A DNA stretch of 64,000 bases from Candidatus Limnocylindrales bacterium (lineage in GTDB: Bacteria > Moduliflexota > Moduliflexia > Moduliflexales > JAUQPW01). The notes under the pieces are model-generated. The model was not told the DNA's origin and made no database searches. It saw only the letters and a program-made list of their open reading frames with translations. Location of the stretch: NCBI GenBank assembly GCA_035559535.1, contig DATMBG010000012.1:1-64000 (forward strand). The letters are read 5' to 3'. Positions within the stretch are counted from its first letter, which is position 1. Each line of letters starts with the position of its first letter. The position numbers were made by a program, and so were the translations under genes. This document shows positions 1-64,000 of this stretch, piece after piece.

Positions 1-1
1 G

Positions 2-199
2 GTGCGGAGTGAGAAGCGGCCTGGGATCTATGTGTATTCCCCTGAGGGGAAGGAGTTAGGGTATATTCCGACGGAGATTCCGACCAATGTGGGATTTGGT
101 CGTGGGGAAGAGAGCAAGACGTTGTACATTACGGCGGGCAAAAGTTTGTATCGGATCAAGTTAGGTAAGGAAGGCTATCATCTCCCTCCCAGTAAGTAA
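2..199 (+). CDS. SMP-30/gluconolactonase/LRE family protein, 3' end only (runs off window start)
   Basis: GIYVYSPEGKELG...PTNVGFG...KTLYITAGKSLYRI is the typical C-terminal propeller blade of this family. Confidence 0.8.
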   Translation: MRSEKRPGIYVYSPEGKELGYIPTEIPTNVGFGRGEESKTLYITAGKSLYRIKLGKEGYHLPPSK

Positions 200-215
200 A
201 GATCCTGTTCTTTTA

Positions 216-246
216 AAAAGGCCAGAGATTTTTTCTCTGGCCTTTT
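216..246. terminator. Bidirectional intrinsic terminator
   Basis: AAAAGGCCAGAGA / TCTCTGGCCTTTT perfect inverted repeat with A and T tails, between convergent genes. Confidence 0.85.
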
Positions 247-503
247 CTGTTTTAGGCATTCAAAACAACCCAGAATCTTTCAGAAGTAAAATCATAATTT
301 ATCTTTCTATTCTACCCATTTTCCCCAATCATATTCTTTCACTGGGAAAGGATCGGTCAACCCATTCCAGAATTCCTGTTGGAACCAGGCCAGAGTCTAT
401 GCGACTTCTTGCCTATTTGCCCTGAGCCAGTCAAGGAGTGAACCTCAACGGATGATCCTGGTAAACCGACGCAGAGGAAAAGAATCCTTCTCTGACCATG
501 AGA

Positions 504-731
504 TTAAAAAATCCAGTAGATAACCAAAAGGTAAGCCCCCAAAGAAAGGAAGGTTGCAAGGCTTAAAGCCGCATATCTACAAAATTTTTCTGAAACCTTC
601 AAACGACTAAGAATCGCAATGGTCGTTTTTGTAAATAAAAAGCCCGTTATATAGGCGATAGGGGATAGCCAGGAAAAGAAGAGAAGAAGTAAAGCCCATT
701 TCCCTCCCATGAGGAGATATTGGAAAATCAT
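504..731 (-). CDS. Small membrane protein (75 aa, two hydrophobic segments), unknown function
   Basis: ATG with GGAGG about 10 nt upstream; two hydrophobic stretches separated by a basic loop. Confidence 0.5.
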   Translation of the reverse strand: MIFQYLLMGGKWALLLLFFSWLSPIAYITGFLFTKTTIAILSRLKVSEKFCRYAALSLATFLSLGAYLLVIYWIF

Positions 732-749
732 ACAAGGGGTTCCTCCAAA

Positions 750-848
750 AGGAAAAGATAGTCCTCGACTTCATAGAATCGAGGACTATCTCCACTCATC
801 AGGAATGACGGAGGTGCCTCATGAGTGGAACTTAATCTTTAACTTAGT
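750..848 (-). ncRNA. Candidate ~100-nt sRNA or attenuator leader (two hairpins, the second terminator-like)
   Basis: Minus-strand promoter TTCACT(883-878)-N17-TATAAT(860-855); hairpin TCCACTCAT/ATGAGTGGA (791-829); 12-bp perfect stem GATAGTCCTCGA/TCGAGGACTATC (757-790) followed by UUUUCCUUUU. Confidence 0.55.
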
Positions 849-874
849 AATACGATTATAAAATTAGTATTACT
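846..874. promoter_or_regulatory. Dyad operator AGTAATAC-N13-GTATTACT overlapping a minus-strand -10 box (NikR-like geometry)
   Basis: Perfect 8-bp inverted repeat with a 13-bp AT-rich spacer; a second copy lies at 1170-1198. Confidence 0.65.
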
Positions 875-1152
875 TTTAGTGAATATATTTTAAAATAAAT
901 ATCACATCTGGGTACTTGTCAATAAAATAAAGGAAAATTTTTAGAGGAGACAAAACCTATGCCTGCAGATATTCTCACCAGTGGCACCCTGAACTCTGTA
1001 CTCACGGGCAAATAGGCCAGGACACTTTTGGACCTGGCTTCTATGCCGGGTAAAATGATCTTTCTTTTTTGAAATCTACCTGCTTCGATGCCTCCTAAAG
1101 GCTTAAAACATAAGAGATTTATAAAAAAAGCAAATATCCATCACTATTTTTC

Positions 1153-1198
1153 TTGACAAAGATTCTTATAGTAATACTAATTTGAATATTGTATCATA
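1153..1198 (+). promoter_or_regulatory. Promoter of the metal-uptake operon (TTGACA at 1153) overlapped by a second operator AGTAATAC-N13-GTATCATA
   Basis: Consensus -35; 14 nt (AGTAATACTAATTT) identical to the reverse complement of the 846-874 site; -10 box not clean. Confidence 0.6.
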
Positions 1199-1324
1199 AC
1201 TCAAATCCATAATAATGAAGTATACTGGTTTATTACCAAATGAAAAAATAATCGTAATACTACTTACACAGGGGAACCGAACCGAGGTGGAGTAAATCTA
1301 TCCTTGCTATAAAGGGGAGGAGGT

Positions 1325-2542
1325 ATGACGAGAATTAGAGTCAGAAAAATTTTTTTTGCTCTGCTTACAGGAGTATTTGTCGGTAGTCTGGGTATTACGC
1401 CTGAAGTTTTTGCCCATACAAAGGGTATCAGTTTAAGTCGATATGGTCTGGTAGATATCTCCTGGACCGGTAACATTGCCTATGTGAACTTTAGTGATTA
1501 CGAGGAGGGGTTTAACCCTTTCAAGATTGGGGATCGGCATGAACGGGGATTGAATTTAACCAGTTTTGATCTATCTTTAAGTCAGGATGTCTATCAATAT
1601 AATGCCAAGTGGGCTCTATTTCTGGCCTTTGAGCGAGATTCTGCTGGAATTGAAGAGGCCTTCATTCTCTTTCATAAATTACCTGCTTACCTCCAGTTTA
1701 AAATCGGAAATTTTCGAGCTAACTTTGGTAAGATCAACCAGTACCATGATCACGAATGGATTTTTGCAGACCCTCCTCTGATTACTACTTTTCTATTAGG
1801 TGTGGATGGAATTCATAACATTGGGGCTGAGCTTGACTTTCAACCCCCTACACCGATTTTTACCGAGTTTTCCATTGACATTATGCGAGGGCCCTTCGAT
1901 TTTTTCACCTTCGAGCCGGATACAGATCCCATTTTCGGAGGAGGTAGTTTTGATGATTACATTATCTTGAGCCGGGCAACAACCTTTTTTGATTTGACCG
2001 AACACAGTAACCTCGAAATAGGAGCTTCTCTGGGAGGAGGTCGAAATAAAGAAGGCACCAATGATCAGACGATTATCTATGGATTTGACTGGACTTATCA
2101 GTACAAACCCCGGGCTTTTAGCCCTTATTTACGATGGACTACCGAGTTTTACTGGGCAAACCGGGAAAATCCTAGAATATTCCGATTTGATCGAACCCGA
2201 CCCACAGAATGTACATCGGATCCCATCCTTTGTAGCTTCATCTTTGAGGGAAACGATACAGTGGGCGGAATGTATACCGAAATCAATTATCGGTTCTCTT
2301 ACCTCTTTGACGTCAACTTCCGGTTTGATTATGTGGGCATCCCCCAGGGAGAAGAAGATCGTCAGCAACGGTTCACCGTGGGCTTACGCCATTTCTTCAA
2401 TCCGGTTAGCCGAGTGAATTTCCAGTATGAATACAACGCCGAATCCGGACAAGATAAGGCTTATTCTACCTTTATCGTTCAATTCAACATTGGAGGTGGA
2501 ACGGTTACACCCGGATTGGGTAAATTTTATAATCTTTTCTAG
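1325..2542 (+). CDS. Outer-membrane beta-barrel protein of the type found with ZnuA/TroA-like metal ABC systems
   Basis: Strong SD GGAGGAGG; signal peptide ending VFA; FGKINQYHDHEWIFADPPL His motif; amphipathic beta strands; C-terminal Phe. Confidence 0.7.
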   Translation: MTRIRVRKIFFALLTGVFVGSLGITPEVFAHTKGISLSRYGLVDISWTGNIAYVNFSDYEEGFNPFKIGDRHERGLNLTSFDLSLSQDVYQYNAKWALFLAFERDSAGIEEAFILFHKLPAYLQFKIGNFRANFGKINQYHDHEWIFADPPLITTFLLGVDGIHNIGAELDFQPPTPIFTEFSIDIMRGPFDFFTFEPDTDPIFGGGSFDDYIILSRATTFFDLTEHSNLEIGASLGGGRNKEGTNDQTIIYGFDWTYQYKPRAFSPYLRWTTEFYWANRENPRIFRFDRTRPTECTSDPILCSFIFEGNDTVGGMYTEINYRFSYLFDVNFRFDYVGIPQGEEDRQQRFTVGLRHFFNPVSRVNFQYEYNAESGQDKAYSTFIVQFNIGGGTVTPGLGKFYNLF

Positions 2543-2683
2543 AGAGGATAGCCAGAAAATAGGAATCCTGCCCCTTAAGAGGTATTAACGGGAAACAGGT
2601 TATGTAGAATAGAACGTGAGACACTAACTATCAGGTATTTTGCATTTTACGTTCTATACCTTAAAGGTAAGGAGTTAAAGGAT

Positions 2684-3649
2684 ATGCGAGGTTTAAGAAT
2701 CATTCTATTAGGAATCGTTCTTCTTCTAAGCTTGAAAAGTGCTCTTTTCGTCGAGGCAAAAGAAGGACTTCGTATTGTAAGCAGCTTTGCCCACGACGCC
2801 TCTATTATTAAAGCCATTGGAGGGGATAAAGTTATCGTAAATAGTTTGTCCCGTGGTATCCAGGATCCTCATTATATTCAACCTAAACCGACTTATGCAG
2901 CTCTTTTGAACCGGGCCGATATTCTGGCCGTCAACGGACAGTTGCTGGAGGTAGCCTGGCTCCCCACTGCCTTGAGTAGCTGCCGGAATGTAAAGATCCT
3001 GGAAGGTCATGAAGGATATCTCAAGCTCTCAGAGGGAGTGGATACCATTCCCTATGCACCTGAAGATCTTTACGACACACCCTTTTTTCATTTAAATCTG
3101 GTTGTAGGGGTAGGGGAGAATCGAATCGGTAACCATCATTATTATATCGACCCCGGTAATGGCCTTATCATCGCTCAAAATGTTTACCGAAAGTTAGCAG
3201 AGATGGACCCAGGCAATGAGCCTTATTATAAAGCAAACTATGAGGCCTTTATCTCTAAATTAAAGGAGAAGATAGCAGGATGGGATGCTGCCATGGAGCC
3301 GTATAAAGGGGTTCAGCTTGTGACCTATCATCGAACTTTTAACTATCTGGCCCGTCGGCATGGATTTACAATTTTTGCTTATATAGAGCCCAGAGAGACC
3401 GTTCCCCCCAATGCTGCCTATATGGCCTCTTTAGTTCAGCGGATGAAAAGTAATAACATCAAGCTCGTATTGGTAGAACATTATCAGAATAAAAAGCTGG
3501 CTCAAGAGGTAGCCAACCAGAGTGGAGCCACCCTAGTAACCCTTGCAACTTCGGTAGATGAGGAATTGGGAATCTCAGATTACATTCAAATGCTGGATAA
3601 AATTTACGAAGAACTGACCAAAGCCCTTAAGGTCCTGAATAAAAGTTAG
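2684..3649 (+). CDS. Metal ABC transporter substrate-binding protein (cluster A-I, ZnuA/TroA-like), copy 1
   Basis: Signal peptide; DPH, NHHYY and YH metal-ligand motifs. Confidence 0.9.
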   Translation: MRGLRIILLGIVLLLSLKSALFVEAKEGLRIVSSFAHDASIIKAIGGDKVIVNSLSRGIQDPHYIQPKPTYAALLNRADILAVNGQLLEVAWLPTALSSCRNVKILEGHEGYLKLSEGVDTIPYAPEDLYDTPFFHLNLVVGVGENRIGNHHYYIDPGNGLIIAQNVYRKLAEMDPGNEPYYKANYEAFISKLKEKIAGWDAAMEPYKGVQLVTYHRTFNYLARRHGFTIFAYIEPRETVPPNAAYMASLVQRMKSNNIKLVLVEHYQNKKLAQEVANQSGATLVTLATSVDEELGISDYIQMLDKIYEELTKALKVLNKS

Positions 3650-3688
3650 ACCACCCAAGAACCTCTCCTTTGTTCCATCCGGTGGTCA

Positions 3689-3722
3689 AGGGCCTTTCAC
3701 TTGAATCCAGGTGAAAGGCCCT
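3689..3722. terminator. Stem-loop between the two binding-protein genes (terminator or mRNA stabiliser)
   Basis: AGGGCCTTTCAC / GTGAAAGGCCCT inverted repeat; no clear U tract. Confidence 0.5.
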
Positions 3723-3924
3723 AATATCGATTCTGATTGAACAGATTGTATTCTATTCATTTCCTGTGAAGATGGCGTATCTTTTTTCTAACCCTCGGAC
3801 TTCCCTTCCCGCATCGGGAAGGGGGAACTTAAGGATTGCTGATGTCCCAGCTCTCCCTTTCCTTTATACCATGTTTCAATGCTAACTTGAGCGTAGAACA
3901 TGTCAGGTCAGGATAGAGCTAAAC

Positions 3925-4920
3925 TTGCGTTTTATGTTTTATATCTTATCCTCTTTGTGTAAAGTCAACGTGTTTTTCATTTCGATTGTTCTTTTAGTTT
4001 TAAATCTTCTTATAGAAAGTAGCTCCCAGGCCCTGGAAAAGCTCCAGGTAGTCACTACTTTTCCGCACGATGCAGCTATTGCTGTAGAAATTGGTGGCTC
4101 CTATGTCCAGGTAGAAAGCCTGACCCGGGGGGAAGAGGATCCTCATCTTGTGACCACCCGATTCTCCCTCATTCCTCTTCTCAATCGGGCGGACCTTCTC
4201 GTCGTCAACGGGCAACTTCTGGAAGTCATGTGGTTACCGGAACTTCTACAAAAATCCAGAAACGATAAAATATTACCTGGAAAATCCGGCTATCTGGATG
4301 TTTCAAGGGGAGCGGATCTTATCTTTTATAGCCCGGATGAGGTAGGTCGTTCGCCGCTTTTCGATGCGAATTTTGTCTATGGAGCCAAGACCGGTCAAAT
4401 TGCAAATCATCATTACTGGCTTAACCCGGCTAACGGGCTGGTCATTGCCAAGAATATTTCTGAAAAGTTGAGTGAACTGGATCCGGATCATGAATCTACG
4501 TATCGAACGAATTATGAAAAGTTTGCGTCCAGGCTTCGGGAAAGAATTCAGGAATGGGACAAACAGATGATCCCCTATGCCGGACTTCAAGTGGTCAGTT
4601 ATCATCGTAGCTGGAATTATTTGCTGAATCGGCATGGGATTCGGATATTGGGTTATATCGAACCCCTGGAGCTTGGCCTACCTAAGCAGAGTTCTTTGAA
4701 GAAACTGGCCCGACAGATGAAGATCCAGAAGGTTCGGTTAATCCTCCTGGAAACCTATCAGGATAAAAAAGTAGCCGGTCAACTGGCCGGGGAGACCGGC
4801 GCCCATATCCTGGTTCTTCCCTCTTCGGTTGGCCCAAACCTCGGTGTCCAGGACTACTTTCAACTTTTTGAAGTTATTTATGGGAAGTTGCTCGAAGCCT
4901 TTAAAGGTTTGCAGGGGTGA
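3925..4920 (+). CDS. Metal ABC transporter substrate-binding protein, copy 2 (start uncertain)
   Basis: Paralog of 2684-3649 (LLNRAD..VNGQLLEV.WLP, DPH, NHHYW, YHRSW). Confidence 0.88.
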   Translation: MRFMFYILSSLCKVNVFFISIVLLVLNLLIESSSQALEKLQVVTTFPHDAAIAVEIGGSYVQVESLTRGEEDPHLVTTRFSLIPLLNRADLLVVNGQLLEVMWLPELLQKSRNDKILPGKSGYLDVSRGADLIFYSPDEVGRSPLFDANFVYGAKTGQIANHHYWLNPANGLVIAKNISEKLSELDPDHESTYRTNYEKFASRLRERIQEWDKQMIPYAGLQVVSYHRSWNYLLNRHGIRILGYIEPLELGLPKQSSLKKLARQMKIQKVRLILLETYQDKKVAGQLAGETGAHILVLPSSVGPNLGVQDYFQLFEVIYGKLLEAFKGLQG

Positions 4921-4951
4921 GCAAATTGGATTTTTCTATAGAATAGAAGCT

Positions 4952-5722
4952 ATGCCGGCTCAAATTGAACTGATCAATCTATCCATTGGATATGGCCATC
5001 AACCTTTACTGGAAGGAATTACCCTCTCCATTCAAAAAGGAGAGTTTTGGGGTATTGTAGGCCCTAACGGGGCCGGGAAATCCACCTTGGTAAAAACCAT
5101 CCTGGGGATTTTAAAACCTCTTCAGGGTCGAATTGAGAAAATCGATACTTTAACCTTTGGATATGTCCCCCAAAGGAGTACCCTGGATGATATTTTTCCG
5201 GTGACTGCCTTAGACGTGGTCCTCATGGGTCGGTACCCGGCCCGGGGGATAGGACGAATTCGACCTGAAGACCGGCATTTGGCTCATGATTATCTTGAAA
5301 AAGTCGGAGCTTCTTCCATTGCCGGAAAACTTTTTCGCTCTCTATCCGGTGGACAAAAGCAGCGGGTCCTGATTGCCCGGGCACTGGCTTTGGAGCCCGA
5401 TGTTCTGGTACTCGATGAACCCATGGATGGAATGGATATTGCCGGAGAAGCCAGCATTATGGAGTTAATATTAAAACTCCGTAAAGATCTTGACTGTACC
5501 CTGCTCATGGTAACCCATTCCCTTCATTTAATAGCAAATTACGGAGAGAAACTTATTTTGATTCGACCGGAGACCCGTAGAATTGAGTATGGTGAGGTTA
5601 CCTGGTTATTAACCCAGGATAAACTCAGGGAAATCTACAACCTGGATTTGGAAGTTCATAACTGGAATGAACATCGCGTGGTCTTAATGCGAGGATCTTT
5701 AAAGAGAAACAGCGAGACTTAA
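4952..5722 (+). CDS. Metal ABC transporter ATP-binding protein (ZnuC-like)
   Basis: GPNGAGKST, GYVPQ, LSGGQKQR, LVLDEP; ATG at 4952 preferred to the overlapping 4829 start. Confidence 0.92.
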   Translation: MPAQIELINLSIGYGHQPLLEGITLSIQKGEFWGIVGPNGAGKSTLVKTILGILKPLQGRIEKIDTLTFGYVPQRSTLDDIFPVTALDVVLMGRYPARGIGRIRPEDRHLAHDYLEKVGASSIAGKLFRSLSGGQKQRVLIARALALEPDVLVLDEPMDGMDIAGEASIMELILKLRKDLDCTLLMVTHSLHLIANYGEKLILIRPETRRIEYGEVTWLLTQDKLREIYNLDLEVHNWNEHRVVLMRGSLKRNSET

Positions 5723-5840
5723 ATAGCAGGGTTGTGCTTACTCCCGGATTGGTCTGTTTAACCTTAGGAAGGATCTTTGGAACTTCCTCCTGGAGGGGTA
5801 AGTATCTTCCCATGCTACCAGCTCATAGAGAGGTCTCAAA

Positions 5841-6761
5841 GTGGAATATTTACTCCATATCCCCTTAATCAAAGATATTCTACTTGCAGAAAGTAACGGC
5901 ATGACTTTCTGGGAAGCCCTACCTATTCTCCGGAACGGAATCTTAGCCTGTATGGTGGCAGCTATTCTAAGTTCTTACTTAGGAGTTTACGTTATTCTCA
6001 GGCGGATTGTTTTTGTCAGTGCGGCCCTTTCCCAGATTTCTTCACTGGGAATTGCCCTATCTTTTTTGATAAGTAACCGATTGGCCGGCCCGCAAGGATT
6101 TTCCGGGCAGGAAGGGTCTGGAAGTTTTTTCACCTTTCAGAGCGGGATGTCTTTAATTTTTGCCTGTATGGCTGCCGGCCTTATAGCTCTGCAATTACAG
6201 GAACGGCGATTGACCCGGGAGAGCGTTTTGGGAATCCTCTATACTGTACCGGCAGGGTTGGTTCTGCTCATTCTAGACCGCACAGCGAAGGACGCCCATG
6301 AGATTGAGAATGTACTTTTCGGTAATGCCGTCTTTGTCTCGACTCCCCAACTTCTTTTTCTGATCCTTATCAGCCTGGTGGTTCTATTTTTTCATGGGCT
6401 CTTTTACAAGCAATTTATCTTTACGGCTTTTGATGCCGATACGGCCCGGGCCGCCGGACTAAAAACCCATAGATTTAATCAATTGCTTTTCTTAACTCTG
6501 GCCGTAGCTATATCCATTTCCATCAGTTCCATTGGAGCTTTACCGGTATTTGCCTTTATGATCTTACCGTCAGCCTCGGCACTTCTCATCACCCATCGGC
6601 TTCTAACGACCTTTGCTGTTGCCGTGGTATTCGGATTCGGTTCGGCCCTGGTCGGATTTTACTTGTCGTTTTTATTTTCTCTTCCTACGGGTCCTACCAT
6701 GCTGGTTATAGCCGCTCTCTGTTTGATGCCGGGTTTACTTTTAGTTATTCTGAGGGCCTGA
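5841..6761 (+). CDS. Metal ABC transporter permease (ZnuB-like)
   Basis: LGVYVILRRIVFVSAALSQ, LFGN, FD...ARAAG motifs; multiple TM helices. Confidence 0.92.
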   Translation: MEYLLHIPLIKDILLAESNGMTFWEALPILRNGILACMVAAILSSYLGVYVILRRIVFVSAALSQISSLGIALSFLISNRLAGPQGFSGQEGSGSFFTFQSGMSLIFACMAAGLIALQLQERRLTRESVLGILYTVPAGLVLLILDRTAKDAHEIENVLFGNAVFVSTPQLLFLILISLVVLFFHGLFYKQFIFTAFDADTARAAGLKTHRFNQLLFLTLAVAISISISSIGALPVFAFMILPSASALLITHRLLTTFAVAVVFGFGSALVGFYLSFLFSLPTGPTMLVIAALCLMPGLLLVILRA

Positions 6762-6894
6762 GGTATACAGTGAAAACCCGGGTAGCGAAATCTGTAAAAA
6801 AACCATCGACAAGTTGGTGAGAAGTAGTATATTAATAAAGGGGTATTTCCTATCCCATGGTAAAGAAAATCGAGTTGGTTTAAGAAAAGATTAA

Positions 6895-6978
6895 GCCGAA
6901 GTGGTGAAATTGGCAAACACGCTACGTTCAGGGCGTAGTGGGATTACTCCCTTGGGGGTTCGAGTCCCCCCTTCGGCA
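6895..6978 (+). tRNA. tRNA-Leu(CAG), CCA not encoded
   Basis: Acceptor GCCGAAG/CTTCGGC plus A discriminator; anticodon arm CTACG-TTCAGGG-CGTAG; long variable arm; GGTTCGAGTCC T-arm. Confidence 0.97.
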
Positions 6979-6993
6979 TTTTAACTCCCCATC

Positions 6994-7455
6994 TTGTATA
7001 CCCGGACCCTGTTATCCCAATCTCCTGAGGAGACCCATCGGCTAGGGATTAAGCTGGGAAAAAATTTAGATGCTGGCGACGTGGTTGCTTTAACCGGAGA
7101 GTTAGGTTCCGGTAAAACCTGCTTAATTCAGGGGATTACCGTAGGATTGGATATCTTAAACCCTAGGCAGGTAACCAGTCCTACTTTTACCTTGATTAAT
7201 GAATATCAAGGCCGGGTTCCGATTTATCACTTCGATTTATACCGGATTAATAAACTCGAAGAGCTCTTCGATTTAGGATTTGAGGAGTATTTTTACGGAA
7301 AAGGCGTAACACTGGTTGAGTGGGCAGAGAAAATTTTGGACTGGCTTCCACCGCAGAGATTATCCGTTTACCTAAAGATCCTTTCGGAAGGACAACGCGA
7401 AATTCAACTTTCAACCTCCCAGACAAAGTTTGAAAGGCTTTTCCAGAGTTTGTAA
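6994..7455 (+). CDS. tsaE: tRNA threonylcarbamoyladenosine biosynthesis ATPase
   Basis: GELGSGKT, VTSPTFTLINEY, HFDLYR, VEWAE. Confidence 0.95.
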   Translation: MYTRTLLSQSPEETHRLGIKLGKNLDAGDVVALTGELGSGKTCLIQGITVGLDILNPRQVTSPTFTLINEYQGRVPIYHFDLYRINKLEELFDLGFEEYFYGKGVTLVEWAEKILDWLPPQRLSVYLKILSEGQREIQLSTSQTKFERLFQSL

Positions 7456-7487
7456 GGTTTTTCCAAGATTCTACGAATAGATTAAGT

Positions 7488-7754
7488 TTAGCGCATTTTT
7501 ATGGGATTACTGGCGATAGGGACCGTTACATCTAAAACCTCCACATTATCTCCCTTTTTCAGGTTGATTTCAATATGATCCGGGTCAACCTCTACAAATT
7601 TTCTGACTACTTTGATAATTTCCTCCTTTAATTGTTCCAACAGCGGGGAATCGATGTTTCTCCTCTCGTGGTGGAGAATAATTTTTAATCTTTCGCTGGC
7701 AATATCGGCACTACGTGGTCTTGGTCTGAATAAAGTTTTAATATAATCTATCAT
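7488..7754 (-). CDS. minE: Cell division topological specificity factor
   Basis: SADIASERLKIILHHER, LKEEIIKVVRKFV; ATG at 7754. Confidence 0.92.
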   Translation of the reverse strand: MIDYIKTLFRPRPRSADIASERLKIILHHERRNIDSPLLEQLKEEIIKVVRKFVEVDPDHIEINLKKGDNVEVLDVTVPIASNPIKMR

Positions 7755-7839
7755 AATTGGTTTGTGTAATCGGGTGAACAATCCAGAAATAGAACCCGCT
7801 AGATTGTAACCACCAAATCTATCTCCTTGCTGCTGAGTT

Positions 7840-8640
7840 CTAGTCTATTCCAACTAATCTTTTAAGCCCCTTCAACAGTCCGCCCTTTTCTCCTTCTGGA
7901 GAGAGGACATCTACTTTCTGGCCTTCCAATCGCATGGCGATATTGCGATAAGCTTTACCGGCCGGGGATCTGGGGGATAAAGCAGCCGGTTCCCCCCGGT
8001 TTGTATAGGCCACCATGTTTTCATCGTCGGGAACGATCCCCAGGAGTTCCACAGCAAGAATCTGGAGAATCGCACTGGCATCCATCATATCCCCTCTTTT
8101 AACTAAATCCGGCTTAATTCGATTAATAATCAGTTTAGGTTGGCTCTTTTCAGAGGCTTCCAAAAGTCCTATCACCCGATCCACATCTCTTACAGAGGAG
8201 ACTTCTGGTGTCGTTACCACGATTGCAAAGTCGGCCCCAACTACTGCATTTCGAAACCCAGCTTCGATTCCAGCCGGGCAATCGATCAAAACATAATCAA
8301 ACTCCTTTTTGAGCGTCTCAATCAGTTCAATCATCTGCTCCGGAGATACGTCGTCTTTATCCCGGGTTTGTGCTGCAGGTAATAAAAATAAAGTCTTCAC
8401 ATTTTTATCTCGAATCAGCGCCTGGCTCAGCTTGCAGCGTTTTTCGACCACATGAACGAGATCATAAACAATTCTATTTTCCAGTCCTAAAATCATATCT
8501 AAATTACGTAATCCGATATCTGCATCGACAACAACCACCTTCTTCCCTAACAAGGCGAGGCCAACCCCCAGGTTGGCTGTGGTTGTGGTTTTACCGACTC
8601 CGCCTTTTCCGGAAGTAACAACAATGGCTTTACTTTCCAT
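7840..8640 (-). CDS. minD: Septum site-determining ATPase
   Basis: SGKGGVGKTT, DIGLRNLD, DCPAGIE, C-terminal amphipathic helix GLLKGLKRLVG. Confidence 0.97.
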   Translation of the reverse strand: MESKAIVVTSGKGGVGKTTTTANLGVGLALLGKKVVVVDADIGLRNLDMILGLENRIVYDLVHVVEKRCKLSQALIRDKNVKTLFLLPAAQTRDKDDVSPEQMIELIETLKKEFDYVLIDCPAGIEAGFRNAVVGADFAIVVTTPEVSSVRDVDRVIGLLEASEKSQPKLIINRIKPDLVKRGDMMDASAILQILAVELLGIVPDDENMVAYTNRGEPAALSPRSPAGKAYRNIAMRLEGQKVDVLSPEGEKGGLLKGLKRLVGID

Positions 8641-8673
8641 AATTTGTATCTCCTACTTGATAAAACTATCGGG

Positions 8674-9390
8674 TTAAAGAATGGATTCAATAACAACCTC
8701 TCCATCTTTTACGTATGCTTTTTCAGCCCTTTGAATATCTTGAATTTCATTGTCGGGTGAGCGACCAATATATTGAGCTATTCTAAGCTGAGAGGGACTC
8801 AATTGCAAGGCAATAACTACGGCATTTTCAGCTCCTTGAGCGCCGGCATGGGCAACCCCCCGGAGACGCCCCAGTACAATGATATCCCCTCCAGCTATCA
8901 GGTAACTGCCCGGATTTACATCTCCCAAAATAACAATGTTACCGGGATACTCAATGGTTTGACCGGATCGTATCGTTCTACGCAAAAACAGTGTATCCTC
9001 TTCATGTTTTAGGATAGGATCTACCAGATGGGTAAGCGTCCTCGATTTCCTCAGAGGATTCCCACTGTTTCGTTCAATCCGGGCAATCGATCTTTGCGAG
9101 GATTTGATCTCTCCAGCTTTTTCTTCTATAGGCCCTTGCTTATTAATAAATTCCCGAATATATAAGGTATATTTTCTCTCAACGAGGTCTTTGAGTAACT
9201 TGCGTTCTTCGGAAGAAAGTATACGATCTCCAACATAAATATCCACTTCTGCCCCAGAAAAGAAATTATTTGAATCCGCCAGCTTCTTATCCAACTGATT
9301 TAAAACCACATCAAAAAGCGCTCCTGGATCAATCAAAATAGCCAATCCAGACTTCGTGCCTTTAATTTCAACAATCTTCTCAGCTTGCAT
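8674..9390 (-). CDS. minC: Septum site-determining protein
   Basis: VEIKGTKSG N-terminus; RTIRSGQ, GDVNPG, LRGVAHAGA; ATG at 9390 preferred. Confidence 0.93.
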   Translation of the reverse strand: MQAEKIVEIKGTKSGLAILIDPGALFDVVLNQLDKKLADSNNFFSGAEVDIYVGDRILSSEERKLLKDLVERKYTLYIREFINKQGPIEEKAGEIKSSQRSIARIERNSGNPLRKSRTLTHLVDPILKHEEDTLFLRRTIRSGQTIEYPGNIVILGDVNPGSYLIAGGDIIVLGRLRGVAHAGAQGAENAVVIALQLSPSQLRIAQYIGRSPDNEIQDIQRAEKAYVKDGEVVIESIL

Positions 9391-9570
9391 AAGTTTTATG
9401 AACTCTTGGAAAACGAAAGAACCGTTAAAATACTTACCTGTCTCACCGTTGGTAAGACCAGAAGTCCTTACGGATCTCACGATTGGTAAAGATAACATGG
9501 AAAGAAAAAATGTCAAGAGATATATTAGTAAACAAGCTTTACTTTAATGGAGAGGTTTAAAGGATAACAG

Positions 9571-9660
9571 GAGTCAGAAGTCAGAAGTCAAAAGAGAAGG
9601 GTTTTCCAGGGGGTTGTGATTTGATGGTTTTTATTCTGATTTCTGGCTTTCTACTCTCTA
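9571..9660. repeat. 7-mer tandem repeat (GTCAGAA) with degenerate inverted counterpart
   Basis: GAGTCAGAAGTCAGAAGTCAAAA ... TTCTGATTTCTGGCTTTCTACTC. Confidence 0.55.
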
Positions 9661-9662
9661 AA

Positions 9663-9998
9663 ATGGTCATGTTTTCCATCTGTAAAAAATACTGGATCTA
9701 CCTGTATTTTGGAATACTTCTTGTCATGGCCGGGTGTGCGACGGCTCAAAAAACTCACCCACCCCAGCAAATACGAAGTGATGAGGAAATCACCCAGGAA
9801 GTGAAGGAAAAGCTCTATGAACGTTTTCCCCTTGGGACTCCCTGGAATTTCATCGAGGTTAAAACGGTCCATGGGGACGTTTATTTAAGTGGGACTGTAG
9901 AGGAAACTCTAACAAAAAGGGCCGCAGAAGACATAGCCCGAAATATCCAGGGAGTCAAAGATGTTATAAATGGCATTGTAGTAAGTCCGAGACCTTGA
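9663..9998 (+). CDS. BON domain lipoprotein
   Basis: Lipobox MAGC; SDEEITQEVKEKL...G.VYLSGTV...GVKDVINGI. Confidence 0.85.
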   Translation: MVMFSICKKYWIYLYFGILLVMAGCATAQKTHPPQQIRSDEEITQEVKEKLYERFPLGTPWNFIEVKTVHGDVYLSGTVEETLTKRAAEDIARNIQGVKDVINGIVVSPRP

Positions 9999-10053
9999 AA
10001 CCCGACCGGATCCTCCGAATCCTTCCCAAGGGTAAGAGTGGATTAGTAGATAT

Positions 10054-13000
10054 ATGTCAGGCAAATTGGCCGCGTTATGGAATATTTATCCCGGTGAAGG
10101 CTGGCCTATGTTGTTATTGCTGATACATTCCTTTTTCCTGGGGATCACTCTGGTCTTTTTTTACACAGCCGCTAACGCTTTATTTCTTGCTACCTTCGAT
10201 GTTAAAATTCTCCCCTATGCGTATATAACCTCGGCAGGAGTCATTACCCTAGGGGGGTTTCTCTATTCAAAGTTAGAAAAACGTCTCCCGGTTACCCGGC
10301 TTTTGCCGGGCACACTCGCCTTCTTATTCATTTCCGTTTGTGCCTTTTATTTGGGCCTTTGGGTTCCTATCCGATGGTTGATCTTTGGACTTTTGATCTG
10401 GTCCGACATGTTGGATATGCTTATGGGCCTTGAATTTTGGGGACTTGCTGGACGCCTGTTCAATGTACGACAGGGTAAACGGTTGTTCGGTTTGATCGGC
10501 TCCGGAGATACGGCTACCCGAATTCTCAGCGGCTTTTCCATCCCCTTGCTGGTTCAAGTCTTAGGTACGCCGAATCTTTTACTCATTTCGGCGGGAGGTT
10601 TGATCTTATGTCTGATTGTTCTCCTGATCATCCTCCACCGGTTCCGGGAACGCATCCTTATTCCTCAAGAAGAGCAAACAGAAACAAAGAAGGTTCAAAA
10701 TCAGATCTTTCACCTTCTGAAGGATCGGTATCTTGTTTTGATTTTTCTCTTGGCCGTTTTTTCCGTGTTCGCAACTTACTTCTTAAATTATATCTTTCTG
10801 GAGCAGGTCAAAGCAGATCGTGAGCATGCCGATGAATTATCCAGGTTTTTAGGAGTTTTTTATGGGGCAACCGATATAGTCAGCCTTGGATTCCGGACCC
10901 TTTTATCCGGTCGACTGCTTAATCAGCATGGCCTTAAAGTTGGATTGACACTCCTTCCCCTCATGCTGGCAGTAGGTACCGTATTGGCAGTCCTTGCAGG
11001 TACGGTATTTGGAGCTGTTGCCCTGTTTTTCTGGTTGGTAGCCATGAATAGGTTGACTGACCGCGTCTTGAGAAAGGCGATATTTAAACCTGCTTTTCTC
11101 ATTCTTTATCAACCCTTAAGGGCCAGCGAACGGTTAAGTGCTCAGGTTGCCGTAGAGGGTATGGTAGGACCTGTATCCAGTGGACTGGCAGGTATAAGCC
11201 TGCTCCTGTTCAATTTGAACGGTTCCTTCAGTCCGGTAAGGCTTGCTTATGTCATGCTCTTTATCCTGGCCGGTTGGGTTATCGTTTCTATTTTGATTCA
11301 GTCGGAATATGCCGTTGCTTTAACACGGGCTTTAACCCGGCGTACACTGGAAGGAATGTCCCTTTCCTTGGGTGATGCCTCGAGTCTTGCCGTCTTAAAG
11401 GAAAAACTCAAGAGCTCTCATCCCAATGAGATTATTTATTCGTTGAATATTCTAGAAAAAATAGAGCATGACGCCTTGGATTCCTTTCTAATGGATTTAT
11501 TGGAGCATCCCGCTCCAGAAGTTCGTCGGGATGTTCTGCTCAGGATTGAGCGGAGGGTAGAAGTGGAGTTTAAACCGGTTTCTTCTGTATTAACCCTGGT
11601 TAATAAAAGGCTTAAGCTGGAAAGCTCCCCATCGGTTCAGGCGGCTGCATTAAGAGCTTTAAGTGCTCTGGGAGAAACCGAAGTAGTCGAACAGGTTGCT
11701 CCTTATCTTGAAAATCCTGACCTACAGGTAAGAATGGGGGCCATGGTTGGCTTACTACGTAATGGTGGAATAGCAGGGATTCTGTTGGCCGGCGAAAATC
11801 TAACTAACTGGGTAAATTCCCCAGATCCCCATGAACGGGAACTGGCTGCACAGGTGTTGGGAGAGGTTGGAATTCGTAGTTTTTACCATCCTCTCTTGAA
11901 GTTACTCAGAGACGAAGACCCGCAAGTCCATCGAGCTGCCTTAATAGCTGCCGGGAGGGTTCAGAATCCGAAGTTATGGCCCCTGGTACTCGAGGATCTT
12001 TCCTCTCCTATGTTTTATCATGCTGCTGCTTCGGCCCTGGTTGTTGCGGGGGAATCGGTCTTATCAGAACTGGCCTTGATGTTCAATAAGAAAAACCAGC
12101 CCCGGGAGGTCCTCATTCGAATTGCCCGAATTTGTGGACGAATCCGGGGGAATCAAGTCATAACCCTGCTCCGAGACAAAATCGATTTCCCGGATGAAGA
12201 TGTCCGTTACTATATTTTAGTTTCCTTAAGTCTCTGCGGTTACCGGGCCCAGGAGGGGGAGGTCCTCAGGGTCCATCAAAAAATCCGGGAGGAAATCGAG
12301 GATGCTACCTGGACCCTGGCAGCCCTGGTAGGAATCGGAGAAGAAGCCTCGGTATTTCTTTTGAAAAAGGCTTTGACCTATGAATTAGAACAAAATCAGA
12401 AGCGAATCCTTCTATTATTATCCTTTATTTATGATTCCCCATCCATTTTACGGGCCCGGGATAATCTCCTACAGGATTCCCCCGAAAAGAGAGCTTATGC
12501 CCTTGAGATTATTGATCTTTTGATTTCTCAAGAGCTAAAACCGATGCTCTTTCCTTTGCTGGAGGGTTTAACCCCTACCCAACGTCTTAACCGCCTTCAT
12601 GCTTTCTTTCCTCAACAAAGTCTGGATCGAGGTCAACAACTAGAGAGGATTATAAGCCGATCGGACCGGTGGATACATCCATGGACTAAAACCTGTGCCC
12701 TTTATGCCCTGGCCTATAATACCTCTCTTTCCAATCCCTCTATTCTCTCTGCAGTTATTTCGGCTCTCTCGGATTCTAATCCGATAGTGAGAGAAACCGC
12801 GATCTGGACTTTATCTCGACTCGATCCCTTAAAGTATCAGAGTTATACAAGAAGTTTACCCGGCAATGTCGGTCCCGAGATCATTCGTGCTATCCGGCAG
12901 GTGGAAGCCGAAAAAAGCGGAGAAAAGGTCCCGCTCTTGCTGATCGAAAGGGTGATCCTTTTGAAAACCCTGGGTATCTTCTCGGAAACTCCGGAGCAAG

Positions 13001-13896
13001 TTCTGATCGAAGTGGCTTCTATCCTCGAGGAAATTGAAATAAAGGTAGGGCAACCGATTTTTGAAAAAGGAGATATGGGAAGTTGTATGTATATCATTAC
13101 AGACGGACAGGTACGCGTCCATGATGGAACCCAAACCCTCCGTACCTTAGGGCCCGGGGATATTTTTGGTGAGTTATCAGTGCTGGATCCTGAACCCCGC
13201 TCGGCCTCGGTGACGGCCCTTGAAAACACACGGCTTTTTCGTCTTTATCGGGATGGGCTTTATGAGCTTATGACCGATCATATTGAAGTGGTTCGTGGTA
13301 TTATTCGTGTTTTGTGCCGGTGGTTACGCACGGGGAATCAGAAAATCGTTGAGCATGTCCATTCAAAAGAAATCCTGAAGAAGCATCTCAGTGAAAAAAT
13401 TACCCGAACGATAAAACGAACAGTTGGGGAAAGAAAAAGAAGCGAATTTGTGCTGTTACCCCTTGAAAAAGTTATTATCTTAAAAACGGTTAGTATTTTT
13501 TCTGAGACTTCGGAAGAAATCCTGACCGAGATAGCCTCCCTCCTTGAAGAGGTGGAGTTAGGGGCAGGGGAAACCATTTTTGAAAAGGGAGATATGGGAA
13601 GTTGCATGTATATTGTTATAGATGGTCGGGTACGTATCCACGATGGGGAACAAACCCTGGCTTATGCCGGAGAGCGAGAAATTTTTGGCGAAATGGCCGT
13701 CTTAGATCCCGAACCCCGTTCGGCTTCTGCTACCACTACAGAAGTTACCCGCCTTTTCCGCCTTGATCAGGATGCCCTTTATATATTAATGGCCGATCAT
13801 ATTGAGGTGGTTCATGGAATTATTCGTGTTTTGTGTAAACGGATACGGGCCTCATATCAAACGCAGATTAGTCTGCAAGTTTACCCTTCTGCCTGA
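10054..13896 (+). CDS. Npt/TLC-like (NTT) MFS transporter fused to HEAT repeats and two cyclic-nucleotide-binding domains
   Basis: About 12 TM helices with FW..A..LFNVRQGKRLFGLI; HEAT repeats; two FEKGDMGSCMYI...FGE..VLDPEPRSAS domains. Confidence 0.85.
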   Translation: MSGKLAALWNIYPGEGWPMLLLLIHSFFLGITLVFFYTAANALFLATFDVKILPYAYITSAGVITLGGFLYSKLEKRLPVTRLLPGTLAFLFISVCAFYLGLWVPIRWLIFGLLIWSDMLDMLMGLEFWGLAGRLFNVRQGKRLFGLIGSGDTATRILSGFSIPLLVQVLGTPNLLLISAGGLILCLIVLLIILHRFRERILIPQEEQTETKKVQNQIFHLLKDRYLVLIFLLAVFSVFATYFLNYIFLEQVKADREHADELSRFLGVFYGATDIVSLGFRTLLSGRLLNQHGLKVGLTLLPLMLAVGTVLAVLAGTVFGAVALFFWLVAMNRLTDRVLRKAIFKPAFLILYQPLRASERLSAQVAVEGMVGPVSSGLAGISLLLFNLNGSFSPVRLAYVMLFILAGWVIVSILIQSEYAVALTRALTRRTLEGMSLSLGDASSLAVLKEKLKSSHPNEIIYSLNILEKIEHDALDSFLMDLLEHPAPEVRRDVLLRIERRVEVEFKPVSSVLTLVNKRLKLESSPSVQAAALRALSALGETEVVEQVAPYLENPDLQVRMGAMVGLLRNGGIAGILLAGENLTNWVNSPDPHERELAAQVLGEVGIRSFYHPLLKLLRDEDPQVHRAALIAAGRVQNPKLWPLVLEDLSSPMFYHAAASALVVAGESVLSELALMFNKKNQPREVLIRIARICGRIRGNQVITLLRDKIDFPDEDVRYYILVSLSLCGYRAQEGEVLRVHQKIREEIEDATWTLAALVGIGEEASVFLLKKALTYELEQNQKRILLLLSFIYDSPSILRARDNLLQDSPEKRAYALEIIDLLISQELKPMLFPLLEGLTPTQRLNRLHAFFPQQSLDRGQQLERIISRSDRWIHPWTKTCALYALAYNTSLSNPSILSAVISALSDSNPIVRETAIWTLSRLDPLKYQSYTRSLPGNVGPEIIRAIRQVEAEKSGEKVPLLLIERVILLKTLGIFSETPEQVLIEVASILEEIEIKVGQPIFEKGDMGSCMYIITDGQVRVHDGTQTLRTLGPGDIFGELSVLDPEPRSASVTALENTRLFRLYRDGLYELMTDHIEVVRGIIRVLCRWLRTGNQKIVEHVHSKEILKKHLSEKITRTIKRTVGERKRSEFVLLPLEKVIILKTVSIFSETSEEILTEIASLLEEVELGAGETIFEKGDMGSCMYIVIDGRVRIHDGEQTLAYAGEREIFGEMAVLDPEPRSASATTTEVTRLFRLDQDALYILMADHIEVVHGIIRVLCKRIRASYQTQISLQVYPSA

Positions 13897-14037
13897 AAGG
13901 CTTGATGAATCCGTTGAGGGATTTCTTTATAATCGAAAATTATAAAAACTTTTCTTTTTAAGAATCATGGGATTTAGGTTTCAAGCTAAAAAGTGCAAAA
14001 CATAGTACGTTTTGCATTTTAGGCTTTGGGTTTAAAA

Positions 14038-15300
14038 ATGGTCGGAGAGAAAACAGAATGGGAAAGTCCCCTCTATCAAATGGTCGTTCGCCAGTTTAAC
14101 AAGGCCGTAGAGCGGATGAAGCTGGATCCTGGGATTGTTGAACGGCTTCGATATCCCCAGCGGTCTTTAATTGTAACCTTTCCGGTTAAAATGGATAATG
14201 GTCAGGTTGAGATTTTTGAAGGTTACCGGGTTCAGCATACGTTAAGTATGCCCACCAAAGGAGGAATTCGATATCACCAGGCAGTAACCCTGGGAGAAAT
14301 AACGGCCCTGGCTATGTTGATGACCTGGAAGTGTGCCTTAATCGGTTTACCTTTCAGTGGGGCCAAAGGTGGGGTGCGCTGTAATCCAGAACAATTATCC
14401 ATGGCCGAGCTGGAACGACTGACCCGGCGTTATACGGCCGAGATTACCAGTATGATCGGACCGGATTCGGATATCCCGGCCCCGGATATCTCTACAAATG
14501 AGCAGGTTATGGCCTGGATGATGGATACCTACAGTCAGCAAAAGGGTCATGCCATTCCGGAAGTGGTTACAGGAAAGCCGGTCAGTATTGGTGGATCTCT
14601 GGGAAGATACGAGGCTACGGGGCGAGGTGTTGTGTATGTGATTACAGAAGCTGCGAAACTTTTAGGAATGAATCTTAATGGAGCCAGAGCGGTTATTCAG
14701 GGTTTCGGAAATGTTGGATCGATTACGGCCAAACAGCTTGCTAAAACGGGTTGTAAGGTTATTGCCGTCAGTGACATCAAGGGAGGTCTTTACAATCCCA
14801 AGGGACTAGATGTTAAAGATCTTATTAACTACGTAAAACAAAATCAATTCTTGGAAGGTTATTCCCAGGCTGAACCTATCACCCATGAAGAGCTGTTCGA
14901 ACTTCCCTGTGATATCCTGGTTCCAGCCGCTCTTTCCAATCAAATTACAGAAAAAAATGCCCTCAAAATTAATTGCCGGATCCTGGCAGAAGGGGCCGAC
15001 GGGCCCAGCACCCTGGAAGCCGACCAAATCTTGCGGGATAAAGGAGTTTTGATCCTTCCGGATATTCTCTGTAACGCCGGAGGCGTGATCGTCTCTTACT
15101 TTGAGTGGGTTCAGGATTTACAGAATTACTTCTGGACCCTTAAACAGATCAACAATCGGCTCCGAAGAATTCTTACCCGAGCCTTCCGAAATGTTTATGA
15201 ACGATCCCATCGAGAGAAAACGAATATGCGGATGGCTGCTTTAATGATAGGAATTGGACGGGTTGTGGAAGCAAAACGCGTTCGAGGACTGTATCCGTGA
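14038..15300 (+). CDS. gdhA: Glu/Leu/Phe/Val dehydrogenase family (glutamate dehydrogenase-like)
   Basis: GYRVQH, KGGIRY, MTWKCA, DIPAPD, QGFGNVG, NAGGVIVSYFEWVQ. Confidence 0.85.
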   Translation: MVGEKTEWESPLYQMVVRQFNKAVERMKLDPGIVERLRYPQRSLIVTFPVKMDNGQVEIFEGYRVQHTLSMPTKGGIRYHQAVTLGEITALAMLMTWKCALIGLPFSGAKGGVRCNPEQLSMAELERLTRRYTAEITSMIGPDSDIPAPDISTNEQVMAWMMDTYSQQKGHAIPEVVTGKPVSIGGSLGRYEATGRGVVYVITEAAKLLGMNLNGARAVIQGFGNVGSITAKQLAKTGCKVIAVSDIKGGLYNPKGLDVKDLINYVKQNQFLEGYSQAEPITHEELFELPCDILVPAALSNQITEKNALKINCRILAEGADGPSTLEADQILRDKGVLILPDILCNAGGVIVSYFEWVQDLQNYFWTLKQINNRLRRILTRAFRNVYERSHREKTNMRMAALMIGIGRVVEAKRVRGLYP

Positions 15301-15435
15301 GGAGTACGGAAGTGTGGGAGTATGGGAGTGTGGGAGTATGGAAGTATGGGGGTATGGAAGTATGGGAGTGTGGGAGTGTGGGAGAAATCTTATACTTCCT
15401 CACTCCCATACTTCCATACTCCCACACCCCCCTAC
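15301..15435. repeat. Octamer tandem repeat element (GGGAGTRT)n + core + inverted (CTCCCAYA)n, copy 1
   Basis: About ten G-rich octamers, a unique core GAGAAATCTTATACTTCC, then complementary C-rich octamers. Confidence 0.9.
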
Positions 15436-15444
15436 GAGATGATT

Positions 15445-16995
15445 ATGTCTATTGAAGAGAAACTCAGAGAATTGGCCAGAAAAAATGAAGAAGCCGAGTT
15501 AGCAGGCGGTTTAGAACGTATTGAAAGGCAACATAAAGCTGGGAAACTTACAGCAAGGGAGCGGGTTAATTTTCTACTGGACCCGGGGAGCTTTCAAGAA
15601 ATGGACAAATTTGTGGTGCACCGGTCCACGGATTTTGGAGTAGGTGAAAAAAAAATCCTTGGAGATGGGGTTATTACAGGGTATGGAACGATTAAAGGGC
15701 GGTTGGTTTACATTTTTGCTCAGGATTTTACCGTCTTTGGAGGTTCTCTAAGCGAGGCTTATGCCGCAAAGATTTGCAAAATTATGGACCTGGCCTTGAA
15801 GAACGGAGCCCCGATCATCGGTCTGAACGATTCAGGGGGGGCTCGAATTCAGGAGGGAGTTGTCAGTCTGGCCGGCTATGCAGATATTTTCTTACGAAAT
15901 ACCCTGGCTTCAGGAGTAATTCCTCAAATTTCTGCCATCATGGGACCCTGCGCCGGAGGGGCCGTTTATTCTCCGGCCATTACCGATTTCATTGTCATGG
16001 TCAAGGGGTCCAGCTATATGTTTATCACAGGCCCCGAAGTCATTAAAGCCGTAACCCATGAAGAAGTAAGCTTTGAAAAGTTGGGAGGAGCCATAACCCA
16101 CAGTACCATCAGTGGAGTTGCCCATTTTGCTGCAGAAAACGATGAAGATTGCCTCCTCCTCATCCGGGAACTCCTGGAATTTATCCCCCAAAATAACCTG
16201 GAAGATCCGCCCTATAAACCTACCGACGATCCCCCAGATCGGATCGATGAAAGCTTAAATACCCTGGTACCAGATAACCCCAATCAACCCTATGATATCA
16301 AGAATCTTATTCGTACCGTGGTCGACGACCACTACTTCTTTGAAGTTCACGAACATTATGCTAAAAATATGGTTGTAGGTTTCGGTCGATTAAACGGGTA
16401 TTCGGTAGGTATTGTGGCCAATCAACCGGATTTCTTAGCGGGCACTCTGGATATCGATGCTTCCCTTAAGGGAGCCCGATTTGTCCGTTTTTGTGATGCC
16501 TTTAACATTCCCCTCGTGGTCTTCGAGGATGTTCCGGGGTTCTTACCGGGAGTCGATCAGGAATATCGGGGGATTATTAAACATGGGGCTAAACTTCTAT
16601 ATGCCTTTGCCGAAGCCACGGTCCCTAAGATTACCGTAATTACCCGTAAAGCCTATGGAGGAGCCTATTGCGTTATGGCTAGCAAACATATCCGGGCCGA
16701 TCAAAACTTCGCCTATCCAACTGCCGAGATCGCCGTGATGGGTCCAGAAGCTGCTGTCAATATCGTCTTCCGAAAGGAACTGGCCGAGGCCAAAGATCCC
16801 GTAGCCCGAAAAGCAGAACTGGTTGCAGAATACCGAAGGAAATTCGCCAACCCCTATGTCGCCGCCGAACGGGGATATATCGATGAGGTCATCGAACCCA
16901 AGTACACCCGCCTCAAACTGATCCGGGCTCTGGAAATGCTAAAAAATAAGCGGGATACCAACCCGCCTAAAAAGCATGGAAATATACCGCTTTAA
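15445..16995 (+). CDS. pccB: Acyl-CoA (propionyl-CoA) carboxylase beta / carboxyltransferase subunit
   Basis: [46 protein letters not shown]; real start 15439 or 15445, not 15322. Confidence 0.92.
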
Positions 16996-16996
16996 G

Positions 16997-17117
16997 AGCG
17001 GGGTATGGGAGCATGGGAGTATGGTAGGGTGGAAGGGTGGAAGTATAAGATTTCTCCCACACTCCCACACTTCCATACCCCCATACTCCCGCACTCCCAC
17101 ACCCCCATACCCCTTCC
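16997..17117. repeat. Octamer tandem repeat element, copy 2 in opposite orientation
   Basis: Contains GGAAGTATAAGATTTCTCCCACACTCCCACACT, the reverse complement of the copy 1 core. Confidence 0.9.
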
Positions 17118-19745
17118 TTACCTCCTTCTCCTGATGGCCTTGATCCGCTCTGCGGCCTGGCTTCCCCGTTTATCCTTGTAGTCGTTGACCATCTGCTGAT
17201 AAAGGGTCAAAGCTTCCTCCCATCTTTCCAACGTTTCGTAAATTTCTCCCATTTTAAACTTGGCCGCCACGATCCACTGATCCGAAGCAGGATGAAGAAG
17301 GGTCACCTTGTGATATTCGGTCAGGGCCTGGTTGAGATCTCCTATTTGCTGAAAGGTATCTCCTATCCAATATTGAGCTTCCGCTTTGAGTTCTTCGTCT
17401 TGAGCATGTTGGGTGACCTGTTTGAAAGCCTTTAGAGCCAGATCAAAATCGTGGGTTTTCTGGAAGAAAAGACCAATGCTGATCCGATAGGGATCTACAG
17501 AAGGTTCGTCGGGATAATGGGTAATGACCGCCTTATAGCTCTCGATGGCATGATCCATATCCTTGAGATTTTTGTAACACTCCCCGATTTTAAACTGAGC
17601 TTCTGCAGCCACCGGGCTATTTCCAAAAAGGGCAATAACCTTTTGATACCCGGCCAGGGCTTCGGCATACTTTTTTTGATCGAACAGAAGGTTACCGATC
17701 TCATATTGAGCACGGGAAGCCTGTTCGAAGCCGGGAAATCTGGAAATAATTTCTTGATAAATCCCCAGAGCTTCTTTATATTTTCCTTGTAGGCGTAGGG
17801 ATTCTGCCATTTGATAGGTGGCTTCTTTAACCAGAGGATGGTCCGGGAATTCCGAAATGAACTCAGAAAAGGCTTTTTGGGCTCTACGATAGTCTTTCTG
17901 TTGTTGAGCTTCTTGAGCCTGACGAAATTTAACTTCGGCCAGAAGTTGAGTTCTCGGGTCTTTAGCCAGAAGATCACTTAAAGTTTTTAGTCCCTGTTCA
18001 TAATTACCCGTCTTATAATAGCTCTGCCGGATTTTATACCGGGCCTCTGGAACATAGCCACTGTTGGGAAACTTCCTTATCAGTTCTTCGTAGGTAGCCC
18101 GGGCCTCCTCAAGCTGGTCAGATTGAAAGTAAGCTTCTCCCAGTTGCCATAAAGACTCTATGTAAAGGTCCGAGTCGGGAAATTGGGTCAGAAAAGCCTT
18201 AAATTCTTGACTTGCCAGCAGAGGGTCTCCTCGCTGTAGATAGACTAACCCTTTCCAGTACCGGGCTTTTTCGGCCAGGGGACTGTAGGGATATCGGTCT
18301 AAGAGATTTTGGAAATTCTGGGCAGCCAGGTTGTAATCCTTTAATTTGTAAGCTCCCCAACCTATTTGAAAAAGAGCCTGGGAGACCTGTTCATCGTTCG
18401 AAGATTTCTCTACGATTTTTTGAAAGGCTTCGATTCCGGCCGAATAATCTTCCAGGGCAAAAAAAGCTTTTCCAAGCTGGTACTGGACCTGGATCGTAAG
18501 CTCACTGTAGGGATAAAGCTTCTCTATTTTCTGGAAGAGTTCTATCGCTTTTGAAAACGCCCCCCTTTCCATATAACCCTTTCCGGCCTGAAAGAGCGCA
18601 TCATCGGCCAGAGAACTTTTTGGAAAATCGGTAGCCACCTTGAGAAAAGTGTCTATAGCCTCTTCATAACGTTGAAGAGCCTGTTGGGTAAGTCCTATCT
18701 GATAATAGACCTGATCCAGGAAGTAATTATCGGGGGAAAGCCTATCCCGGGTTGAGGATTGGACGATTTTCTGATATTCACTTAAAGCCTGTAGATATTT
18801 TTTTTGCTGATAAAGGGCCTTTCCCAGTTTATATCGGGCCTCAGCAACCAGGGGGTCTTTAGGAGCCTTTGAAATAAATTGGGTATAGGCGGCTTCTGCT
18901 TCTGGGTACTTTCCCTGTTGGAAGAAGCTCTCTCCCATCTGGAATTGGGCCGGACGACTATAATAACCGTTTGGATATTTCTCGATAAGCTGTGTCAGGG
19001 TTTCTATGGCTTTATCCGGCTCGTTTAGCTTGAGATAAGTCTGGCCTGTAAAATAAAGGGCCTCTTCGGTTAAGGGGCTGTTGAGATAATTTTTTAAAAG
19101 CTCGGAAAATGCCTTCAAGGCTCCCTGGAATTCACCGGCTAAAAGAAGCTCCTTACCCTTTCGATAAAGTTCTTGAGCTTGAGAGGGAATCGGATTACGT
19201 TTTTCTTCTACTGATTCGGCTAACTGAACAGCCCGCTGAAAATCTCCTTTTCGATAGTAAACCCAAACCATCCGATAAGTGACTTCTAAACTTAGAGGAT
19301 TTGTGGGATATCGATCCAAAAACTGTTGATAAACCTGAAGGGCCTGATCATATTTTTTAGTAAAATAATAAATATCTCCTTGATTAATCCAGGCCTCCAG
19401 AGAATGGAGATTTTCAGGATAATTCTCCAGAAGCTGGTTGAAATTTTTGAGACTTCGATCGAACTCTCCCAGTTTCAAGTTGCACATTCCAATCCAGTAA
19501 AGGATATCTCCTCCAGAAGGTTCTTTTTTCAAAGAGTTATAAAACTTTTGGAAAATTTCTCGGGCCTTGAGAAAATCCCCCTTTTGGAAATAAGCCATCC
19601 CCTGTTGAAAGATAGGTTCGTTTTCTATAGAGGATCGCGAAGGGGATATTGAAGGGTTTTCTGACTGGGCCCAAAGGGGTGACACAGAGAAGATAGAAAA
19701 AAAGTACAGAAGCCCGGCTTGCAAAATACAATATACGCTTTTCAT
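17118..19745 (-). CDS. Exported protein made almost entirely of TPR repeats (BamD/CpoB-like)
   Basis: Signal peptide ending LWA; about 20 repeats of A.Y..G..Y....Y..A...F......YP. Confidence 0.88.
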   Translation of the reverse strand: MKSVYCILQAGLLYFFSIFSVSPLWAQSENPSISPSRSSIENEPIFQQGMAYFQKGDFLKAREIFQKFYNSLKKEPSGGDILYWIGMCNLKLGEFDRSLKNFNQLLENYPENLHSLEAWINQGDIYYFTKKYDQALQVYQQFLDRYPTNPLSLEVTYRMVWVYYRKGDFQRAVQLAESVEEKRNPIPSQAQELYRKGKELLLAGEFQGALKAFSELLKNYLNSPLTEEALYFTGQTYLKLNEPDKAIETLTQLIEKYPNGYYSRPAQFQMGESFFQQGKYPEAEAAYTQFISKAPKDPLVAEARYKLGKALYQQKKYLQALSEYQKIVQSSTRDRLSPDNYFLDQVYYQIGLTQQALQRYEEAIDTFLKVATDFPKSSLADDALFQAGKGYMERGAFSKAIELFQKIEKLYPYSELTIQVQYQLGKAFFALEDYSAGIEAFQKIVEKSSNDEQVSQALFQIGWGAYKLKDYNLAAQNFQNLLDRYPYSPLAEKARYWKGLVYLQRGDPLLASQEFKAFLTQFPDSDLYIESLWQLGEAYFQSDQLEEARATYEELIRKFPNSGYVPEARYKIRQSYYKTGNYEQGLKTLSDLLAKDPRTQLLAEVKFRQAQEAQQQKDYRRAQKAFSEFISEFPDHPLVKEATYQMAESLRLQGKYKEALGIYQEIISRFPGFEQASRAQYEIGNLLFDQKKYAEALAGYQKVIALFGNSPVAAEAQFKIGECYKNLKDMDHAIESYKAVITHYPDEPSVDPYRISIGLFFQKTHDFDLALKAFKQVTQHAQDEELKAEAQYWIGDTFQQIGDLNQALTEYHKVTLLHPASDQWIVAAKFKMGEIYETLERWEEALTLYQQMVNDYKDKRGSQAAERIKAIRRRR

Positions 19746-19886
19746 AGAGTTATACTACTCCGGATAATAGGAGATTTTTTTACCTAAAAACTCAAGTTAG
19801 TTTATAACATTAAGTAACATGGGCCGGTTTATGTGTCAATAATTTATGTAGGATACGTTTAAGAGGCTTTTGTCTAAGGTTTTTGT

Positions 19887-19915
19887 TTGACAAAGAGAAG
19901 GATAATTCTTATTCT
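19887..19915 (+). promoter_or_regulatory. Sigma70-type promoter for the hybrid kinase
   Basis: TTGACA-N17-TATTCT. Confidence 0.65.
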
Positions 19916-20097
19916 GATATTTACTCTTATTGTGGCTGGCACCCATTCCCGGTGACCCGATGGAAGACTGCCTGAAAGGCAGGGGCAATCTTAACGGAGT
20001 TGTTTTTTAACTAAAGTCTACGTTTTTCTTAATTTAAGATAAACCCTTTGATGCTTATCTTATTTACAGATGAGCCAGGAATAAGGGAGATTAGGCC

Positions 20098-23000
20098 GTG
20101 ACCAGGGTTCAAGTTATTTTTTTATCCGTGGTAGTATTTCTTGGAGTTCTCGCTACGGGTATGATCCCCCTGAGTTTTATTGGGTCCTATCAAATCCTAG
20201 AAGTTGGTTTAATAGCTGTCATTAGTCTTCTGATCTCATCTTTTGTTTATCTACTTCTTCGGCAATCGGAATGGTTTCATCAAAAAGTTGAAGTTCACAG
20301 CCGGGAATTATCCAAGATCCAGGAGGGGTTAGAAACCCCTGTGGAGGAACGTACTGTGAAGCTGGAAAATACCAACGAGCAGTTATTGTCCGAACTGGCA
20401 GAGCGCAGACGGATGGAGGAGAAATTACGCCAGCAGAATGAGTATTTGGCTGCTCTCCATGAAACAACCCTGGGGCTGATCAATCGATTAGAGCTTACAG
20501 ACCTGCTCGAAGCGATTATTACCCGTGCCGGAGCCCTGGTAGGTACTTCCCATGGCTCGATTTATCTGGTTGAGCCGGGGGAGACGCAGATGGTTCGGAA
20601 GGTAGGGATAGGGATTTGTAGTGGCCTGGTAGGTCATAGCTTAAAACCTGGCGAAGGCTTATCTGGAAAAGTCTGGCAAACCGGTCAACCCATGGTGATA
20701 GAGAATTATCCCGACTGGCCGGCCCGTTTAAACGGGCCGGGTTATGATAGTTTTCAGACTGTGGTGGGATTACCCCTCAAATCGGGATCGAAAGTTGTAG
20801 GGGTTATCGGTCTAAATTGGCTGGAGAAGGGTCGTACTTTTAAAGAAGAAGAGATGACCCTGTTGAATCGATTTGCCCAGCTTGCTTCTATAGCCCTGGA
20901 CAACGCCCGGCTTTATACCTCTGCTCAGCAAGAACTGGCCGCACGCAGACAGGCTGAGGAGGCTTTACGTAAAAGTGAAACCATCACCCGGGCCTTATTA
21001 AATGCCATGCCCGATATGATGTTTCGCGTAAGCCAGGACGGCACCTGCCTGGATGTCAAGCCCGCCAAAGATTTCGAGTTGTTACTCCCCCCGGACGAAA
21101 TACCGGGTAAAAAACTCCCTCAGGTATTACCAACCGAAGTGGCTCAACAGGCTCTACACGCCATTAAACAGGCCCTGCAAACCGGTGAGACTCAAATCTT
21201 TGAATATCAATTTTCGAAGGAAGGCCAGGTGCAGGATCTGGAAGCGCGGGTGGTGGCGATAGGAAAAGAGGATGGGCTGATTATTATGCGGGATATTACC
21301 GATAGAAAGCGTTTAGAGCGGGAATTGGTTGCAGCCCGAGAAGCCGCTCTTCAGGCTGCACAGGCCAAATCAGAATTTCTAGCCAGCATGAGCCATGAGA
21401 TTCGAACCCCCATGAATGGCGTCATCGGGACCACAGGCCTCTTGATGAAAACCCCTCTAACTCCAGAACAGCGAGAATATACCGAAACCATCCGGATTAG
21501 TGGTGAGATGCTGTTAAGTGTGATTAATGATATTCTCGATTTATCCAAGATTGAATCAGGCAAATTAGAGCTGGAAGAACGACCTTTTGAATTAAGAACC
21601 TGTATTGAAGATATCTTCGATTTGTTCACTTCCAGGGCCTTAGAAAAGAAAATAGAACTGCTCTATTTTGTGGATCCCCAGGTACCTCCGGCCATCATGG
21701 GAGACATCACCCGCTTGAAACAAATCCTGGTCAACCTTATTGGTAATGCCATAAAGTTTACGGATAAGGGGGAAGTATATGTAGAAGTCAGAAGTCGGGA
21801 ACTGAAAGTCGAAACGGATTCCGGCTCCGGGCCTCCAGCATCTGATTCCTCTGCTCTCCCCCTAGAACTTCTGTTTTCGATTAAGGATACAGGCGTCGGA
21901 ATTCCCGCCGACAAAATGGATCGCTTATTCAAATCCTTCTCTCAAGTGGATACCTCCACAACCCGCAAATACGGAGGAACCGGTTTAGGGCTTGCTATTT
22001 GCTCAAAATTGGTTCAGCTCATGGGTGGGAAAATGGGGGTGGAGAGTATTGAAGGGAAAGGATCTACCTTCTTTTTTACCGTCAAAACCGTGGCTGTCCC
22101 TTCCACTCCAAAAGCCTATTTAAATAGTAATATTCCTGAATTACATCACAAGCGGGTTCTTATTGTTGATGATAATCCCCGGCATCTCCTTATTTTAGCT
22201 TCCCAGTGCCAATATTGGGGTATGTTACCCCGAACCACTCCCTCACCTTGGGAAGCTTTGAACTGGATTGTAAAAGAGAAAAATCCCTTCGATCTGATCC
22301 TGATAGATAAGCAGATGCCGGAAATGGATGGGATTGCATTGGGACGTGAAGTTCGTAAAGCCTGCCCTACAAAGTCCTTTCCCCTGGTCTTACTCAGTGT
22401 AAATAGACTGGATGATCGGGTCTTTAAAGAAATATTCTCCACATATATTCTAAAACCCATCAAACCCTCCCGGCTCTTCGATGTTTTAATAACCTTATTT
22501 TCTCATAAAGAGAAGGCATCCGTGGACCTGGAAGTCAAACCCAGAATGGATCGAAAGTTGGCAGAACGTTTACCTTTAAAAATATTGGTAGCGGAAGACA
22601 ACGTTATCAATAGAAAACTGGTTCTCTGGATTCTTGAACAGATGGGTTATAGGGTCGATGTTGCCAATCACGGTCTGGAAGTGTTAAGTGCCCTCAAGAA
22701 ACAACCTTACGATCTCATTTTTATGGATGTGCAAATGCCGGAAATGGACGGCCTGGAAACGACCCGTCAGATTGTCCGGGATTGGCCTGAAGATAAAAGA
22801 CCTGTCATCGTTGCTATGACCGCCAATGTTATGAAGGGAGATCAGGAAAGATGCCTAGAAGCGGGGATGGATGATTATCTGGCCAAGCCTGTCACAAGCG
22901 AGGAAATTCAAAGGACTCTGGAGCGATGGGGACAAATCTGTAGGGCAAGGACTAAGGGACCAAATCTGGAGTTATCTTCCAGGATTCAAATTAATCCCTC

Positions 23001-23325
23001 TCAAATCGCCGAATTAAAGACCATTGATAAACATCTTTTGTCCGAGATGGTAGATTTATTTTTGGAACAAACTCCTCAATTGATCGGGGAACTCAGGAAA
23101 TTCGCCCAACAGGGAGATACGGCAAATATTATCAAAATCGCCCATAAACTCACAGGATCCAGTTTAAACTTAGGCATTCCTTCCCTGGCCGCTCTGTGTA
23201 AAAAAATTGAGATAAAAGGTCAGAGCAGAGATTTATCTGAAATAAGTTCCCTTATCAGACAACTGGAAGAGGAGTATGAGCAGGTCCGTCTAAAATTAAA
23301 GAATCTTCAACTCGGATATCTGTAG
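20098..23325 (+). CDS. Hybrid sensor histidine kinase (2 TM, GAF, PAS, HisKA, HATPase, 2x REC, Hpt)
   Basis: [34 protein letters not shown], two receiver domains, AHKLTGSS Hpt. Confidence 0.95.
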
Positions 23326-23513
23326 AGTATTTCTTATTTTTAAGAGGGGTCTTGAAGAAGATAGACAAATTTAAAGATCCAGATGAAAATCTACTGTTTG
23401 GGGGAGTAGATTTATTATAAGAAGGGTTTCTTAAACTTATTCAGTTGAAGAGCTGGGGACTGGAGACTGGAAGCCGATCCTAAATCCCGAGTCTCAAGCT
23501 TCGAGATCGTAGA

Positions 23514-24926
23514 ATGGACAAGAAGAACCTTATTGAGGAACTGGCGCAAATTGTAGGGGTAGAAAATGTTTTTCATGAGCCAGAAGACCTGGTTACCTAC
23601 CAGTATGATGCTTATCTGAGTAGGGCCATGCCGGACTTTGTCGTTTTTCCTACCACCACCGAACAGGTTTCTGAGATTTTAAAGGTTGCCAGTCGAGAAA
23701 AAGTACCCTTTGTAGCCCGTGGAGCGGGTACGGGGATCAGCGGAGGTGCGATCCCTGTTAAAGGAGGGATGGTAGTTGCCCTCTCCCGCATGAATAAAAT
23801 TTTAGAGGTGGATTTCGAAAACCGAAGGGCCCGGGTTCAGCCAGGAGTGATTAATTTAGATCTGAGCCATGCGATAAAAGATAAAGGATTTCACTATATT
23901 CCTGATCCGGCCAGCCAGCAATCCTGTACCATAGGTGGGAACGTAGCCGAAAATGCAGGGGGTCCCCACTGCCTGGCTTATGGGGTCACGACCAACCATG
24001 TTTTAGGTCTGACTGTGGTTTTACCCAACGGTGAGATCATTCATACCGGCGGAAAGGCCCTGGATTATCCGGGATATGATTTAACAGGCTTGTTGGTAGG
24101 CTCTGAAGGAACTTTAGGAATTGTTACCGAAATCGTTGTTCGGATCGAGCATCGACCAGAAGCTGTTAAAACCCTTTTGGCAAGCTTTTCAAATATGTTA
24201 GATGCTGCCAAGACCGTTTCTGCCATCATTGCCAGTGGAACCATTCCGGCTGCCTTGGAAATGATGGATAAACCTGCCATTGAAGCGGTAGAAGCCTTTG
24301 CCCACGCCGGTTATCCTGTAGAAGCCGCAGCTGTTTTGTTGATAGAGCTGGAAGGTCTTAAGGATGGCATGGATCGATTGGCCAAGAAGATTGTAGAAAT
24401 TTGTCAAAGCCATAAAGCCATTGAAGTCAAGGTGGCGCAGAATGAGCAGGAACGTATGCAGCTCTGGAAGGGTCGTAAATGTGCGGCTGGAGCCATCGGA
24501 CGGATCTGTAATAAGTATTACCTCCATGATTGTGTTGTACCTCGTAATAAACTGGTGGCAGTACTCTCTGAGATTTATCAAATTGCCGAAAAATACCAGG
24601 TGCGAGTGGCCAACGTCTTCCACGCAGGAGACGGGAATTTACACCCCCTGGTTCCTATGGATATGAGTGATCGGGATCAGGTAGAAAGGGCCCTTCGTGC
24701 CGGGGATGAGATTCTAAAATGTTGTATCCAGGCCGGAGGCACCCTGAGTGGGGAGCATGGGATCGGATTGGAGAAAAATGAACTCATGCCGCTGATCTTC
24801 AATGAAGCAGATCTCAATGCCATGAAGAAAGTCAAGGCCGTGTTTAATCCCGAAGATCTCTGCAATCCAGGAAAAATCTTCCCAACCCCTGGCCGATGCT
24901 TAGAAGTGACGCAACGACCCCGGTAG
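23514..24926 (+). CDS. glcD: Glycolate oxidase FAD-linked subunit
   Basis: RGAGTGISGG, PDPAS...TIGGNVAENAGG, HAGDGNLHP, GEHGIG. Confidence 0.9.
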   Translation: MDKKNLIEELAQIVGVENVFHEPEDLVTYQYDAYLSRAMPDFVVFPTTTEQVSEILKVASREKVPFVARGAGTGISGGAIPVKGGMVVALSRMNKILEVDFENRRARVQPGVINLDLSHAIKDKGFHYIPDPASQQSCTIGGNVAENAGGPHCLAYGVTTNHVLGLTVVLPNGEIIHTGGKALDYPGYDLTGLLVGSEGTLGIVTEIVVRIEHRPEAVKTLLASFSNMLDAAKTVSAIIASGTIPAALEMMDKPAIEAVEAFAHAGYPVEAAAVLLIELEGLKDGMDRLAKKIVEICQSHKAIEVKVAQNEQERMQLWKGRKCAAGAIGRICNKYYLHDCVVPRNKLVAVLSEIYQIAEKYQVRVANVFHAGDGNLHPLVPMDMSDRDQVERALRAGDEILKCCIQAGGTLSGEHGIGLEKNELMPLIFNEADLNAMKKVKAVFNPEDLCNPGKIFPTPGRCLEVTQRPR

Positions 24927-24953
24927 TAGGGATAACCGGCCGGTTATCCCTGC
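24926..24953. repeat. GTAG-type REP palindrome
   Basis: GTAGGGATAACCGGCCGGTTATCCCTGC; family copies at 26691, 28412, 28498, 28740 and 30777. Confidence 0.85.
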
Positions 24954-25183
24954 TCAATTCCAGGGTGTGGACCTGAGGTTTTAAACAACTCCCCAGGAGT
25001 GTACTGCCAGGAAACATCCCGCCGAGAGGAGGTTTCTTGTCGAAAGAAGGATCTTGAAAAGATCTCGGTCAACGGTGTGTAGAAATCCTAGAATCCCAGA
25101 TTTCCAGGCTTCCTGAGGAGTGATCTGTTGAGAGAAATCACTTCCACCGGAGCCGGATAAGGAGGATTTTTATTCTCTATCCC

Positions 25184-26581
25184 ATGATTTTTAAACAGGT
25201 TGCGGAAATCGTAGGAGAATCCAATTGCTTAACAGAAGCCCTGCAATCCTATGCAGTAGATGGAATGGTCCCTAAATTGGTCGTTTTTCCGGAAAATGTA
25301 GAACAAGTCTCGGCTTTAATGAAGCTGGCGGATCAGGAAAGGCTGGTGGTGATTCCCCGTGGAAGCGGAACCAAAATGAGCCTTGGCAATATTCCCAAAC
25401 AAGTCGATATGGTTCTGGTCCTGAAGAAACTAAATAAGATCCTGGAGTATGAGCCCGATGACCTTACGGCAACTGTAGAAGCTGGAATACTTTTAACCCA
25501 TTTACAAGGGCGCTTAAAAGAAAAAAATCAATGTTTTCCCCTGGATCCTCCGTTTTCTTCTGAAGCTACCTTAGGAGGGATTGTAGCTACGAATTCCAAC
25601 GGGCCCGGCCGGTTTTTCCACGGTTCTGTACGGGACCTGGTGGTTGGGATTCGGGTTGTTCATCCAGGTGGTGTTATCGCCCGGGCCGGTGGAAAAGTCG
25701 TCAAAAACGTCTCTGGTTATGATATGAATAAGCTTTATACAGGATCTTTAGGGACTTTAGGGATTATTACCGAGCTGAGTCTTAAACTCAGACCTCTTCC
25801 CGAGGTGAGTAAAACCCTTCTCCTCCGATTTTCTTCTCTATCTGAAGCAGCCCGGTTGGTTCTTCAAATCTCAACCTCTGAACTGTTACCCACAGCATTG
25901 GAAATCCTGGACTCCAAGGCCTGGCAAAGAATGAATCGTACTGATCCTTCGATCAATCCGGGACAGGTCGGTAGCCTTTCATTGGAGACGGATCCTGGTG
26001 TTGCTGCTTCAGGGGTTACTTTTGCCGCTAAGTTAGAAGGATTGTCTGAGAACGTAGAACGGCAGATTATCCAAATTCGGGAGTGGGGACAACAAAAGGG
26101 GGCCACGGGAGCCGAAGTCCTGGATGGAGATCTCCATGGTAAATTCTGGGAGAAGATTCAAAATCATCCCCAAACCTTTTCGGCAGACGCTTCCAATACC
26201 CTTTGTTGCAAGGCAAGCCTTCCGGCTTCAAAGGTGGAAGATTTTTTCCAAGCGGTGAAGAAAATAGGAAATAGCCAAAACCTTGACCCGGTAATGTTCT
26301 CCCATGCCGGGAGTGGAATCGTTTATATTTATCTTGGGTTGGAGGCTGTTCCCACCGGAGTAGATAGAATATCTATTTTCTCGTATCTTATTAAAGAAAT
26401 ACGCAACCTGTCTATTCAATTCGAAGGGAGTCTGGTAGTTGAAGCGGCTCCCACCGATCTTAAAAAGAAAGTGGACGTCTGGGGCCCTGTCGGGGATAGT
26501 TGGAAGATCATGAAATTGTTAAAAGAACAGTTTGATCCTCATGGGATTTTAAATCCAGGGCGATTTATAGAGGGGATATAA
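25184..26581 (+). CDS. glcE: Glycolate oxidase FAD-binding subunit
   Basis: YEPDDLTATVEAG, LDPP, GGKVVKNVSGYD, FDPHGILNPGRF; lies between glcD and glcF. Confidence 0.88.
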   Translation: MIFKQVAEIVGESNCLTEALQSYAVDGMVPKLVVFPENVEQVSALMKLADQERLVVIPRGSGTKMSLGNIPKQVDMVLVLKKLNKILEYEPDDLTATVEAGILLTHLQGRLKEKNQCFPLDPPFSSEATLGGIVATNSNGPGRFFHGSVRDLVVGIRVVHPGGVIARAGGKVVKNVSGYDMNKLYTGSLGTLGIITELSLKLRPLPEVSKTLLLRFSSLSEAARLVLQISTSELLPTALEILDSKAWQRMNRTDPSINPGQVGSLSLETDPGVAASGVTFAAKLEGLSENVERQIIQIREWGQQKGATGAEVLDGDLHGKFWEKIQNHPQTFSADASNTLCCKASLPASKVEDFFQAVKKIGNSQNLDPVMFSHAGSGIVYIYLGLEAVPTGVDRISIFSYLIKEIRNLSIQFEGSLVVEAAPTDLKKKVDVWGPVGDSWKIMKLLKEQFDPHGILNPGRFIEGI

Positions 26582-26660
26582 GTTGCGGAATTATAATTAT
26601 AAAGGTACGATGAGATTTAGATAGGGATTATAATTCTGCATCTGCCATTCAGAAGAGATT

Positions 26661-28004
26661 ATGCCTATTGAAGATCTTTTAAAAAATGTAGTAGGGGTGA
26701 CCGGCCGGTCACCCGTACTCTTCCAAGAAGATTCCATTCATGAAGAGATTATAAAGTGTGTAGGATGCGGCCTCTGTCTCCCTTATTGCCCGACCTACCG
26801 GGAGATTGGGACCGAGATGGCTTCGCCGAGGGGTCGTATCGCTTTAGCCAAAGAGTATTTTGATGGAAAACTGAAAATCACCCCCCGGTTTGCAGAACAT
26901 CTTTATCTTTGTCTGGAATGTCTGGCCTGCGAGACGGCCTGTCCTTCCGGTGTCAGGTTCCATCGGATCATGGAACCTGCCCGGGAAGCCATTGAAAAAA
27001 ATTTAGAGCGACCCTTCTGGGACCGAACAGTTCGGGATATGGTCTTTAAACATATTTTTCCTTACCCTAAAAGGCTTCAATTACTCGCCGGGTTTTTGAG
27101 GTTATATCAGGTTTCGGGTCTTCAGTGGCTTGTCCGTAAAACCGGGCTACTCCGTTCTATCTCAGAATCTCTGGAAGAAACAGAACAGATGCTGCCTCCC
27201 ATTCAACCCAAAGCCTTACGGGAGTCTTTAAAAGAGGTCACCCCCCCCCTGGGAGGTAAAAAACAATATCGGGTTGGATTTTTATCCGGGTGTGTGATGA
27301 ATCTGGTATTCACCCCCATTAATCTGGCGACGGTCCGTGTACTCGCCCGAAATGGTTGTGAGGTTATTACGCCCCGCTTTCAAAAATGCTGTGGGGCCCT
27401 TCACCTGCACAACGGTGAAACCGATATAGCCAGACAAATGGCTCGATATAACATCGATATCTTCGAAAAACTTCAGTTAGATGTCCTTCTGGTAAATTCG
27501 GCAGGGTGCGGGTCGGCTTTAAAGGAGTACGGTGAACTTTTAAAGGACGATTCCCAATATGCCCAAAAAGCCTCTGCCTTCAGTCAAAAGGTAAAGGATA
27601 TTTCGGAATTTTTAGTCGAAATAGACTTCATTAAACCTCAAGGGGCAGTCTACCGAAAGGTTACCTATGATGACCCCTGTCACTTAATCCACGGTCAGGG
27701 TATTAAATTCCAACCCCGTGAGATTCTGAAATCTATTCCGGGTCTTGAGGTGGTAGAACTTAAGGAATCTGATTGGTGTTGTGGAAGTGCCGGTATCTAT
27801 AATGTTACCCATCCGGAGCTTTCCATGAGATTACTGGACCGAAAGATGGCCCATGTAAAAGCTACCGGCGCCGATCTTCTAGCAACGGCTAATCCAGGCT
27901 GTATCCTGCAGTTACGTTGGGGAGCTAAGCGGGCCGGATTGAAACTGGATGTAGTCCATATTGTGGAACTTCTGGATCAGGCTTATTCCAAAGAATTGGG
28001 GTAA
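26661..28004 (+). CDS. glcF: Glycolate oxidase iron-sulfur subunit
   Basis: Two CxxCxxCxxxCP motifs plus two CCG domains. Confidence 0.9.
   Translation: MPIEDLLKNVVGVTGRSPVLFQEDSIHEEIIKCVGCGLCLPYCPTYREIGTEMASPRGRIALAKEYFDGKLKITPRFAEHLYLCLECLACETACPSGVRFHRIMEPAREAIEKNLERPFWDRTVRDMVFKHIFPYPKRLQLLAGFLRLYQVSGLQWLVRKTGLLRSISESLEETEQMLPPIQPKALRESLKEVTPPLGGKKQYRVGFLSGCVMNLVFTPINLATVRVLARNGCEVITPRFQKCCGALHLHNGETDIARQMARYNIDIFEKLQLDVLLVNSAGCGSALKEYGELLKDDSQYAQKASAFSQKVKDISEFLVEIDFIKPQGAVYRKVTYDDPCHLIHGQGIKFQPREILKSIPGLEVVELKESDWCCGSAGIYNVTHPELSMRLLDRKMAHVKATGADLLATANPGCILQLRWGAKRAGLKLDVVHIVELLDQAYSKELG
26691..26718. repeat. GTAG-type REP palindrome inside the glcF reading frame
   Basis: GTAGGGGTGACCGGCCGGTCACCCGTAC, one nt different from the intergenic copy at 28412. 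Confidence 0.85.
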
Positions 28005-28059
28005 TTTTCAGGGGACGATAAATGTAGAGATTCCCACCGGCATTATTAATCTCTCATTA

Positions 28060-28335
28060 TTAATCTCTACTGATAACGAATAAATGGGCTCCATCCTCTT
28101 GCTTTCCGACATACTTAAGAATATAGATCCCTCCCACCTTATACTCCCTGCGTTCATAACCGATTCTCAATCCAGGAGCCAGAGCTCCTGGAGGACCCTC
28201 GATATTTTGAGCTGACAGGGATCTTCCGACCCAATGATCCACTCCCCAGGCTATCAAATTTAAGATGAGCAGGACGGCCAAAAAAATATCTTTATATCTT
28301 TTGATAAATTGAATGATTTGCATACCAGGGGCCAT
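28060..28335 (-). CDS. Small single-TM hypothetical protein
   Basis: One hydrophobic helix followed by a beta-rich domain; no competing ORF. Confidence 0.6.
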   Translation of the reverse strand: MAPGMQIIQFIKRYKDIFLAVLLILNLIAWGVDHWVGRSLSAQNIEGPPGALAPGLRIGYERREYKVGGIYILKYVGKQEDGAHLFVISRD

Positions 28336-28359
28336 AATTTAGGTTTTTCTCACCTAACT

Positions 28360-29140
28360 CCCTATTCCCCTTCCCGACACGGGAAAGGAGCTGGGATTGC
28401 TCAGATCCCTAGTAGGGGTGACCGGCCGGTCACCCCTACCCTCCCAGGGCCACGCAGGACCTATAAGTCTGGGAAAGCTCGATCTGTAGAGTAAAACGTA
28501 GGGACAAACGGCCGGTTGCCCATACAGGGAGAATCGGAAAAGCGATTGGAACTGGCTTTTTTGCCTTTACTTTCTCACATTGTCTAACCCTCTTTCCGAT
28601 CCCCTCAACAGATTACTTGAAAATCTTTTTTCTCAGAGGCCTCCAAAAGATGGGGGAATACGTAGCCCTGCAAGGGAAGGGGAGAACCCAGAGGTCTGAC
28701 GACGACCGGCCCTCCCTTCCCGACGCGGGAAGAGGGACGGTAGGGGTGACCGGCCGGTCACCCGTGCTAAGGTCAATAAAAAAGATACCTTTCTAAGCTC
28801 CCCTCTCCATTCTCCCCCCGTCGATAGGGGTTAGGGAGAGAAGGGAGGGGTTGCCTGCTTGAAAGCCCGTAGGGTCGCCCTCATAGGCATCAAGCCAAGA
28901 ATTTAAGGCTTTTCCCTTTCTTAGCTTGATACCTATAAGGCGATCCCTATCCTTTAAACTCTCTTTCAATACCGATCTGGTATTATCTCTCGGTGCGGTT
29001 GGCTGAGAAGCTTACTCTTCCCAACTGCTTCCTACCTTCCTCGACCTTCCTTAAGGGTCGGGATAAGGTTTTGCGGATTTAAAAATGGGATCAATCGAGC
29101 TCCAGTGGGGCGCCATGTTAAACAGGACGCCCCTGGAGAT
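28360..29140. repeat. Intergenic cluster of REP palindromes, CCCTTCCC-N-GGGAAGGG hairpins and a nested MITE-like element
   Basis: REPs at 28412-28439, 28498-28525 and 28740-28767; hairpins near 28366 and 28711; element at 28882-28937. Confidence 0.8.
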
Positions 29141-29188
29141 ATTGAAGAGCTCACAGCAGTACTTTACTCATGTAATTACAAATCAGGC

Positions 29189-30607
29189 TTAGCTCTTTAG
29201 ATGAAAACAGACCAGTTTGAGCTCGGTCATTTCTTCGACGGCGTATCTAGGTCCTTCTTTACCGAACCCACTTTCTTTAAGGCCTCCATAGGGCATCAAG
29301 TCGGCACGCCACTGGGGTCCCCAGTTGATCATCAAATTACCGGACTGAACCTCCCGGGCAAACTTCATAGCCCACTCCAGATTTTCGGTGAAAATTCCTG
29401 CCGATAAGCCGTAAATAGAGTCGTTGGCCATTGCAATCGCCTCGTCAATATCTTCGAACTTATTGACCACAACGGCCGGTCCAAAAATTTCATCACTATA
29501 AACTTTCATATCCGGCTTCGCATCGGCTACCACAGTTGGTGCATAGATGGCACCACTCCGTTTTCCACCGGTGATGAGACGGGCCCCTCCTTCGATAGCC
29601 TCATTGATCCATTTCTCAACCCGGATGGCATCTTGCTCCCGGACCATAGGGCCGACCTTTGTAGTTTCTTTTAATTGATCTCCGGTGGTTAAGGCTTCAA
29701 CTTGAGGCTTGAGAACCTCCAAAAAATCTCCATAGACCTTCTTACTGGTTAGAACCCGTTGCGTCGAAATACAGACCTGCCCGGCATTGGAATAGCCGGT
29801 AGCTACCACTGCCGCTGCAACCCTTTCCAGATCTGCATCGGGCATAATGATGACCGGAGAGTTACTGCCCAGTTCCATGGTTACCTTTTTGATTCCGGCC
29901 ATATGACAGATCCGTTCCCCTACGTCACGGCTTCCGGTAAAGGTGATTTTACGAACCCTGCGATCTGCGCAGAGGGTATCCCCGATTTCTCCTCCAGGTC
30001 CTGTGAGACAAGCAATGCCTTCTTCAGGAATTCCGGCTTCCAGCAAGAGTTCTGTCAGTTTAAGGGCCGATAACGGGGTATCGGTAGCCGGTTTGATAAC
30101 CACGGCATTACCCGCCGCCAACGCCGGACCCACTTTATGGCAAACCAGATTTAAGGGAAAGTTAAAGGGGGTAATGGCAGCTACCACCCCACAGGGAACC
30201 CGAAGTGTGAAAGCCAGTTTTCCGGCCCCACCTGGCGCTCCATCTATGGGAACCGTCTCCCCATGGATCCGCTTGGCTTCCTCAGCCGAAAGTGTTAGTG
30301 TCTGGACCGCCCGACTCACCTCAAAACGGGCTTCACCGATAATCTTTCCTTCCTCTTTACTGATTACCTGGGCAAACTCTTCCGCTCTGGCCTCAAGCAT
30401 ATCAGCAGCCTTACGAAGGATACGATAACGGTCATATCCAGGCATGCGGGCCATTACCTTAGCCCCCTGAACCGCTGTCTGAAGAGCTTTGTCTACATCC
30501 GTATGGTCCCCTTTGGGAACCGTATCTATGAGGGAATTATCATAGGGATTGCGTACTTCAATCTTTTCAGATTTATCAATCCATTTACCTCCTATAAACA
30601 TTTTCAT
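29189..30607 (-). CDS. Aldehyde dehydrogenase family (lactaldehyde DH/GapN-like)
   Basis: ITPFNFP, FTGS, MELGSN, GQVCIS, EIFGP, PYGGLKESGFGKEG. Confidence 0.93.
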   Translation of the reverse strand: MKMFIGGKWIDKSEKIEVRNPYDNSLIDTVPKGDHTDVDKALQTAVQGAKVMARMPGYDRYRILRKAADMLEARAEEFAQVISKEEGKIIGEARFEVSRAVQTLTLSAEEAKRIHGETVPIDGAPGGAGKLAFTLRVPCGVVAAITPFNFPLNLVCHKVGPALAAGNAVVIKPATDTPLSALKLTELLLEAGIPEEGIACLTGPGGEIGDTLCADRRVRKITFTGSRDVGERICHMAGIKKVTMELGSNSPVIIMPDADLERVAAAVVATGYSNAGQVCISTQRVLTSKKVYGDFLEVLKPQVEALTTGDQLKETTKVGPMVREQDAIRVEKWINEAIEGGARLITGGKRSGAIYAPTVVADAKPDMKVYSDEIFGPAVVVNKFEDIDEAIAMANDSIYGLSAGIFTENLEWAMKFAREVQSGNLMINWGPQWRADLMPYGGLKESGFGKEGPRYAVEEMTELKLVCFHLKS

Positions 30608-30776
30608 AGAAACTCACCTCCATCAAAATAACCTCTATCAAAATAAACAATGCGATGAATTAAGTTGATAATTCAATTAATATGTGATAACGGTCTGTTG
30701 TCAATCGTTAATTACTAAATATTCCCGGTTAATGGGGGGGTGAGGTGGCGAAACGCCCGCGCTCCCGGGTAACAGA

Positions 30777-30804
30777 GTAGGGATAACCGGCCGGTTATCC
30801 CTAC
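30777..30804. repeat. GTAG-type REP palindrome just downstream of queC
   Basis: Perfect palindrome GTAGGGATAACCGGCCGGTTATCCCTAC. Confidence 0.88.
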
Positions 30805-30810
30805 TTCATC

Positions 30811-31512
30811 CTAGAGGTTAGGGATGAGCCGGTATTGCGTTTTATCTTCAACTCCCGCCGTCTTAAACCCACGAATTCGTTCGGCACATTTGTTGCAATT
30901 ACCACAATGAATCCACTCACCCGGGGAAACCGGTTGGGGATTATTGCAGGTTAACGTCAGTTCCAAAGGCAGTCCCAACTCCATTCCTATTTGGATAACC
31001 TGGGTTTTTGAAAGTTCACGGAAGGGAGTAAGAATCTCTATCTTTTTTCTTAATCCCATGCTCAACCAGGTAGATCCCAGCTTAAAAAACTCCGGAGTTG
31101 CGTCTGGAAAAGGGTTTCCTGCCAGTGAACCCAGAGCAATCGTTTGAATTCCTTCCAGGGTACAATAAATGGCCGTCTTGGAAAGTAAAACAATATTTCG
31201 ACCTGTAATCTCAACGGCTGCATCGGGTGCATGATAGCCCGGAACGTTTTGGCCACTTAAGCTCCAATCTTTGGGGTTATAAACATCCGTCATGGGTAAG
31301 GAGAGCACTTTGGGACCCCGAACCCGATAACTATCCTCAGGAAACTGCCCCCGGATTACCTTTAAGATCTTTCTTAGCGCGATAAGCTCTGCTTCTTCCC
31401 AGGGATGACCCGCTTTAACAAAGACAAAGTAAACCTCATTTCCTTCTTTGGCAAGTTTGAAACCCAAAACCGTGCTATCGATCCCGCCGCTGGATAAAAC
31501 TGCAATCTTCAT
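30811..31512 (-). CDS. queC: QueC-family ATP pyrophosphatase (7-cyano-7-deazaguanine synthase-like, divergent)
   Basis: SGGIDS PP-loop, GRN, FPD, C...HCGNCNKC.ER zinc site. Confidence 0.8.
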   Translation of the reverse strand: MKIAVLSSGGIDSTVLGFKLAKEGNEVYFVFVKAGHPWEEAELIALRKILKVIRGQFPEDSYRVRGPKVLSLPMTDVYNPKDWSLSGQNVPGYHAPDAAVEITGRNIVLLSKTAIYCTLEGIQTIALGSLAGNPFPDATPEFFKLGSTWLSMGLRKKIEILTPFRELSKTQVIQIGMELGLPLELTLTCNNPQPVSPGEWIHCGNCNKCAERIRGFKTAGVEDKTQYRLIPNL

Positions 31513-31602
31513 TTTTATCAGTTACCCGCCCCACCCCTACCCTCCCCGCATGCGGGGAGGGAGCGAGAAAGGGGCAGGGAGGATCAACGGGCAGTGGACA
31601 GG

Positions 31603-32010
31603 TTAATTCTCTTCATTATAAGCAGCCAGAGAGCCAGGGGTTTCCCAGACCCGAACTTCAAACACCGGAAGTCCCTGGGTCTTGGCCTGGATAAAAATTT
31701 CTCGGGCAATAACTTCTGCGGTCGGATTATCCTCAAAGAGGTACACCGGCTCTCCCCGACCTTTGAATACTTCTACCAGAGGGTCTTTTTTGTTTAATAA
31801 CATTTTATGATCAAGAGTCTCGTAGATCCAGGTTTTCATCGTTCTCTCAATATCATCAAAATCGTACACCATTCCCAGGGAATCCAGTTTATTGGAGCGC
31901 AGTTCTATTTCCACAAGCCCATTATGTCCATGTACCTGTGCACATTTACCCTTGTAATTGAGAAGTCGATGACCGTAGATAAAATGAATTTGTTGAACTA
32001 CTCTATACAT
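31603..32010 (-). CDS. queD: 6-carboxytetrahydropterin synthase
   Basis: HRL...GKCAQVHGHN, GMV.DF, LDH, NPTAE, VWET. Confidence 0.9.
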   Translation of the reverse strand: MYRVVQQIHFIYGHRLLNYKGKCAQVHGHNGLVEIELRSNKLDSLGMVYDFDDIERTMKTWIYETLDHKMLLNKKDPLVEVFKGRGEPVYLFEDNPTAEVIAREIFIQAKTQGLPVFEVRVWETPGSLAAYNEEN

Positions 32011-32094
32011 AATTCTGTGGAAGATAAGGGATAAAACGTATCTTTCCTCCTTTATACTTCAACCGGGGACGGTTAAGCTACCACATCCCTTTGA

Positions 32095-32853
32095 CTAAAA
32101 CGTCCGAACCCCCGCACCGGCATCTATAAGAATTGTACTCCCGGTCTTTCCTTTAGACTTAACCAGATGAACTACTTCTTCTGCGATTTCTTCGGGAGTC
32201 ACTTCCTGTTTTAAGGGAAGTTTCTCCCGAATCTGCTGGATTTCTTCGGGAGAAAAATCCTCGGGAGCTATAACCAGTGCAGGCGCAACGGCGTTGACTA
32301 AAACCTCGGGTGCAAGCTCTTCGGCAAGAACCTGGGTGATACCGTAGAGTCCATATTTGGTTATCAAATAGGGTCCATAATCTTTATAAGCCGTCCCTTT
32401 AATGGTACATCGATCTGTAATGTTAATAATCCGACCCCATCCCCTCTGTTTCATGTCCATTCCTATCTTCCCGGCCAGATAGAAAGGAGCCCTCATATGG
32501 ATTGCAACCAACTGATCAAAAATCCCTTCATAGAACTCACGATTCAAGAAAAGCCCTTCAAAGGGCGTTTTAGGGAACTCGGAAGCATTATTCACCAGAA
32601 TATCGATTTGTCCAAATTCTGCCACAGCCTTTTGAATGAGAGAATCACAATCTGCCAGTTTGACCAAATCTGCTTGAAGAGCAAGGCCCCGAGCTCCTCT
32701 TTCTGTGATGGCTCGAACTGTTTCTAACGCTTCTTCCCGGCTCCTTCGGTAATTGACAACCACATCGATACCTTCTTCTGCAAGCCTTAAGGCGATCTGC
32801 CTACCGATTCGTCGAGCCCCTCCTGTAACCAGAGCCACCTTTCCTTTAAGCAT
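32095..32853 (-). CDS. SDR oxidoreductase, pteridine reductase (FolM/PTR1)-like
   Basis: TGGARRIG, LVNNAS.F, IINITD, YxxTK. Confidence 0.8.
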   Translation of the reverse strand: MLKGKVALVTGGARRIGRQIALRLAEEGIDVVVNYRRSREEALETVRAITERGARGLALQADLVKLADCDSLIQKAVAEFGQIDILVNNASEFPKTPFEGLFLNREFYEGIFDQLVAIHMRAPFYLAGKIGMDMKQRGWGRIINITDRCTIKGTAYKDYGPYLITKYGLYGITQVLAEELAPEVLVNAVAPALVIAPEDFSPEEIQQIREKLPLKQEVTPEEIAEEVVHLVKSKGKTGSTILIDAGAGVRTF

Positions 32854-32868
32854 GGTTCATTCTCATCC

Positions 32869-33027
32869 CATACGCATCAAGGTAAGGATTAGATGTGGGG
32901 TCCAGGCCTCCCCCTTGCCTTCCCCAAAGGTGGATTTAGAAGGTTACCCGCCAAATTCCCTCTGGAGGGGGAAGGGAGGTGTTCAGGCTAAAAATAAGGT
33001 TTTCCTCTTCTTAGCTTGATGCGTATG
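32869..33027. mobile_element. MITE-like element with 18-bp terminal inverted repeats
   Basis: CATACGCATCAAGGTAAG ... CTTAGCTTGATGCGTATG (1 mismatch); no ORF inside. Confidence 0.7.
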
Positions 33028-33164
33028 ACCCTTAAGCCCCTCTCCCACAGCGGGGGGTTAAAAGACCCCCTTTCCCAATCCTTCCCCTTCTCCGGCAGGG
33101 GAAGAAACGTTGTGGTTAAGTTCCCCTTCCTTACGAAGTGGGGAAGGGTTAGGGTTAATAAAAA

Positions 33165-34331
33165 TTAACATGTGGTCCCGGAAGGATCGCCAAGATAAGC
33201 AGCCCTTTGCCTTTCTTCTCTATCCGGGAGTTCTGCCTTTTTGATTACTTTATTATAAACCATTTCAATGTTACCATCGATACGTTCCCGGTACTGGCCC
33301 CGAGGGTACTTGGACATGGGTTTCTCATACTGAGGGGCCAATTGATCCGCCACGGCTTTCTTCATTTCATCCAGGGTCGCTCCTTCTGCGGCAGCCTTCT
33401 TTACCGCTGCAATGAGATCGGTTAAATAACCTCGAAAGAATTTTAGATGATCTTTGGGAGCTACTTCTCCATGTCCCACGATCATGTGGGTGAAGTCTAA
33501 TTTCTCTACTTCATTTAAAGTCTGTATCCATTCCTCCGGATAGCTGTCGTTGAGAAAGGGCATCCAGTCGATAACACTGTCTCCCGTTATCAGGACTTTT
33601 TCCTGAGGTAAATAAATAAATACATCTCCGGAGGTATGGGCCCGACCCAGATAAAGGAGTCGAATTTCTCGCCCTTTTTCATAAAGGGTGATGGAATTTC
33701 CAAAACTTGCAGTGGGTAAGGTCGGCTTCAGTTCTTTAAGTTCTTTCAGATACGCTTCGGCCTGTTGCAGGTTGGATTCTATGCTGGCTTTTACCTCAGG
33801 GTCGGTAGCCCTACGAAGATCCTCCTTCAGTTTTTCGATTTCTTGGGGGACAATTTCTTGAATTTGTTTTTCTATGTAGGAAATACCTCCCACCCCTGCC
33901 CCGGGCCTGATCATATTATCTCGGGTAATATGAGAAGTCACAATTTCCGTATCTGGAAAAGCCGCCGCATACACTTCATTTCCCTGCCAGTGATCCCAGT
34001 GAAAATGGGTGTTGATCAACTTACGAATCGGTTTGTTGGTGATTCCCTGGATCTCCTTCAGAAGAGATCGAGCCGCCGAGGGCTTAGAATGGGAATCCAC
34101 TACAATGACTCCATCTTCATTCACAATTACGGCCGCGTTACAATTAACTTTATATTGAAAAGCCGCAATCCCTGCGTATACCCCTTCGGCTACCTGCTTT
34201 AATTCAAACAATCCTTTGGTTTCTTCTTCGGCAAACACCCGTGAAGGATCCAAGGTATCGAAGGTTTGAATGGCAGTGGCTGCAATCCCCATCCCTGCTA
34301 AAAATTGTCTTCGGGTCCATGGAGTTTCCAT
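33165..34331 (-). CDS. Tat-exported MBL-fold metallohydrolase (cyclase-like) with a helical insertion
   Basis: TRRQFL twin-arginine signal; THFHWDH, AHTSGD, GD, GHG. Confidence 0.88.
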   Translation of the reverse strand: METPWTRRQFLAGMGIAATAIQTFDTLDPSRVFAEEETKGLFELKQVAEGVYAGIAAFQYKVNCNAAVIVNEDGVIVVDSHSKPSAARSLLKEIQGITNKPIRKLINTHFHWDHWQGNEVYAAAFPDTEIVTSHITRDNMIRPGAGVGGISYIEKQIQEIVPQEIEKLKEDLRRATDPEVKASIESNLQQAEAYLKELKELKPTLPTASFGNSITLYEKGREIRLLYLGRAHTSGDVFIYLPQEKVLITGDSVIDWMPFLNDSYPEEWIQTLNEVEKLDFTHMIVGHGEVAPKDHLKFFRGYLTDLIAAVKKAAAEGATLDEMKKAVADQLAPQYEKPMSKYPRGQYRERIDGNIEMVYNKVIKKAELPDREERQRAAYLGDPSGTTC

Positions 34332-34457
34332 TTTTTGTTTCCCCCCTTTATCTTATAACCAAATTAAGTTTAGAATCGCTGATTTATCCTTAAAGTACCC
34401 CTCCCCTCTGGCCCTCCTTTCAAGGGTACCTTTTTTGGATCTAACCCCTCCAACTCC

Positions 34458-34549
34458 CATAAGGACCAGGACAAGGATAAAAAGCCCCATCAGGGGGCGC
34501 ATGGTTGGTAGCCCCCTCTGGGGCTAACCTTCTTATCCTGGCGTGTAGG
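34458..34549. mobile_element. MITE-like element (same TIR family) with internal palindromes
   Basis: CATAAGGACCAGGACAAG ... CTTATCCTGGCGTGTAGG. Confidence 0.55.
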
Positions 34550-34977
34550 CCTCCGACCCCCCTTCCCTACGAGGGAAGGAGAAAATTGGAACCCAGGTCA
34601 TCCCCGAGTTCCCCTTTCCGGACACGGGAAGGGGGTTAGGGGATCAGGTTAGAAAAAACCTGCGTTCTTCAGGCCCCAACCCTCCCGCTTCACAGGGGAG
34701 GGACTTTGACTGCAACGTTCCTTAAAAAATATCGTTGGATTAGCTATAGAGTTATATTCAAAGATCTCTCTTGTCAAACAAAATTTGTCCGGCAAGGCGG
34801 AATTCAAATGGAAATTTTTTAATAATTTTTCTTGACTTGCTCACTTTTAAGTGTCTAGATGAGAGAACAAAGATAAGCTAGAAATGAGGAATTTGATTCT
34901 GGAAAATTAAGGATCTCCGTGGAAAAATCGATAGAGTAAACCTTAAGTTCTCCCTCCGTGGAGGAAAGTCTCGGACC

Positions 34978-37443
34978 ATGAAGATTTGTTTTAATAAATC
35001 TCAAACTTTTCTGAAAAAATGGCTCCTCCGGCAGAGAGATCCCCCTCTACCTCAGGGGGATAATACGCCGGTAGACCTCTTCCGGTTCAGAAAAAGGGAA
35101 AACCCTGTAGACCTTCCTAAAGAAACAAATCCAGATTCTTCACATTTGGCACAAAAAATGAGAAACTGGAGAGGTAAGAATCCTCTTCCCCTTCCTGGGT
35201 CCAAAGCGATTATCCTGGGTTTCCTGGTAGGAATATCAGGGCTTGTAATTGGTTTATCCCCTATTGGGTTTATCCTTGAGGAAAACCTGGGTCTGAATCT
35301 ACTGTTCCGACTTAGAGGGGCCCGGCCACCTCCGCCTGAAGTCCTGATCGTCAATATAGATAAGGCCTCTGCAACTCATCTCAAATTATCCCATAATCCC
35401 AAGAAATGGCCACGCTCTCTCTACGCTCGCCTTACAGAGAGCCTGGTAAAACAAGGGGCTGCCATTATTGTCTTCGACCTGATTTTTGATGAACCCGGTT
35501 CCCCCAGTGAAGATGCTCTGTTTGCAGATGCAATCCATAAAGCCGGTAATGTCATCCTCTTTAAATACCTGGATGGAGAAATCGTCTCCTTGCCGGATAA
35601 GAAAGGCTTGTCGACTGTAGGTTTGAATATTGAGAGATGGGTCCTGCCGATTCCTCCTCTTGCCCAATCTGCTCTGGCCATAGCTCCTTTTCCTTTGCCC
35701 AAGGTGCCTGCCCGGCTGAATCAGTATTGGATGTTCAAGGCGGGTGCAGGGGATATGCCTACTTTGCCGGTTGTAGCGTTCCAAACCTTCGCGTTACAGG
35801 TCTACGACGAATTTCTCCAGTTGTTGAAAAAGGTGAATCCGGCTCAAGCCGAGAAACTTCCCGGGGATAAACGGGTTCTTACCACTTCCGCTGATATTGA
35901 AAACCTCATTTTGACGCTGCGATCCATATTTCAAAACAATCCACGGGTCGCAAGGGAAATGCTCAAAGAACTCCAGATCTCCAGGGTCTTGGTGGAGGAT
36001 GGGAGAAAGAATCGAATTCTGCAATCCCTGATCCGGATGTATCAGCACGCGGATACCCAATACTTGAACTTTTACGGCCCTTCCGGTACGATGCCGACGG
36101 TTTCTTACCCTGAGGTTCTACAGGTTGAGGAAAAATCTGTTGCCAGTTCTCATCTCGTAGATTTAAAAGGTAAAGTGGTCTTTATTGGATCCTCTGGAAA
36201 CCTGCGGTCAGAGCTGAAAGATGATTTTCATACCGTTTTCTCCCAACCCAATGGATTGGATCTGACAGGCGTTGAAATTGCGGCAACCGCCTTCGCAAAC
36301 CTGTTGGAAGATGAATCTATTACGCCCCCTTCCCTTCTTGAGCAATCCGTCATTATTCTTCTATGGGGAATAACCTTGGGAATTCTTTGCCGTTTACTTC
36401 CGATTGTTCTCGGAGCCATGGGTGTCTTAGGACTCAGCATCCTGTATCTTATGGCTACTTATTATGAATTTAAAACAACGGAGAGCTGGTATCCAGTGGT
36501 CATACCTCTCCTTTTCCAGGTTCCCCTGACCTTCTTTGGGGCTGTTCTGTGGAAGTATCGGGATGCTCACCGGGAACGTCAAAACATTCGGGAGGCCCTG
36601 GGTTATTACCTGCCCAATGAAATGGTGGATCAGTTGGCAAAAAACGTAGCCCATATCAAAACAGGCGGTCAACTGGTTTACGGAGTTTGTTTAGCAACCG
36701 ATGCAGAACAATACACCCCTCTGGCGGAAAGGGTGAGTCCTCAACAATTGAGCCAGATTATGAATGAATATTATGGGGCTGTGTTTGAGCCGGTCCTGCA
36801 AAATAGCGGAGTTATATCCGATGTAATAGGAGATTCCATGCTTGCCTTGTGGGTGGCAACGCAACCGGACCGTGCTCTCAAGAATCAAGCCTGCCTGGCA
36901 GCCCTTGGAATCGCCGGCGCTGTGGATCGGTTCAATCAATCTTCCCATAATTTACAACTTCCTACCCGTATTGGCCTTCATTTTGGTCAGATGTCGTTGG
37001 GGAATATAGGTGCCATCCGTCACTATGAGTACCGTGCTGTCGGAGATGTGGTCAATACGGCCAACAGGCTTCAGGATCTGAATAAGCAAATGGGTACCCG
37101 CATATTGATTTCCAGTGAAGTATCCGATCAATTGGAGGGTTTCTTGATCCGGGAGCTGGGTAAATTTCTGCTACCCGGAAAGTCGAACCCCGTGGGAATT
37201 TGTGAATTAATGGGTCGTACAGAGACGTGTAGAGAGCAACAACATCAACTTTGTGCGATTTTCACCATGGCCCTGGAGGCCTTCCGCAGGCAATCTTGGG
37301 AAGAGGCTATTGAAAAGTTGAATGAGATCCTCAAAATCCATAAAAACGACGGACCTTCACTCTTTTACTTAAAGTTGTGTAAGCAATACCAACAGAATCC
37401 CCCCAAGGAACCTTGGGACGGCACGGTTCGTATGAAAAAATAA
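34978..37443 (+). CDS. CHASE2-domain class III nucleotide cyclase (start may be 35158)
   Basis: N-terminal TM; CHASE2 motifs (IVNID, WPRS, VFDLIF, GVEIAA); 3 TM; TD...GD...GDVVNTANRL catalytic motifs; C-terminal PP..WDG. Confidence 0.92.
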   Translation: MKICFNKSQTFLKKWLLRQRDPPLPQGDNTPVDLFRFRKRENPVDLPKETNPDSSHLAQKMRNWRGKNPLPLPGSKAIILGFLVGISGLVIGLSPIGFILEENLGLNLLFRLRGARPPPPEVLIVNIDKASATHLKLSHNPKKWPRSLYARLTESLVKQGAAIIVFDLIFDEPGSPSEDALFADAIHKAGNVILFKYLDGEIVSLPDKKGLSTVGLNIERWVLPIPPLAQSALAIAPFPLPKVPARLNQYWMFKAGAGDMPTLPVVAFQTFALQVYDEFLQLLKKVNPAQAEKLPGDKRVLTTSADIENLILTLRSIFQNNPRVAREMLKELQISRVLVEDGRKNRILQSLIRMYQHADTQYLNFYGPSGTMPTVSYPEVLQVEEKSVASSHLVDLKGKVVFIGSSGNLRSELKDDFHTVFSQPNGLDLTGVEIAATAFANLLEDESITPPSLLEQSVIILLWGITLGILCRLLPIVLGAMGVLGLSILYLMATYYEFKTTESWYPVVIPLLFQVPLTFFGAVLWKYRDAHRERQNIREALGYYLPNEMVDQLAKNVAHIKTGGQLVYGVCLATDAEQYTPLAERVSPQQLSQIMNEYYGAVFEPVLQNSGVISDVIGDSMLALWVATQPDRALKNQACLAALGIAGAVDRFNQSSHNLQLPTRIGLHFGQMSLGNIGAIRHYEYRAVGDVVNTANRLQDLNKQMGTRILISSEVSDQLEGFLIRELGKFLLPGKSNPVGICELMGRTETCREQQHQLCAIFTMALEAFRRQSWEEAIEKLNEILKIHKNDGPSLFYLKLCKQYQQNPPKEPWDGTVRMKK

Positions 37444-37653
37444 CCTGTTTCCCGTTTTAATCCTTTGGTAAGTACTCCCCATCCGCTCCCTCCTCCGTTT
37501 CACAGGGGAGGGAACTTTGATCACAACCTTCTCTCCCCTGCGGAGCGGGGGAAGGTCAGTAGGTTAACCTTCCCCGGTTGATGTGAAGGGGACTTTCTCA
37601 AATACCCGGGCCTCTATTTGAGCTCCTCAACGGGAGCGAGAAAGGCTGTGGCT

Positions 37654-40600
37654 ATGAGCACAAAAATAACCAGGTATCCAAGGTTCCAATTCGACTTACT
37701 TTTTTTAAGCCTATCTCTGTTCATAGGTTTATTAGCAATGTTTCTCTTCCCCAATTCGGCGGTTGCAGAATTCTGCGAGGCACCTGTAGCCAACGTGGTT
37801 TCCGTGGAGGGGAGCGTAGAAGCCCTCAGGGCAGGGGAGACCGAATGGGAGCCGGTTTTATTTGGGGATAGTTTCTGTCCTGGAGATAGGATCCGGGTCC
37901 AGGCAAACAGTCGGGCTGCCATCCTCTTGAGTAATGAGACCCTTCTCCGTTTAGATGAGAATACCGTCGTGACCTTCCTGGAACCGGAACCCAAAGAAAC
38001 CTCCCTGTTAGATTTATTCATCGGAGTTATCCACTTTATCAGCCGGGTTCCCCGAGGCTTAAGAGTCACCACTCCTTATATTAATGCTGCTATTGAGGGA
38101 ACTGAGTTCTTGATGGTTGTCGAAGAAGACCGGGCCCGGATCACCGTATTTGAAGGACGGGTCGTAGCGGCGAATGAGTTTGGAAGTCTGACCCTCACCG
38201 AGGGCCAATCCGCCGAAGCCCTGGCAGGTCAGGCTCCTGTTTTACGCATTGCCGTCCGTCCAAGGGATGCCGTACAGTGGGCTCTGTATTATCCCCCTAT
38301 TCTGGATTATCGTCCCGGTGATTTTGCAGGAGGGGCCGATTGGCAGGTCAGGGTTCGTCAATCCATTCAATTCTACAACGAGCGTAACCTGGCTCAGGCC
38401 TTTGCGGTTTTGGAAGGAGCCCCGGAAGATATCTCGGATCCTCGGTTTTACCTCTATCGGGCGGCATTACTCCTTTCGGTGGGACGGGTGGAGAAAGCCC
38501 AAAGGGATATTGAGAAGGCGTTAAGTTTGGATCCCCGGAATAGTTCTGCCTTTGCCCTTCAGTCTATGATAGCCGTGGTTCAAAATGATAAGGATCGGGC
38601 ATTAAGTCTGGCCCAAAAGGCCGTAGAGGTAGATCCCCAATCGGCTTCTGCGCGACTGGCACTTTCTTATGCCTTACAGGCCCGGTTTGAGGTACAGGGA
38701 GCTTTAGCAAGTCTGCGGGAGGCAGTGAAGCGGAATCCCGAAAACAGTTTAGTGCGGGCTCGGTTATCAGAGATGTGGTTATCGGTGGGGAATCTGGGTA
38801 AAGCTGTGGAGACGGCAAAGAAAGCGGTAAAGTTGAATCCGAAATTGGCCCGTACTCAAACGGTTTTGGGATTTGCTTACCTGGATCAAATCAAGATCCG
38901 GGAAGCCAGGAAGGCTTTTGAGGAAGCCATCCAATTGGATCAGGCCGATCCTCTACCCCACTTAGGTTTGGGGTTGACGATCCTACGGGACGGGGATCTG
39001 AAAAAGGGTCGGAGAGAACTCGAGATTGCGGCGAGTCTGGACCCGAACACCTCATTGATTCGCAGCTATTTGGGTAAAGCCTATTATGAAGAGAAGCGGG
39101 ATAAGCCGGCCGGGAAAGAGCTGGCAACTGCCAAAGAACTGGACCCTCAAGATCCAACACCTTGGTTTTATGATGCGATTCGAAAACAGACCATGAATCG
39201 ACCTGTGGAGGCGTTGCGAGATTTGGAAAGATCCCTGGAGTTGAACAACAATCGGGCCGTCTATCGATCCCGACTCTTATTGGAAGAAGATCTGGCCGCC
39301 CGGAGCGCTGGTCTCTCTCGAATTTACCACGATCTCGGATTCGAGCAATTAGCCTTGGTAGAAGGTTGGAGATCGGTGAATACCGACCCCGCTAACTACT
39401 CGGCCCATCGACTCCTGGCCGATTCCTATGCGGCTTTACCCCGCCATGAGATTGCCAGAGTGAGTGAACTTCTCCAATCTCAACTCCTTCAACCCCTTAA
39501 CATTACGCCGATTCAGCCCGAGCTGGCAGAAACTAACCTCTTCATTTTGAGTGGAGCAGGTCCAACCGAGCTTTCATTTAATGAGTTCAATCCGCTTTTT
39601 AACCGGAACCGGTTTGCGTTGCAAATCCATGGAATTGCCGGTGAGAATAATACCTTCGGCAACGAGATAATCCATTCAGCAGTACAGGGGAGACTCTCGT
39701 ATAGTATCGGCCAATTCCACTACGAGACAGAGGGATTTCGAGAAAATAACGACCAGAATCAGGACATCTACAATGTATTTACCCAACTACGCCTCTCTCC
39801 CGAAGCGAGTATCCAGGCTGAACTCAGATATAGAGAGACTGAAAAAGGGGATCTCGGACTTAGATTCGATCCCAATAACTTTAATCCTACGCTTAGACAA
39901 AAAGTACAGCCGGAATCTATTCGGCTGGGTTTCCATCAAGCTTTTACCTCCCGTTCTGATCTCCTTGCCTACATTATTTATCAGAATAGGACTGAAGATG
40001 TCGATTTTACGTTGGATAGCACTTCTACCTTTGAGGAAACTCTAAAAAGTAACGATTATATGGCTGAAATCCAGCATCTGTTTCGCTTCGAACGATTTAA
40101 CCTGATCAGTGGTATAGGATATTTCAACTCGGATTTGAGAACCGTCGTAAATTTCCTTCCCTTTTTTTCAGATACCCAGGAAAACCTCCTTCATCACACC
40201 AACCCTTATGTATATTCACAGATCGATTATCCGAAAAACATGATCTGGACTCTTGGGGGAAGTGGGGACTTTTTTGAAGGTGTGCCGGTGGATCGCAACC
40301 AATTCAACCCCAAACTGGGGTTAACCTGGAATCCACTTCCTACGACCACCCTTCGCGCGGCCGTATTTAGGGTTTTGAAAAAATCCCTGATTCTGAACCA
40401 AACCCTTGAACCGACCCAAGTAGCCGGTTTCAATCAGTTTTTTGACGATGGTCCTGGCACAGAGTCCTGGCGCTACGGTATCGCCGTTGATCAAAAGCTC
40501 CCTGCGCAGATCTATGCCGGTGCGGAGTTTTCCAAACGAGACTTGAACGTCCCCTTTGAAAAGATAATGGGGCCAATCCGGCAAATCCAGGAGGCTAATT

Positions 40601-41052
40601 GGGAAGAGCATCTGGGTCGTTCCTATCTCTACTGGACACCCCAGGTTTGGCTGGCAGTCAGTACAGAATATCAATATGAACGTTTTGAAAGGCCACTTGA
40701 CGCGACAGGCCCGGAATTAATAACCGAGCTCAGGACCCATCGGCTCCCCTTAGGGGTCAGCTTTTTCCATCCCTCAGGATTTAAGGTGCGGCTAAAAGCA
40801 ACCTATGTGAATCAAAAGGGCAATTTCGTAAGTTTTGGAGCCGGTCCGATTCCGATTGTTACACCCGATGCCGATCAGTTTTGGGTCATTGATACCTCTA
40901 TCGGTTACCGTCTGCCCAGGCGGTGGGGTCTCCTCACTCTTGAGGCTAAAAATCTGTTTAATGAAGCGTTTAAGTTTCAGGATACAGATCCTGAAAATCC
41001 ACAAATAGAGCCGAAACGTCTGGTCTTTGTCAGGCTTACTCTGGCATTCTAG
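37654..41052 (+). CDS. FecR-like + TPR + outer-membrane beta-barrel receptor (NsrA-like architecture)
   Basis: Signal peptide; GD.I..., V.TP...AAIEGTEF, V.EG.V FecR motifs; TPRs; beta-barrel ending LTLAF. Confidence 0.88.
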   Translation: MSTKITRYPRFQFDLLFLSLSLFIGLLAMFLFPNSAVAEFCEAPVANVVSVEGSVEALRAGETEWEPVLFGDSFCPGDRIRVQANSRAAILLSNETLLRLDENTVVTFLEPEPKETSLLDLFIGVIHFISRVPRGLRVTTPYINAAIEGTEFLMVVEEDRARITVFEGRVVAANEFGSLTLTEGQSAEALAGQAPVLRIAVRPRDAVQWALYYPPILDYRPGDFAGGADWQVRVRQSIQFYNERNLAQAFAVLEGAPEDISDPRFYLYRAALLLSVGRVEKAQRDIEKALSLDPRNSSAFALQSMIAVVQNDKDRALSLAQKAVEVDPQSASARLALSYALQARFEVQGALASLREAVKRNPENSLVRARLSEMWLSVGNLGKAVETAKKAVKLNPKLARTQTVLGFAYLDQIKIREARKAFEEAIQLDQADPLPHLGLGLTILRDGDLKKGRRELEIAASLDPNTSLIRSYLGKAYYEEKRDKPAGKELATAKELDPQDPTPWFYDAIRKQTMNRPVEALRDLERSLELNNNRAVYRSRLLLEEDLAARSAGLSRIYHDLGFEQLALVEGWRSVNTDPANYSAHRLLADSYAALPRHEIARVSELLQSQLLQPLNITPIQPELAETNLFILSGAGPTELSFNEFNPLFNRNRFALQIHGIAGENNTFGNEIIHSAVQGRLSYSIGQFHYETEGFRENNDQNQDIYNVFTQLRLSPEASIQAELRYRETEKGDLGLRFDPNNFNPTLRQKVQPESIRLGFHQAFTSRSDLLAYIIYQNRTEDVDFTLDSTSTFEETLKSNDYMAEIQHLFRFERFNLISGIGYFNSDLRTVVNFLPFFSDTQENLLHHTNPYVYSQIDYPKNMIWTLGGSGDFFEGVPVDRNQFNPKLGLTWNPLPTTTLRAAVFRVLKKSLILNQTLEPTQVAGFNQFFDDGPGTESWRYGIAVDQKLPAQIYAGAEFSKRDLNVPFEKIMGPIRQIQEANWEEHLGRSYLYWTPQVWLAVSTEYQYERFERPLDATGPELITELRTHRLPLGVSFFHPSGFKVRLKATYVNQKGNFVSFGAGPIPIVTPDADQFWVIDTSIGYRLPRRWGLLTLEAKNLFNEAFKFQDTDPENPQIEPKRLVFVRLTLAF

Positions 41053-41168
41053 CTTTTCCCAACGAAAGGAGGTGATTACATCGGATCCAACACCAGTGGG
41101 TTTAAAATGGAGTGAAAGAATTATTGTAAACCCCTAAGAGGGTTTACATCCTTAACAGGAGGTAAACA

Positions 41169-41381
41169 ATGGCAAAATTCATGAAAATTATGATAGAAAT
41201 AGATACTGGAAAAGTTACTGTAACAGATGAAAATGATGTTCCTGCTAAAACAGGAGACAGTCCTGATAAAAGAGGAGGGATCACCCGGGAGGAAACCTGG
41301 AGGGTGGTTCATACTCAGTCCAGTCCGGGATGCCAATGGGTTCTTACCGGTGCAGGTTGGCAATTTGTTTGCAGCCCCTAG
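41169..41381 (+). CDS. 70-aa small protein with C-terminal SPGC-x12-C motif
   Basis: Strong SD AGGAGG 6 nt before ATG; co-directional, 116 nt after the receptor gene. Confidence 0.75.
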   Translation: MAKFMKIMIEIDTGKVTVTDENDVPAKTGDSPDKRGGITREETWRVVHTQSSPGCQWVLTGAGWQFVCSP

Positions 41382-41401
41382 CTTCGAGGGAAGAATACAC
41401 T

Positions 41402-41499
41402 CCTCCAGAGAGCCGGACTCATGTCCCCTCGATTGTTTTGCTTAAGGAAATTTTTTGTTTCATTTAAGGACGAGAGTGGCCTGCAGTTCGGCTCTGAGG
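41402..41499 (+). other. Long imperfect stem-loop directly after the peptide gene
   Basis: CCTC..AGAGCCGGACT / AGTTCGGCTCTGAGG, inner CTCG/CGAG and CTTAA/TTAAG. Confidence 0.5.
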
Positions 41500-41717
41500 A
41501 TTTACAAGGAAAGGGGCGAGAAGGTTCAGGTCCTTTAATAACTTGAACTCGCATCAACGGCCCTTAAGGGATAGGGAGTGTTTCTTCTTTCCGCTACTAA
41601 GTTGATATGGATTTCATTGAGGTTGAAGTCTGGGAACAAGAAGAAAGATTCTCTATTCTTACACGGAATAAGAAATTTTCCGTTGACTCCAAACCCCCCT
41701 GATAGGATCTTAAAGAT

Positions 41718-41902
41718 AAAGCTGAGACATTTCCTCTTTGTTAACCTGAACCCTGCAGGTTATGGGGAACTGAAAAGAGCCTTTAAATCCGACCGGATCG
41801 TTCGTGGGGTTGAAAAACGATGCCCCTGGATGAAACCAGAAAACCTTTAAGGATCAAAAGGGTTGAAGGGTATCTGCGGGATGAGCTTCGGAATGTGGCT
41901 TA
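41718..41902 (+). ncRNA. Candidate 6S RNA
   Basis: About 185-nt rod: closing AAGC-TGAG-ACATTTCC/GGAATGT-GGCTT and CCTGCAGGT/ATCTGCGGG, central bubble of about 19 nt per side, apical ATCCG/TGGAT and ATCGTT/AACGAT; TTGACT upstream. Confidence 0.5.
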
Positions 41903-41951
41903 CATAAACGGGAGGAAAGCAGGGATCTGGAGAAGAAAATCCAAGTAAAAT

Positions 41952-44210
41952 ATGGGAAAATATCAGGATACGATTTTGCAGACGGGAGAAACGTGTAGTC
42001 GAATTGCTTATGCCGAGACTTCAGGGATTTTAGTGGATGGAGAGCAGTATTATACCGCCCTGGATCGGGTTTTTGATAGTGCCGAATCTTATATCCTTCT
42101 TTCGATGTGGCAGTTTGATACGAGAACGAGGTTACTTCGGGCTAAAGAAGAAACCCCCACATTCCTGGAGCGACTGGTCCAGCTCCTGGATGAGCGTAAA
42201 AATCTGGAAGTTTATATCCTTGCCTGGGATTATTCGGTTTTATTTCAATTTGAAAGGGAATGGTTTTCTCAATTAAAGGTAGAACTTGCGGGGCATCCGC
42301 GTCTTCATTTCCAGTTCGATGATGTACATCCCATCTGGGGTTCCCACCATCATAAAATGACCGTAGTAGACGGGCGTATAGCCTTTGTGGGCGGACTGGA
42401 TGTGTGTGAAGATCGATGGGATACCCGGGCTCATCAATATCTAGACCCCCGCCGGAGGAATTACGATGGAACGCTTTACAGACCCTTCCATGACGCGGTA
42501 GCTTTTGTTACCGGTCGTGCAGCCCGAGCCGTTGAACGTGAGTTCTGCTATCACTGGAAATGGGCTACAGGTCAAAAACTCTGGCTTACACGTCCTGGGA
42601 ATGGAAAACCTCTACCCGATTTCCAAACGGTTAGCCAGATCCCAGGAACTCAGGTAGGAATTGCCCGAACCTTACCTCCCATGCTTTTCCCTCCCCAAAC
42701 GGCTCGACGAGATATTCAACATCTTTACCAAAAGGCTATCCTTTCTGCAAAACGCTCTATTTACATCGAGAATCAATACTTTACCTCTCGAGCCGTATTG
42801 AAAGCCCTCCAGGAGCGGCTTGCTCAGGTAAATAGCCCTGAGGATCCGTTGGAAATTGTGGTAGTATTACCCAAACTTCCTTCCGGTCTGGTGGAAATCC
42901 TGGCGATTCTCAATAACCAGCTATCCTGTTTGAGAAACCTGGCAGAAGCCTGCCGGAAAGCAGGGGTACGGTATGGTTTCTTCTATCCGATTACTGTAAG
43001 CCCGGAGGGTTCAGAACAGTTTATTTATACCCACGCTAAAATATTGGCCGTGGATGATACTTTACTGACCGTAGGATCTGCCAATACGAGCAATCGAAGT
43101 ATGGAGTACGATACCGAATGTAATCTGGTCTGGGAAGCCCACGAAAACTTTGGGGATGAAAAAAATATCCGTCGGTTCATCAGGCAAACCCGGGACGAAC
43201 TCCTGGCCGAACACTGCGGGGTTTCCGTGGAGGTGTGGCGTGAAAAACTTCATCAGCACCAGGGACGACTCCTAGATACCCTGGAGAGTTTGAAAAACCA
43301 GGGAGTAGAAAAAAAGCTGATTCCCTTCCATGAAGAGGACATCCGGGGTTCCCATAACGCCCCTCTGGAGATTCTCCCTGAAAACTTTGCCGTAGATCCT
43401 TCAGATCCTTTCTGGATTAACCCGGAAATGATGGAAGATTTAAAGGAAACCTGGGAGATCCTTCAAGGGAGCTCGGCAACCTCTCCTGACTCCGAAAAGG
43501 TAGAAAAGCCTGAGGAATCCCCTGAAGCAGAATTTAGCCGAATCAGTATTTTACGAATCCTGGGTTTAATAGGGGGTTTAATGACCCTGGTTCTCCTGGT
43601 TCGCTCCTTCTTGCCGGAAGAATTGACCATCCATAACCTTCTTGTATTCCTAAACAATTTACGTCAACAAGAAAATGCGCCCTGGTTACTGGCAGGTCTC
43701 TTCCTCTTGGCCACCCAGGCCTTTGTCAGTGTGACGGTGATGGTTATCGTTACCGCTTTGATTTTAGGGGTTGAAAAAGGTCTTGTCGTAAATGCCGGAG
43801 GAATCATCGTATCCGCTTTACTGGGATATTTCTTGGGAAGATTGGTGGGACCTAAAAGTTTAAAACAGCTATTACCTGGATGGGTTTCTCGACATATTGA
43901 TCGGGTTTCTAAACTCGGCCCCTGGTCGGTAGCTTTCTTCCGAACCGTACCCCTTCTGCCTTATCAAATATTTAACTTGATAGCCGGCGCCGCAGGATTA
44001 CGTCTGAGGTCTTATATGCTGGGAACCCTGATGGGGGACCTTCCCGCTACCCTTTTAATCACCTGGTCCGTAGGAAATCTCCAAACTGCAAATTGGCAGG
44101 AGGGTATCCCCTGGCAGACCCTGTTAGTGGCTATAGGAGTTACAGGAATTTTAACCCTCTCAGGTTATGTTCTATCTCGAAGATTGAAACGATATGCTTC
44201 TCTGGATTAA
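41952..44210 (+). CDS. Phospholipase D with C-terminal VTT/DedA (SNARE-associated) membrane domain
   Basis: Two HKD motifs (HHKMTVVD, HAKILAVD..GSAN); TM domain with FRTVPLLP. Confidence 0.9.
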   Translation: MGKYQDTILQTGETCSRIAYAETSGILVDGEQYYTALDRVFDSAESYILLSMWQFDTRTRLLRAKEETPTFLERLVQLLDERKNLEVYILAWDYSVLFQFEREWFSQLKVELAGHPRLHFQFDDVHPIWGSHHHKMTVVDGRIAFVGGLDVCEDRWDTRAHQYLDPRRRNYDGTLYRPFHDAVAFVTGRAARAVEREFCYHWKWATGQKLWLTRPGNGKPLPDFQTVSQIPGTQVGIARTLPPMLFPPQTARRDIQHLYQKAILSAKRSIYIENQYFTSRAVLKALQERLAQVNSPEDPLEIVVVLPKLPSGLVEILAILNNQLSCLRNLAEACRKAGVRYGFFYPITVSPEGSEQFIYTHAKILAVDDTLLTVGSANTSNRSMEYDTECNLVWEAHENFGDEKNIRRFIRQTRDELLAEHCGVSVEVWREKLHQHQGRLLDTLESLKNQGVEKKLIPFHEEDIRGSHNAPLEILPENFAVDPSDPFWINPEMMEDLKETWEILQGSSATSPDSEKVEKPEESPEAEFSRISILRILGLIGGLMTLVLLVRSFLPEELTIHNLLVFLNNLRQQENAPWLLAGLFLLATQAFVSVTVMVIVTALILGVEKGLVVNAGGIIVSALLGYFLGRLVGPKSLKQLLPGWVSRHIDRVSKLGPWSVAFFRTVPLLPYQIFNLIAGAAGLRLRSYMLGTLMGDLPATLLITWSVGNLQTANWQEGIPWQTLLVAIGVTGILTLSGYVLSRRLKRYASLD

Positions 44211-44271
44211 TTTTCTATCCTTTGTCCTCCACGTTTTACTTCACTTTTAAGCGGCCCTTACCCTCGGCTCC

Positions 44272-44501
44272 CATACGCACCAGGATAAGAAGGTTAGCCC
44301 CGGCGGGGTGACCTGTTCACAGGCCGCTCCTCAATCCCTCTTGCCTCCTTCCCCCGTGTACGGGGAGAATTTCCCCGCATGGGGGGGGAAGGGGGGATAA
44401 TAGAGGAAAGGGAGGCTTCCTTGGGAGCTTGAAAAAAATTCTGAATGACTGAAACCCTGTTCGCCCCTGACAAGGTTTTTCAGCTTAACCTGGCACGTAT
44501 G
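44272..44501. mobile_element. MITE-like element (same TIR family), with further fragments out to about 44645
   Basis: CATACGCACCAGGATAAG ... CTTAACCTGGCACGTATG; internal sequence shared with 54564-54700. Confidence 0.7.
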
Positions 44502-44891
44502 CCCCCGGCTCCTCTCCCACGCCAGGATTAACCTTCTTATCCCGACGCCTATAGGGAACACCTCCTAGTCCCCCCTCGAGGGGGCATGGGGGGCGTTTAG
44601 GTCGAAAATAAGGCTTTCCCCTTTCTTAGTTCCATGGGTACGGGATTGGGCCTGCTTTATACTCCATTTCACTACCGGCCTGATATAAGTCCCCGGTATG
44701 GAGCAGAAGCTGGGAACGAGAAAAATCTGGTCAAATAATTGCATAGCTTGTTGTCCAGATGTATTTTTATAATTAAGAGTCTGTTAAAGAATTTTTAGGA
44801 GGTACCTTCCCGGAGAGACTCTTAAAGCCTATAGCCGGAGAGTTCTCATCTGTTTTCGCATCAACTCGAAGAACATCGGAGATAGAACCTT

Positions 44892-45230
44892 ATGGAAGAA
44901 ATCCGAACGGTAACCCAATTGTCTGAGGTGGAAAAGTCGATTCTCATCTTACTGTATAAAAATCCATCCGGTCTTACCCTTCAACAACTCCAACAAGAGG
45001 TGGGGTGCACACGAGAGGATCTTTACAACCTGGGGAATGATACCTTTCATCTGGAAACCCGGGGAGTGGATCAATATATCAAGCTGATTTATCTTTTTGA
45101 AGATACTTCCCAAAGGCAGGAGAACAGGTGGAAATACCGACTGACCGATCCCGGAATAAAATTTATGAAGAGTGTTCGGGCCTTTGCTTCCGGGCCTTCC
45201 AGACTGCCACTTAAAAAACAGAAGTTGTAA
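44892..45230 (+). CDS. Small winged-helix-like protein
   Basis: LS.VEKSILILL...GLTLQQLQQEVG ... YRLTDPGIKF pattern. Confidence 0.6.
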   Translation: MEEIRTVTQLSEVEKSILILLYKNPSGLTLQQLQQEVGCTREDLYNLGNDTFHLETRGVDQYIKLIYLFEDTSQRQENRWKYRLTDPGIKFMKSVRAFASGPSRLPLKKQKL

Positions 45231-45321
45231 AAAATAAAAGTTTGTTAATTTTTCCCTTGAAGAAAATAAAAACAAACATATATTAATTTGTGAACCCCAA
45301 CTCATCAGAAAGTGGGTGATT

Positions 45322-45363
45322 AAGCCCCTATCCTGGGTTTCGACTCGGGTTAGGGGTTTTTTT
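45322..45363 (+). terminator. Intrinsic terminator with UUCG loop
   Basis: AAGCCCCTATCCTGGGT-TTCG-ACTCGGGTTAGGGGTTTTTTT. Confidence 0.75.
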
Positions 45364-45596
45364 ATGCCTTTCCGGGGATGTGTATAAAATTTACTTGAAT
45401 GCCAATTTATGTTTGACGTTCAAAGAAAATGTAGCTATTTTATTCCTGATTTGTAAGAATTTATCCTTTATAACCTTTTTCTATCTAAGCATTCTCCTAT
45501 CCCTTTCCAAGGGAGATTAAAGCGGCCTTACTTTCCCCTAAATCCCTCCTTGCGGAAGGGAGAAGGAGGTTTCTTCTTAAGGAGGATCCGTCGATC

Positions 45597-46271
45597 ATGA
45601 AAACCAAAATTTTAATTTCGTTTTTACCCATTCTTTTAAGTTTTACTTTCTGGAATCCCCTGGAGCTTTCATCCCGTGAAATTCAACCCCTCAATCGCCA
45701 GGGCTCTCCGGTGGGATTTTATCAGGGAACTCTTAGCAATTTACAGGAAGCGCAGAGAAGTTTTGAAAATAATAATATCGTAGAAGCAACCCTGCGTCTG
45801 GTCCGCGCACGCGAGAACTTGAATAGGCTTCAAAGACAGCTCCAGGAAGCCCAGGATAAGGTGAACGATGCCCTTCAGTTTCTTAATCAGGCAAAACCAG
45901 ATCAGGCCAGGGCTTCGATTACCCTTGCCCTGGATGCCCTGGATCCCAACAAGCAAATCCTGGAATCCAGGCCGGCAATTACTCAACGGGATAGGAGAGA
46001 GAATTTGAAAATGGTAAAAGAGGATTTGCTTCAAGCCCGGGACCGTTTCCGAACCGGAGATATAGCCGGGGCTATTCAAAGTATTCGAACCGCTCAGGAT
46101 ACTCTGGATATTCTACAACAGCAATATCCAGAGTATGGAAATGAAATCCAACAAGCCCAATCTCGACTCAATGAGGCCGTTTACTTTCTCAATCAAAATA
46201 AACCCAGAGAAGCCGCCAACGCTGTAAAAGGTGTGGTCGATATTTTAGAGCCTCTTCGAGAAGGATCGTAA
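45597..46271 (+). CDS. Exported all-helical protein with internal duplication
   Basis: SD AAGGAGG; signal peptide; two similar helical repeats. Confidence 0.75.
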   Translation: MKTKILISFLPILLSFTFWNPLELSSREIQPLNRQGSPVGFYQGTLSNLQEAQRSFENNNIVEATLRLVRARENLNRLQRQLQEAQDKVNDALQFLNQAKPDQARASITLALDALDPNKQILESRPAITQRDRRENLKMVKEDLLQARDRFRTGDIAGAIQSIRTAQDTLDILQQQYPEYGNEIQQAQSRLNEAVYFLNQNKPREAANAVKGVVDILEPLREGS

Positions 46272-46347
46272 AGATAGGGGACCGCGGGTTCAAGACCCAC
46301 AGCCTGTGGGGTTAACAAACAAAAATTAAATTTTTAACTTAAAACAC

Positions 46348-46377
46348 TTGACAGAGTTCTCTCACTTCCTATAGAGT
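46348..46377 (+). promoter_or_regulatory. Sigma70-type promoter for the two unknown genes
   Basis: TTGACA-N18-TAGAGT. Confidence 0.55.
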
Positions 46378-46434
46378 AGAGAATCCAGAGAAGGGGTAGC
46401 TTATAGATTAATTCTTGCCAGGGGAGGTTTTCTT

Positions 46435-46749
46435 ATGGAGAGAAGTAGAAGGAAAATTTTTTCTTCGAGAGGAGAAGGTTTAAACCGGAAACAAATGTCG
46501 GAACTTGTGGAGGTTATTACCTCTCTAAAGGAGGAATCTTCAGAAAGTTTAAAACGACTTCCCACCGGTTTTAAAGAGACCACCGCCCGATCAACCCTCC
46601 TGAATCCAATGACAAAAGCCAGAGGGTATAAGTTTTATCTTTTCAATTTAATGAGTAATGCCTTTTTAGCCTACATTCATTTGCTATCGGGCAAACTGCA
46701 GAATTTAAATACAAAAGCCGATGAGGCTTTGAAAATTATAAAATCTTAA
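46435..46749 (+). CDS. Hypothetical helical protein (104 aa)
   Basis: SD GGGGAGG; basic N-terminus; first gene of a two-gene unit. Confidence 0.7.
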   Translation: MERSRRKIFSSRGEGLNRKQMSELVEVITSLKEESSESLKRLPTGFKETTARSTLLNPMTKARGYKFYLFNLMSNAFLAYIHLLSGKLQNLNTKADEALKIIKS

Positions 46750-46767
46750 CGGGTAAGGAGAGTCGGT

Positions 46768-47103
46768 ATGATGCGAGAGATTCTTGAGGGGTTGAAAAAC
46801 TTGGCGAACATCAATAAATCCGTCGAAGAGTTAGAGAAGAAAATGGATCGCATGATAGACGGGATGGAGAACATTCGAAATAATATAGGGCATGTAGATC
46901 GGCGTGTGGTTCGGCTTGAAGAAGCTCGGAACTCGATCCAAGCCGATGTGAAATCTTCTCTCATGGAAGAGCTTACGCACATGATGATCGGCATGAATGA
47001 TAAAATAAATAACCTCGAAGATAAATATAATGACTTAAAAAAGGAAGTTGAGCGTGTTTCCCGAAGTCGTAAGAAAAAACGAAGGAATCCACTTGGCCTA
47101 TAG
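46768..47103 (+). CDS. Hypothetical coiled-coil protein with basic C-terminal tail (111 aa)
   Basis: SD AAGGAG; heptad pattern; RSRKKKRR tail. Confidence 0.75.
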   Translation: MMREILEGLKNLANINKSVEELEKKMDRMIDGMENIRNNIGHVDRRVVRLEEARNSIQADVKSSLMEELTHMMIGMNDKINNLEDKYNDLKKEVERVSRSRKKKRRNPLGL

Positions 47104-47116
47104 AGACCCGGGTTTT

Positions 47117-47277
47117 GGGACGTAGGGGCTTAGGGACGCGGGGACGCAGGGACACGGGGACGCGAGGATGCAGGGACTGGGAAAAACAAACTGGGAAAAA
47201 CAGAATTTAAGGAGGCAAGAACATAAGGAATTCTGTCTCCGCGTCTCCGTGTCCCCGTGTCCCTGCATCCCCGCGTC
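47117..47277. repeat. Octamer tandem repeats (GGGACGCG-like) with inverted counterpart, between convergent genes
   Basis: GGGACGCGGGGACGCAGGGACACGGGGACGCG ... CCGCGTCTCCGTGTCCCCGTGTCCCTGCATCCCCGCGTC. Confidence 0.85.
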
Positions 47278-47283
47278 AAAAAG

Positions 47284-47874
47284 TTATTTTGATACCTCTT
47301 TTGCAAAGACATCTAACGCGGCTCGACAGGCTTCTGCATCTTGATCCCCTCGGGCTCCACTCGCTCCACATGCCCCGATGACTTCCTCACCCACTTTGAT
47401 GGGAAGTCCCCCTTCCAGGATAACGATCCCGGGGATGTTCTGGATTCCATAGGCCCGACCTCCAGGTTGGGCGATTTCTTGAAATGCTTTGGTTTCCCTT
47501 TGGAAGGCAACGGCAGTATGGGCTTTACCCATGGCAATTTGAATACTTCCTAAGAAAGCTCCATCCATACGATGGAAAGCTAAAAGATTACCGCCGTCAT
47601 CGACGATGGCAATATTTAACTTCCAGCCGTTCTCCCGCGCCTTAGCCTCCGCAGCTTCTAGCATTTTTTTAGCCAATTCCAGGGTTAAGGTTTTCCGATC
47701 CCGAAGAAGACTGCCGGTTTGACCCGTTTGGGATTGACCGGCTTGGGGTTGGCTTGCCTGGGGCTGACCGGACTGGGGTTGACCGGTTTGCTGTTGAGCA
47801 AAGGCTATAAAATCTAAAGCCGTTAAGGCTATAGTTACTATAACAAAAAGTTTCCAAAGGTTCAATTTTTGCAT
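47284..47874 (-). CDS. Exported GlcG/HbpS-family heme-binding protein with Gln-rich linker
   Basis: SD GGAGGTGA, ATG at 47874; signal peptide; IAIVDDGG.L..F.RMDGA, KAHTA, GG.PI...G..GA.GASG. Confidence 0.88.
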   Translation of the reverse strand: MQKLNLWKLFVIVTIALTALDFIAFAQQQTGQPQSGQPQASQPQAGQSQTGQTGSLLRDRKTLTLELAKKMLEAAEAKARENGWKLNIAIVDDGGNLLAFHRMDGAFLGSIQIAMGKAHTAVAFQRETKAFQEIAQPGGRAYGIQNIPGIVILEGGLPIKVGEEVIGACGASGARGDQDAEACRAALDVFAKEVSK

Positions 47875-48158
47875 AGTCACCTCCCTGGTTAGGAGGTCTT
47901 GAGAGGTCTCATCGCGAAACGGACCCCTCAAGACCTGAAAATGCCTGTTTCTGATAGCCCGTTTAAGGAAGACCTAAAACCGACTTGATTAAGCAGAACT
48001 TTAGCCTGCTAAGATAATATTTCATGACCTTTTGATCCCTTCGTCAAGGATTAACGCTAAAAAAATCTTAACTCTTCAGGCTCTTGCCCTTCTCCCCCAG
48101 CATGGAGAGGGACCAGGGGTGCGGGGAAGGGGAAGAAGGCAAAACGTTACAAAAAATC

Positions 48159-49097
48159 TTAAATGGGTACCGGGACACTTTCCAAAACCTCTTGGATGGC
48201 GGATTCCGCATCTTCATAGGTTCCCATCGAGCCTAGTTCAGTATTCAGGACCACCCGGTGGGCCAGTACAGGGACGGCTAAATTCTTAATATCATCCGGG
48301 ATACAGTAATCCCGCCCTTCCATAAGCGCCAGGGCTTTTGCGGCTTTACAAAGAATCAATCCTCCCCGAGGACTGGCCCCGAGCTTGAAAACTTTGGATT
48401 TGCGGGTCATTCCCAAGATGGCCAGGACATAGTCCAATAAACTATCCTCCATTTTAACCTGATCTACCCGTTTCTGCAATTCGAGGATTTCTTCGGCGGT
48501 CAAAACCGGTTTTAAATCTTCCACAGCAGTATGTAACCGCTGATTTTGAAGGATCTTCTTTTCATCGGCCTCCGACGGGTACCCAATTCGAATGCGCATC
48601 ATAAAGCGATCCAATTGAGACTCCGGAAGTGGATACGTTCCATGATGTTCGATGGGATTCTGGGTTGCCACCACCATAAAAGGTTGAGGAAGGGGATAAC
48701 TGATATTATCTACCGAGACCTGGGCATCGCTCATGGCTTCCAGTAAGCAGCTCTGGGTCTTTGGAGTCGTTCGGTTGATCTCGTCGGCCAGGATCACATG
48801 GGCAAAAATAGGCCCTTTTTTAAATTCAAATTCTCCCTTCTGTTGATTATAAATGGACACTCCAATGATATCCGAAGGAAGTAAATCACTGGTAAACTGG
48901 ATACGATGAAACGTACAGTGGATAGACCTGGCCAGAGCATGGGCTAAGGTAGTTTTCCCAATCCCTGGTACATCCTCAATGAGAAGGTGGCCTCTGGCAA
49001 GAAGGGTCGTCAGGGCCAGCCTGATTACCTGAGCCTTCCCGATAACGGCCCTCTCAATATTATCTTGAAGTTTTTTGAGCCTGGCTTGAAGTTCCAT
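48159..49097 (-). CDS. moxR: MoxR-family AAA+ ATPase
   Basis: EDVPGIGKT, RIQFTSDLLPSD, DEINR, ATQNP, GTYPLPESQLDRF. Confidence 0.93.
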   Translation of the reverse strand: MELQARLKKLQDNIERAVIGKAQVIRLALTTLLARGHLLIEDVPGIGKTTLAHALARSIHCTFHRIQFTSDLLPSDIIGVSIYNQQKGEFEFKKGPIFAHVILADEINRTTPKTQSCLLEAMSDAQVSVDNISYPLPQPFMVVATQNPIEHHGTYPLPESQLDRFMMRIRIGYPSEADEKKILQNQRLHTAVEDLKPVLTAEEILELQKRVDQVKMEDSLLDYVLAILGMTRKSKVFKLGASPRGGLILCKAAKALALMEGRDYCIPDDIKNLAVPVLAHRVVLNTELGSMGTYEDAESAIQEVLESVPVPI

Positions 49098-49280
49098 CCC
49101 TTCTATGCTATAGCCCCTGTTTTGAAATGTCAAGCCTGTACCTGAGGATATAAACCTTGACAGAAAGCTGGTACCTAAGTACCCTATAAAGTAGATACCT
49201 GTAGTTTATCTGTGGCCTGTTGTTTGCATAACTACCTGGGAAGAGGTAGCTTACAAGGGGACCCGGATAACAGACCGAGC

Positions 49281-50072
49281 ATGAAAAATCTGGTTTCATC
49301 CATCGGGAGTTCCATCATAGAATTTAGTAATTATGTAGGACGGCTTTTGTTTTTCTTAGCCGATACGTTTAGATGGACTTTTGTACCTCCTTTTCTTATT
49401 CGAGAAACCATTAAACAAATTTATCTTATTGGAGTCAAATCTATTAGTTTAACTTCCATATCGGCCCTGGCCATAGGTTTAGTTTTGGCCATGCAGACCA
49501 TCTGGATTCTGTCGAAATTTGGGGCCATCAATTACCTGGCTGCGGTCGTAGGGCTTGCCATAGTTAAGGAGTTGGGTCCTGTGGTAACGGCGCTCATGGT
49601 GGCAGGAAGGGCGGGTTCGGGAATCAGTGCTGAACTGGGTTCCATGAAGGTAACCCGACAAATCGATGCCCTCCGGGTATCCGCCGTCAATCCCACGAAA
49701 TACCTGGTAACCACACGGGTAATAGCCTGTATGATAAGTCTTCCCATTTTAACCGTGTTTGCAGATGCCTTAGGAATCCTGGGGGGTTGGTTGATCGGGG
49801 TGAGTCTCGGAGGGATTAACTCCCGACTTTACTGGGATACGACCCTTCGCTATGTTACCCTGGATACGGATTTGATTCCAGGGCTTTTTAAAACCATTTT
49901 TTTTGGGCTGATTATCGGCGTGGTAGGTTGTTTCCATGGCTTTAATACCTCGGGTGGGACCGAAGGTGTAGGTCTCTCCACCACCTCTACGGTGGTTTCT
50001 GCTTCGCTGATGATTTTAATCTCTGATGTTTTTTTGACCCGACTTTTGCAACTGTTTATTGAGGGAATTTAA
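49281..50072 (+). CDS. mlaE: MCE/Mla ABC permease
   Basis: ELGPVVTALMVAGRAGS, AELGSMKVT.QIDAL. Confidence 0.92.
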   Translation: MKNLVSSIGSSIIEFSNYVGRLLFFLADTFRWTFVPPFLIRETIKQIYLIGVKSISLTSISALAIGLVLAMQTIWILSKFGAINYLAAVVGLAIVKELGPVVTALMVAGRAGSGISAELGSMKVTRQIDALRVSAVNPTKYLVTTRVIACMISLPILTVFADALGILGGWLIGVSLGGINSRLYWDTTLRYVTLDTDLIPGLFKTIFFGLIIGVVGCFHGFNTSGGTEGVGLSTTSTVVSASLMILISDVFLTRLLQLFIEGI

Positions 50073-50882
50073 ATGCCCAATTTGGAAACTCCGGAAATTT
50101 TCGATCTGACTACCCTACAGGCAAACCCTGAGGAAATCATTATCATGCAGGGAATCAAAAAGTCCTTCAACAGTCAGGAGGTGTTGAGGGGAGTTGATTT
50201 AACCATCCATCGAGGAGAAACCCTGGTTATCCTGGGGAGAAGCGGCGGGGGCAAGTCTGTTCTGGTCAGCATGCTGGTAGGGCTTCTCACACCCGATGAA
50301 GGGAGTATTCTCATAGAGAACCAGGATGTGACCCAGTTTCAAAGTGAAAAGGAGTGGAATCAAGTTCGGTTGAAAATCGGCTTCCTGTTTCAAGGCGCTG
50401 CCCTTTATGATTCCATGACCGTCGGAGAAAATGTGGCCTTTCCTTTAAGACAACATACCAAACTTTCGGAAGATGAGATTCAAAGGCTGGTAGCTGAAAA
50501 GTTAAAATGGGTGGAGCTGGAAGGAATCGAAGATAAAATGCCCTCCGAGCTCAGTGGCGGTATGCAAAAGCGGGTTGGCCTGGCCAGGACCATGGCTTTA
50601 AATCCTAAAATTATTATCTATGATGAACCCACCACCGGCCTGGATCCGGTCACTTCGGATACTATTGCCGAGTTGATTCGGAATCTTCAGCAAGAATTTC
50701 AAGTCACTTCTATTGTGGTAACCCACGATATTCGAACGACTTTTTATGTGGCAGATCGAATTGCCATGTTGCACGAAGGAAAAATTCTTACTGTGGGAAC
50801 GGTGGATGAAATCCAGAATAGCCCTTATCAAGAAGTCCAACAATTTATCCATGGGACTCGGAGAGGGAAGAAAAAAGGATGA
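50073..50882 (+). CDS. mlaF: MCE/Mla ABC ATPase
   Basis: GRSGGGKS, LFQGAALYDSMTV, PSELSGGMQKRVGLAR, YDEPTTGLDP. Confidence 0.93.
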   Translation: MPNLETPEIFDLTTLQANPEEIIIMQGIKKSFNSQEVLRGVDLTIHRGETLVILGRSGGGKSVLVSMLVGLLTPDEGSILIENQDVTQFQSEKEWNQVRLKIGFLFQGAALYDSMTVGENVAFPLRQHTKLSEDEIQRLVAEKLKWVELEGIEDKMPSELSGGMQKRVGLARTMALNPKIIIYDEPTTGLDPVTSDTIAELIRNLQQEFQVTSIVVTHDIRTTFYVADRIAMLHEGKILTVGTVDEIQNSPYQEVQQFIHGTRRGKKKG

Positions 50883-50957
50883 ATTATAAAAGATGAAGGA
50901 GGAAACTGGGCTAGACCTCTCCTTCCTCCTTTATAATTCATCCTTGATCCTATTATC

Positions 50958-52076
50958 ATGGCAAAGAAGAAATTTCCCTATGCAGAAACCCTCGTGGGTG
51001 CATTTATTCTTAGTGGTTTGATTGTTCTGTTTTTGATGATCCTTTTTGTCGGCAGTAAACAGAACTTGTTGGAAGGAAGGTTTAAAGTCCAGGCTATTTT
51101 CAGCAGGGTGGGAGGACTTCGGGTCGATTCTCCGGTAAGACTGGCAGGCATCGAAGTCGGAAATGTGGAAGATCTGCGGTTTAATGGCCAAGGGAAAATC
51201 GTGGTTACCATGAGTATTCAACAAAGGTACCGGGAACAGATCCGAAAAGACTCTCTGGCTACCATTGGATCGGTAGGTTTGCTGGGAGATCGAACGGTAG
51301 AAATTAAGGTGGGCTCTCCAGATGCCGAAATAGCCCCTCCAGGCAGTGTGCTTCCTTCTCAAGATGCCTTTGAAATTACAGAGGTTCTAGATCAAATCGG
51401 ACCGGCTATTGAAGACGCGAAGAAAATCATGGCTAATGTGGTTACGGTTACAGAAAAACTCAAATCCCAGGGGAATACCCTGAGCTCTGCTATGGATCAT
51501 GCCAATGAGATCCTGGAAAAGGTTAATACGGGTAAAGGGACGTTGGGAGCCCTTATTAGCGATCCAACACTCTACCAACAGGTCACGGACCTGCTTGGGA
51601 ATAGCAAAAAGGTGGTCAGTAGACTGGAAGTGGCCGCTCAACGAATTGAAGGACTCACAGCCCAACTCTCTAAACTAACACCTAACCTCCAAACTACCAT
51701 GAATAACTTCCAGGAAAGTTCTGCCTACATCAAGGAAAGCTCCGCCGCCTTAAAAGAATCTCTGGAACAGTTCCCGACTCTGGTTAAAAAAGGAGATAAG
51801 ATCCTGGATAATGTGGTGGTTACTTCGGAGAATATTCGAAAAGCTTCTTCGAATATCCCGGAGATCGTCCATACCGGTCAAGAAGCCGTCGATGGTGCAA
51901 ACAAAGTCATGGAGGCTGCACAGAAACATTGGCTCCTGCGTGGCTATGTGGATAGAGAAGAATCGGCCAAAGTGATCACCATGGATAAACGAGATCAGCC
52001 GTACCCTCATGAAACCCCGGGTTCGCTAAACCGGCCGGAACCTGTCGCAGAGAAGGCTAAAAAATCAACGAAGTAA
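50958..52076 (+). CDS. mlaD: MCE-domain protein with long helical extension
   Basis: N-terminal TM; GL...SPV.LAG..VG.V; GLLGD. Confidence 0.9.
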   Translation: MAKKKFPYAETLVGAFILSGLIVLFLMILFVGSKQNLLEGRFKVQAIFSRVGGLRVDSPVRLAGIEVGNVEDLRFNGQGKIVVTMSIQQRYREQIRKDSLATIGSVGLLGDRTVEIKVGSPDAEIAPPGSVLPSQDAFEITEVLDQIGPAIEDAKKIMANVVTVTEKLKSQGNTLSSAMDHANEILEKVNTGKGTLGALISDPTLYQQVTDLLGNSKKVVSRLEVAAQRIEGLTAQLSKLTPNLQTTMNNFQESSAYIKESSAALKESLEQFPTLVKKGDKILDNVVVTSENIRKASSNIPEIVHTGQEAVDGANKVMEAAQKHWLLRGYVDREESAKVITMDKRDQPYPHETPGSLNRPEPVAEKAKKSTK

Positions 52077-52156
52077 AACGCACTACGTAAAACGTAATAG
52101 GAGACGGTGAACGCTTTACGTAGTGCGTTTTACGGTTTATCTCTACGTTTTACATT
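52072..52156. repeat. 7-mer (CGTAAAA) tandem/inverted repeat hairpin
   Basis: GTAAAACGCACTACGTAAA / TTTACGTAGTGCGTTTTAC perfect inverted repeat. Confidence 0.8.
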
Positions 52157-53146
52157 TTGCAGAAAATAATTACCCAACTTCGAAAGCTCCTCTCTACCCT
52201 TTGGATGACCTTACTGGTCCTGAGTGGATGTGGAGGACCCATCCAAAAAATGCCCGAGTTGGCTCAAGAAGCCATCAAACTCAATAACAAAGGTTTTGAC
52301 TATTATCGAGAAGGACATCTGGAGCAGGCACTGGAGAATTATCAAAAGGCCCTGGAGATCAATCGGGTGATAGATAACCGTCGAGGTGTTGCAGCAAGTT
52401 TAAATAATATCGGAGCCCTTTATGAACGCCGTGGAGACCTGGATCAGGCACTTCGATATTATCAACAAGCTTTGGAAGAAAATAAGCAGGCCGGAAATGA
52501 GGCGGGCGTGGTAGCGAATCTTAATAATATCGGAGGTATCTACGAAACCCGAGGAGACCTGGCGACCGCCTGGAAATATTATCAAGAGGCTTTAAATCTC
52601 AGTGAAAAAATCAATGACGACGCAGGTCGCGCCGTTTCTCTGAATAATATAGGCCACTGGTTAAAACAAAAGGGATATTATCCAGATGCCTTGAAGAACT
52701 ATCAAAAAGCCCTGGAAATTGATACCAGGCTTAAAAATAAGGCCGGGATGGCTATCCGGTTGAATAACATAGGTGCCGTTTATCAGGCTCTGGGGGATCT
52801 GGATAAAGCCCTGGAGTATTACCAACAGGCCTTGGAGTTAGATAAGCAAATTGAGAATTTGGAAGGAATCGCTGCAGGGCTTATGAATATTGCAGAAATA
52901 CAAAAAACCCAGGGCCATCTGGATGTAGCCCTGGATTATTATGAACGGGCTTTAACGGTAAACCAGGCCCTGGGTAACGAAACCCAGACTTCTTATACTT
53001 TAAGGAAAATTGCGGAAATTTATCAGGCCAAAAAAGAAGACGGAAAAGCCCGAGAATATTATCAAAGAGCTTTACAATCTCTGCCGGCTTCCAAAGGAGA
53101 AAAAAAACTCATCGGGGAAATCCAGTCCGGTAATAACACCCGATAG
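52157..53146 (+). CDS. TPR-repeat lipoprotein
   Basis: Lipobox LSGC; repeats of A..LNNIG..Y...G....AL.YY..AL. Confidence 0.88.
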   Translation: MQKIITQLRKLLSTLWMTLLVLSGCGGPIQKMPELAQEAIKLNNKGFDYYREGHLEQALENYQKALEINRVIDNRRGVAASLNNIGALYERRGDLDQALRYYQQALEENKQAGNEAGVVANLNNIGGIYETRGDLATAWKYYQEALNLSEKINDDAGRAVSLNNIGHWLKQKGYYPDALKNYQKALEIDTRLKNKAGMAIRLNNIGAVYQALGDLDKALEYYQQALELDKQIENLEGIAAGLMNIAEIQKTQGHLDVALDYYERALTVNQALGNETQTSYTLRKIAEIYQAKKEDGKAREYYQRALQSLPASKGEKKLIGEIQSGNNTR

Positions 53147-53480
53147 CCCACGCGACCTTTCAGGGGTTCTCCAACCCTCTTCCCAGGATCTGTCCTGGAT
53201 CCTCCATGCTGGCCTTCCCACCTTATCTTCCCCTGAACGGGAAGAAAAAGAGATACAACGTAGCCTCTCCTCAACCCTTGTAACAAATTTCCCAATAGCC
53301 CGATGGGGAATAGATTTCAAATCTCCATCCTTACCCTCTACAAAAACCACCCAACTGATAGGCCAGCCCCTCCTATCCTCGGGTTTGGTCGTAAAACCGG
53401 AAAAGGACTCAAGACAGAGTTTTGGGTACCATGGAAGAATAAGGGAGGAAGATCCTGCTCTACGATTCGGTTTTTAGGAT

Positions 53481-54068
53481 CTATTCGACCCCCACTACTT
53501 CCCTCAAAACATCATAGAGGGGAAGTTTTTCTTCTCTGTCTTCGATATATAAGATGGCTACAATATAGTCGAGCACCTTCTTCAAGAAAATTTCGTCCTT
53601 TCCTACCAGTCTATCGACAATTTTATAGAGGAGGTCTTTCCGACTGAAATGCTGTCCTTCAAAAATAAGTCCATCGAAGGTGGCATGGGTTTGGAGATAG
53701 GATAAGATCATCTTCTTTTGATCTTCACCCAAACCTTCAATAGCCTGCAAAAGCTCTTTGTCCTGAGCCGAAAGGGTAACCCCCATGTAGGGTTTTCCAC
53801 CAGTTTCACCCTGCAGGATAAACTCTTCATTTAAATACTTAGAGGCTTCTCGAGCATCCCGATTAAAATAGGCGAAGTCACGGAACCACTCCCGATTTAC
53901 CTTCAAGGCATCTGCCAATTTATATAGAATGAGCATGTCCTTTGGAATTCGCATGCCATCTTCGATATGTTTAATATAAGCATCGGAAATCCCTGCTCTC
54001 TCAGCCAGTTCCTTTTTGTTTAGACCTAACTTTTCTCTTCTGGATGAAACGAATTCATGAAACTTCAT
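53481..54068 (-). CDS. XRE-family HTH transcriptional regulator with unknown C-terminal domain
   Basis: RREKLGLNKKELAERAGISDAYIKHIEDG.R.P; SD GAGGTAAGG. Confidence 0.88.
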   Translation of the reverse strand: MKFHEFVSSRREKLGLNKKELAERAGISDAYIKHIEDGMRIPKDMLILYKLADALKVNREWFRDFAYFNRDAREASKYLNEEFILQGETGGKPYMGVTLSAQDKELLQAIEGLGEDQKKMILSYLQTHATFDGLIFEGQHFSRKDLLYKIVDRLVGKDEIFLKKVLDYIVAILYIEDREEKLPLYDVLREVVGVE

Positions 54069-54143
54069 ACCTTACCTCTATTTCATGGGTTTGTTTGATA
54101 ACTCTTTCACAAATAAACGTTAATCTCGATTAATAAAAATTAG

Positions 54144-54180
54144 TTAAGTGTAAAATCCTTTCATTCAAATAGACACTTAA
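54144..54180. promoter_or_regulatory. Inverted repeat TTAAGTGT-N21-ACACTTAA upstream of the XRE gene (possible operator)
   Basis: Perfect 8-bp dyad in AT-rich upstream DNA. Confidence 0.4.
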
Positions 54181-54305
54181 GTTTTAAAAGAGTTTAATCA
54201 ATCTGAAACAAAAAGAGATATTTTTATGCAATTCTAAAATTTACTATAGTTTGGGGGGAGTTCCCCCTCTTTCATGACCAGGGGAGGGAAGAAATAAAAG
54301 ATAAA

Positions 54306-54514
54306 CGGGACCATCCAACCGGGGTAGAAGGAGACAATAGTTCCCACGACCCGGTAGTCGGCTATAGGGCAGGTTTTAGGAGGTTGTAGCTTAACACAGG
54401 GAATACTTGGATTCTCATCCAGATTAAGCGAATCCACCTGGTAACCCATGAATAAAATTAGGTAGTGTGGGAGTCGAGACGGGTCTTTTCTGTCTATCAA
54501 CACTCGGGTTCCCG
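54306..54514 (+). ncRNA. Candidate structured RNA (~210-nt rod with central bubble)
   Basis: Nested pairings CGGGA/TCCCG, TAGAAGGAGAC/GTCTTTTCTG, TTCCCAC/GTGGGAG, GGTTG/TAACC, CAGG/CCTG, GGATTC/GAATCC; G-U pairs favour the + strand. Confidence 0.4.
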
Positions 54515-54563
54515 GGGTAGCTGTATCAATTTAGTAAGTGGAAGAAGAAACACCCCTATCCCC

Positions 54564-54700
54564 CTATGGGCCAGGATAAGACTGTTAGCCCCGACGGGGC
54601 AGCCTGTTTAACTTGAAAAAATTATGAATTCTGAATCTCCCGACTTGCGTCGAGGGCTCCCAACCGTCTGCCCCTGACAGGGCTTTTCAGTCCTTATACC
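54564..54700. mobile_element. MITE-like element related to 44272-44501, abutting the PEPCK stop codon
   Basis: CCAGGATAAGA..GTTAGCCCCG.CGGGG...TTGAAAAAA...GCCCCTGACA.GG.TTTTCAG shared with the 44272 copy. Confidence 0.6.
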
Positions 54701-56484
54701 AGGACTGAAGTCCCTCTTTTGAGGCGTTTGAGAAGTTTCTGATGCTCCTGTAAAATTTCCTGAGGCAAGGTATCCCCGATTTTATTGAAAAATTCCCTCT
54801 GACTTTCAGCTTCTGCGATCCAATCATCGAGATCGATATTTAAGAGAGTCGATTCGAGTTTTTCCCTGGAGATATTTAAGCCTTCCAGGTTGATACTACT
54901 GGCTTTGGGCAGATAGCCGATGGGACTTTCTACAGCTTCGGCCTTACCAGTGGCTCTTTCAATAATCCATTCCAGGACCCTCAGGTTATCCCCGAATCCG
55001 GGCCAGATAAATTTGCCGGTTTCATCCATTCGGAACCAGTTTACGTGGAAGAGTTTCGGGGGATAGGGTATTTTTTTTCCCATATTGAGCCAGTGTCTGA
55101 AATAATCTCCCATGTTATAACCACAGAATGGGAGCATGGCCATAGGATCCCGACGAACCACCCCTACGCGACCGGTGGCCGCTGCCGTGGTTTCAGAGGC
55201 CATACTTGCCCCCACAAAGACCCCATGTTGCCAATCAAAGGATTGATAAACCAGGGGAGCGACCCGGGCTCTGCGTCCACCGAAAATAATGGCACTGATT
55301 GGTACACCTCTGGGATTTTCCCATTCGGGTGATATGGAAGGACATTGGGAGGCTGGAGCGGTAAACCGGCTGTTGGGATGGGCACCTTTTTCTCCGGAGG
55401 CCGGTGTCCAGGGTCTTCCTCTCCAGTCAATACCTTCTGCAGGAGGATCTTCGAGACCCTCCCACCAAACCGTACCATCCAGCTTTTTTAAAACGTTGGT
55501 GAAAATGGTATTTCTCTGTATGGTAGCCATGGCATTGGGATTTGTTTTCCAATTGGTACCCGGTGCAACTCCAAAAAAACCGGCTTCCGGGTTAATGGCC
55601 CATAATCTTCCGTCTGATCCAATCCTCAGCCAGGCTATATCATCTCCCACCGTCCAGACTTTATAACCCCGTAGCGAGGGGGGTGGGACCAACATGGCCA
55701 GATTTGTTTTCCCACACGCGCTGGGAAAAGCTCCGGCCAGGTAGTGGATCTCTCCCTGGGGATTTTCCACGCCTACAATGAGCATATGTTCGGCCATCCA
55801 CCCTTCTTTTCTCCCTAACCAGGAAGCTATCCGCAAAGCCAGGCATTTTTTCCCGAGTAAGACATTACCTCCATAATTGGATCCCACACTCCAGATGGTA
55901 TTATCTTCTGGAAAATGACAGATGTAACGCCGATCCACGCGAAGGTCAGCCTTACTGTGTAAACCCCTGGTAAAATCGGAGGAGGAACCCAATTCATCCA
56001 AAGCCACCTTACCCATCCGGGTCATGATTCGCATGTTCAGGACTACATAAATACTGTCGGTAAGCTCAATTCCGATCTTGTTGAAGGGGGATCCGGGAAT
56101 GCCCATAAGAAACGGAACCACGTACATGGTTCTTCCTCTCATGGAACCTCTAAAGATATCCCCTAACTTTTTATAGGCCTCTCGGGGGTCCATCCAGTTG
56201 TTGGTGGGCCCTGCATCTTTCTGGGATCTTGAGCAGATGAAGGTTAAGTGTTCAACCCGAGCCACATCATTCTCAGCACTCCGGGCATATAAACAACCCG
56301 GTAATTTTTCTTGATTCAGCTCTTCTACTTCACCGCGTTCTATGGCTTGTTGTGTCAACCGAATTTTCTCCTCCTCAGAGCCATCGCACCACACGATTTC
56401 ATCCGGCTGGCAAAGTTTTGCCATTTCCTCAACCCAGGCTAAAAGAGTTTTATTGTTCGTCGGTGTTTGATCGGTCCTTTTCAT
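54694..56484 (-). CDS. pckG: Phosphoenolpyruvate carboxykinase (GTP)
   Basis: [48 protein letters not shown]. Confidence 0.96.
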
Positions 56485-56492
56485 AAGGATGT

Positions 56493-56560
56493 GTAGTAAT
56501 GATTTTGGTCGTTTACGTTACTAAAGTGACTGGTTTAAGAACGACTAAAGCCGTTACTAC
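56493..56560. repeat. GTAG...CTAC REP-like hairpin (second family)
   Basis: GTAGTAATGATTTTGGTCGTT ... AACGACTAAAGCCGTTACTAC. Confidence 0.7.
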
Positions 56561-56565
56561 CCCTC

Positions 56566-57339
56566 TTATTGGCCCTTAAAGTGGGCTTCTCGTTTTTCGA
56601 TAAACGCTTTCATTCCTTCTGTTTTGTCCTCAGTGGCAAAAAGAAGATTGAAGCACTGAGACTCAATGGCCAGGCCACTTTCCAGATCAACATTAAGGCC
56701 GTGAAGGATCGATTGTTTAGCCATCTTAACGGCCAGGGGTGGACGTTTAGCCAGTTCAGCCGCTAACTTCTTAGCTTCCGCAACGACCTGCCCTTTTGGA
56801 ACCACCCGGTTAACAAGACCCCATCGCTCGGCCTGAGCTGCATCGATAAAATTCCCCAGCAGGACCATCTCCATGGCCCGATGTTTTCCAACCAGTCGCG
56901 GAAGCCTTTGAGTTCCCCCGGCCCCCGGCATAATTCCCAACTTAATTTCCGGTTGCCCGAATTTGGCCGACTCAGAGGCGATGACAATGTCGCAACACAT
57001 AACCAGTTCGCAACCTCCCCCCAAGGCGTATCCACTAACCGCTGCGATCATAGGCTTGGTAATTTTACGGATTCGTTGCCAGGTATTCCCATGGACTCCC
57101 TGCATCATCTGAACGGCATCCCGGGTTACCATCTCTTTAATGTCGGCCCCTGCGGCAAAATTTTCTTCTCCCCCGGTCAGGATAATCACCCGCAGCTCCG
57201 GGTCTGCCTCCCAGGTTTCCAAAGCCTCTGCAAGTTCCTTCATGAGAGCCGGATTTAAAGCATTTAATACTTTAGGTCTATTCAGCGTGATGGTTCCCAC
57301 GGCCCCCTCTTTCTCTACCAGGATATATTCATAGCCCAT
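56566..57339 (-). CDS. Enoyl-CoA hydratase (crotonase)
   Basis: [44 protein letters not shown] at 57339. Confidence 0.93.
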
Positions 57340-57343
57340 AGCC

Positions 57344-57428
57344 TTAAAAAGGTAAAAGGTAAAAGGTAAAAAAGGTGAAAGGAAAGATCCGCTTGACCCT
57401 TTCACCTTTCGCCTTTCACCTTTTGCCT
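57344..57428. repeat. 7-mer (GGTAAAA) tandem repeat with inverted counterpart
   Basis: AAAAGGTAAAAGGTAAAAGGT ... CCTTTCACCTTTCGCCTTTCACCTTTT. Confidence 0.8.
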
Positions 57429-57449
57429 GGTCCTTTGTTGGGTCCTTTA

Positions 57450-58316
57450 TCAGGACACTTGAATTTCCAGATATAAATCCCCTACGGCCCCATCCCGGGT
57501 TTTCAATCCCTTCCCTTTCAACCGCAATCGGGTTCCTGCCCGAATTCCAGCCGGAATTTTAATTCTTACCCTCTCGGTCTTTCCATTGGTCTGGTAATTA
57601 AAGATTTTTTCGGTGCCGTGGATGGCTTCTTGAAGGGAAATAGAAAGAACCGAAAAGAGATCTAAACCCTTTTTTTGAGGCGATTCGGCCGGGGCTTCCA
57701 GAATTCCGGCGAGTTTCTTTAAGAGATAATGCCCAACCTTCCGACCTATTTTTTTCGCCCACTGATTCAGAAAACCTGCAGGTTGTTGACCTCTGGTTTC
57801 TCCGGCTTCTGATCTGACCCAGGTCCCGTTAAAAGGTCTATAACTTCGATAGAAAACCCCGCCGGGGGTTGTAAAGATAAAGGTATTGATCCCACCTCTC
57901 TTCCCGCCGGAAAGTAGATGGTCCCAGAAAGCCTGATCCAGTCGGAGCCCCATCCGGCTAAACTCTTCATGGAGTTGATCGAAAATATCCCGGGTCAAGG
58001 GGTTATTAAAAAGATCCCTCAAAATATCTTGCTGGGAATAGTTGAAACCCTGGCTGTAGGTCTGTCCTGTATGGGTCGAATCCCATGGGGAATTTCTTAA
58101 CTGATCGTACTGCCACCTCTTGTCTTTATCCATTAAAACCGCATAGGCTTCACTGATATCTTTAAACCTCTCTTCAGCTTGTTTATTTCCGGGATTTCGG
58201 TCTGGATGATATTTAAAGGCTAATTGCCGGTAAGCCCGTTTTATCTCTTCTTCGCTGGCTTCCGGCTTAATTCCAAGGATTCCGTAATAGTCTTTATTAA
58301 ATACATTTCGTGGCAT
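57450..58316 (-). CDS. J-domain protein with truncated DnaJ C-terminal domain (CbpA-like)
   Basis: [29 protein letters not shown]...GDLYL; no Zn finger. Confidence 0.9.
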
Positions 58317-58328
58317 TTCAGGACTCCT

Positions 58329-58742
58329 TTACCATCTAAAAAAGAAATCCTCCCAGGGGGCTTCTTCCAACCATTGTTGCAATCGGTTCAACTCCTGCCA
58401 TAGCCGATTGAAAACATAATCGGCAAAGGGATCATGGAAAAAATCCCGTACCAGGGGTTCCGGTGCATAACCCCTACGCCGGGGGGAGGTAACCCGAAGG
58501 TGATATTCCAGGGACCGCTTCCGGGCCCGATCATACTCCCCTCTTTTTTCTTTATCCATTAAAACCGCATAGGCTTCACCGATTTCTTTGAACTTTTCCT
58601 CGGCTTCCTTATCCCCTGGGTTTCGATCCGGATGATATTGCAAGGCCAGTAATCGATAAGCTTTTTTGATCTCCTCACCGCTGGCTTCTGGATGGACTTC
58701 CAGGATCTTATAATAATCCTTCATTAAGGGATACCAAAACAT
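58329..58742 (-). CDS. Short J-domain-only protein
   Basis: [23 protein letters not shown]. Confidence 0.88.
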
Positions 58743-59019
58743 TTTTATCCCCCCTACCTGATCCTCTTCGAAGCTTTCTTATCTTAACTCTTTAAAAAAC
58801 TGTACCTTTACGATTCTCCCTAAAGGTACAGAAACATGGAGGAAAGTCTAACTTCTGATCTTATCGGGCTCTCTATGCCTCTGTGGTTTGAGATTTCTGC
58901 AAAAGTATCGTAAAAAGGTAGCTTTATTTATCATAATGCAGTATCTCCCCTCCCTTGTCAAGGATAGAAGATAGGAAGTAGAAGGGACGGAGGCCTGGAT
59001 ATTTACTTTTTATGATTTT

Positions 59020-59865
59020 TTACCTGTAGGGTTTTTGAAAGTGCAGGATAAAGTTGTACATAACATAACACTCTAAGGCAAAGGGTGGGAATCCCAGGAA
59101 GCCTAATAAGGGCATCTCAAAAACTTTTAGGAAATCTCCGACAAAGGGGACGGTGTAAACCCATTTGGATCCGGCCCAGTAGTTCCAGAATTCCCAGAGA
59201 AATCCACAAACCAATCCGGCTAACAGCAAAGAGTAGATCTTAGTTAAACGTCCATTTTCCAGATCCCGGAGTAAGGATTTCTCTCCCAACCAGTAGTTGA
59301 TGGGATCCAGGAAAAAAACGAAACTCCCCCAGACCAGGGGGAAGGTATATGTGGGAAATAAAAAAGGAACAATCAAGGTAATTACGCCGATTCCCAGGGA
59401 TAGGTAAAGCAATCTTGGAGTGATTTTCCATCTCTTCGTAGTGGAACCTTGAAAAATCCCCAGGGCTTCGATAAAGTCGGTGGTTTCAAAAATGCCGGGA
59501 AGTACGGTGGCGAAGGAAATGGTATAACCTAACAGGTTAACTCCCAAGGATTGGGGTAAACCTACATAACGCCAGTTTTGAATAAAAATATTGTACACCT
59601 CAAACACCAGCCATACTAAAACGGACCAGGGTAACATCAGGAGGAATTCTTTGGGTCGATTTACGATCAAGGACTGACCTTTTAACTTGAAGATAACACT
59701 ATCCAGGAAGAGAATATACCCGTACCAGGCAAAGGGGTAAAAGAAAGTGACAAAGGGTTCAACCTTCAAAAACATCAGGACTTCGGCCACCACCAGCGTA
59801 AAGAGTCCGATATAACCATGAAGCTTGAGGCCCTTAGCGTGAAAAGGTAAGTTTATTCTGTTCAT
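59020..59865 (-). CDS. Polytopic membrane protein of unknown function
   Basis: Multiple TM helices; WEFWNYWA.SKW.Y and FEMPLLGFLGFPPFALE motifs. Confidence 0.8.
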   Translation of the reverse strand: MNRINLPFHAKGLKLHGYIGLFTLVVAEVLMFLKVEPFVTFFYPFAWYGYILFLDSVIFKLKGQSLIVNRPKEFLLMLPWSVLVWLVFEVYNIFIQNWRYVGLPQSLGVNLLGYTISFATVLPGIFETTDFIEALGIFQGSTTKRWKITPRLLYLSLGIGVITLIVPFLFPTYTFPLVWGSFVFFLDPINYWLGEKSLLRDLENGRLTKIYSLLLAGLVCGFLWEFWNYWAGSKWVYTVPFVGDFLKVFEMPLLGFLGFPPFALECYVMYNFILHFQKPYR

Positions 59866-59877
59866 AGCGTTCAGGTC

Positions 59878-60249
59878 CTACTCAAAACGAAAAAATTCTG
59901 AAGTAGCCGTATAATTACAGGCTTTACAGGAAACCTTCATTTCTTGTGGCCTTAAAAAGATTTCGTTTCGAGCTGAAAAGCATCGGTCACAAGAAATGGT
60001 AAAATCCTTAAATTTAATTCCGGCATACTCACGACCTACCCCATCAATAATTGTGCTATAACCGCTGGGTGGACGACATTGGCGAGGACAGACGGTTTGA
60101 ACCGTTACGAATAATCTTGTAAAGTATCGATGATGAATGACGAGTTCCAGCGAGGCTGGAGATTGGCAGATGTCGCAATGGACCTGGAACCCATCGAGAA
60201 GAAATTTGCGACTGTTTAACTCCTCCTGATTTTTGATTCGAATTTTCAT
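59878..60249 (-). CDS. Small Cys-rich putative zinc-binding protein
   Basis: CDIC, CPRQC, CDRC, CKAC; SD AAAGGAGG before ATG 60249. Confidence 0.7.
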   Translation of the reverse strand: MKIRIKNQEELNSRKFLLDGFQVHCDICQSPASLELVIHHRYFTRLFVTVQTVCPRQCRPPSGYSTIIDGVGREYAGIKFKDFTISCDRCFSARNEIFLRPQEMKVSCKACNYTATSEFFRFE

Positions 60250-60518
60250 AATTTGGACATCCCCTCCTTTTCTCTTCACGATTTTCTTAAACTATTCTGT
60301 TAAGTAACGGGATCAGGATATTATTCTCCCGAGTCTACACAAACGGTTGTCATTGCCTTTATTATTCCGTTCCGTAACGAAATTATGATAGAATCATTCC
60401 TTTAAGTAAGTCAAAAAAAAAGTTTAAATTTTTAAAACTGCCTCAAAGCCGGAAGCCCGAGGTCATCCAAAGTCGGAGGTTATTTTGACTTTAGATTTCT
60501 GAATAAAAGGGTGCGGGG

Positions 60519-62141
60519 TTAATGCACACGTTTCTCGTACCCCTTCCACTCTTTCTCCCGTAACACATACTTTTGGATTTTTCCTGTGGAAGTTTTGGGC
60601 AGCTCGCAGAACTCTACCACTTTAGGGCATTTATAATGGGCCAGGTGTTCTCGACAGAAATTAATGAGATCCTGTTCCGTTGGATGAGTTCCTGGTTTAG
60701 GTGTGACAAAGGCTTTGGGGACTTCTCCCCATTTCTCGTCGGGGATGGCAATCACAGCGGCTTCCAGGACATCGGGGTGTTTATAGAGAACGTTCTCCAC
60801 TTCGATGGTTGAGATGTTCTCCCCACCACTGATAATAATATCCTTTTTTCGATCTTTAAGCTCCATATATCCATCGGGATGAAGTACCGCTAAATCACCG
60901 CTATGGAACCAACCACCCTGAAACGCCGCTTCGGTGGCCTCCGGATCTTTGAAATACCCCTTCATGACAGTATTTCCTCGCATGACTACCTCTCCCATGG
61001 TTTTACCATCGGCGGGTACCTCCTTCAGATGGGCATCGACAACTCGAAAAAGTTTCGCCGTAATATGGGAGACCCCCTGACGGGCCATCAACCGGGCCTG
61101 AGTTTCTTGATCCAGAGTATCCCAGTGGGGTTGCCACTCACAGACCGTATTAGGTCCGTAGGTTTCGGTCAAACCGTAAAGGTGAATGACTTGGATTCCC
61201 ATTCCTTCCATCTTTTGGATGATGGTCGGCGAAGGGGGAGCTCCTCCCGTTGCTACCTTAATCGGGTGGGAAAATCGAATTTGATTGGCCATGGGATGAT
61301 GGGCTAAACCAATGAGGACCACGGGGGCTCCACAGAAATGAGATACCCGTTCCTTTTCAATCAGCCGAAAGACCTGCTCGGGGTCTACTTTTCGTAAGCA
61401 AATATGGGTTCCTCCCGTGGCAGTTACGCCCCACGTGAAGCACCAACCATTACAGTGAAACATGGGAAGTGTCCAGAGATAAACGCTCCGACTATTCAAC
61501 CCTAACTCCAGGGCATCTCCCAGGGCATTCAGATAAGCTCCTCGATGGGTGTACATGACTCCCTTGGGTTGACCTGTGGTTCCACTGGTGTAATTGATGG
61601 TGATGGTTTCGTTCTCATCCTCAGGCCAGGTTCCGGGGAGTTCTTCTTTCCCTTCTTGAAGAAAAGTTTCATAATCGGGACCTGGTAGAAGGGGAGAGGA
61701 CCGAGTCATTCCCGTGTTTTCATCTACCACGTTAACCCAGGTGGTAACACTCTTCATTTTTTCCTGGATAGGCTGGATGAAGCGTGCAAATTCGACATCT
61801 ACAAAAAAAGCCTTGGCCTCGGCATGGTTTATAATATAGGCAATTTCCTCCGGGCTGAGTCGGATGTTGATGGCCACTAGGATACCTCCGGCCAGGGGAA
61901 CCCCATAATGGGCTTCCAAAAGTGGAGGAGTATTGGGCACTAAAAAGGCGACCCGGTCTCCTTTGGTAACTCCTGCTTTTTGTAAGGCATGGGCCAGTCG
62001 ATGAACTCTTTGGGAGAATTGCCGATAGGTATACCGGGTCTCGTTGTAAATAATGGCCGTTTTTTCCGGAAAAACATAGGTACTCCGCTCTAAGAAGCTT
62101 AAGGGAGTTAAGGGTACGTAATTTATACCAGGCTGAATCAT
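60519..62141 (-). CDS. Acyl-CoA synthetase (AMP-binding)
   Basis: PLTPLSFLER, YTSGTTGQPKG, YGLTE, SGD, ISGGENISTIEVE, PKTSTGK. Confidence 0.95.
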   Translation of the reverse strand: MIQPGINYVPLTPLSFLERSTYVFPEKTAIIYNETRYTYRQFSQRVHRLAHALQKAGVTKGDRVAFLVPNTPPLLEAHYGVPLAGGILVAINIRLSPEEIAYIINHAEAKAFFVDVEFARFIQPIQEKMKSVTTWVNVVDENTGMTRSSPLLPGPDYETFLQEGKEELPGTWPEDENETITINYTSGTTGQPKGVMYTHRGAYLNALGDALELGLNSRSVYLWTLPMFHCNGWCFTWGVTATGGTHICLRKVDPEQVFRLIEKERVSHFCGAPVVLIGLAHHPMANQIRFSHPIKVATGGAPPSPTIIQKMEGMGIQVIHLYGLTETYGPNTVCEWQPHWDTLDQETQARLMARQGVSHITAKLFRVVDAHLKEVPADGKTMGEVVMRGNTVMKGYFKDPEATEAAFQGGWFHSGDLAVLHPDGYMELKDRKKDIIISGGENISTIEVENVLYKHPDVLEAAVIAIPDEKWGEVPKAFVTPKPGTHPTEQDLINFCREHLAHYKCPKVVEFCELPKTSTGKIQKYVLREKEWKGYEKRVH

Positions 62142-62181
62142 GGATTCCTCCTTATGGGGGAGGGGGGATCCCGCTCCTTTA

Positions 62182-62565
62182 CTAAGGACTGGATTCGGGA
62201 GGAAGACGTCTCCGACGGATCCCCCCTTTGTCGATGATTACAATGGAATTGGATAATTCGATACTTGCCGTGGTTTCAAGTACCTGTTTCAAGTATTTTA
62301 TAACCTCCTGTTCGCTATAATTTCCGCCTCGAAAGAGAATCAGACCGGGTCCTTCGGCCTGTGCTAAAGTCAGAATTTTGGAATAGTTCAAATCCAGCGT
62401 AGCTACTGTGATGACAATACGATGCTCCTTTCGGGCATAGGCTAAAAGAGCCGCATCTGAGTCTCGACTCAGTCCCCGGTCAATGGCATGAATGGCGTCG
62501 TGGCCTTGCAGGATAAGCCAAAAGGCCAACTCCGGAGATAGCATCAAATCGACAAGAAATCTCAT
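62182..62565 (-). CDS. DUF5615 PIN-like toxin (VapC45-like)
   Basis: MRFLVD..LSP, GHDAIH, SD..LL.YA..E.R; 4-nt overlap with the upstream gene. Confidence 0.82.
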   Translation of the reverse strand: MRFLVDLMLSPELAFWLILQGHDAIHAIDRGLSRDSDAALLAYARKEHRIVITVATLDLNYSKILTLAQAEGPGLILFRGGNYSEQEVIKYLKQVLETTASIELSNSIVIIDKGGIRRRRLPPESSP

Positions 62566-62786
62566 GGCAAAAATTCGACCGTTTCTTCTTCTGCAAGGCG
62601 AGCTGCATACCCTAAAGCCTCTAAAATATCTTCGGCTTCCAGGTAAGGATAGGCTCTCAGGATGGTTTCTTGGGTCTCTCCGGAGGCTAAAAGCCCCAGC
62701 AAGCGTGAAACCGGGAAACGAAGCTCACGGATACAGGGTTTACCACTACATACCCGGGGATCTACGGTAATACGTTCGAATCTCAT
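62562..62786 (-). CDS. DUF433 antitoxin (VapB45-like)
   Basis: RITVDP.VCSGKPCIR..R.PV, YPYL..EDI..AL.YAA; ATG at 62786. Confidence 0.9.
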   Translation of the reverse strand: MRFERITVDPRVCSGKPCIRELRFPVSRLLGLLASGETQETILRAYPYLEAEDILEALGYAARLAEEETVEFLP

Positions 62787-63025
62787 CTGCTTCTGATTTA
62801 GAAATTTATTGATTACCGGAGGGTCAGAAGTCGAAATGCCACCGGACCCCTGACTTCTCATCCTAAATCTAAATAGAAAGGTTGTCTAACCTGCCGGGCG
62901 ATCCTGGGGATCACCCTTAAACAGGAAACCCACCTCACCCTCCCCCTCGTTCCCCTCTCCTGAAGCTTCAGAAGAAGGAAAAGAAAGTGAGGCCTGCAAG
63001 GTTCAACAGAGAAATGGTATAACAC

Positions 63026-64000
63026 CTAAAATACTTTCCTGGGTTGGAGTAAACCCATTTCTATACTTGTTTCCTCTCGGATAGAGAACTCTAAGGGATG
63101 ATGGGTAATATTTAAATAAGCTGTCTCATCACCAGGGTGATAAGAAGGTAGAAAATAAAAGTAGACTTGATAACGATGCCGACCGTTATCAACCGTTAAT
63201 AGATCAAAAAGATGTCCAATACGGATAAAAAGCTGTTTACTCCCATCAGGTAAGAGGTTCATGGTATCTATATAGACAAGTTCCCCCTTCAGTTGGCTCA
63301 ACGTAGGCCCCCGTTGAATAACGGTCATAAAACTCCCCTGTTTGCCTGTAAGTACCGACCATTCTTGATGGCTACGATCCAGATTTTTTTCGGCCTCCGA
63401 CATGACCCCGTCTAAAACCACTCCCTGCCGGTTATTGGAGTTATAGAATTTCATCCCCAGGGCGTTTTCGTTAAAGTCCAGAGCTCCCAGTACCGAGGCC
63501 TGCGAACAGTAGCGACTCAATTTAATGGGGCTATGGATAATATTGGTATAGTAAAAGTGATTTAAGTAATAAATAGAATCCACTTCTTCCGAAGGAAGCT
63601 TAATTCCCAAGATAAGTTCCAGTTCAGGTTTACCTCGTATGATCACCCGGACGGGTCCATCTTTGTAAGCACTCAGTCTGAATCGGATATCGTCTTCATC
63701 TCGCTTGAAGGTTTTAATGGCTCCTAACAAGAAAAACCATTCCAATCGAGCCCGCCCTTCTATACGGGATTTTTTGATGAGATTCTTTCCATTCCCCCCT
63801 CCGGCTTCCGTGATGAGGAGTTTCGTATAGTAGGCTCCTTCCGGCGGAGAGCTGACCAGATAATAATCGGTTGAAATGATATGTTCGCTGGAACTAAGGG
63901 TATATCGAACATAGTCCAGAGGAGATCTTTCCGGAGGATTAGAAAAATAAAAGACATATGCCCAGCCTCGACAGGCTGTTAAAGGGTCTCGAACCTCGAC
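63026..64000 (-). CDS. Hypothetical protein, 5' end outside the window
   Basis: The frame of the listed 63026-63745 ORF stays open to position 64000 (VEVRDPLTACRGWAYVFYFSNPPERSPLDYVRY...). Confidence 0.8.
   Translation of the reverse strand, partial: VEVRDPLTACRGWAYVFYFSNPPERSPLDYVRYTLSSSEHIISTDYYLVSSPPEGAYYTKLLITEAGGGNGKNLIKKSRIEGRARLEWFFLLGAIKTFKRDEDDIRFRLSAYKDGPVRVIIRGKPELELILGIKLPSEEVDSIYYLNHFYYTNIIHSPIKLSRYCSQASVLGALDFNENALGMKFYNSNNRQGVVLDGVMSEAEKNLDRSHQEWSVLTGKQGSFMTVIQRGPTLSQLKGELVYIDTMNLLPDGSKQLFIRIGHLFDLLTVDNGRHRYQVYFYFLPSYHPGDETAYLNITHHPLEFSIREETSIEMGLLQPRKVF

Follow-up and report, generated by a model that had tools for sequence, protein, structure and literature searches.

Few ligands are known for the widespread CHASE2 sensors. 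The sole case we found of an outer-membrane FecR-TPR-barrel protein shown to feed a CHASE2 cyclase is the NsrA/CyaK pair of Sinorhizobium meliloti, whose signal is identified, in the available part of that report, as the free ribosomal protein uL2 (PMC7529298). In the cyaD1 locus of the same organism, the chromosomal gene smc02178 lies beside the FecR-domain gene smc02177, and the available text of the two reports describes smc02178 as encoding a periplasmic protein without sequence clues, as activated by Clr-cAMP and as needed for infection control, not for signal perception (PMC5498481, PMC4222275). [quoted passage not shown] The Burkholderia 'BiofilmReg' operon, as given in the available text, consists of a response regulator, a LysM-FecR protein, a CHASE2 kinase and a DUF4136 lipoprotein (PMC5192318).

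The window analysed here, a stretch of 64,000 nucleotides from a Candidatus Limnocylindrales bacterium, contains a known type of pair, an NsrA-like receptor and a CHASE2 cyclase, followed by a small unnamed third gene. We found no description of such a third component in curated families or in the literature searched, and the sequence-only reading that preceded this work knew of none either. That reading also pointed to the NsrA/CyaK pair, and NsrA is indeed a FecR, TPR and barrel protein whose gene adjoins that of the CHASE2 cyclase CyaK; the window receptor is collinear with it.

The receptor has the same order of FecR, TPR and C-terminal barrel as NsrA of the trans-envelope cAMP signalling system NsrA-CyaK (and CyaD1/D2), and like nsrA it adjoins a CHASE2 class III cyclase gene. 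The module differs from the S. meliloti pair in its gene order (cyclase-receptor-small gene here, nsrA-cyaK there) and in the extra small gene, which has no profile match within 7 kb of nsrA. As in the cyaD1 locus with Clr, a Crp-type cNMP-binding regulator joins the module in related loci, where it lies beside the cyclase in 24 of 79. As described, SMc02178 is likewise of unknown family, and its gene adjoins a FecR-domain gene within a CHASE2-cyclase locus (PMC5498481, available text), but its transcription diverges from a shared Clr box (supplement table S3). The Campylobacterota cluster similarly groups its cyclase with FecR, outer-membrane and TPR components; it comprises four genes, whereas FecR, TPR and barrel form one polypeptide in the window, and a small Cys-containing protein goes unmentioned in the available text (PMC9239204). 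As in FecA-FecR-FecI, a FecR domain and a 22-strand barrel resembling that of FecA serve trans-envelope signalling, but the receptor has no Plug domain, its FecR domain is part of the barrel protein and not an inner-membrane anti-sigma factor, and its output is a cyclase and not an ECF sigma factor. 'BiofilmReg' also pairs a FecR-domain protein with a CHASE2 sensor and ends in a small, uncharacterised gene; its output, however, is a histidine kinase according to the available text (PMC5192318), and DUF4136 is matched by none of the 25 aligned small proteins of the window family. No Sinorhizobium-like NsrA turned up among 401 genomes sampled from the order.

The cyclase and the receptor

The module consists of three genes on the + strand (Table 1), as the sequence-only reading had described. 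They lie inside the span that it gave, 34978..41499, although the end of that span runs past the last stop codon at 41381.

Table 1. Coordinates of the module in the window
Feature	Position	Strand	Description
CHASE2-domain class III nucleotide cyclase	34978..37443	+	821 aa; Pfam CHASE2 and Guanylate_cyc
NsrA-like receptor	37618..41052	+	1144 aa, TTG start; Pfam, AF2, BLASTP against NsrA
Shine-Dalgarno AGGAGG of the small gene	41157..41162	+	read from the sequence; 6 nt before ATG
70-aa small protein, leaderless	41169..41381	+	two beta-hairpins, variable in the linker; last hairpin between Cys55 and Cys68

In the cyclase, Pfam places the CHASE2 domain (PF05226) at residues 101-468 (E 2e-32) and Guanylate_cyc (PF00211) at residues 574-737 (E 4.4e-14). 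The closest solved structures to the catalytic domain are adenylate cyclases, including P. aeruginosa CyaB (3r5g, 1.1e-12), and the putative product is cAMP or cGMP. Of 79 related loci, 59 have a homologue of this cyclase next to the receptor. We considered an anti-phage Pycsar identity and rejected it: resemblance to the Pycsar cyclase PycC (2.7e-17) is confined to the catalytic domain, and the effector models PycTM and PycTIR are matched by neither the receptor, the small protein nor a PLD gene. An MBL-fold gene at 33165-34331 is unrelated to the MBL-fold gene found near the module in genome G400, and both fall under every NCBIfam cut-off.

The receptor begins with a signal or anchor helix, followed by a FecR domain (PF04773, residues 90-182, E 6.2e-14), a central array matched by many TPR families (top TPR_2, 1.5e-22), a conserved linker and an outer-membrane barrel of about 22 strands, in which Pfam recognises TonB_dep_Rec_b-barrel (PF00593, residues 738-916, E 1.3e-8). 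Its AF2 model (mean pLDDT 61.9) has a helix at 23-43, a beta domain at 58-211, helices from 233 to about 625 and a barrel of about 21-22 strands at 684-1143, preceded by a segment modelled at low confidence. Foldseek relates the receptor to the barrels of the TonB-dependent transporters FptA, FpvA and FecA (about 1e-10). We nevertheless rejected a TonB-dependent transducer of the FecA type, since the Plug family is absent from the 19 Pfam matches of the receptor. Its BLASTP alignment with S. meliloti NsrA, in which the FecR domain occupies residues 66-160, spans 582 aa at 25% identity (E 4e-25), and a weak segment in the barrel aligns as well. Judged by its FecR, TPR and barrel parts, its collinearity with NsrA and its CHASE2 neighbour, the receptor is of the NsrA-like FecR-TPR-barrel type. 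Its true start is probably position 37654 (Met13) rather than 37618, because the database copy has 1132 aa. More than 5000 homologues of the receptor were returned by a database search.

A conserved small gene behind the receptor

The third gene had been read as a 70-aa ORF with a strong Shine-Dalgarno sequence, no signal peptide and a distinctive C-terminus, and it has all of these features. The AGGAGG is identical in the same-genus genome G001, and the protein ends in the quoted C-terminus with both cysteines in place. A hydrophobicity heuristic finds no signal-like segment, the best 12-residue Kyte-Doolittle mean being 0.92, against 2.4-3.6 in signal-bearing relatives. An in-frame TAA at 41163-41165, just 5' of the ATG, means that the protein has no N-terminal extension. 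Seven codons differ from G001, six of them synonymously and one non-synonymously, and a metagenome contig (run X11) gives 8 synonymous to 1 non-synonymous among the differences listed. Four of the five other frames show 0-2 synonymous changes against G001; the antisense frame with the same third positions has 6:2, but there is no ORF in it. These codon comparisons show the small ORF to be a real coding gene under purifying selection.

All 70 residues are predicted by AF2 (pLDDT 79.1) to form one five-strand all-beta fold, with strands at 5-9, 16-20, 45-48, 55-60 and 63-68. In alignment A3, positions G14, P53, C55 and C68 are each at least 90% conserved, and conservation of the N-terminal hairpin equals that of the C-terminal hairpin between the cysteines.

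This conservation bears on the interpretation given by the sequence-only reading, in which a leader precedes a disulfide-closed core that acts as a diffusible ligand. The small size and the C-terminal Cys-flanked hairpin would suit a RiPP-like precursor that is cleaved and leaves the cell as a pheromone. However, the N-terminal hairpin is not only conserved: relatives keep it after a signal peptide, and tandem forms, some of them lipoproteins, carry it twice. The whole chain is also modelled as a single fold. The leader/core arrangement is therefore not supported. No conserved maturation enzyme, protease or exporter was found near the small gene: among the 25 most widespread clusters of neighbouring ORFs, the 9 representatives scanned against Pfam included no peptidase, and an ABC ATPase occurs in 6 loci only. 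We regard such a precursor as highly improbable.

The position of the gene was followed with profile searches. Seeded without locus context by the window protein plus 7 relatives from databases, a first-round profile picked out 12 of the 9128 ORFs that the 79 receptor loci contain (E<0.01). Eleven of these have their start in the zone between -50 and +1500 nt from the receptor stop, where 1099 of all 9128 ORFs lie (binomial P 8e-10), and the twelfth lies behind a second receptor-like gene in locus L090. After four profile rounds, 28 of 30 matches fell in this zone, in 26 of the 71 eligible loci, namely those with at least 400 nt downstream of the receptor. The median gap between receptor stop and small gene is 106 nt. 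Among 401 diverse genomes, 4 matched the barrel profile and 3 the A3 profile, each time directly behind a receptor, counts that include kin (G000 and G001 share a genus, as do G094 and G400) and that for A3 are lower bounds, because the L059 member escaped this profile in G402, the genome it comes from. The 397 barrel-less genomes contained no A3 match. In all 5 metagenome loci recovered with a subfamily profile, the receptor ends about 90 nt upstream of the small gene.

The small gene is present in L099, where no cyclase lies within 6 kb, and in L045, where the cyclase sits elsewhere. As shown by gene order across these loci, its linkage follows the receptor and not the cyclase. The sequence-only reading had proposed enrichment beside such receptors as a check on its third component, and the outcome (11 of 12 matches and 3 of 3 genomes) supports a conserved, receptor-linked small gene. 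No profile-positive small ORF was found in 45 of the 71 eligible loci, among them the nearest receptor relative, L029. Genome G400 has a barrel receptor and no match to the small-protein profile, and four other alphaproteobacterial NsrA-like loci had no match in about 4 kb downstream of the receptor. These absences imply that the partner is not obligatory for this receptor type, or that it has diverged beyond recognition.

Sequence searches place the small protein in an unnamed family that is spread over many bacterial phyla. Loci with the gene carry the taxon labels Thermodesulfobacteriota, Nitrospirota, Pseudomonadota (gamma-, beta- and alphaproteobacteria), Myxococcota and Eisenbacteria, and the lineage of the window has it as well. 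Word-indexed protein searches returned 1 relative when queried with the protein itself and 16 when queried with alignment A3; every one is unnamed or annotated "hypothetical protein". Pfam and NCBIfam gave no common family among 25 aligned small proteins at E<=0.1, and a profile search of the PDB gave a best E of 1.2. For the fold, the best Foldseek E was 0.96 and the best VIA Z 2.3, and the ESM Atlas returned unnamed clusters only, with scores of 0.84-0.86 that lie under the meaningful level. A tblastn search of plasmids with an alphaproteobacterial member and a metagenome scan with alignment A4 found no members. An unnamed family that travels with NsrA-like receptors is a concrete third player, and a family model could give a context-based name to hundreds of "hypothetical proteins".

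Export forms and possible roles of the small protein

Members of the family differ in how they begin. By a crude hydrophobicity heuristic, which is not SignalP, 13 of the 29 locus-derived members have a hydrophobic N-terminus (Sec or lipoprotein signal), 7 of these 13 with a lipobox, and 16, the window protein included, have no export signal. In P0124 and P0125, a signal peptide stands ahead of the same two-hairpin domain, and tandem two-domain forms occur in L090 and L082b. Leaderless and signal-bearing forms are intermixed on a quick receptor tree, with 5 changes each, which suggests one common role.

The small protein looks more like a folded receptor partner than like a secreted signal peptide. 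We tentatively favour, at a little under an even chance, an envelope partner subunit dedicated to NsrA-like FecR-TPR-barrel receptors. As a co-receptor or regulator it would act in the cell envelope, with Cys55 and Cys68 disulfide-bonded, and would bind the receptor either at the periplasmic FecR/TPR part or at the barrel, which has no plug. The bound protein would then set the passage of the signal from the receptor through CHASE2 into the inner-membrane cyclase, where cAMP or cGMP would be made. The export signals, the signal peptides of P0124 and P0125 and the tandem forms support an envelope site; the 16 members without an export signal count against it. Since the window protein is leaderless and an in-frame stop lies upstream, a purely periplasmic role would need an unknown export route. 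Small lipoproteins that partner barrels, RcsF with OMPs and LptE in LptD, are analogues in logic.

The leaderless forms would suit a rather unlikely alternative, in which the receptor senses a self-made ligand. The whole protein would leave the cell by lysis or an unknown route, its disulfide would close outside, and the receptors of neighbouring cells would sense it and raise cNMP, making it a kin or danger signal. The window protein is leaderless, as are most of its close relatives. Even leaderless forms keep the Cys pair almost without exception, which is unusual for a protein of the cytoplasm. In S. meliloti, NsrA and CyaK answer to a protein signal from plant, yeast and bacterial cell extracts, according to the available text (PMC7529298), and the response to uL2 described there implies that such receptors can sense released cytoplasmic proteins. 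Against a ligand, lipoprotein and tandem-domain relatives cannot diffuse freely, the two forms are intermixed on the quick receptor tree, and no exporter or protease is conserved among the neighbouring clusters scanned. We consider unlikely a specific version of this idea, a kin-lysis signal, in which lysis frees the cytoplasmic 70-aa protein, the cysteines oxidise and the receptor of survivors activates the CHASE2 cyclase; the same domain would in other lineages have become a tethered lipoprotein co-receptor. If true, cyclic-nucleotide signalling would here be fed by a danger or kin-lysis signal of its own, encoded in genetic linkage with it.

The small protein might instead be needed only to fold, insert or close the plug-less 22-strand barrel, as an assembly factor or lumen plug with no part in signalling. 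The absence of a Plug domain, the resemblance to TonB-dependent transporter barrels, the low-confidence segment before the barrel and the several relatives that look like outer-membrane lipoproteins are consistent with this. We find it improbable, as many receptor loci have no recognisable copy and leaderless forms would be unable to reach the barrel by Sec.

Regulation and neighbouring genes

The precedent of smc02178 beside smc02177 and the recurrent Crp-type gene raise a further reading, in which the small gene is output and not input: a cNMP-Crp target encoding an envelope effector or a feedback element. In several loci, however, the gap behind the receptor stop is only 23-60 nt, which suggests co-transcription with the receptor. 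The window itself has no Crp-type gene adjacent to the module and no Clr-like box ahead of the small gene, and we judge this reading distinctly unlikely. Matches to the Clr-box-like motif TGTT-N8-AACA number 30 against 22.4 expected, and the sole perfect one lies inside the small ORF.

A scan for promoters and terminators gave counts at shuffle level and nothing clear near the small gene, and an Rfam search of 34000-45000 returned two sub-threshold chance matches and nothing else. RNA folding z-scores were -0.55 for 41053-41200 and -2.37 for 41370-41560. Among the neighbouring genes, a sigma-54 response regulator is recurrent (14 loci), and the further clusters scanned comprise aminotransferases and four without any family.

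A small gene behind a CHASE2 cyclase and a receptor

The sequence-only reading had placed three co-directional genes here, and all three ORFs were located with the cyclase and receptor domains it described (see table). Judged by sequence, the solved structures that appear nearest to the catalytic part of the cyclase are adenylate cyclases, including CyaB, a CHASE2 enzyme from P. aeruginosa. In the database the receptor is 1132 aa long, 12 codons shorter than the TTG-started ORF, so the true start is probably Met13 (ATG at 37654). An AF2 model of the receptor (17-sequence alignment, mean pLDDT 61.9, stretch 505-690 poorly modelled) predicts an N-terminal helix, a beta domain at 58-211, helices from 233 to ~625 and a barrel of ~21-22 strands at 684-1143, and it matches the 22-strand barrels of FptA, FpvA and FecA (Foldseek, ~1e-10). 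A Pfam domain search found no Plug domain in the receptor; that the small protein serves as a barrel assembly or plug factor nevertheless seems very unlikely.

Features of the module and its surroundings in the window
Feature	Coordinates	Strand	Evidence
Two cNMP-binding domains in a 1286-aa open frame	13036-13797	+	21 kb upstream of the cyclase
CHASE2 class III nucleotide cyclase, 821 aa	34978-37443	+	ORF; CHASE2 2e-32, class III cyclase domain 4.4e-14
Receptor, 1144 aa as TTG-started ORF	37618-41052	+	FecR domain, long TPR array, TonB-receptor-type barrel
Small protein, 70 aa	41169-41381	+	ORF, same direction as cyclase and receptor
PLD-VTT fusion, 752 aa	41952-44210	+	Two PLD-type phosphodiesterase motifs, C-terminal VTT/DedA membrane domain

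The small ORF is a real, conserved gene. Its ATG is preceded at 6 nt by AGGAGG, the strong ribosome-binding site that had been claimed, and since an in-frame TAA stands two codons upstream, no longer N-terminus is possible. The C-terminus quoted earlier also holds, with cysteines at positions 55 and 68, and the reported lack of a signal peptide agrees with a crude heuristic, which finds no hydrophobic N-terminal segment. Compared with the same-genus genome G001, seven codons are changed, six of them synonymously; four of the five other frames show 0-2 synonymous changes, and the antisense frame sharing third positions gives 6:2 but contains no ORF. A contig from the soil metagenome run X11 shows at least 9 differences, with 8 of the 9 listed being synonymous. 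Indels between the window and G001 occur in the flanking non-coding DNA and none inside the ORF, and a metagenome protein with 93% identity keeps both cysteines and all tryptophans. Just 5' of the ribosome-binding site there is an inverted repeat of 8 perfectly matched bp (41127-41148); it is replaced by a C-run in G001 and is therefore not conserved.

Linkage of the small gene to NsrA-like receptors

The protein collection contains more than 5000 receptors of this family. From species genomes we took 79 loci surrounding homologues of the receptor, independently of the phmmer search for relatives of the small protein, and scanned their 9128 ORFs (at least 30 aa) with a context-blind profile made from no sequences other than the window protein and 7 relatives from databases. 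Twelve ORFs matched at E<0.01, and 11 of these start between -50 and +1500 nt from the receptor stop, a zone containing 1099 of the 9128 ORFs (binomial P 8e-10); the twelfth lies behind a second receptor-like gene in locus L090. After four profile rounds, 28 of 30 matches fell inside the zone, in 26 of the 71 loci with at least 400 nt of downstream sequence (median gap 106 nt, range -22 to 405), and three of the four-round matches were convergent, not co-directional. The other 45 eligible loci gave no profile match. Some profile-negative loci carry other small Cys-rich ORFs at the same place, and a loose C-terminal Cys-hairpin pattern was found in 44/512 ORFs near the receptor stop versus 102/5523 elsewhere.

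The same association was seen from the side of the small protein. In 401 genomes from ~270 families, a profile of the 25-sequence family alignment had three matches (G000, G001 and G094), each directly behind a receptor, and none in the 397 genomes without a receptor barrel. The barrel itself matched in four genomes, the fourth (G400) having a convergent MBL-fold gene behind the receptor instead. Fisher's test gives P 4e-7, a value that overstates independence since the four genomes come from only two genera. In metagenomes, a profile of the Nitrospirota-type subfamily found five loci, all with a receptor end ~90 nt upstream of the small gene; the cyclase precedes the receptor in all four that are long enough to show it. 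The small gene is also present in L099, with no cyclase within 6 kb, and in L045, where the cyclase is placed elsewhere, and the linkage partner is thus the receptor rather than the cyclase. A real, conserved small gene tied specifically to NsrA-like receptors is the new part of this finding.

Several loci differ in what follows the receptor. Four Nitrosomonas-type loci have a distinct 87-89-aa Cys-containing ORF (L084:6768-7031, L086:9364-9633, L091:9395-9658 and L098:9410-9673) that starts 10-17 nt past the receptor stop and is unrecognised by the profile; it may have replaced the small gene or be a strongly diverged counterpart of it. Three Nitrospirota loci carry, behind the small gene, a 110-aa ORF with 9-10 cysteines (L035:9782-10114, L038:9753-10085 and L040:9718-10050), and the copy scanned to represent it, that of L038, matches no Pfam family. 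The receptor nearest to that of the window (57% barrel identity, sister on a quick tree) is in L029, a Candidatus Brocadia sp. record; no small gene is recognisable behind it after position 9360, and the gene was lost or never present there.

The small protein family and its possible role

An exhaustive phmmer search of 1.84 billion representatives returned eight proteins at E<=1e-3. Six are small (73-121 aa); all six have one hairpin at the N-terminus (hydrophobic strand, x-G turn, V-T-D-E-N-G) and another at the C-terminus (S/N-P-x-C-x-W ... G-x-W-x-x-x-C), and in two of them a signal peptide precedes this domain. G14, P53, C55 and C68 each reach at least 90% conservation in the family alignment, in which the two hairpins are equally conserved. 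Twelve separate stretches of a 2544-aa protein, P0122, match residues 8-39 (E 3e-6), so the N-terminal hairpin may be akin to a unit that is repeated in large surface proteins. By sequence comparison the protein belongs to no known family: the 25 aligned members have no Pfam or NCBIfam family in common (E<=0.1), nothing emerged when PDB sequences were searched with a profile (best E 1.2), and source records label the relatives "hypothetical protein" or leave them nameless. The AF2 model (25-sequence alignment, pLDDT 79.1, pTM 0.51) predicts five strands (5-9, 16-20, 45-48, 55-60 and 63-68) and structure searches with it gave nothing significant (Foldseek best E 0.96; VIA best Z 2.3), which for a 70-residue model does not prove a new fold. 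The earlier statement that such a third component is undescribed agrees with full-text literature searches on these proteins, which gave no account of one; the NsrA study of 2018 and that of 2012 in PNAS lay outside them.

Crude signal and lipobox calls on 29 locus-derived members found a hydrophobic N-terminal segment in 13, seven of these with a called lipobox, chiefly among gamma- and betaproteobacteria; the 16 members without such a segment include the window protein, the Nitrospirota forms and many Thermodesulfobacteriota forms. On a quick tree of receptor barrels the partners of both types are intermixed, with 5 changes each and starred branches forcing at least 2, and one form seems to take the place of the other. 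L090 and L082b each carry two complete domains in tandem. Recurrent neighbours in the 79 loci are the cyclase (59/79), a Crp-type regulator (24/79) and a sigma-54 response regulator (14/79); an ABC ATPase recurs in only 6, and no peptidase was among the recurrent neighbours in the nine cluster representatives scanned. The proposal of a leader and core peptide, cut and secreted, does not fit the export signals, tandem domains, conserved N-terminal hairpin and neighbours, and a RiPP-type precursor can hardly be credited. These features fit a folded domain that acts next to the receptor in the envelope. Judged by anatomy and distribution, the most likely reading, held tentatively and at somewhat less than even confidence, is that the small protein would be an envelope partner subunit of the NsrA-like receptor, as co-receptor or regulator. 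A puzzle is that the window protein keeps its Cys pair though it carries no export signal.

Known systems and surroundings of the module

The precedent cited earlier is right, since on S. meliloti pSymB nsrA (1200 aa; FecR, TPR) is directly followed by cyaK, a CHASE2 cyclase, and NsrA is collinear with the window receptor (E 4e-25), its barrel part being weakly similar. According to passages of PMC7529298, NsrA and CyaK are required to sense a protein signal of plant, yeast and bacterial extracts, the free ribosomal protein uL2. No small-protein match lies within 7 kb of nsrA, or in the ~4 kb downstream of the receptor at four other NsrA-like loci of alphaproteobacteria, which have the cyclase after the receptor. 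That the small protein is itself a self-made protein ligand appears unlikely. At the chromosomal cyaD1 locus, the FecR-domain gene smc02177 is back to back with smc02178, whose product is described in parts of PMC5498481 and PMC4222275 as a periplasmic protein "without structural or functional clues", activated by Clr-cAMP and needed for secondary-infection control, not for signal perception. A cNMP-controlled output of this type would be a quite unlikely role for the small protein. Relevant passages describe a CHASE2 cyclase, phosphodiesterase, FecR outer-membrane protein and TPR protein cluster in Campylobacterota (PMC9239204) and a FecR-protein, CHASE2-kinase and DUF4136 operon in Burkholderia (PMC5192318); the small protein of the present module is mentioned for neither. 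Divergent from nsrA-cyaK, a gene with a PycTM (Pycsar effector) domain (L108:6292-6837, minus strand; 3.1e-11) is a possible cyclic-nucleotide-gated membrane effector.

A Pycsar-type defence reading of the window module is unsupported, as the match to PycC is confined to the generic cyclase domain and no effector is present. Downstream, a 570-nt non-coding gap (41382-41951) has blocks ~95% identical to G001 and no Rfam match; the RNA fold of 41370-41560 has a z of -2.37. A deletion of ~92 nt in G001 takes away the start of a 90-aa ORF in this gap (41578-41850), which is therefore not conserved. The PLD-VTT gene that follows is kept downstream in G001 as well; PADLOC gives it weak DrmC-like matches. 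No Crp-size regulator adjoins the three genes in the window, where the two cNMP-binding domains far upstream are the nearest cNMP receptor candidate.
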